A DNA stretch of 31,475 nucleotides, from assembly GCA_024626585.2 (NCBI GenBank), contig JANKJI020000004.1, forward strand, positions 60,556,146 through 60,587,620, in the 5' to 3' direction. This DNA comes from Ginkgo biloba (lineage: Eukaryota > Plantae > Ginkgophyta). The notes below the pieces were generated by a model. The model did no database searches and was not told where the DNA came from. It saw only the letters and a list, made by a program, of their open reading frames with translations. Numbering within the stretch: the first letter of the stretch is position 1; every line of letters starts with the position of its first letter. A program made the translations under genes and the position numbers. This document shows positions 1 through 31,475 of this stretch, in pieces.

Positions 1-961
1 CGGCAGACTTGAAACTCAACGAAAAGATGCAAAATTGGCTCGAAATTTTGTAAATTTTGTGTTGAATAGTTGAAATATGATGCAAAGCGATTAAAAGAAT
101 CGATTTTTCTTCTAAAGGAGCTAAATCTTAAACTTTTGGCCAAAAACAGGGGAAAATGTGGTGTTAAAAGATGTAAATTTAGTGTTACATGACATAAATT
201 GGTGGATTTCGTTGCAAGTATAGTTAAATGTAGTGCAAAACGGTGAAAATTGGTGCAAAATTTATGAAACATAGGTAGAATTGAAAAAAATAGTATAAAC
301 TTTTCTGTAATGTAGGTGGTATTGATGACACCAATGCAATCTGCGAAAATTAAGCTAAAATAGAGAAAGTTGTCGCGGGGAAGGTTTTGCTCAGCTGTGA
401 TATGTTGATGAAGATCTATTTAACTGCCTCGCTGCAAGTTGGCATCGTCGGTGCATAACTGTGTGGGGGACTCAATGCTCTAATTTTTAAGGTATTTCGA
501 CAGAATTCTCAGAGGTGGAGGTAATTTCTGTGATTTATTTGGTTGAATTCGAGGTGGATTTTGTGTAGTATGAGCTTCAATCTAATCCACTGTAAACGCT
601 ATAAGTACCATTTACTTCAATTGAAGAAAACAAGCTCTACTTCAAGCAATTGCGACCTCCAATGAACAAACTTATTCTTTTCACAGTTGCATCAACTTGA
701 TTAAGATTTGATTGACGATAAGCTAACTAAATTATGCATTTGTAGACTTTAGTGAGTGTCCAAGCAACACAAAGATAAAGATCTTATCAAGTGATAAAGT
801 ATGGCACAGAGTAATTGGGAAGAAAATAAGATATAAGTTGAACATTAAGAATATGCGTTTCTGTCTTTTGAGCGCACGAGATCCATTTCTTTTTCTGCAT
901 TTGCTCTTTTGATCCTTCTCCCTTGGACATTAATGATTTTTGTTCCATTTCTTGATTACAG

Positions 962-1059
962 GCTCGATGTGTATATTTATGATTATTTGCTAAAACGAAA
1001 TCTCCATGCATCTGCGAAGGCTTTTATGACCGAGGGAAAAGTCTCCCCGGATCTAATAG
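962..1059 (+). pseudogene. Orphan LisH-domain exon of a LEUNIG/LEUNIG_HOMOLOG (Groucho/Tup1-type co-repressor) gene; gene fragment
   Basis: Bounded by ...ttacag| (AG 960-961) and |gtaggt (GT 1060). Translates (M)LDVYIYDYLLKRNLHASAKAFMTEGKVSPDLI, matching the LUG/LUH N-terminus LDVYIYDYLxKxxLHxxAKxFMTEGKVSPDPV. The preceding WEADKM and following AIDAPGGFLFEWW segments were not found in the window. Confidence 0.85.
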
Positions 1060-1279
1060 GTAGGTATTTATTTTTATTTAATATCCAAGTAGCACAGAAA
1101 TTCAAGCACATGAAATGCAACAGTTGTGAGCTTCGTGTAAAAAAATCCTTAAGCTTTAGGCATTTTACTATAGGAATTTGTTATAGGCATTTCAACAATT
1201 GCTATTCCTCAACCTGTCTGCGATTGCCTTACATTTGTTCTTAATCTCCATTAGCCATTTTGCCAGCTAAAGTTAGAAA

Positions 1280-1845
1280 ATGAAATCTCATCTGGAGCGT
1301 GTCTTCAACTATGACATATTCAGCACTGTCAACGAGCTCACGTAAATTCCTGATGAATTGGAGAAGATTTTAAACCCTCCCACGCGGAATTATGTTCAGG
1401 ACACCAAGGCCATAGCCAGGACAACTGTGGACATCAAGAAAAACTTCAAGGCATATACATTCGTCGCAAATATGCCGGGCCTGAAAGGCTCTGACGTCAA
1501 GGTAAGCATCATACTCCCATTTGCCCTTCGCCAGTTTATTTTTCTTTGAATTTTATTTTTGGCTAATTAGGGTTTTTGTGACTAGTTTTGTAAGTTCAGA
1601 TTGAGGATAATAATGTGCTAACTATCAAGGGTAAACGGAAGCACAAAGCAGTTGAGGTGGACACCAAGTACATTCGTTTGAAAAGGAAACCAGCGAAGTA
1701 TTTGAGAAAAATTGTACTCCCTTCTAAAGCAAATTTAGATAACATTTCAACAATTTGTCAAGACAACATTCTAACTATTACTATTCCCAAATTGCCATCT
1801 CTTGAGCCTGAGAAACCCAAAACAATTGTTATTCTGATGAATTAA
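1280..1845 (+). pseudogene. Cytosolic class II-like small heat shock protein (HSP20/alpha-crystallin) pseudogene, copy 1; exons 1280-1501 and 1594-1845
   Basis: ATG 1280: MKSHLERVFNYDIFSTVNELT*IPDELEKILNPPTRNYVQDTKAIARTTVDIK...ANMPGLKGSDVK|VQIEDNNVLTIKGKRKH...KYIRLKRKPAKYLRKIVLP...CQDNILTITIPKLPSLEPEKPKTIVILMN*. It carries the class II motif resembling PTRxYVRDxKAMAxT. In-frame TAA at 1343-1345; donor GTAAGC at 1502; the expected acceptor AG reads AA (1592-1593). Confidence 0.9.
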
Positions 1846-1982
1846 TTTGTAAAAGAGAATAAATATGCCGGTGATATGTTGTATTAGGAAAGTCAAAAGA
1901 CAAAGATTTTTAGAAAAGCCTTCCATATTTTTATAAAGACAATTTAGAATGGTTATGGAGTGTTTTTCTATAACATAACAAA

Positions 1983-2058
1983 GCTTTAATAAGAAAGTGT
2001 TCCCTGTGACAATTATAGGGCTTTAATAAAAAAATGTTACTCAGTGGCAATTATTTGG
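1983..2058 (+). repeat. Two imperfect ~37-bp tandem units (gctttaataaRaaaRtgtt..c/tgtgRcaattat)
   Basis: Units start at 1983 and 2020. Each contains the left arm of the terminal hairpin. The same pair is present in the inverted copy (~4105-4180). Confidence 0.75.
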
Positions 2059-2959
2059 CACAGGCAACGTACTAATAATTTACCAAAAAAATATAATTTT
2101 TTAAAAAATATATATCACCACACCATCCAAGTTTACCTTAAAAAAAAATTTACAACAAAAATTAAAACAATAGTGATTTTCAAACCATCATTTGATTTTT
2201 TTATGCGTATTAAACATGATATAGTTAGAAAATGACTATTTCCTATACCTCTCACTTTGCAACCCAACATATGAATTTTATACATATTAAAATTAACACA
2301 ATATGCTTAAAACCGTTTCCCTTTCGAACCAACATATGAATTTCATACGTCTTATACGTCGTACATACTCAAACACCCTAACCCTTTCGTCCCTATCGAG
2401 GAATGGAGACATAAACCTCTCGCTTCCCCAAAGAGCTTTCTCTTAATTTTAAATTTCATTTAAGAGCGTGCTTCCTAATAAACACAAACCCGTCAGCAAA
2501 TACCTCCTCCCTCCACGAGCCATCAAAAGCTGTCTGTACTTCTGTTCTCGTGGTGTTATACATTATTGCCATTCCTTTCTTCTCAGAGAAGAATGTTAAG
2601 AAAAAAAAAGCATTTTTGCATTTCCACACCAATTGTAAGATCTAAAACTAAAAATTTACAGTTCCTTCGCTTACTACAGAATCATTAAGAACAGAAGATC
2701 CATTACAGATCACACACATGGTTTCTCTTTAAAATTTAAGATCAAAACAACATAAATATTTTTAGTCATAACACAACCTTCTTTTATCATTGTAATGAAC
2801 CTATAATTTCACGTTGGTACAGAAAATTTATTTATTCATTCATTGAATTATACCATATGCATTCATCTAAATATCCAAATCCTCTAAACCCTCATGCTAT
2901 TACAGTCATGTTAATATCCTAAATCCACATAAAGCCACATGCTATTTCAGTATATGTTT

Positions 2960-3626
2960 CTACTGCACCGCCTTTCCTCCAATCTCTTGCCCTTTCTCTG
3001 ACGAATTCTCAATAATATCTACAATCTTGGCATCCCTTTTCATTTCATCGCTAACCTTGGGCACAGTAACAATCAATACACCGTTTTCCAAATTGGCCTT
3101 AACAGCATCCAAATTCACATTTGCAGGCAACCTGAACTGCCTCCAGAATTTACCAGTAGAACGCTCTACTCTGTGCCATTTGTCAGTTTCTTTCTCTTCT
3201 TCCTTTTATCACTCTCTAATGATCCTCATAACTCTATTCTTCTCTACTTTGATTTTCATCTCCTCTTTGTTCATCCCTGTTTCAAACAATTAACTTACTG
3301 TTAAAACAGATCCGACAAAAACCCTAAAATTTTTTTACAGAAATCCACGATGCAATGGCTTTACCTGGTACATCAATGGTGAAAACATGCGTTTCAGGGG
3401 TTTCCTTCCAGTCGACTCGGGCAAGGGCAACGGCCTCAACATCCTTGGGGACTGAGACGGGGATTTGTTCCAGAACCCTGAAAGGATCCACTAAATCTGA
3501 AGGAATTAAAGAATCCCACAGATTACTGTAACGGCCGGTGAATGGAATCAGAGATTCGCCGGGGGTGAAGAGAGATGCTGTAACTGCGAATAACAACAAA
3601 CCTAGCACCATCTCAGGGTTCATCAT
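2960..3626 (-). pseudogene. ER-targeted small heat shock protein (HSP22/class IV-ER type) pseudogene; exons 3626-3365 and 3276-2960
   Basis: Signal peptide MMNPEMVLGLLLFAVTASLFTPGES, then LIPFTGRYSNLWD...DPFRVLEQIP...[92 protein letters not shown]...AVQ*. 88-nt GT..AG phase-1 intron at 3364-3277. Tandem stops TGA TAA at 3211-3206. Confidence 0.9.
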
Positions 3627-3783
3627 CACTACCTAACGCTCGCTGTAATAATTCTGTCGTTTAGGAACCGTTCTGATGGGGCACTTTACGAATGCTTCTC
3701 CGACTTTCTTCGGACAAATGAATTTTCTGATTGATTGATGTTTTCGCCCAAGTATTTATCATGTATTTTGTAATGACTGTCAA

Positions 3784-3818
3784 GAATCGTCTGGAAATTT
3801 TCTTTTTCTAGAGACTTC
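3784..3818. promoter_or_regulatory. Imperfect heat shock elements upstream of the ER sHSP
   Basis: GAAtcGTCtgGAA (3784-3796) and TTCtaGAGacTTC (3806-3818) fit the alternating nGAAn/nTTCn pattern with one mismatch each, 160-190 bp upstream of the ATG. A TAAATA TATA-like motif lies on the minus strand near 3753-3758. Confidence 0.55.
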
Positions 3819-4087
3819 GTGCTCTGCTTTCAAAAAGATCCTCCTAGAGCTTTCATCATGATCATACACTAAAACATCGTCAACATACTCTATACTTTGG
3901 GAGTCAAAAACTTACATGTGTCTTTCAAACGTGTACAAACATTGTGAAATTTATTAGGTCACCACTTACAATCCCGGAGATAACCGAAACAATACAATTT
4001 TTCTATTCATCCTTTTTGGGATGGAAGTACAATTGTTTGTATTAATCCAATACTTCCTAATTCACAAGTTGTAAGTTTAGTCTAGCA

Positions 4088-4496
4088 CTAGTACGTTTCC
4101 TGTGGCAAATAATTGTCACAGGGAACACTTTTTTATTAAATCCCAATAATTGCCACAAGCAACACTTTCTTATTAAAGCCTTGTTATGTTATAGAAAAAC
4201 ACTGCATAACCATTCTAAATTATCTTTTCAAAAATATGGAAGGCTTTTCTAGAAATCTCTCTGTGTTTTGACTTTCCTAATACAACATATCACTGACATA
4301 TTTATTCTCCTTTACAAATCAATTTATTGGAATAACAATTGTTTTGGGTTTCTCAAGCTCAGGAGATGGCAATTTGGAAATAGTAATAGTCGGAATGTCG
4401 TCTTGACAAATTGTTGAAATGCTATCTAAATTGCTTTTGAAGGGAGTACAAATTTTCTCAAATACTTGGTTGGTTTCCTTTTCAAACGAATGTACT
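4088..4496 (-). mobile_element. Putative gene-capturing Helitron, copy 2 (3' end; truncated by the assembly gap)
   Basis: Reverse complement of 1667-2075 (roughly 90% identical by eye). Hairpin 4099-4122 (CCTGTGGCAA-ataa-TTGTCACAGG), 7-nt spacer, then terminal CTAG (4091-4088) followed by T on the minus strand. Confidence 0.7.
4319..4496 (-). pseudogene. Class II-like sHSP pseudogene, copy 2 (3' part of exon 2)
   Basis: YIRLKRKPTKYLRKFVLPSKA, then a 1-bp deletion relative to copy 1 (GCA ATT TAG), then ...CQDDIPTITISKLPSPELEKPKTIVIPIN* (TGA 4321-4319). The 5' part runs into Ns. Confidence 0.85.
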
Positions 4497-4596
4497 NNNN
4501 NNNNNNNNNNNNNNNNNNNNNNNNNNNNNNNNNNNNNNNNNNNNNNNNNNNNNNNNNNNNNNNNNNNNNNNNNNNNNNNNNNNNNNNNNNNNNNNN

Positions 4597-4845
4597 GATC
4601 AATTCTTCTCTACTCTATGTACAATTTCCTACAATTATATACAATAGGCAGACGGTTATGTAACCGCTGCGGAAGTTACAACAGACTTCTGTCCTTTGTC
4701 GGCGCAGCATCCTTTGTCGGTGGATCCAAGCTTCGTCGGTGAACCTCCGTCGGTGTCGGCGAAGCCGTGACCCATGCTGTCTGTGGGTTCTTGACTGACG
4801 ATGTCGACGGAGCCTTGGCCGACCATGTCGGATGCCCGTCCAACA
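4597..4845 (-). mobile_element. Probable LTR 5' portion (U3 and TATA) of a relatively young LTR retrotransposon
   Basis: The minus strand begins TGTTGGA at 4845 with an abrupt switch to GC/CpG-rich sequence containing repeated CCGAC motifs, then tgtatataattgta and a purine-rich stretch, ending at the gap. No second LTR, PBS or TSD is visible. Confidence 0.5.
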
Positions 4846-5379
4846 ATGGGATATGGAGGAAAGATTTAAATAAAGAGTCACTACTAGAAGAGGTGGTGAA
4901 ACAAATGATTCTAAATAAAATTTGTACATTCATCATCCATGGTGATGAGGAAGATTACAAAGAAAGACTCTAAACTGAACGACAAACTAAGTACATGGGA
5001 TTTAGTTGGAGGAGACAATGAAAGGGAAGGACCATTCATCCTAATGATTAAAAGGATATAACTTAGGTCAAATCCATAGTTCCCAACCATCATATAATCA
5101 TTTAGAAGAGTAGGTGATAGGATAGTGAATGTGCACCTTAGGTTGGGTCTTTAGAGGTCTTTAATATAGTTTACATAAAATGTAAAGAGAGGTACTAAGC
5201 AAAGTAATGTGATGGATTCTTTGAGCTTTGATCATTGTAATCAAGTCCAACTTGATAATCCAAATCCTTATCTCCCTAAGGAGTTGTTAAAAGACAAATT
5301 TGCGGTGCCATGCCACCCCATCATGATAACCCTTATTATGCATTCTCCAAAATTGATAGAGTGTCTTTTTAAATATTAA

Positions 5380-7090
5380 TCCCTATAATATTCTTGATAT
5401 TTTGTCCTCTCAAAATGAATCAAATGATAGAGTCTAAGAGCCTTTCCAAATGAATTCAAGAAATGCTTGATAATTTCCCTAGAATCTAAATTATTGCATA
5501 GGAACATTGAAAAGCTCTTAAACTTTTCTGTATAACCTGTGAACAACCTCACACTCCCATTAAACATGCAAGAGGTCATTTCNNNNNNNNNNATACCATG
5601 TAATTCAAACAAAGAGCTAGGATTCCCTACATATTTTAATGGACGAATGCTTTAGCAACTAGAATCCTCTTATGTACAAGCCTCTGGTGAATTAAATTAT
5701 GCTTACTCTAAGCCTTATTCTACAAGGTCTATAACCATTGAACTAGATGAGGCATTACTTTGAGAGTATTAGTTCCATTAGAGTGCAACAATTACTTCAA
5801 AATTATTTCTTCACACAATTAACTCAATAGAGGGATTTTTCTTTGCTCCATTAAGGCCATATAGGACTCTATTAGAAATATAGCCTTAAGTTTTACTAGA
5901 ATCCATTTTTTTTATTACTCTGGATGATTCTCTAGACTAATCTCCTTCCTTAATTCAATGCTAAGAGAATGCATTTTTCCCATTGCTAATAGAGATACCT
6001 TTGAGAATATGATACTAGTTTTATTTAATCTTTGAGTGGAAATATCTTTTGCTCACCAAAGAACCCCATAATTCTCTTTGATTAGAGATTATATTTTCTT
6101 TTGATTAAAGACTAATGAACCATTTTTGTTTCTTTGGTAACTTATTATTACTACCTAGTCTCTTCTTTTGGTTACTTCATTAAACAATTTGGTATTCCTC
6201 TCTATGTACTTATGTTCTTTGATCTTGGTATAACTTCTATATTTTTTTACTTCATTTTCATTAGACTACTTATTATGTTAGACATTTAAAAGATCGTTCC
6301 CTTTAAGTGGGNNNNNNNNNNNNNNNNNNNNNNNNNNNNNNNNNNNNNNNNNNNNNNNNNNNNNNNNNNNNNNNNNNNNNNNNNNNNNNNNNNNNNNNNN
6401 NNNNNNNNNNNTAGCCTGCAACCCTTTATAGAGAAAACTTTGATGGCCCAGGGAGTTACAGATGCTTCACTTAAAATTTATATTTTTAAACTAAAAAACC
6501 TGATTCCATTTCCCAAACTTTGAAACTGGATTTATGCATTTAGGAAGCTCTTTACTAAGGTTACCTAGAACACAAAATATTGCATAAATCATTCTCGACT
6601 TACTCGGAGTAGTTGGGTCGATGGCGATCCACTGGACCATATCTCTGGCTATTCTCGCCAAAATTTCTTCATGCTAGAAAATGATCAGAAGTCCTAGTAG
6701 CCTCACCCAGATAGGGGTGAGATCCATATTTTGGGAGAGAAGATCAAAATTAGGTGACCACTTCTTTAGGAAAATACCTCTACATCCAAAGAACTAGGGG
6801 CCTCCAAGTAGAATCCTCTTAGCATCATCAACATATCTTAGCTTCACCCAAAATAAGCTTTTGGGAAGAGCCACTATTTCCATTCCCAATTAGGGATTTT
6901 ATTTTTTCTGCACCCACTTACGAATATCATCCAAATATGGCCTGACTCCTAGAAACTTCCCAACAAGAGAAAATTTACTTTTATCAAATATAAGGTCTGT
7001 AAGAGAGTCTGGAACTAGCAATTCTCCATTAACGGGAAGCAAGTTGAAACACCTACAATCTAGCTGATATTTACCATTTAGCACACTCAC
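5380..7090 (-). mobile_element. Degenerate L1-type LINE (ORF1 DUF4283-like region and ORF2 remnants)
   Basis: ORF1-like: FSLVGKFLGVRPYLDDIRKWVQKK...LLGGP*FFGCRGIFLKKWSPNFD...TPIWVRL (6698-6970). ORF2-like: ERNTKLFNEVTKRR (near 6160-6202; cf. GDRNTKFFH) and REIIKHFLNSFGKA (near 5440-5480). Many stops and deletions. Confidence 0.8.
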
Positions 7091-7464
7091 ACATGATAGG
7101 GTACCTGGGTCAAACAGTCACGGGCCCCTGAGGTCCTCACCCAAACCTGACACCTTGTTTGACCCCTCTTCAAGTGTAGGGGAAGGTGAGTCACCATCAA
7201 ACACATAAAACTTACCCTACACATCTCCACTACCACCACCAATGCCTCTACTTTGATCAAATGACATCCCTTGATCCATTCTGGGATCACTTTGAACTCT
7301 TAGATATTTTTTTAATTTAAATCAGTTCATGATATATGATCCATTTTCAGTCTAAGCATGAAAAGATGACATTGAGTTCTATGAGAAGAAAAAACACCTA
7401 TGTATTACACCTTTAGGGATAGTACTAAGTGATCCCTCCTCATAACACATCAACTAGCACCAAA

Positions 7465-9552
7465 TATTATAAGATTTGATGTTTCCCCTAAAATGTATTC
7501 ATTGTATGTATGTGTATTTTAGTTAGATGGTTATTCTAGAGAAAATAAATCATCACGAAAGATATGGCACAAGTCTTTAGGCATGTCATAATCTTCTAGG
7601 TCTAACACTACTAGATGTAACCCTTTATATATTTGAGTTTAGTGGACTAAAAAAATGGGTGATGTGTTATTACATCCCACATTCCTCCTTACTCTTTGTA
7701 TGTTTTATTACAATGATAACTTGGAGAGTCTATTAAATATTTTCCATTATGTGTGAATGAGATCATTAATATTTTGTAGATTTTTCCATTCATTGTATGA
7801 ATGAGATTGTGTGAGAGTTTGTCAATTTTGTAAAAATATTTTTTTGTGTGAAGTTTTCAAACAAAATAAGTCTATGATCTAGGGAAAACTAAATCCTATA
7901 AGTTATTCATTAGGGAAGAAATTATTAATATGGTATTAGAGTTCTGAGGTTGTGATACTTGTGTATGCATTAAAATATATATAGGTTATGAGAAGTCATT
8001 GCCCAAGAATCAAAGTCTTTGTGACTTTATGAGTTTGTATGTGCAATTGTGGAGTTTTCATCTATAAAGAGAGGTAACAAAAGTGATTTCCATAGAAGAA
8101 ATTCCTAACAAAGAAGAAATGTAAAGGAGGAAGAGGTTTGGTATCCTACTGGAAGGTCATGTNNNNNNNNNNNNNNNNNNNNNNNNNNNNNNNNNNNNNN
8201 NNNNNNNNNNNNNNNNNNNNNNNNNNNNNNNNNNNNNNNNNNNNNNNNNNNNNNNNNNNNNNAAAGGAGGAAGAGGTTTGGTATCCTACTGGCAGGTCAT
8301 GTTGTATAGTGAAATGGAAATATCTAATAGAGAGCATAAGTAGAGAAATTCCCATTATCTATTGGCCATTAGTCAATGAGAAATTCCTCAATACCAAGTA
8401 TTTATTTTATCACCTCAGCATTACATTATAGATCCACTAGGGACAGGGAGGAATTATCCCTATAAGATATAAAATAATAATGAAACTAAGTTTTAGTTTG
8501 AATAAAGGTGTTATTTTTTATATTTTATGTCGATAGTGTTTCTCATAAAACAATAAAGATTGTTGGAACTTGCTAGTGTTCTCATAAATTCTATAGTGCT
8601 AAGATAGTTGTATGCTTCTTGAAAAATATCTCTGATGGCTACAAATTATAGTTTTAATTGTAATATATAAAGGTGAATCACTATGGATATGCCCAATAAG
8701 GCTATGTGTAAGAAGAAATAATGGGCAAAGAAAAAATGTTTAATGAAGAAGGGAAACAACAAGAAGAAGAATGTAGTAGTTAAGGGTACTACTAATTCAA
8801 AACCTAGGAAATAAAAAAGGAAGCATAAATTGTTAGAAGGGAATTTATATCTTAAGGTGAAGAGGAAACAAAAGGAAAAGTTTAATGTAGAAGAGGTATT
8901 CTATTTGGGGATAGAGACAAAGAAATTAAAGAGAAATGAAGATGATGAAGATCCTAATTATGACCTAATAAAGAGAAGAAAGAAAAAGGAGAAATTTAAA
9001 GAGAGGGGATCCATACTAAAGTAGTTGTAGGATTTGCATCTTGATTTTCCTAATGGTCTTATGAAAATTCTTATAATTGTTAATTTTTCAAAAGTTTTTA
9101 ATGAGGTAGAAGTTGTTATTGACATTCTAAGCTAGGTTGAGTTTTTCTTGTTGGCATTCGAGACTACTCAAGCAAAGAATAAGTATGTGAGGGCCCATAA
9201 TAATCCCATTATAAATAGGTCTAGTGAGGAGAAAAAAAAATACAAATTCATTGATGTTCCATAAGTGTCAAAGAAATGATAAAGGAAGAGTGGTTTGATG
9301 TTCCAAATGTAAAGGGAAACATTAATATATCTATTGCATTAAAAGATGGTATCTTGAGAAATCAAATAAAAAGTTTGAGAAGAAAAGGTTATCCCTTGGT
9401 GTATTAAAGGTAACATGAAGGGAGGGTGTTAGAGTTGATGTTTCCCCTAAAATATATTCATTGTATTTATGTGTATTTTAGGGAGATGGGTATTCTAGGG
9501 AAAATAAATCATCACTAAAGATATGGAATAAGCCTTTAGGCTCTATCTCTTT
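7465..9552 (+). mobile_element. Degenerate Ty1/copia LTR retrotransposon
   Basis: Direct repeats 7477-7581 and 9436-9541 (tgatgtttcccctaaaat...ctttaggc). PBS-like TGGTATTAGAG at 7931. RNase H-end-like KFEKKRLSLGV (about 9371-9403), then PPT gaagggaggg immediately before TGTTAG at 9427. The 3' LTR runs into a gap. Confidence 0.7.
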
Positions 9553-10337
9553 NNNNNNNNNNNNNNNNNNNNNNNNNNNNNNNNNNNNNNNNNNNNNNNN
9601 NNNNNNNNNNNNNNNNNNNNNNNNNNNNNNNNNNNNNNNNNNNNNNNNNNNNNNNNNNNNNNNNNNNNNNNNNNNNNNNNNNNNNNNNNNNNNNNNNNNN
9701 NNNNNNNNNNNNNNNNNNNNNNNNNNNNNNNNNNNNNNNNNNNNNNNNNNNNNNNNNNNNNNNNNNNNNNNNNNNNNNNNNNNNNNNNNNNNNNNNNNNN
9801 NNNNNNNNNNNNNNNNNNNNNNNNNNNNNNNNNNNNNNNNNNNNNNNNNNNNNNNNNNNNNNNNNNNNNNNNNNNNNNNNNNNNNNNNNNNNNNNNNNNN
9901 NNNNNNNNNNNNNNNNNNNNNNNNNNNNNNNNNNNNNNNNNNNNNNNNNNNNNNNNNNNNNNNNNNNNNNNNNNNNNNNNNNNNNNNNNNNNNNNNNNNN
10001 NNNNNNNNNNNNNNNNNNNNNNNNNNNNNNNNNNNNNNNNNNNNNNNNNNNNNNNNNNNNNNNNNNNNNNNNNNNNNNNNNNNNNNNNNNNNNNNNNNNN
10101 NNNNNNNNNNNNNNNNNNNNNNNNNNNNNNNNNNNNNNNNNNNNNNNNNNNNNNNNNNNNNNNNNNNNNNNNNNNNNNNNNNNNNNNNNNNNNNNNNNNN
10201 NNNNNNNNNNNNNNNNNNNNNNNNNNNNNNNNNNNNNNNNNNNNNNNNNNNNNNNNNNNNNNNNNNNNNNNNNNNNNNNNNNNNNNNNNNNNNNNNNNNN
10301 NNNNNNNNNNNNNNNNNNNNNNNNNNNNNNNNNNNNN

Positions 10338-11646
10338 GTGTAAGAACTAGAGAATATGATCATCATCTTCAAGCACTTTCTAGTGCTCAATTTTATTTGG
10401 TATAGAAGTCCTGACTAGAAATTCTACCTCAAACCTTTTGTAAGAAAGGAAAGGGTGAGGAGATGCTAAAACTACTAGTGAATTGGCAAATATATTTTTT
10501 TTCTTTAGGAACAAAATAAATTGAAAAATCTTGAAATCTTTTGATCAATGTCTATTCTTGAATCTTATATTTCTTTAATTTGTCATTTTTTATGACATAG
10601 ATATCGTGAACCTAATTTATAATTAGCTTTGAATCTTCGTATACTTTCAACTATGTAACCCCAAGGTCCATATCCTGTCGTAACCCAAGCACCAGAGATT
10701 TATACTTGGCTATATTATTTGTACAATCAAATTGGATTCGATATAACAATGGATGATGTTCTCCCTTTGGGTCTTCAAGGATGATCCTATCCCCAACCCT
10801 TGATTTAGACTTATCTCCATCAAACCGCATTATCCATATACTAATTGATCCAAGACTCTAAAATGATTAATAATGAAGACTTACATAGGTTTTCATCTAT
10901 AATTTTAACTATCTTCCCTCATAGCTATATAATCTCCACTTGAGGCTCAAAATATAATTCACTCTATGTAATTGGAGGTAATAGGACCTCCTTTACTTGA
11001 TGGTCATTCTGATTGTCCATGTATATGGATTTTTTAAACATAGTTCAAATGATCATCATAATTTAAATCAAAATATATAAATAAACTAACAAGATCGTTA
11101 CATTGCATCCATATTAAGGCCAAGATAATGTAGAGAATATGGGAGGAAGAATAAGAATCCTAATAAAATAATATTAATAGATAATCACCATTACACACTT
11201 TCTAATTAAAAAATAACTATCTTTCATCATCTAAATGTAGAAAAATCAATATAACAAACCAATAATTAATTACCTTAATCCTAATTTATCTTTTTCCATA
11301 CCACAAAACAAAAGTCAACATAATTCCCTTTTGTAATGGGTATATATAGCATGAAAATCCATGGAGGTTTTTAATTGCATAACTCAAAGATGAAATTTAG
11401 GGTAATAATTTCTATTAGAAAGAACTCTCTACATCCTAAACATTTATTTCAGACTACATAACTAAATTCAATAGAAGGAAATATATCATGGACTCTAAGT
11501 CACCTTTCATTTTTCCCAACCTATCTATTTTTGAATAGAAGTTTTTTAGATCAAGCTAGAATTATATCTAGGATGTCAAGGCTACCACATTAAGATGGCA
11601 ATAATTAAAATTAAATGGAATGTTAAACTTCTGACAATAATTTTTA
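10338..11646 (-). mobile_element. Degenerate Ty3/gypsy pol fragment of the Tat/Ogre type (RT and RNase H remnants plus additional RNase HI)
   Basis: 10836 to ~10462 translates WIMRFDGDKSKSRVGDRIILEDPKGEHHPLLYRIQFDCTNNIAKYKSLVLGLRQDMDLGVT*LKVYEDSKLIIN*V...FSIYFVPK, matching the WxMYFDG...CTNNxAEYEAL...GDSxLV RNase HI of Tat-lineage elements. Weaker RT-like traces at 11350-11600. Confidence 0.8.
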
Positions 11647-13945
11647 NNNNNNNNNNNNNNNNNNNNNNNNNNNNNNNNNNNNNNNNNNNNNNNNNNNNNN
11701 NNNNNNNNNNNNNNNNNNNNNNNNNNNNNNNNNNNNNNNNNNNNNNNNNNNNNNNNNNNNNNNNNNNNNNNNNNNNNNNNNNNNNNNNNNNNNNNNNNNN
11801 NNNNNNNNNNNNNNNNNNNNNNNNNNNNNNNNNNNNNNNNNNNNNNNNNNNNNNNNNNNNNNNNNNNNNNNNNNNNNNNNNNNNNNNNNNNNNNNNNNNN
11901 NNNNNNNNNNNNNNNNNNNNNNNNNNNNNNNNNNNNNNNNNNNNNNNNNNNNNNNNNNNNNNNNNNNNNNNNNNNNNNNNNNNNNNNNNNNNNNNNNNNN
12001 NNNNNNNNNNNNNNNNNNNNNNNNNNNNNNNNNNNNNNNNNNNNNNNNNNNNNNNNNNNNNNNNNNNNNNNNNNNNNNNNNNNNNNNNNNNNNNNNNNNN
12101 NNNNNNNNNNNNNNNNNNNNNNNNNNNNNNNNNNNNNNNNNNNNNNNNNNNNNNNNNNNNNNNNNNNNNNNNNNNNNNNNNAGTTTACATTGGGAGGAAT
12201 TTGATATGAAAAAGACTAGATAAGCTTGTTGGTGGTTACATGTATATAAGATTATAAGTGGTTGCATGTTTCTTGTATAAAAGTATACATGATTTTATGT
12301 GTACAATATTATATATTATATGTCTAGGTTTATTGAAAAAATCTATTATAGTAGGTACATGTTGTAGTATGTCATATCCATTAACTATAACCATATTGCA
12401 ACCATGTTATATATCATATTGTACAATGGATTATTTCTCACATAGTATGCTACCTAGCTATATGCATGATGAAGTTGAATTATTATAACCATTTTATAAT
12501 GTGGAACATATTTTAAGTCAAGCACTATCTTCATTCTTTAGTAGCTTGGCTTTTACTTGACCTATAAATATGAAAAATAAAGTGAATTAGAAACCCTAAA
12601 ACCCTAAAAATTAAGCTTTAAAAAACTAGAAACTCTAGAAATTTTATAAGTTCATAAGTTTATTACCAATTCAAACCTATGTTTTAGTTTTGTAAATAAA
12701 ATTTAATACCCCTGAAAAGAATCAAACCCTAAAGTTACCAAACTCTCCTTTTGATGCCAACATGTTATGTTATATTACTAGACTTACCTTGCTTAAGGAG
12801 TACTCTCTATAATACAATTGACCACCATCAAGAATGTTTTACTACCTATAAAAATATAGATCGCCTAAGTCATCCTAAGTTACCATTCTTATTCTTTCTA
12901 AACCTCCATTATAATATAATATGTCCTAACATAAATCATCATATATACCTCTAAGGTCTTAAAATGTCAAAATGAGGAAAAATCTAAATTAAGCTGGGTG
13001 GAAAATAAAAAGGGCTCAAGTAAAATTGACTTACATCTCCATTACCCTTGAGGCCATAATTTAAACAAAATAAGGGAAAAATTTAAAATAAGTCATTCAG
13101 TAAAGGTTTTAAGAAGATATGACCAATTTTAAGAGACAACTGAGATTTTAGGATTTTTTGTTTTCTATAAATCTCAAAAAACTCACCTAATTAACCATTG
13201 ATCAAATAGCACTTCATCTACCAATAATAATNNNNNNNNNNNNNNNNNNNNNNNNNNNNNNNNNNNNNNNNNNNNNNNNNNNNNNNNNNNNNNNNNNNNN
13301 NNNNNNNNNNNNNNNNNNNNNNNNNNNNNNNGTGAGAAATGCACTTAGATCTTTGATATTTGCATCACTGATAATGAAACCTTGAATTTTATGAGATATT
13401 GCTTGATTTTGATCCTCTCATGTAGTCAAGTCTTATTATGAAGTTGACCCTTCATAGGCCTTGATTTATTATTAAATAACCTTAGTTGCACCATCCTCTT
13501 ATGGAATTTACCTATACCTCATCTTTTGTCTTTGTAAAAGAGGTTAAAATTTTATTTTTTTGGTATGTCCACTAGGGAGGAATTAAAAATACTAAGTAAC
13601 GAATGCAATATATGTCGCACTCCTCTCCAGACAAGTTTGAGTCATGGCACCTTAAAAAATCCTTAGAAAATAGTTGATCTACTTCTTGAGGAGTGCATTC
13701 TAATTCCTAATTCTTCTTGTGACATCCTATGCCTATGTGGCCTTTTCCATGTGTTTAAATTTTATTTGTCATTTAGATCCCTCTATACAATATTTATCAC
13801 TTGTTTGGGATTATAAAGCTATGAAAATAACATATGATTACAGTGGTTGAAATTCAATTATGCTTTGTATATGTAGTTTATTCATCTTCATGAGTTTTAG
13901 TATTTATTGAATGTCTATCTATATATTAAGTAATACCAAGGAAGT

Positions 13946-14140
13946 CCTTGAGGGACATGTTGTAATGGACACGACTTTGGGTTTATACCTATCGGGTCAA
14001 AGGTTCCACTCCCACAATTTACCCCCTTCTATGATGGGATAGTGTAGTGGGCTTGGGGATTAGGGGTGGACAAAATTTGAACTGCACTCTCACAATGAAA
14101 AGCTGACTAGTTTATCGATACCCCATGTAGAAAAAACAAA
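13946..14140 (+). mobile_element. tRNA-derived SINE (~195 bp) with target-site duplication
   Basis: A-box-like TGTTGTAATGG (13958-13968), B-box-like GGTTCCACTCC (14002-14012), and an A-rich tail (aaaaaacaaa to 14140). Flanked by AGTAATACCAAGGAAGT (13929-13945) and AGTAATCCTAAGGAAGT (14141-14157), 15/17 identical. Confidence 0.75.
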
Positions 14141-15137
14141 AGTAATCCTAAGGAAGTTGTACCTATTCTAATTTTTGTGGGGGTTTGATAGAGGTGTTGA
14201 TTTACTTACATGGCTATTATCATTAATCTAATAACCAATGATCAAAATTAAAAAAATTATAGCCCATCAAATGGGTTTAAATTTATGAGAGAACTATTAT
14301 GGTTAGGTTTATTAGTTATATATATACCATTACATGATACATATATACTATTACATATTACAAATTCAACATATGTATAGCATACATATAGTTTAAGAAA
14401 CCATGTATACTAATGATACTAGAAATTTACATCTCTTATCTCTTTAATATATGAGTGAACATAATTAGAAATCATTACCAAAAGCCCTCAAAATAGATTA
14501 GATACTAGAAATTGAAATTTCACAAATAGAGTTCTTTAATAAAGAGGAGATGATAATAAACCATAAACACAAAAGNNNNNNNNNNNNNNNNNNNNNNNNA
14601 AACATGAATTGAACCTATCAAAAAAAAAAAAAAAAATTAAAATTGAGTAGAAATCAAATATAAGTCAACAAAGGATGGTTTAAAACCTATAAAATGACTA
14701 TACAATATACATCCTAATAATAAGAAACATTGAAAAACTTGGAGTTAATGTTAAAGTCTAAAAGAGGACTAAAAAAATTACAAATCCTAAGCCTAAAATA
14801 CATATTTATTTAAGTGGAAAATGCAAAGTATGTTCTCAAAGTTAGAAAAAGGATGACAAAGAACATAGAATTATATGCACTAAAAATGAAATAGAAGAGT
14901 AAGCCAAATTGTAAGATGATATATGATGAATATTTCAATACCATTTAAGCATTTAATAATAATCCTAAATAAAATTAATAGAGGAAAGATTTGTAGAGAA
15001 AAAATCTAAAATTAGAAAGTTGTCCAAGAGATTATATNNNNNNNNNNNNNNNNNNNNNNNNNNNNNNNNNNNNNNNNNNNNNNNNNNNNNNNNNNNNNNN
15101 NNNNNNNNNNNNNNNNNNNNNNNNNNNNNNNNNNNNN

Positions 15138-18100
15138 TTGATATTTGAGATAATAATATGACTTATAGTAAGATATATTATACCTATGTATCTTTTGATA
15201 ATATTATTCTTATGACTTAAATTATATGGCTACATAGTATATTATATCGATTCAAAAAGATGTTATAATTAAAGAGGTGGCTTTAGGGGTGGTGGAGACA
15301 CAATCTCAATAATCACAAGCATGTACATTACAATATTTCTCATAGAGAATTCGTCCATGTTGAAACACTTTANNNNNNNNNNGGGATTACCAACGGCATT
15401 TGTCTTCTATATATTTAATCAAGGCCAAGAAAATATAAACCACCTTTGGTGGTAGTGTCTTCAAATAAGATGATCTAGCATTTACTTTTAAAGTATTTAA
15501 AATTGATTATAAGGGACACTAATTGGATAAGAACTAGTTTCTAATCCATCCTTTCTTTATAAATAAATCATGAAAATGAGTATTCGTTTATTTCTCTCAA
15601 GATCATCTTATGTAATTGATCTAGTTTATAATATTCAATACATCACTATACACACAGTATATACTTCACAAACCTAATCTTTTTTCAATGGAAATCTTGC
15701 CAATCTAAACCAAAGAGTTAAGAGCATAATGACCCAGGTTTGTGAAAGTATTAGGAATTTAAAATTAAAATATTCAATTCATAGAAATATTGGTGCTAAC
15801 CCTACTCTAAGAACTCAGAGTCTATTTAACATGCTTAGTTAGTAAAAATGAACTATAGTTATACTTTAAGTCTCACGAATGACTTCACATCACCTAATCA
15901 TAAGTTTGTGAGGATAATATATAATAGTACCACCTAAATAATATTGATCTAAATTCATATTTATTTGATTATATGTTGATAAATCATGAGGGGGAGGGGA
16001 GGTATGATGAATTGGGTTCATGTAATGGTTAAATCATCACTTACCATTAATAAATAATACAAATGAATCAGGTTAGAAGTGGTTGAGAATGGAAAGCCAA
16101 AATAATTCTATATGGATAACATATAGGTGAATATGAAGGCATGTAAAAAATGAATATATGAGGTAATAGAATAAGGATGAGAGGTAGTTAATGGGTTTTG
16201 TATAGGAAGGAAATATAGAGAATTAGTCAAGGATACACATTAATTCCATAATGATTTTTTTATTAATCATTGTATCAAACACCGAGGAAGACAATTATGA
16301 AGTAGTGGATGATTCAAATATTTTTAATTTATCTCCTAATTGAATTCAACATCATAAACCAAGGAGGAGTTCAAGGTAAAGGAAATCCATGAGGAATATA
16401 CATAGTTAAAGGAGATATAGATGGATAACCTATTGATAAAGATGGAGAAGAAAATGATGCTCTTACTAGACCTTAATTTACCTNNNNNNNNNNNNNNNNN
16501 NNNNNNNNNNNNNNNNNNNNNNNNNNNNNNNNNNNNNNNNNNNNNNNNNNNNNNNNNNNNNNNNNNNNNNNNNNNNNNNNNNNNNNNNNNNNNNNNNNNN
16601 NNNNNNNNNNNNNNNNNNNNNNNNNNNNNNNNNNNNNNNNNNNNNNNNNNNNNNNNNNNNNNNNNNNNNNNNNNNNNNNNNNNNNNNNNNNNNNNNNNNN
16701 NNNNNNNNNNNNNNNNNNNNNNNNNNNNNNNNNNNNNNNNNNNNNNNNNNNNNNNNNNNNNNNNNNNNNNNNNNNNNNNNNNNNNNNNNNNNNNNNNNNN
16801 NNNNNNNNNNNNNNNNNNNNNNNNNNNNNNNNNNNNNNNNNGTAGAGTAATTTATGACACTATGGATAAATGGATTTACCTAAGAATTATTCACAGAAAA
16901 TAATATAATTTTTTATTACCACTATGAGATTCATGTGTATATTTAATTATATAAACTTTACCATGATTTTTTTTTTAGAAATGTATCTAACATTTAATTC
17001 CATTGTTCATATAGAAATTAAAAATACCACATCACTTGCTTGGATACTAATGCTAAGNNNNNNNNNNNNNNNNNNNNNNNNNNNNNNNNNNNNNNNNNNN
17101 NNNNNTCAAGGTTTCATGCCATAGTCCCTTTTTATATTTATTCATAAATGACTCTACTAACTTAGATTCAATGTTATTTTGGGTAGAATCCATCATAGTA
17201 CAATTAATCATTACCTTTTCCTATGTAAGGTAACATTTCTTGGGGATTAATACCTTATCTTCTATGATTTTCATTTTGACCCATTCTCAAATAGTCTTTA
17301 TTTTTCTTGACAATAGGAAAATCTTCTCTTATAAGAACACAACACTTGCTTGATTTTACTTTGTTTGTATAATATTGTGTTTCTCCTTTACCCATTAATG
17401 AAAAATGGTTGGATTATTTTTTTATTCTTAAAATATTTCATTATGTGTTATTGTTGAAGGTCGAGGGAAATATGTTCTCTTGAGAGTTTTGAAAGGTTTA
17501 TTAAGTAACATCATTATCGTTTATGGTCTTAGTATTGATTCTTAACTAGTACAGATAATGTACTATATTGACGTTGTGGATTGACCTCAAGTACCTATAG
17601 TTCATATATTCTCAATACTTGACTAGGCCCCATCGTAAAAAGATAAATTCAATTTATGTAGAAGCATTAGTTGATAATGTGGGATGTAATGACCAAATCA
17701 TCAATAGAGCTCCTTTATGAGTAGTAAAGGATATTATATGATTTTGGTGATAGAATGTCAAATGAATTTCCTAAGGAGTTACCCTGATGTTAGTATGTAT
17801 GCCAAAGGTGAAATGTCACCAACAACCACCCCTTATTGTATAAATTGATTCAAGATGTTGGGCTTCAAATGATAGATAAAAACATCAGTTACTTCTTATT
17901 ATATAAGGATGTAGCTCAACTAACTTTTCATGCTTTAATGGTTTCCAACTATAACTAAGAAAAATATTATGTAAATTATTTATTTGATAATAGTAACTAG
18001 CTAACTAGAAAAAATTAATATCTTTTCCTCTTAAAGTGTTCATCAGTCAGATCTCTAGAAGGTTTATCATCATATTGGGGTTGTAGTCAGTAATGAATCA

Positions 18101-19328
18101 AATATGACATACACCATAAGGTATAGTTTGTATGAGATTTTGGTTATATCATTTATGTCATAAAATTATTAGATGGAAACCTTTTGTACTCATATGAATG
18201 ATAAATTTTGGCCTTATCTTGACAAGTCCATTACAACATATAAGGGGAAATAGTAATATATAATGCAAAATAAATAGAGAACTGACACTAGTTATAAATT
18301 ATTTTAATTTAAATTAGCCTTGAGACCATATTCCATCAAGAACCCAAAAGATCATATTTTTCATGAGGTATGGGTGGAGACCTAAGAGCAATATCTATAA
18401 ATACCCAATTGGCATTGTTTATGGTTGAGACTAGGATTGTACATGATCATCTTTATGCCCCCAACTAATGTATTTAAAGTGTAAACTTTCTTCGAGTGCA
18501 CTCTTTTTTTTTAAAGTGATGTCTTCATAGCCATCACTTAGCTAATTAACTCTAAAAGTAATCACCTATAAAAAGGATAGGATGGTGGATGCACATCGAA
18601 AAGCAAACTAGTTGGGCCAATTCAAGATCTGACTATAAGATTATTGATTGTAATAACTTAAATAACATATACTATTGGAACTAGAATTACCATGACCATT
18701 GACATTGGACTCGCCCTCCAATGGATCCTCATTAAGGGATTTAGATTATACTCATTCTAATTATCATACTCGATGAGGCTAATATTGTGATTTATTATCA
18801 CCACCTCTCTATTAGTACTGGACAATTTGTATGGCTATCACCTTCCTTAGATGTGGTAATTATTTATGAAGCTCCCAAACTAGAAGTAAAGCCTAATTAT
18901 TGATCACTCATATTCACACTTATGGATGCACTACTTGATCTTTGAGATAAGCACGCTGACTTGTAGTCAAATACATTAGACCTATGTATCTTTTCCTAAT
19001 ATTATTCTTATGACTTAAAAGTATACGAATACATAGTATCTAGATTATATCCATTCAAAGAGCTCTCATAATTAGAGAGGCGACATTAGGTATAGTGGAG
19101 ATACAATCTCAATAAGCAGAACCATATACATTATAAGCTTGCTCATATAGCATTCATCCATGCTGATATACTTTATAAATGGGGATTAAGAGGGGCATTA
19201 ATCTGCTAAATACGTCAATCAAGGCCAAGAAAATCTAAACCACCTTTGGTGGTAGTGTCTTCAATTCAAATAAGAATGATCTAGCATTTACTTTCTAAGT
19301 TATTTAAAATTGATCACGAGGGATACAT
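15138..19328 (+). mobile_element. Old degenerate Ty3/gypsy-like LTR element with two diverged direct repeats
   Basis: Direct repeats 15138-15518 and 18936-19327. A degenerate PBS-like TGGATAAGAAC follows the first (15524). Weak integrase-like traces: VVD* followed, after a frameshift, by KY (about 17570-17595) and KYDIHH...F (about 18100-18130). The repeat is certain; the LTR interpretation is moderate. Confidence 0.5.
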
Positions 19329-19532
19329 AAAGATAATGTAGAAAATTAATGAAATGCAGATAAAGATATTTACTTTCTGGTGGCAAAAGATACATAAATG
19401 TGTATATGGTTATAATGTAGAAAATGGTGAAGTACATTGATCGACATTCATATTGATTCAATTAGATATTTGAACAATATAGTTGAACAAAGACGGAAGG
19501 CAGATACAAGGATAGAATATAAGGAGATGAGA

Positions 19533-20237
19533 CTAGGATGCATCAGACCAGGTGATTTCGTAGTCTCCGACGTCGGAGCCGTGGATTCCCAACGCATCCC
19601 AGACAGCGGGGGAGGCGTCGACCACGTTGTTGGGACAGGGGGGCTGGAAGTCGTGATCGGAGTCGCAGCCGTTGACAGAATCGCATTCATCGACGACCAT
19701 GGCCTGAACGGTGACGCCGTTGGCAGTGATGCGAATGTTGTTTAAGCAACGGCTACCGCCGTTGTACCAGCCGGTGGAGAGAGCAACGACCATCTCGTCG
19801 TCGTCGTGGAAGCGACCGTCGCATTCGGAGGCGCCTCCGCCGTCCCCTCCCTTTGCGAAGCTGTTGATGGTCATGGTGGCCGGCGTGTTGTCTGAGATGG
19901 ATGGAGAGCAGTGGTACTGCGGGTACTCCTTCCCGGCTACGCAGCAATCGGAGTCGTGCTGTCTGTTGCACTTACCTGTTCGCCCGGTTAAGTGTCCGCT
20001 GGCTTTGCAATTGCCGCTGCCGCTGCCGCTGCCAGGGTCGGAACACACGTGGCTTCCTACATCCGGATCGTCTGTACACTTTCCATCTACGCATACCAGC
20101 TGCCCCGGACAGTCGTTGAGCGTCTGGCATGAGTCTCCGCATCCGCTCTTCTGAGCTGCTGCAGTACATGAATACCACAACACTGCAATTGCCATTCCCA
20201 ATTTCAACCAAACGTACACCCCCGCCCCCATTCTCAT
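19533..20237 (-). CDS. Kiwellin / ripening-related (Grip22-like) secreted protein with N-terminal Kissper domain and double-psi beta-barrel domain, 234 aa
   Basis: Intact intronless GC-rich ORF with a signal peptide. Kissper-like [40 protein letters not shown] linker, then DSDCC...[75 protein letters not shown] and ITWSDA. Confidence 0.96.
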
Positions 20238-20325
20238 TCTCTACCGAGTCTGAATTTGCCTCCCTCTCCCTCTTTTAATTTACTACGCCACAACCTTACA
20301 TGAATTTAGTGTTGGACAATTACAA

Positions 20326-20333
20326 TTTATATA
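20326..20333 (-). promoter_or_regulatory. TATA box of the kiwellin gene
   Basis: TATATAAA on the minus strand about 90 bp upstream of the ATG. Confidence 0.55.
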
Positions 20334-21099
20334 CTTGGCGCTCTCCCAGGGCAGGGCGCTCTGATGAAAACAATGTCTTTGTCCTGTATATGCATTAAAA
20401 CTTGAGAAACACGCACTCTCTTTCCTTCCATTCGGTCTCCTTTTCACAACATTCGACGTGTTAAATTAATCCCTTCAATAAATTATATATTATATTGCAC
20501 TCTGACTTATATTTTGCACTCTACAGCGACAGCTGATTTACGAAATTGGACGACGATCAAATTGATGCAATTCTTTCCCCTTTTCTACACGGCAGGCCCC
20601 AATCATGATTGATATTTTGATGTTAATTATAGCAGGCGGTTCTGGTTTTATGCGACCATTCGATTTGGGTCCAAATCTGTTTAGTTTTCAGACTGCTCCC
20701 GCTGCTTTTATTTCACGTGGATTCCTTCACGTTTCCTTCTGCTGGGACAATTTTGTGAATTTCCAATTTCTATTGCCTAGTGGTGGTGATCCATTTTCTC
20801 GCATTTATCACATAAAGAATTCTTATTTCGTTGCTAATTTTCACAATACATCATTTGGACCGGGCCTAAGATTCGTTGTGGAGTTAGGAAATCATACACG
20901 TCAATTTGCCATTGAAAAAGATTGTATAATTTTCTATTTTATAATAATCCTAGCTTTCTCATGGGGTGCAATGTTAACATATAAGCACGGTCATTAAGTA
21001 AGTTGTAAATTTGTTTGAACTATTGTCACGTGTAACACTTTCCTATTTTTAAGTTACAAAATATATGTCGCAAACTCCCATGATTCCTTTGATATATTA

Positions 21100-24000
21100 C
21101 CTTTTTTTTCTTTTTATTGAAAGGCATTTATGGAAAGCCATTTCTACAACTTCCATCTAGGGAACTTCCTTCTAATCATGATTCTAAAGCACCTGAAATT
21201 GAGAATGTTTATGATGGTTTCCTTAAAAATACTCCAAGAACTTTTGATGGTCCATAATCACAATGGATTAAGACTTATTCTTCCACCTAGACTTATCCTT
21301 ATTATTAGTTAGGGATTTCAAATCTTTCATTAGATTATATTCTTCTATAGAGGCCATCATAATAACTCTTACAATTATAGCCCCTACATCTTAAGAAGAA
21401 TATAATTCATCCTCTAAGTCCATACAAGGTATCTTTTCTAATCTTGAAAAGTTTAAGGATTTAATCCTTGAGTCATTATCCACCTTTAGGTGGTTCTTAC
21501 TCTTTTATACCCATTAATACAAGAATAGCTCCAAAATCTCAATCACCCTAATCACATGTGGTGTCTTGTATGTCTACATTAGTAAGCCCTTCTCAAGGGC
21601 AATCTTTGGTACAATGTTCAATTGTAGATTCCACTTAAAAACAAGTCAATCCTATGGATTATGGCACCAATCCTAGTCAACTAGATACTAATCCCTTTAG
21701 CACACAATATATTTTTGACCAATTATAAAATTGATCTTTAGCACAATTAGACAATTCCACACAAAACCCATATGTCATTAACAATGTTCTACCTATGCAT
21801 ATGGATAATTACACGGTTAATGTTCCTATACAAATAGTTTAAGAGACTCCTCCATTTGAAGGGAATCCTCCACCATAAATTAATCCTCCCTTCATGAGGA
21901 AACTAATATCTTAAAAGCAATACTTCTATGGTTGGAAGTAATTCTCCACTCATGAGACCATTATAGCTAGTTATTTACAAGGGAACATTCTTTTCTTTAT
22001 GAATCCTACTACCAATCCAATGCAGGTTACTCCTCCATTTGTGAGTCAACCATATGTAACCCCTTATGGAGGTGTTATGAAAGTACCATTGATAGAAACT
22101 TCCTACCCTATAATTGGAAATATACCTCCTCATAAAAGAGGCTAGAAAGCCATTCCTTCTCATCAAGGAGGTGAGTAAGTCATTCCTCCTCATCAAGGAG
22201 GTTAACAATCAATTCCTAACTAGGAGGATAATAAGTTCCTTATTTTCGATAAGTAGACCAACAAGTGATATCTCCTTAAGGAAGGCCACAACCGTCTTCT
22301 CCTTTACATCATAGAGGGAAAATAATTCTATAAGTTAGGATTATACCCTTCCAACAAAAAATGTTACCTCCCACACTAACATGTCATAAACTAGTCAATC
22401 CATGTTCTATGGTAATGTCCACTATTAACATGTCCCTTAGTTTAATACTGGTTAGAATCCATATTCTTTCACTCAACTAAGGTTTAAAATGTTTCCATAT
22501 GGTAATGATCTTTCTGACCAATATTTCCAACCATTTATTTAAAAAATAATTTGATAAGGATTTGTAGAAACTTATTCGTATCAACTCTCATATAATAAGA
22601 CATTTTATCATGTGCATTATCAATAAGATCAATAAATTCTTGGTTAATAGTCCCAATATGTACCTTTTTCCAATATCCCAAATGTATTTGATTGATTACA
22701 CTACCATATGTAATTATTAAATAATTAAAGTTAAACATGAATCATGTTTACCGTATCTTGAGGGATTTGATTCATCTTTAACTATCTCTCATACATATGC
22801 TCTTATCATTCATGATCCATTTGGAAATTCCCTCTCCTGTGCCTAAATTTTTAGTAACGGATGATGAGAATCCTCATCATCACTTAACTAAATTTAGGAT
22901 ATGGTGTAGTTATCACTTATATGATGACCCTATTAGGTTAAGGTTGTTTCAATGCTCACTTATAAAGGAAGTTGCCATGTAGTCTATATCATTACCACAT
23001 TAATCCATTTCCATACTAGATCAATAAAGGGACAGATTTCTTAAGAAATTTTAATCTTATATTCCTTGTATATATTCCATGAATCTTATAAGTAGTATGG
23101 AATATGAATCTAAAACCTATATTTCCCCATATAAATACTATAGAATATGACTACTATGGAATATGGCTATTATGGATAAGTGTCCCCATGGATACTCTAG
23201 AGAGGCTAGTTGTTGGTTTGCTTAAAACCTTCTTCGATAACATTCATTTCATGTCATGACCAAAATTCCTTTGGGATGAAGAACATGACATGCATAAATA
23301 TTTGATTCTATAAATTTATCTCCAAGAACTAGGTTATGGAGGAATTCTTTAATATATTCTAGTTGATTGAGAACATCCTTTTGAATATTTATATTCACTA
23401 AGGTAACCTCATTAAATGGTGAGTGATGGAATTAATGGTATTCTAATTAATTCATAACCATAAAAATAAGATATATTAGGCTATGTTATAGTTGATAATA
23501 ACCATACTAATCAAGACTCCCAAATCAATTTGGTTACCAACCAAAATAACTCCTTTACTACCAATCCTTCTAACTTGCAAGGGAAAAACCAAAATCATAA
23601 CAAAAAGAAAACTAAGAGAAAAAATAATAGGGGGAATCATGGTAGAGGACCAAAAAATAGATGGAAATGGTAGAGATAAGGAAGAAAGAAGGAAATTATA
23701 TTAATGTCCATGAGTGACAAAAGATGGTCAAAGGGATTGAAACATATATCATGTAATATAGACAAAGGGAGTACTCACAACTACTCCAATCCCTAAACTA
23801 AAATACCAAAGGTACAAAATAAAAATAATACAAGATAAAAATTACAATAGTAGAGACCCTAAGGTTTGTGGAGACATGTGGTTTATAGATAAGAAGGGGT
23901 ACATAGATCTCAAAACAAGGTTTAGAAAAGAGTAGTAGCCCCCATAAGGAAGAGCTCCATGAAATGGAGAAAAATAGTAGAGCTTGTCCATCAAGAAATT

Positions 24001-25300
24001 TCTACCAAAAGATATCTAAGATCCTCAAATGGGGAATAATAAAAGAGCTCATCAATTAGGAATTTTTTTCCATAATATCTTTGAGAACTTCTCTAAGAAT
24101 ATTATCTGGGGAGGGGTTCATTCTATCCAAATGTGCTCTTCTATAGGGCATAAATCAAAATCAAAATGATCCTAATAAACCTACTTTATGATACACCCTT
24201 TATAATATAAATACCCACAATAAAAATGATTTCCATTCTTAGGCCAAAGCTCTTAAATATATGAAATATCACGGGATTACACCAATCCTTTCCAAAGAGG
24301 ATTTTGTAGTACATCCATCGGTATAAAGAAGGATACACATGAATCCCTCCTAAAACAACTAATTATTCAATTGTAAATAATCATTATACTAGGTGTACTA
24401 ACATCATGGACTTAACTTATGACATAGATCCCAATTTACCAACATAGGAATTCAATTTCATTTACAATAAATATGCCATCTAAGCCTAACCTATCCTCTT
24501 CTATCAAGATTATTCATGTTAACATAAATGATAATGTCATGGTTAATAAAATATATATGGATTAACAAGCCCGTGAGAATATCTCTACTTTATAACTAAA
24601 TTAGTTCGATGCTCCTTGCATATACTAAGGCCTGAAACATTTACATAATTTCTATCCAATATGCCTCAATCTAATAGGCTTATGTATCTTAATAAACAAT
24701 CAACAAAATCCACTAATTTTAACATACCTTAAGATTTATCTAATGGCCCATCAACCATTTCTATTCTTCAACTACTATAATCATGTCCTAATCAAAATTC
24801 ATAATTGTTAAAGCTATTAGATGTGGTAGAAACTCCATTGGATAAGATAATTATCCTTAATCTATCTATTCTCACTAAAGAGAGTGCAATACCCACCAAA
24901 CTATTAAAGATAGTTCTTCAAGTTTTCCATCATAAGGTTTGGATATGCATCATCAATAAAGGATAAATTATCTGCATTATGTCTCAATCCACATTAAAAT
25001 ATTTAGGTTTTAAATTCTAGTTTGCATATTTTACATGCATGGGATAATTCTTCAATCGCTTTATCTAGTACCCTCTATAAATTATCAACTATATTTAAGG
25101 ATAAAATGGTTTCCATTAATGTATAGGTCATACAAAATGATTTATAATTCAATATATGTATAGTCATATATTATATTATCCAAATAGGGATAGTCATATC
25201 CACATTATATGGATTGATTTAGTTTCCCTTTACTGGATCCACCATGAGATTCCATTAGTTCAAGTATGAAGATAAGAATTTAAACACATTATATTCTCCA
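21100..25300 (+). mobile_element. Degenerate Ty3/gypsy gag-protease region
   Basis: 22840-23050: PKFLVTDDENPHHHLTKFRIWCSYHLYDDPIRLRLFQCSLIKEVAM*SISLPH*SI (Retrotrans_gag-like). 24943-25240: ICIINKG*IICIMSQSTLKYLG...KMVSINV*VIQNDL*FNI...ISTLYGLI*FP (aspartic protease-like). Boundaries are approximate. Confidence 0.75.
22121..22215 (+). repeat. Three ~30-bp tandem units (attcctYctcatcaaggagg...)
   Basis: Encode IPPHKRG / IPSHQGG / IPPHQGG in the Pro-rich region upstream of the gag core. Confidence 0.75.
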
Positions 25301-28300
25301 TATCAAATTAATTTAGTTCCCCAAGTATATATTATTTCACATATATCCATATCTACTACCTTTTCATTAATGGAAAATCTCCTAATTCTAGTTGAGACAT
25401 CCTTTGACATTAGCCTTTGACTTACAAATCTACCTCTAGGTTTAGAATTTATGGTTGGTTCCTTATCTATAAATCCACTTGTTGAAGAATCTAATTATTC
25501 TATAGTACTATTTATTAACATATACTAACAACCCATTCTCAATGTATTTGAGAGTGATGAAGCTATTTTGGATTTCATGTATGGGGACAAAAAATCATTG
25601 GATAAAATTTAACATAAATATGGGAAAATATATTACTTATCCTAGAAGTATCATTGGTTTTTTATTCCCCCTTATACGAGTCACTAAATGATAAATCCAA
25701 CTTATTTATGGATAATACGCATGTTATTCCACCATATATTTTGTCCAAGGAGGGTAAACTCCCTCCTTTTCTAGATGCATTTTTGTTGAAAGTGTATTTT
25801 TCTTTCTTTTCATTAAAATAGGAAGGATAAGCACATATTTATAAAAATGATCCTAAAACTAGGCATCCTCATTGAGAAATTTATCCTAGAGGAAAGGTAT
25901 TCCTCAAATGGAAAACATTTACTTAGCCACCATGCAAGGTGCCAAAACACCAAACTAAAATACCTCATACACCATGCAAGGAGATAGCATAAATATAACT
26001 AGTACCTCAATAGGAATCACATATAAAAAACTAATCAAAACCTTAGGGTCAAAATAAAAAAACCTAAAGGGAAAAAAAATAATAATAAAAAAATATAATA
26101 AAACTAGGACCACCATGAAGAGAACCACGAGGAAGAATCCCCCCAGGCAGGATAATTTGGGTGATTGGTCTCCCATCCTCACTACAATTCCAAGGTGCAC
26201 AAGCAAAAAATAATAATGTTAAATGATACCCAAAAGGGCTATATGATATCTAGAAATACCAAACCTATACCACCCAATACATAAGGAAAACCAACGAAGT
26301 CCAACTATCCTCATCTCAGTCAGTGACTAGATTAGGCTAGAAACTATTAAACAAGCCAGAGATTCTAGTTCCCAAGTGAATAAGAAAGCCACCAACTCCT
26401 CCTAGATAAAAAATTATGGCCTCACACTAGTGACCATGATAACTCTAAGATGAACAACATCCCCAAAGTAGCATACTTTTTATACATAACCCAACCCATC
26501 TCTACTGTAGGGGAGAATTATAAACCCTAAAACCACAAAATTGAACCAAACCAAATGAAATTGAGCTCAAGATATCTATCATAGATTCCTTCCAAAAGCA
26601 TAGAGAAATTTTTTCCCCCTAAAAAATATAAAATTGAGGTCTCCTTCGACTACTAGTTTGATCGCTATTAGGTATAAAGTAAAGAAACAATCATCATATG
26701 ATTAGAAGAGGGATGCCCCCTCCACTAGAAAATCCCCAGGGTCATCCTAGCCTCTCCCCTAAATGATCATTTGAAAATATTTTCTAGATGAATTTAAAGA
26801 AGGCTATCTCATGAATATTAGTNNNNNNNNNNNNNNNNNNNNNNNNNNNNNNNNNNNNNNNNNNNNNNNNNNNNNNNNNNNNNNNNNNNNNNNNNNNNNN
26901 NNNNNNNNNNNNNNNNNNNNNNNNNNNNNNNNNNNNNNNNNNNNNNNNNNNNNNNNNNNNNNNNNNNNNNNNNNNNNNNNNNNNNNNNNNNNNNNNNNNN
27001 NNNNNNNNNNNNNNNNNNNNNNNNNNNNNNNNNNNNNNNNNNNNNNNNNNNNNNNNNNNNNNNNNNNNNNNNNNNNNNNNNNNNNNNNNNNNNNNNNNNN
27101 NNNNNNNNNNNNNNNNNNNNNNNNNNNNNNNNNNNNNNNNNNNNNNNNNNNNNNNNNNNNNNNNNNNNNNNNNNNNNNNNNNNNNNNNNNNNNNNNNNNN
27201 NNNNNNNNNNNNNNNNNNNNNNNNNNNNNNNNNNNNNNNNNNNNNNNNNNNNNNNNNNNNNNNNNNNNNNNNNNNNNNNNNNNNNNNNNNNNNNNNNNNN
27301 NNNNNNNNNNNNNNNNNNNNNNNNNNNNNNNNNNNNNNNNNNNNNNNNNNNNNNNNNNNNNNNNNNNNNNNNNNNNNNNNNNNNNNNNNNNNNNNNNNNN
27401 NNNNNNNNNNNNNNNNNNNNNNNNNNNNNNNNNNNNNNNNNNNNNNNNNNNNNNNNNNNNNNNNNNNNNNNNNNNNNNNNNNNNNNNNNNNNNNNNNNNN
27501 NNNNNNNNNNNNNNNNNNNNNNNNNNNNNNNNNNNNNNNNNNNNNNNNNNNNNNNNNNNNNNNNNNNNNNNNNNNNNNNNNNNNNNNNNNNNNNNNNNNN
27601 NNNNNNNNNNNNNNNNNNNNNNNNNNNNNNNNNNNNNNNNNNNNNNNNNNNNNNNNNNNNNNNNNNNNNNNNNNNNNNNNNNNNNNNNNNNNNNNNNNCT
27701 ACTTTATTGGGGCCTACATGTTGGATCATCAACTCTAGCAACTAAGGATTAATAATTGATTCTTTTTTAATTGTATCCATGATGACCACCTTTGTAATGC
27801 AAAAAATAGGGTCTTATTTTCCCTAAGTAGAGGAAACATTAGGAGAACTAATATTAGCAGTATTCCTAGGCTTAGACAAAGACTCTCTTAAACTATAACT
27901 TCTAGATGTTGTTTTATCCTTAGTGGGAGGAAATTCTTCTTGATGCATCTTCTTCTACTTCTTACCCTTATTGATCTCATATTAATTTCCATCCCCTCCT
28001 TCTTCATCTATGTTACTTCAGTTAAGATCATTTCTCATCTTTTCAACTTTTTCTTGCCTCATCATACCAGGCTCTCCTTCACCATTGATGGTCTTTAGAG
28101 AGGAGATATGTTCTTATTTTCTAGCACCCTATGATGCCATCTTCTTTCTCTCACACTTATGCGTTCCCAAATCTCTTTATTTGTTAGAAATATCATTATT
28201 TTGAGAGAACTAATAACTACCTAAAATGACTCAGGGGATTACACTGCCTCTTCTTCTGTGAGCAACCCAATCATAATCAATNNNNNNNNNNNNNNNNNNN

Positions 28301-28429
28301 NNNNNNNNNNNNNNNNNTTCAGGATATAGGATGTGAAACAACATCCTTTTATTCTAATTTTAACATATGTATCTCATAATGTGATCTCTTTGAAGGATTT
28401 AAAACTGAATCATCTCTCCATGAATTAAT

Positions 28430-28790
28430 CTATTTTACTACTTGAGGGTGACCCTAGTAAAATTCCTCCACTTTCTTGAAAGAAAAATACTCTTTTGGGG
28501 AAGGTAAATCTAATATTTTATGAAAAAATATAAAATAATCTTGTCCATGATGTGGAAAGAGGGTGCATGGATCTTGTAAACTAATTATATTGTACATAGA
28601 GAATATTTTGGATGTTGTGTAGGTATTAACGGCTTCAGTAAATATGTGCGAAGGAATATCTTAGGTTACGTGAATTAGCATGACACATTTTGAAGCTCTA
28701 TTCAATTTTTAGGTCAGTGAGTTCTTTACCATTATTTTATGGCGTATTTCCTCGGTACCATGGAATAACATGCTCTAGGAGTGAGAAATT
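28430..28790 (-). mobile_element. Degenerate Ty1/copia integrase fragment
   Basis: NTP*NNGK (near 28748; cf. TPQQNG), IFTEAVNT (28645-28622; cf. FWAEAVNT) and GILLGSPSSSK (28466-28434; cf. GIFLGYSxxSK) occur in the expected order. Confidence 0.6.
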
Positions 28791-30040
28791 ATATGATATT
28801 ATTTTGTAATGCATGCNNNNNNNNNNNNNNNNNNNNNNNNNNNNNNNNNNNNNNNNNNNNNNNNNNNNNNNNNNNNNNNNNNNNNNNNNNNNNNNNNNNN
28901 NNNNNNNNNNNNNNNNTGTCATAATATTGATATTGATGCTAATGTTAAAGACAATTTGGAATAAATCCTAGGGTAGAGAAAGAAAAAGAAGTGATACTAA
29001 ATATGATAAAGATGAATTTATAGTATTATCTTAAGGGTAATAGAGGGGATCACTTTGTGAGTTTCACTGATAGAAGACCCAATTTTTGGTGGATGAATTA
29101 TATAGAGGCTCAAAATTTAACATGGAGTTGTANNNNNNNNNNNNNNNNNNNNNNACCCTTTTTTCCACCCATGTATTTTCACACCCATTTTTGTGATTAT
29201 GACATTTGTTGGTTATATTCATGGAGCATTATATCCTATTTAATACCTCTTACAACTCATTTGTGTTTACACTTGCATCACCATTACTCTTTAGCTCATA
29301 AAATTTATTTATATATTTCTCATAGTCATAAATCATTTAGTTTCATAGTTATCCTATTGTGCAACCAATTACATCATATTACTCAATAATGTGGATAGAT
29401 ACCATAAATAATCGACCACTTAAATCATACTATATTTCCACATGGGTTTTATGTACATCATTAACCATGAAAATTAATGAGTTATGGCTACTTACATATG
29501 TTATTTGTAATCTCTATATATATAGTCTCATGGCTTAAGACAATTCTATATCACTATATTTCATACATAATTAAGGCCATGAGGTTCATTTATTATATAA
29601 ATACATCTTTGTATTCAAGCCCAAGACATGGGGAATATATGATTATATTGTCTCATCTTATTTTATGGATCATGTCATATCATAAAAAAATATCATAGGT
29701 TGTTGAGAAGGATTGGCTTTTTGTTTATTGGAAAATGTTGTTAAAATAGGGTTACATACTATTGAGACAATAATAATATACATATCATGCATGATAGCAA
29801 TCATATCCAAGGGAGTATAACCTTGCATAAGAATCTCACCCAATCACACTTATCTATGTTTTGTATGTTTATACCATCAATTACTTCCTACTATCTAAAC
29901 ATTCTATAGGGGTATCTTTTGGCATAAAAATAACTGGAAACCATATTATATATATCTTTTTTTCCACTTATGGAAGAACATAATTGGTAACCATACTATG
30001 CCTCCTTCTTCTAATTCTTATTTTATTCCATATTTTTTAA

Positions 30041-30499
30041 TCATTTCATTATATAAATGGATTATATTCAATTTTTATAATAATCTTGTCAATTCCTCAT
30101 TGATCTTCAGGATCTGTATCCCCTATTTGCCTCTATTTCATAGGTTTGTTCATTCATTATTCATAGTTTTTTCATTGAATATTTCATTAAGTTCATGCCA
30201 TAATTTTCCTTATCTATGTAGTTCCTTTCCTTATCACAATGTTCCTTTCTTTGTTCTCTACACCATGCCTTTTCNNNNNNNNNNNNNNNNNNNNNNNNNN
30301 NNNNNNNNNNNNNNNNNNNNNNNNNNNNNNNNNNNNNNNNNNNNNNNNNNNNNNNNNNNNNNNNNNNNNNNNNNTCATTTCATTATATAAATGGATTACA
30401 TTCACTTTTTACTATAATTTTGGCAATTCCTCACTGATCTTTAGGATTTATAGCACCTATTTTCTCTATTTCATAGGTTTGTTCATTTATTATTCATAA
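30041..30499 (+). repeat. Diverged ~125-bp direct repeat (30041-30165 and 30375-30499)
   Basis: Both copies run tcatttcattatataaatggatta...ctctatttcataggtttgttcatt.attattcata, with many substitutions. Confidence 0.8.
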
Positions 30500-30522
30500 T
30501 TTATTGTGAAAAGGAATTTAGT

Positions 30523-30642
30523 ATCCTTTTTGTAATAAATTATATTTTTCACTCTATAACGACAACTGATTTATGAAATTGGATGATCAAAATAATCTAT
30601 TTTCTGTTGATGTAATTCTTTCCTCTTTTCTACATGGTAGAT
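30523..30642 (+). repeat. Diverged copy of the kiwellin upstream region 20469-20596
   Basis: cactctataacgacaactgatttatgaaattggatgatcaaa...ttgatgtaattctttcctcttttctacatggtag versus cactctacagcgacagctgatttacgaaattggacgacgatcaaattgatgcaattctttccccttttctacacggcag. Confidence 0.8.
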
Positions 30643-31475
30643 CCACTCTCAGATAGCCTCCTTTAATGGGCTTTGGGGACTCATAAGTATAATTTTCAAT
30701 GTTTTATGTTTGTTATTTTTCTATTTAATGAAACATTCTTAAGTCACAACCATCTATATGCCTAATCGTGGACATGTCAAAAGTCATATTCATTTTGGTC
30801 AACATAGGAAGTATCATGATAGTCACATGGAGGAAGTTCAAGTAATCAAATATTATTTTAAAGAGTATTTTCATGGATTATTCATATTAATATCATGATT
30901 TTTTTATTGATCTATGTTGCAATGGGTCTTCTATGACATTATATTAATAATTAATAAAGAAGCTTCATATAGCACCCACTCATGGTGTTTCAAAAAATAA
31001 AATAATAATTTTATATACATTAGCATTGCCTTTACAAATAGATCCTCAGTTACTACATTGCCTAATATTGTAATACAAAAAAATCTACATACACATCATC
31101 AAAATAAATTACACATAATCTAATGTGAGGTTGAGATCAAGTCATGATGGGACCATGTTAAAGGTGGTATTTATCTTTGGTCTCTTAGCCAGAAGTGGTG
31201 GAAAAAAATATTACATGTTAAGGTATCCTTGTAGATAAAACAATATAACCAACAATGTTCTTAATGAATGGCACATCCCCCTATGGCTAGAAATTTTATT
31301 TGGTTATTATTTAATCAATGTTACCACCTTTGTGTTTAATCAATAGGGGATTATGTTTCCCTCATAAGACACAACTACTAGGTGATTTCTTAAAAACTAT
31401 GAGGGTTTATAAGAATATTTATGAAGAAAAATTGATAAATCGAAATAAGAGAAGCAATGCTCAGAATCTTAAAAT

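Follow-up and report, generated by a model that had tools for sequence, protein, structure and literature searches.

Inverted small heat-shock protein pseudogene copies with Helitron-like 3' ends in Ginkgo biloba: a probable pair of old, decayed gene-carrying elements

The window analysed here, a 31,475-nt stretch of Ginkgo biloba DNA (contig JANKJI020000004.1), harbours three sequences derived from small heat-shock protein (sHSP) genes within 3.3 kb. Two of them, referred to as copies A and B, lie in inverted orientation on both sides of the third, which bears a putative signal peptide. The first-pass annotation had described captured sHSP genes flanking another sHSP gene of the endoplasmic reticulum (ER) type. 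The present analysis shows all three to be pseudogenes, with in-frame stop codons or a frameshift.

Upstream of copy A, the forward strand carries the 5' part of a LUH/LEUNIG-like gene. Its first exon (801-832, +), located by six-frame search (SNWE at 810), encodes MAQSNWEENK and two bases of the next codon, which we take to correspond to the LUH N-terminus MAQSNWEADKM, and it is followed by AT in place of the expected GT donor. The second exon (962-1061, +), bordered by an AG acceptor and a GT donor, encodes a LisH domain (Pfam PF08513, E 1.6e-08). The LEUNIG exon proposed earlier is present, but the piece is larger than had been claimed, as it comprises a start-codon exon, an intron and the LisH exon. 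In LEUNIG/LUH co-repressors, an N-terminal LisH domain precedes LUFS, Q-rich and WD40 parts. None of the motifs FEWW, WSVFWD and ARTNEK, characteristic of later LUH exons, was found in the six frames of the window, and the LUH-like piece is taken to be only a fragment of a gene. That the sHSP sequences sit in a long intron of a real LUH gene is unlikely, considering the lack of a later exon in the remaining 30 kb, the AT donor and the changed conserved residues; some room for it is left by the great length that introns may reach in Ginkgo and by the 17 gaps in the window.

Only 218 bp further on the same strand begins the sHSP sequence of copy A. Its exon 1 (1280-1501, +) contains an in-frame TAA at 1343-1345 and is identical in 73/73 residues to Ginkgo Gb_09555, and in 66/73 to Gb_20986. 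An intron of about 92 nt (1502-1593, +) was delineated with a spliced Logan transcript (L001), which matches 1349-1503 and 1594-1834 and skips the sequence separating them; one of the splice sites is non-canonical (GT..AA or TA..AG). Exon 2 (1594-1845, +) encodes the alpha-crystallin domain (HSP20, PF00011, E 1.8e-11) and the stop codon, in an open frame of strongly diverged sequence. It is 74% identical to Gb_20986 (62/83 residues in the alignment) and only 67% to Gb_09555, although exon 1 of the latter is identical (p = 2.7e-8), and the unit must therefore have had a mosaic history. The intron is retained, hence copy A is not a processed retrocopy; the origin from a retroposed mature mRNA was rejected on this ground and because the window sequence has no poly(A) tail after the copy.

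The closest proteins, namely Gb_20986 (intact and parent-like), Gb_09555 and Gb_18132, are all from Ginkgo, so that this sHSP lineage is multi-copy; Gb_18132 has derived residues in common with both copies. The other best matches are proteins named 17.x kDa class II HSP. Judging by the HSP20 domain and these matches, copies A and B are predicted to be of the plant class II cytosolic type. Exact look-ups of the window ORFs and a homologous-protein search with sHSP exon 2 returned nothing useful.

The sequence between the copies (2960-3629, -) consists of exon 1 (3629-3365), an intron (3364-3277) and exon 2 (3276-2960), the latter with an HSP20 domain at 2963-3205 (Pfam, E 1.9e-18). We presume it to be of the ER class from its hydrophobic N-terminus and the DPFRVLEQIP motif; its translation has no C-terminal retention signal or KDEL-like end. 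In-frame stops, TGA TAA, occupy positions 3211-3206, where SGER would be expected. Its exon 1, used as a query against homologous proteins and a protein atlas, gave no informative match.

Copy B (4088-4496, -) comprises the 3' part of sHSP exon 2, with a 1-nt deletion causing a frameshift near 4431, and a tail with a hairpin (4122-4099) and the terminus CTAG (4091-4088). In blastn, 1667-2074 and 4496-4089 are inverted copies with 90.0% identity over 410 columns (E 3e-157), and a repeat search resolved three contiguous arms, 1667-1735/4428-4496, 1732-1911/4253-4432 and 1895-2038/4124-4267. The coding part is 91.6% and the tail 90.0% identical; coding sequence and tail have thus diverged equally, by about 10%. 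The outer limit of the repeat at 1667/4496, put forward at first as a boundary, is not biological. Copy B hits there an assembly gap of 100 N (4497-4596), which conceals its remainder, and the limit is therefore an artefact. The repeat itself is unlikely to be an assembly artefact, since a single gap-free stretch (1-4496) holds both copies and the spacer, and the copies are 10% different.

The inner end of the repeat is a different matter. Similarity of copy A to copy B stops at ...AACGTACTAA/T (2075; the slash marks the end of the similarity), and that of copy B to copy A at ...AACGTACTAG/T (4088). In the MAFFT alignment of the two copies, identity falls directly past ...AACGTACTA[A/G]T from about 90% to about 46%, the latter value being that of a forced alignment of AT-rich DNA. 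The last bases common to both copies are CTAA (2072-2075, +) and CTAG (4091-4088, -). The next base is T in either case, in copy A it opens a very AT-rich flank, and the 3' flanks of the copies are unrelated in alignment. The claim of inverted copies ending at CTAA/T and CTAG/T was, accordingly, borne out by blastn, repeat search and MAFFT alike. The termini flank the ER-type pseudogene, with 459 bp between its ATG and the upstream terminus and 885 bp between its stop and the downstream one.

Both tails contain a 24-nt hairpin of 10+4+10 nt, at 2041-2064 (A) and 4099-4122 (B). In copy B, 9/10 positions pair (1 mismatch; dG -7.0 kcal/mol, z -2.1), and in copy A 7/10 (3 mismatches; dG -5.6, z -1.06), with 29/200 shuffles folding equally well. 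The position of the hairpin, ending 11 nt before both termini, agrees with the first-pass annotation, but the perfect "consensus" stem given there is present in neither copy. The copies differ at four hairpin positions and at each of them one copy keeps the pairing base, which makes a perfect 10-bp stem the parsimonious candidate for the ancestral state. According to alignment and folding, the non-coding tail of copy A (1846-2075, +) carries, besides this degenerate hairpin and the terminus, a 37-nt tandem duplication (1983-2054), of which the 5' arm and loop of the hairpin form the end.

Helitrons are defined by a CTRR 3' end, a subterminal palindromic hairpin of the 16-20-bp class about 10-12 nt upstream and insertion between A and T (PMC2575219, PMC4778049), and the sharp end at CTRR/T with its hairpin corresponds to this anatomy. 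We consider copies A and B to be probably an old and decayed pair of non-autonomous, gene-carrying Helitrons, and assign to this reading, in which transposition itself is inferred, a probability of roughly 0.55. Several further observations count in its favour. The LUH 5' part and the sHSP sequence form a mosaic on the same strand, as is typical of Helitron cargo, the 3' flank of copy A is AT-rich as preferred by the Helraiser element, and the sHSP lineage is multi-copy in Ginkgo. Moreover, sHSP exon 2 is contiguous with the shared end in both copies; should a Helitron terminate here, the sHSP would be its cargo. Other observations count against. The hairpin of copy A is no better than 14% of shuffles, its 5' arm falls within a local tandem duplication, and the sequence right of the gap has no match in blastn to 1-1666, that is, to the 5' part of copy A and the LUH side. 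Of the proposal that a Helitron family mobilises an sHSP gene, the CTRR end, the hairpin at 11 nt, the T and the AT-rich 3' flank are upheld, whereas the family is represented by two copies only in the window, with no further copy of terminus or repeat. A pattern scan for the terminus, covering metagenome data only, gave 0 matches.

Two copies 2 kb apart on a gap-free contig may also be accounted for by a local inverted segmental duplication, in which part of a decaying class II-like sHSP pseudogene from a local cluster was duplicated as an inverted copy, for instance through replication template switching or break repair; the motif at the breakpoint would be coincidental. Two independent insertions at such a distance in a genome of about 10 Gb would need a special explanation, and the duplication needs none. 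The setting is similarly familiar: sHSP genes are commonly clustered, and known inverted duplications in sHSP clusters resemble this locus in their close paralogues of mixed orientation, pseudogene decay and traces of inter-paralogue exchange. A simple "one element, two copies" history does not explain the mosaic match to Gb_09555, which indicates that paralogues have recombined or undergone gene conversion and fits a cluster evolving by processes other than transposition. Ordinary duplications, however, do not predict that homology should end at CTRR/T with a hairpin 11 nt upstream. The window contains 232 CTRR/T sites on both strands, and apart from 4088 only two are preceded by a 10-bp stem of no more than 1 mismatch whose end lies 5-15 nt upstream. 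Over the roughly 56,000 strand positions in the window, these 2 sites put the combination at about 4e-5 per position, or about 1e-4 if a boundary ambiguity of 2-3 nt is allowed for, and a chance duplication breakpoint there is therefore unlikely. Furthermore, the LUH 5' fragment abutting the sHSP is left unexplained by the duplication, which we regard as possible but doubtful. As to the two other sites, 18545 (+) and 31378 (-), they look like A+T-rich chance hairpins.

Repeats of another kind deserve consideration, as the outer part of copy B is hidden by the gap and the 5' limit of copy A is undefined. The copies could belong to a larger composite or Pack-type element with terminal inverted repeats (TIRs), or to a long foldback, with the true ends concealed by the gap or situated before the start of the window, and the inner ends produced by later deletion or insertion. 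A G+C-rich block directly right of the gap, with many CCGAC/GTCGG cores, resembles transposon subterminal repeats, and Pack-MULE/Pack-TIR elements share with this locus a mosaic of intron-containing host gene fragments. Such elements, however, need TIRs and a target-site duplication, and the reverse complement of the terminus was found in the window only at the two termini themselves. A TIR or Pack-MULE element ending at 2075 was, within the window, rejected, given the missing inverted partner and the lack of any repeat between 1-2300 and the remainder besides copy B. CTRR with a hairpin is not predicted by these structures either, and in a foldback with a 2 kb unique, sHSP-containing spacer the inner ends must still coincide at one homologous position. 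We deem this explanation improbable.

Under the Helitron reading, and following the established Helitron model, from which we infer the mechanism, the cargo would be an entire Ginkgo sHSP gene of class II-like type, intron included, that is related to Gb_20986. Copy A would span 1280-2075 at a minimum and might begin as early as the LUH-like fragment near position 800, whose membership in the element is putative; several A/TC sites lie upstream of it (e.g., near 415, 579 and 780) and none stands out. Copy B would run from 4088 to beyond the gap, its 5' extent being likewise conjectural. A RepHel transposase supplied in trans would read the 3' signal, consisting of the 10-bp hairpin, a 7-nt spacer and CTAG, as the rolling-circle stop, and each copy would enter AT-rich host DNA between A and T, leaving no target-site duplication. 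The two copies would have landed on both sides of the ER-type sHSP gene with the 3' ends facing each other. Neutral drift may afterwards have set them apart by about 10%, while stops or a frameshift accumulated in the cargo and in the ER-type gene.

The proximity of the copies had been attributed to local hopping or to a preference for heat-shock loci. The former is contradicted by Helraiser, the only experimental Helitron data, where no local hopping was seen and insertions were enriched in active promoters and open chromatin, with an AT-rich target preference (PMC4778049). The latter cannot be inferred from two copies. One may speculate further that, over tens of millions of years, a complete, intron-containing sHSP gene and a LUH promoter/first-exon module have travelled in a Helitron family of Ginkgo that prefers the constitutively open chromatin of heat-shock loci, that the sHSP "cluster" was partly built by transposition and not in tandem, and that the inverted repeat of 410 bp or more could feed siRNAs against the sHSP lineage; as a whole, we hold this scenario to be very improbable.

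The gene-fragment Helitrons of maize, rice and Arabidopsis (PMC2575219) show the same arrangement as found here, i.e., CTRR, a subterminal palindrome and then T, no TIR, and intron-containing pieces of unrelated genes on one strand. In contrast to them, the putative Ginkgo cargo comprises a whole sHSP gene of two exons where theirs is a short fragment, it sits in a gymnosperm, and the hairpin is A+T-richer and decayed; a 5' TC end and an autonomous partner are putative. The LUH-like piece, if it belongs to the element, recalls HelibatN3 of Myotis, which captured the promoter, first coding exon and splice donor of NUBPL (PMC4778049): close to the 5' side of the element, a start-codon exon and an intron would precede a second exon whose splice donor is intact. 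It differs from HelibatN3 in that its first donor is mutated from GT to AT, and its mobility with the sHSP and its transcription are putative.

Gene capture by Helitrons in gymnosperms has been documented in few individual cases, and mostly by pipeline annotation (EDTA, HelitronScanner, HELIANO; PMC13477047). If correct, the Helitron reading would add a concrete Ginkgo case in which an entire stress gene of two exons was moved by a Helitron, and would caution that closely spaced sHSP paralogues need not be tandem duplicates. Its practical weight is small, considering that the three sHSPs are dead, the copies old (about 10% diverged) and Helitron gene capture well established elsewhere. It should be added that the one long ORF in the window is that of kiwellin.

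The inverted relationship of two copies, copy A on the plus strand and copy B on the minus strand, was recovered by blastn at 1667-2074 and 4496-4089 (90.0% identity, 410 columns, E 3e-157), with the repeat search and MAFFT in agreement. The window is a draft scaffold with 17 N runs, of which the stretch 1-4496 is gap-free. The copies were 91.6% identical across the coding part and 90.0% identical across the non-coding tail; identity dropped to ~46%, the level expected of forced alignment of A+T-rich DNA, directly past ...AACGTACTA[A/G]T. The last shared bases were CTAA at 2072-2075 (+) in copy A and CTAG at 4091-4088 (-) in copy B, each followed by T, in agreement with the end of similarity given in the first-pass annotation. 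The outer repeat limit (1667/4496) is not biological, since copy B meets a 100-N gap (4497-4596); blastn found no matches to 1-1666 right of this gap or elsewhere in the 31 kb. Adjoining the gap is a G+C-rich block of ~200 bp (4640-4860) with at least seven CCGAC/GTCGG cores, which resembles either subterminal repeats of TIR transposons or a DRE-like cluster and may be the interrupter of copy B.

A Helitron is defined by TC at its 5' end, CTRR at its 3' end with a palindrome of 16-20 bp close by, and integration between an A and a T (PMC2575219; PMC4778049). In both copies, a 10+4+10 hairpin ends 11 nt short of the terminus, as had been annotated, and its pairing proved imperfect: 9/10 pairs in copy B (dG -7.0 kcal/mol, z -2.1) and 7/10 in copy A (dG -5.6, z -1.06, with 29 of 200 shuffles folding equally well). 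At each of the four positions differing between the copies one of them keeps the pairing base, and the most parsimonious ancestral stem would therefore be perfect, CCTGTGGCAA/TTGCCACAGG, an outcome favoured by choosing the pairing state per position. A 37-nt tandem duplication (1983-2054, x1.9) lies inside the Helitron-like tail and ends in the 5' arm and loop of this hairpin.

As an empirical null, CTRR sites followed by T on both strands of the window (232 in total) were screened for a 10-bp stem with no more than one mismatch, ending 5-15 nt upstream. Beyond 4088, only two sites possessed such a stem (18545, plus; 31378, minus), and both look like A+T-rich chance structures. The frequency of this combination was ~4e-5 per position, or ~1e-4 with a few bases of boundary ambiguity allowed. 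Because this end anatomy is rare at random positions, a Helitron 3' terminus is the best single explanation of the shared end, and we assign a probability of roughly 0.55 to copies A and B being a Helitron pair. Several points speak against it: just two copies were seen, the hairpin of copy A is weak, a pair of independent insertions separated by 2 kb in a genome of roughly 10 Gb needs an explanation, and the mosaic of exons described below suggests recombination in their history. A plain inverted duplication, with the Helitron-like motif a coincidence, is a rival to be weighed; the same rarity of the end anatomy counts against it and we regard it as less likely; some other repeat architecture appears quite improbable. 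The reverse complement of the terminus has no further occurrence in the window, and a TIR element was therefore rejected. A scan of metagenome contigs for the terminus pattern returned no match.

The sHSP of copy A is class II-like and has two exons, with exon 1 at 1280-1501 (+), an intron at 1502-1593 (+) and exon 2 at 1594-1845 (+; HSP20, E 1.8e-11). The intron, placed by spliced-transcript alignment, is genuine, as the spliced Logan transcript L001 of P0151, a related gymnosperm gene, aligns to 1349-1503 and 1594-1834 and to no sequence in between; one splice site of copy A is non-canonical. Copies A and B are both pseudogenes, owing to an in-frame TAA (1343-1345) in the former and a 1-nt deletion frameshift in the latter. 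Coding sequence and tail have diverged to the same degree, which shows that the copies have drifted neutrally since their separation. At the slow rates usually assumed for gymnosperms, we estimate that ~10% divergence presumably corresponds to tens of millions of years.

When exon 2 was searched exhaustively with HMMER, one protein was 74% and one 66% identical, the rest being at ~50% or less; these top two matches were Ginkgo biloba Gb_20986, an intact protein of 157 aa, and the degenerate Gb_18132, and Gb_09555 is a third Ginkgo relative. These matches make it almost certain that the window derives from Ginkgo biloba. In the alignment, copies A and B have the derived residues LKRKP, SKA and TITI in common, while some of their derived residues (IST, QDN/D-I) also occur in Gb_18132 and Gb_09555, with changes mostly of G>A / C>T type, and at least five members thus belong to the lineage. 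Copy A and Gb_09555 are identical at 73/73 aa of exon 1 and at only 39/58 aa of exon 2 (Fisher p = 2.7e-8), and the exon 2 peptides of Gb_09555 are absent from the window. This mosaic would mean either that paralogues have exchanged sequence by gene conversion or that the gene model of Gb_09555 is chimeric. P0151 is an expressed, orthologue-like sHSP of 158 aa, 75% identical to Gb_20986 (Logan transcripts L001-L007, SRR8442332 and others; non-Ginkgo gymnosperm-like source), and it shows conservation and function outside Ginkgo for this divergent class II-like subfamily (ERKPAKYLRKFVLPSDANLD ... IPVN).

A LUH/LEUNIG-like piece lies on the same strand, 218 bp upstream of the copy A ATG. The annotated LEUNIG exon corresponds to a LisH exon (962-1061, +; PF08513, E 1.6e-08) with an intact donor, and the piece proved larger: a start-codon exon (801-832, +; MAQSNWEENK), its donor mutated from GT to AT, is located 130 bp upstream with an intron between, so the piece, captured or duplicated, covers exon 1, intron 1 and exon 2. 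Later LUH exons were not found in any frame of the window. Under the Helitron reading the sHSP would be cargo, since its exon is contiguous with the terminus in both copies, and the LUH and sHSP mosaic would fit such cargo, being reminiscent of HelibatN3 with its promoter, first exon and splice donor (PMC4778049). Pipelines have already annotated Helitrons, and capture mediated by them, in gymnosperm genomes including Ginkgo (PMC13477047), and the pair would at most add to known Helitron gene capture.

Local hopping, earlier proposed for the two insertions, is disfavoured because the experimental Helitron Helraiser showed none; it prefers an AT-rich 3' flank and was enriched 7.3-fold in promoters of highly expressed genes, and also in open chromatin (PMC4778049). 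Attraction of the copies to an open heat-shock promoter is possible, albeit unsupported at n = 2.

Between the copies, a further sHSP on the minus strand comprises exon 1 (3629-3365, hydrophobic N-terminus), an intron (3364-3277) and exon 2 (3276-2960; HSP20 domain, E 1.9e-18). We take it to be ER-type, as previously annotated, solely on its signal-peptide-like N-terminus and DPFRVLEQIP motif; no ER retention signal was seen in its translation. Adjacent in-frame TGA TAA (3211-3206, -) occupy the place of the conserved SGER and, as assembled, it is a pseudogene instead of the gene initially reported. At ~130-200 bp ahead of its ATG, HSE-like and TATA-like motifs can still be recognised, and a 45-nt x2 tandem duplication (2863-2951) lies just 3' of its stop. 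A single-exon kiwellin gene (19536-20237, -; PF24300, E 2.6e-61), which encodes a Cys-rich region at the N-terminus, is the one gene of the window that appears intact.
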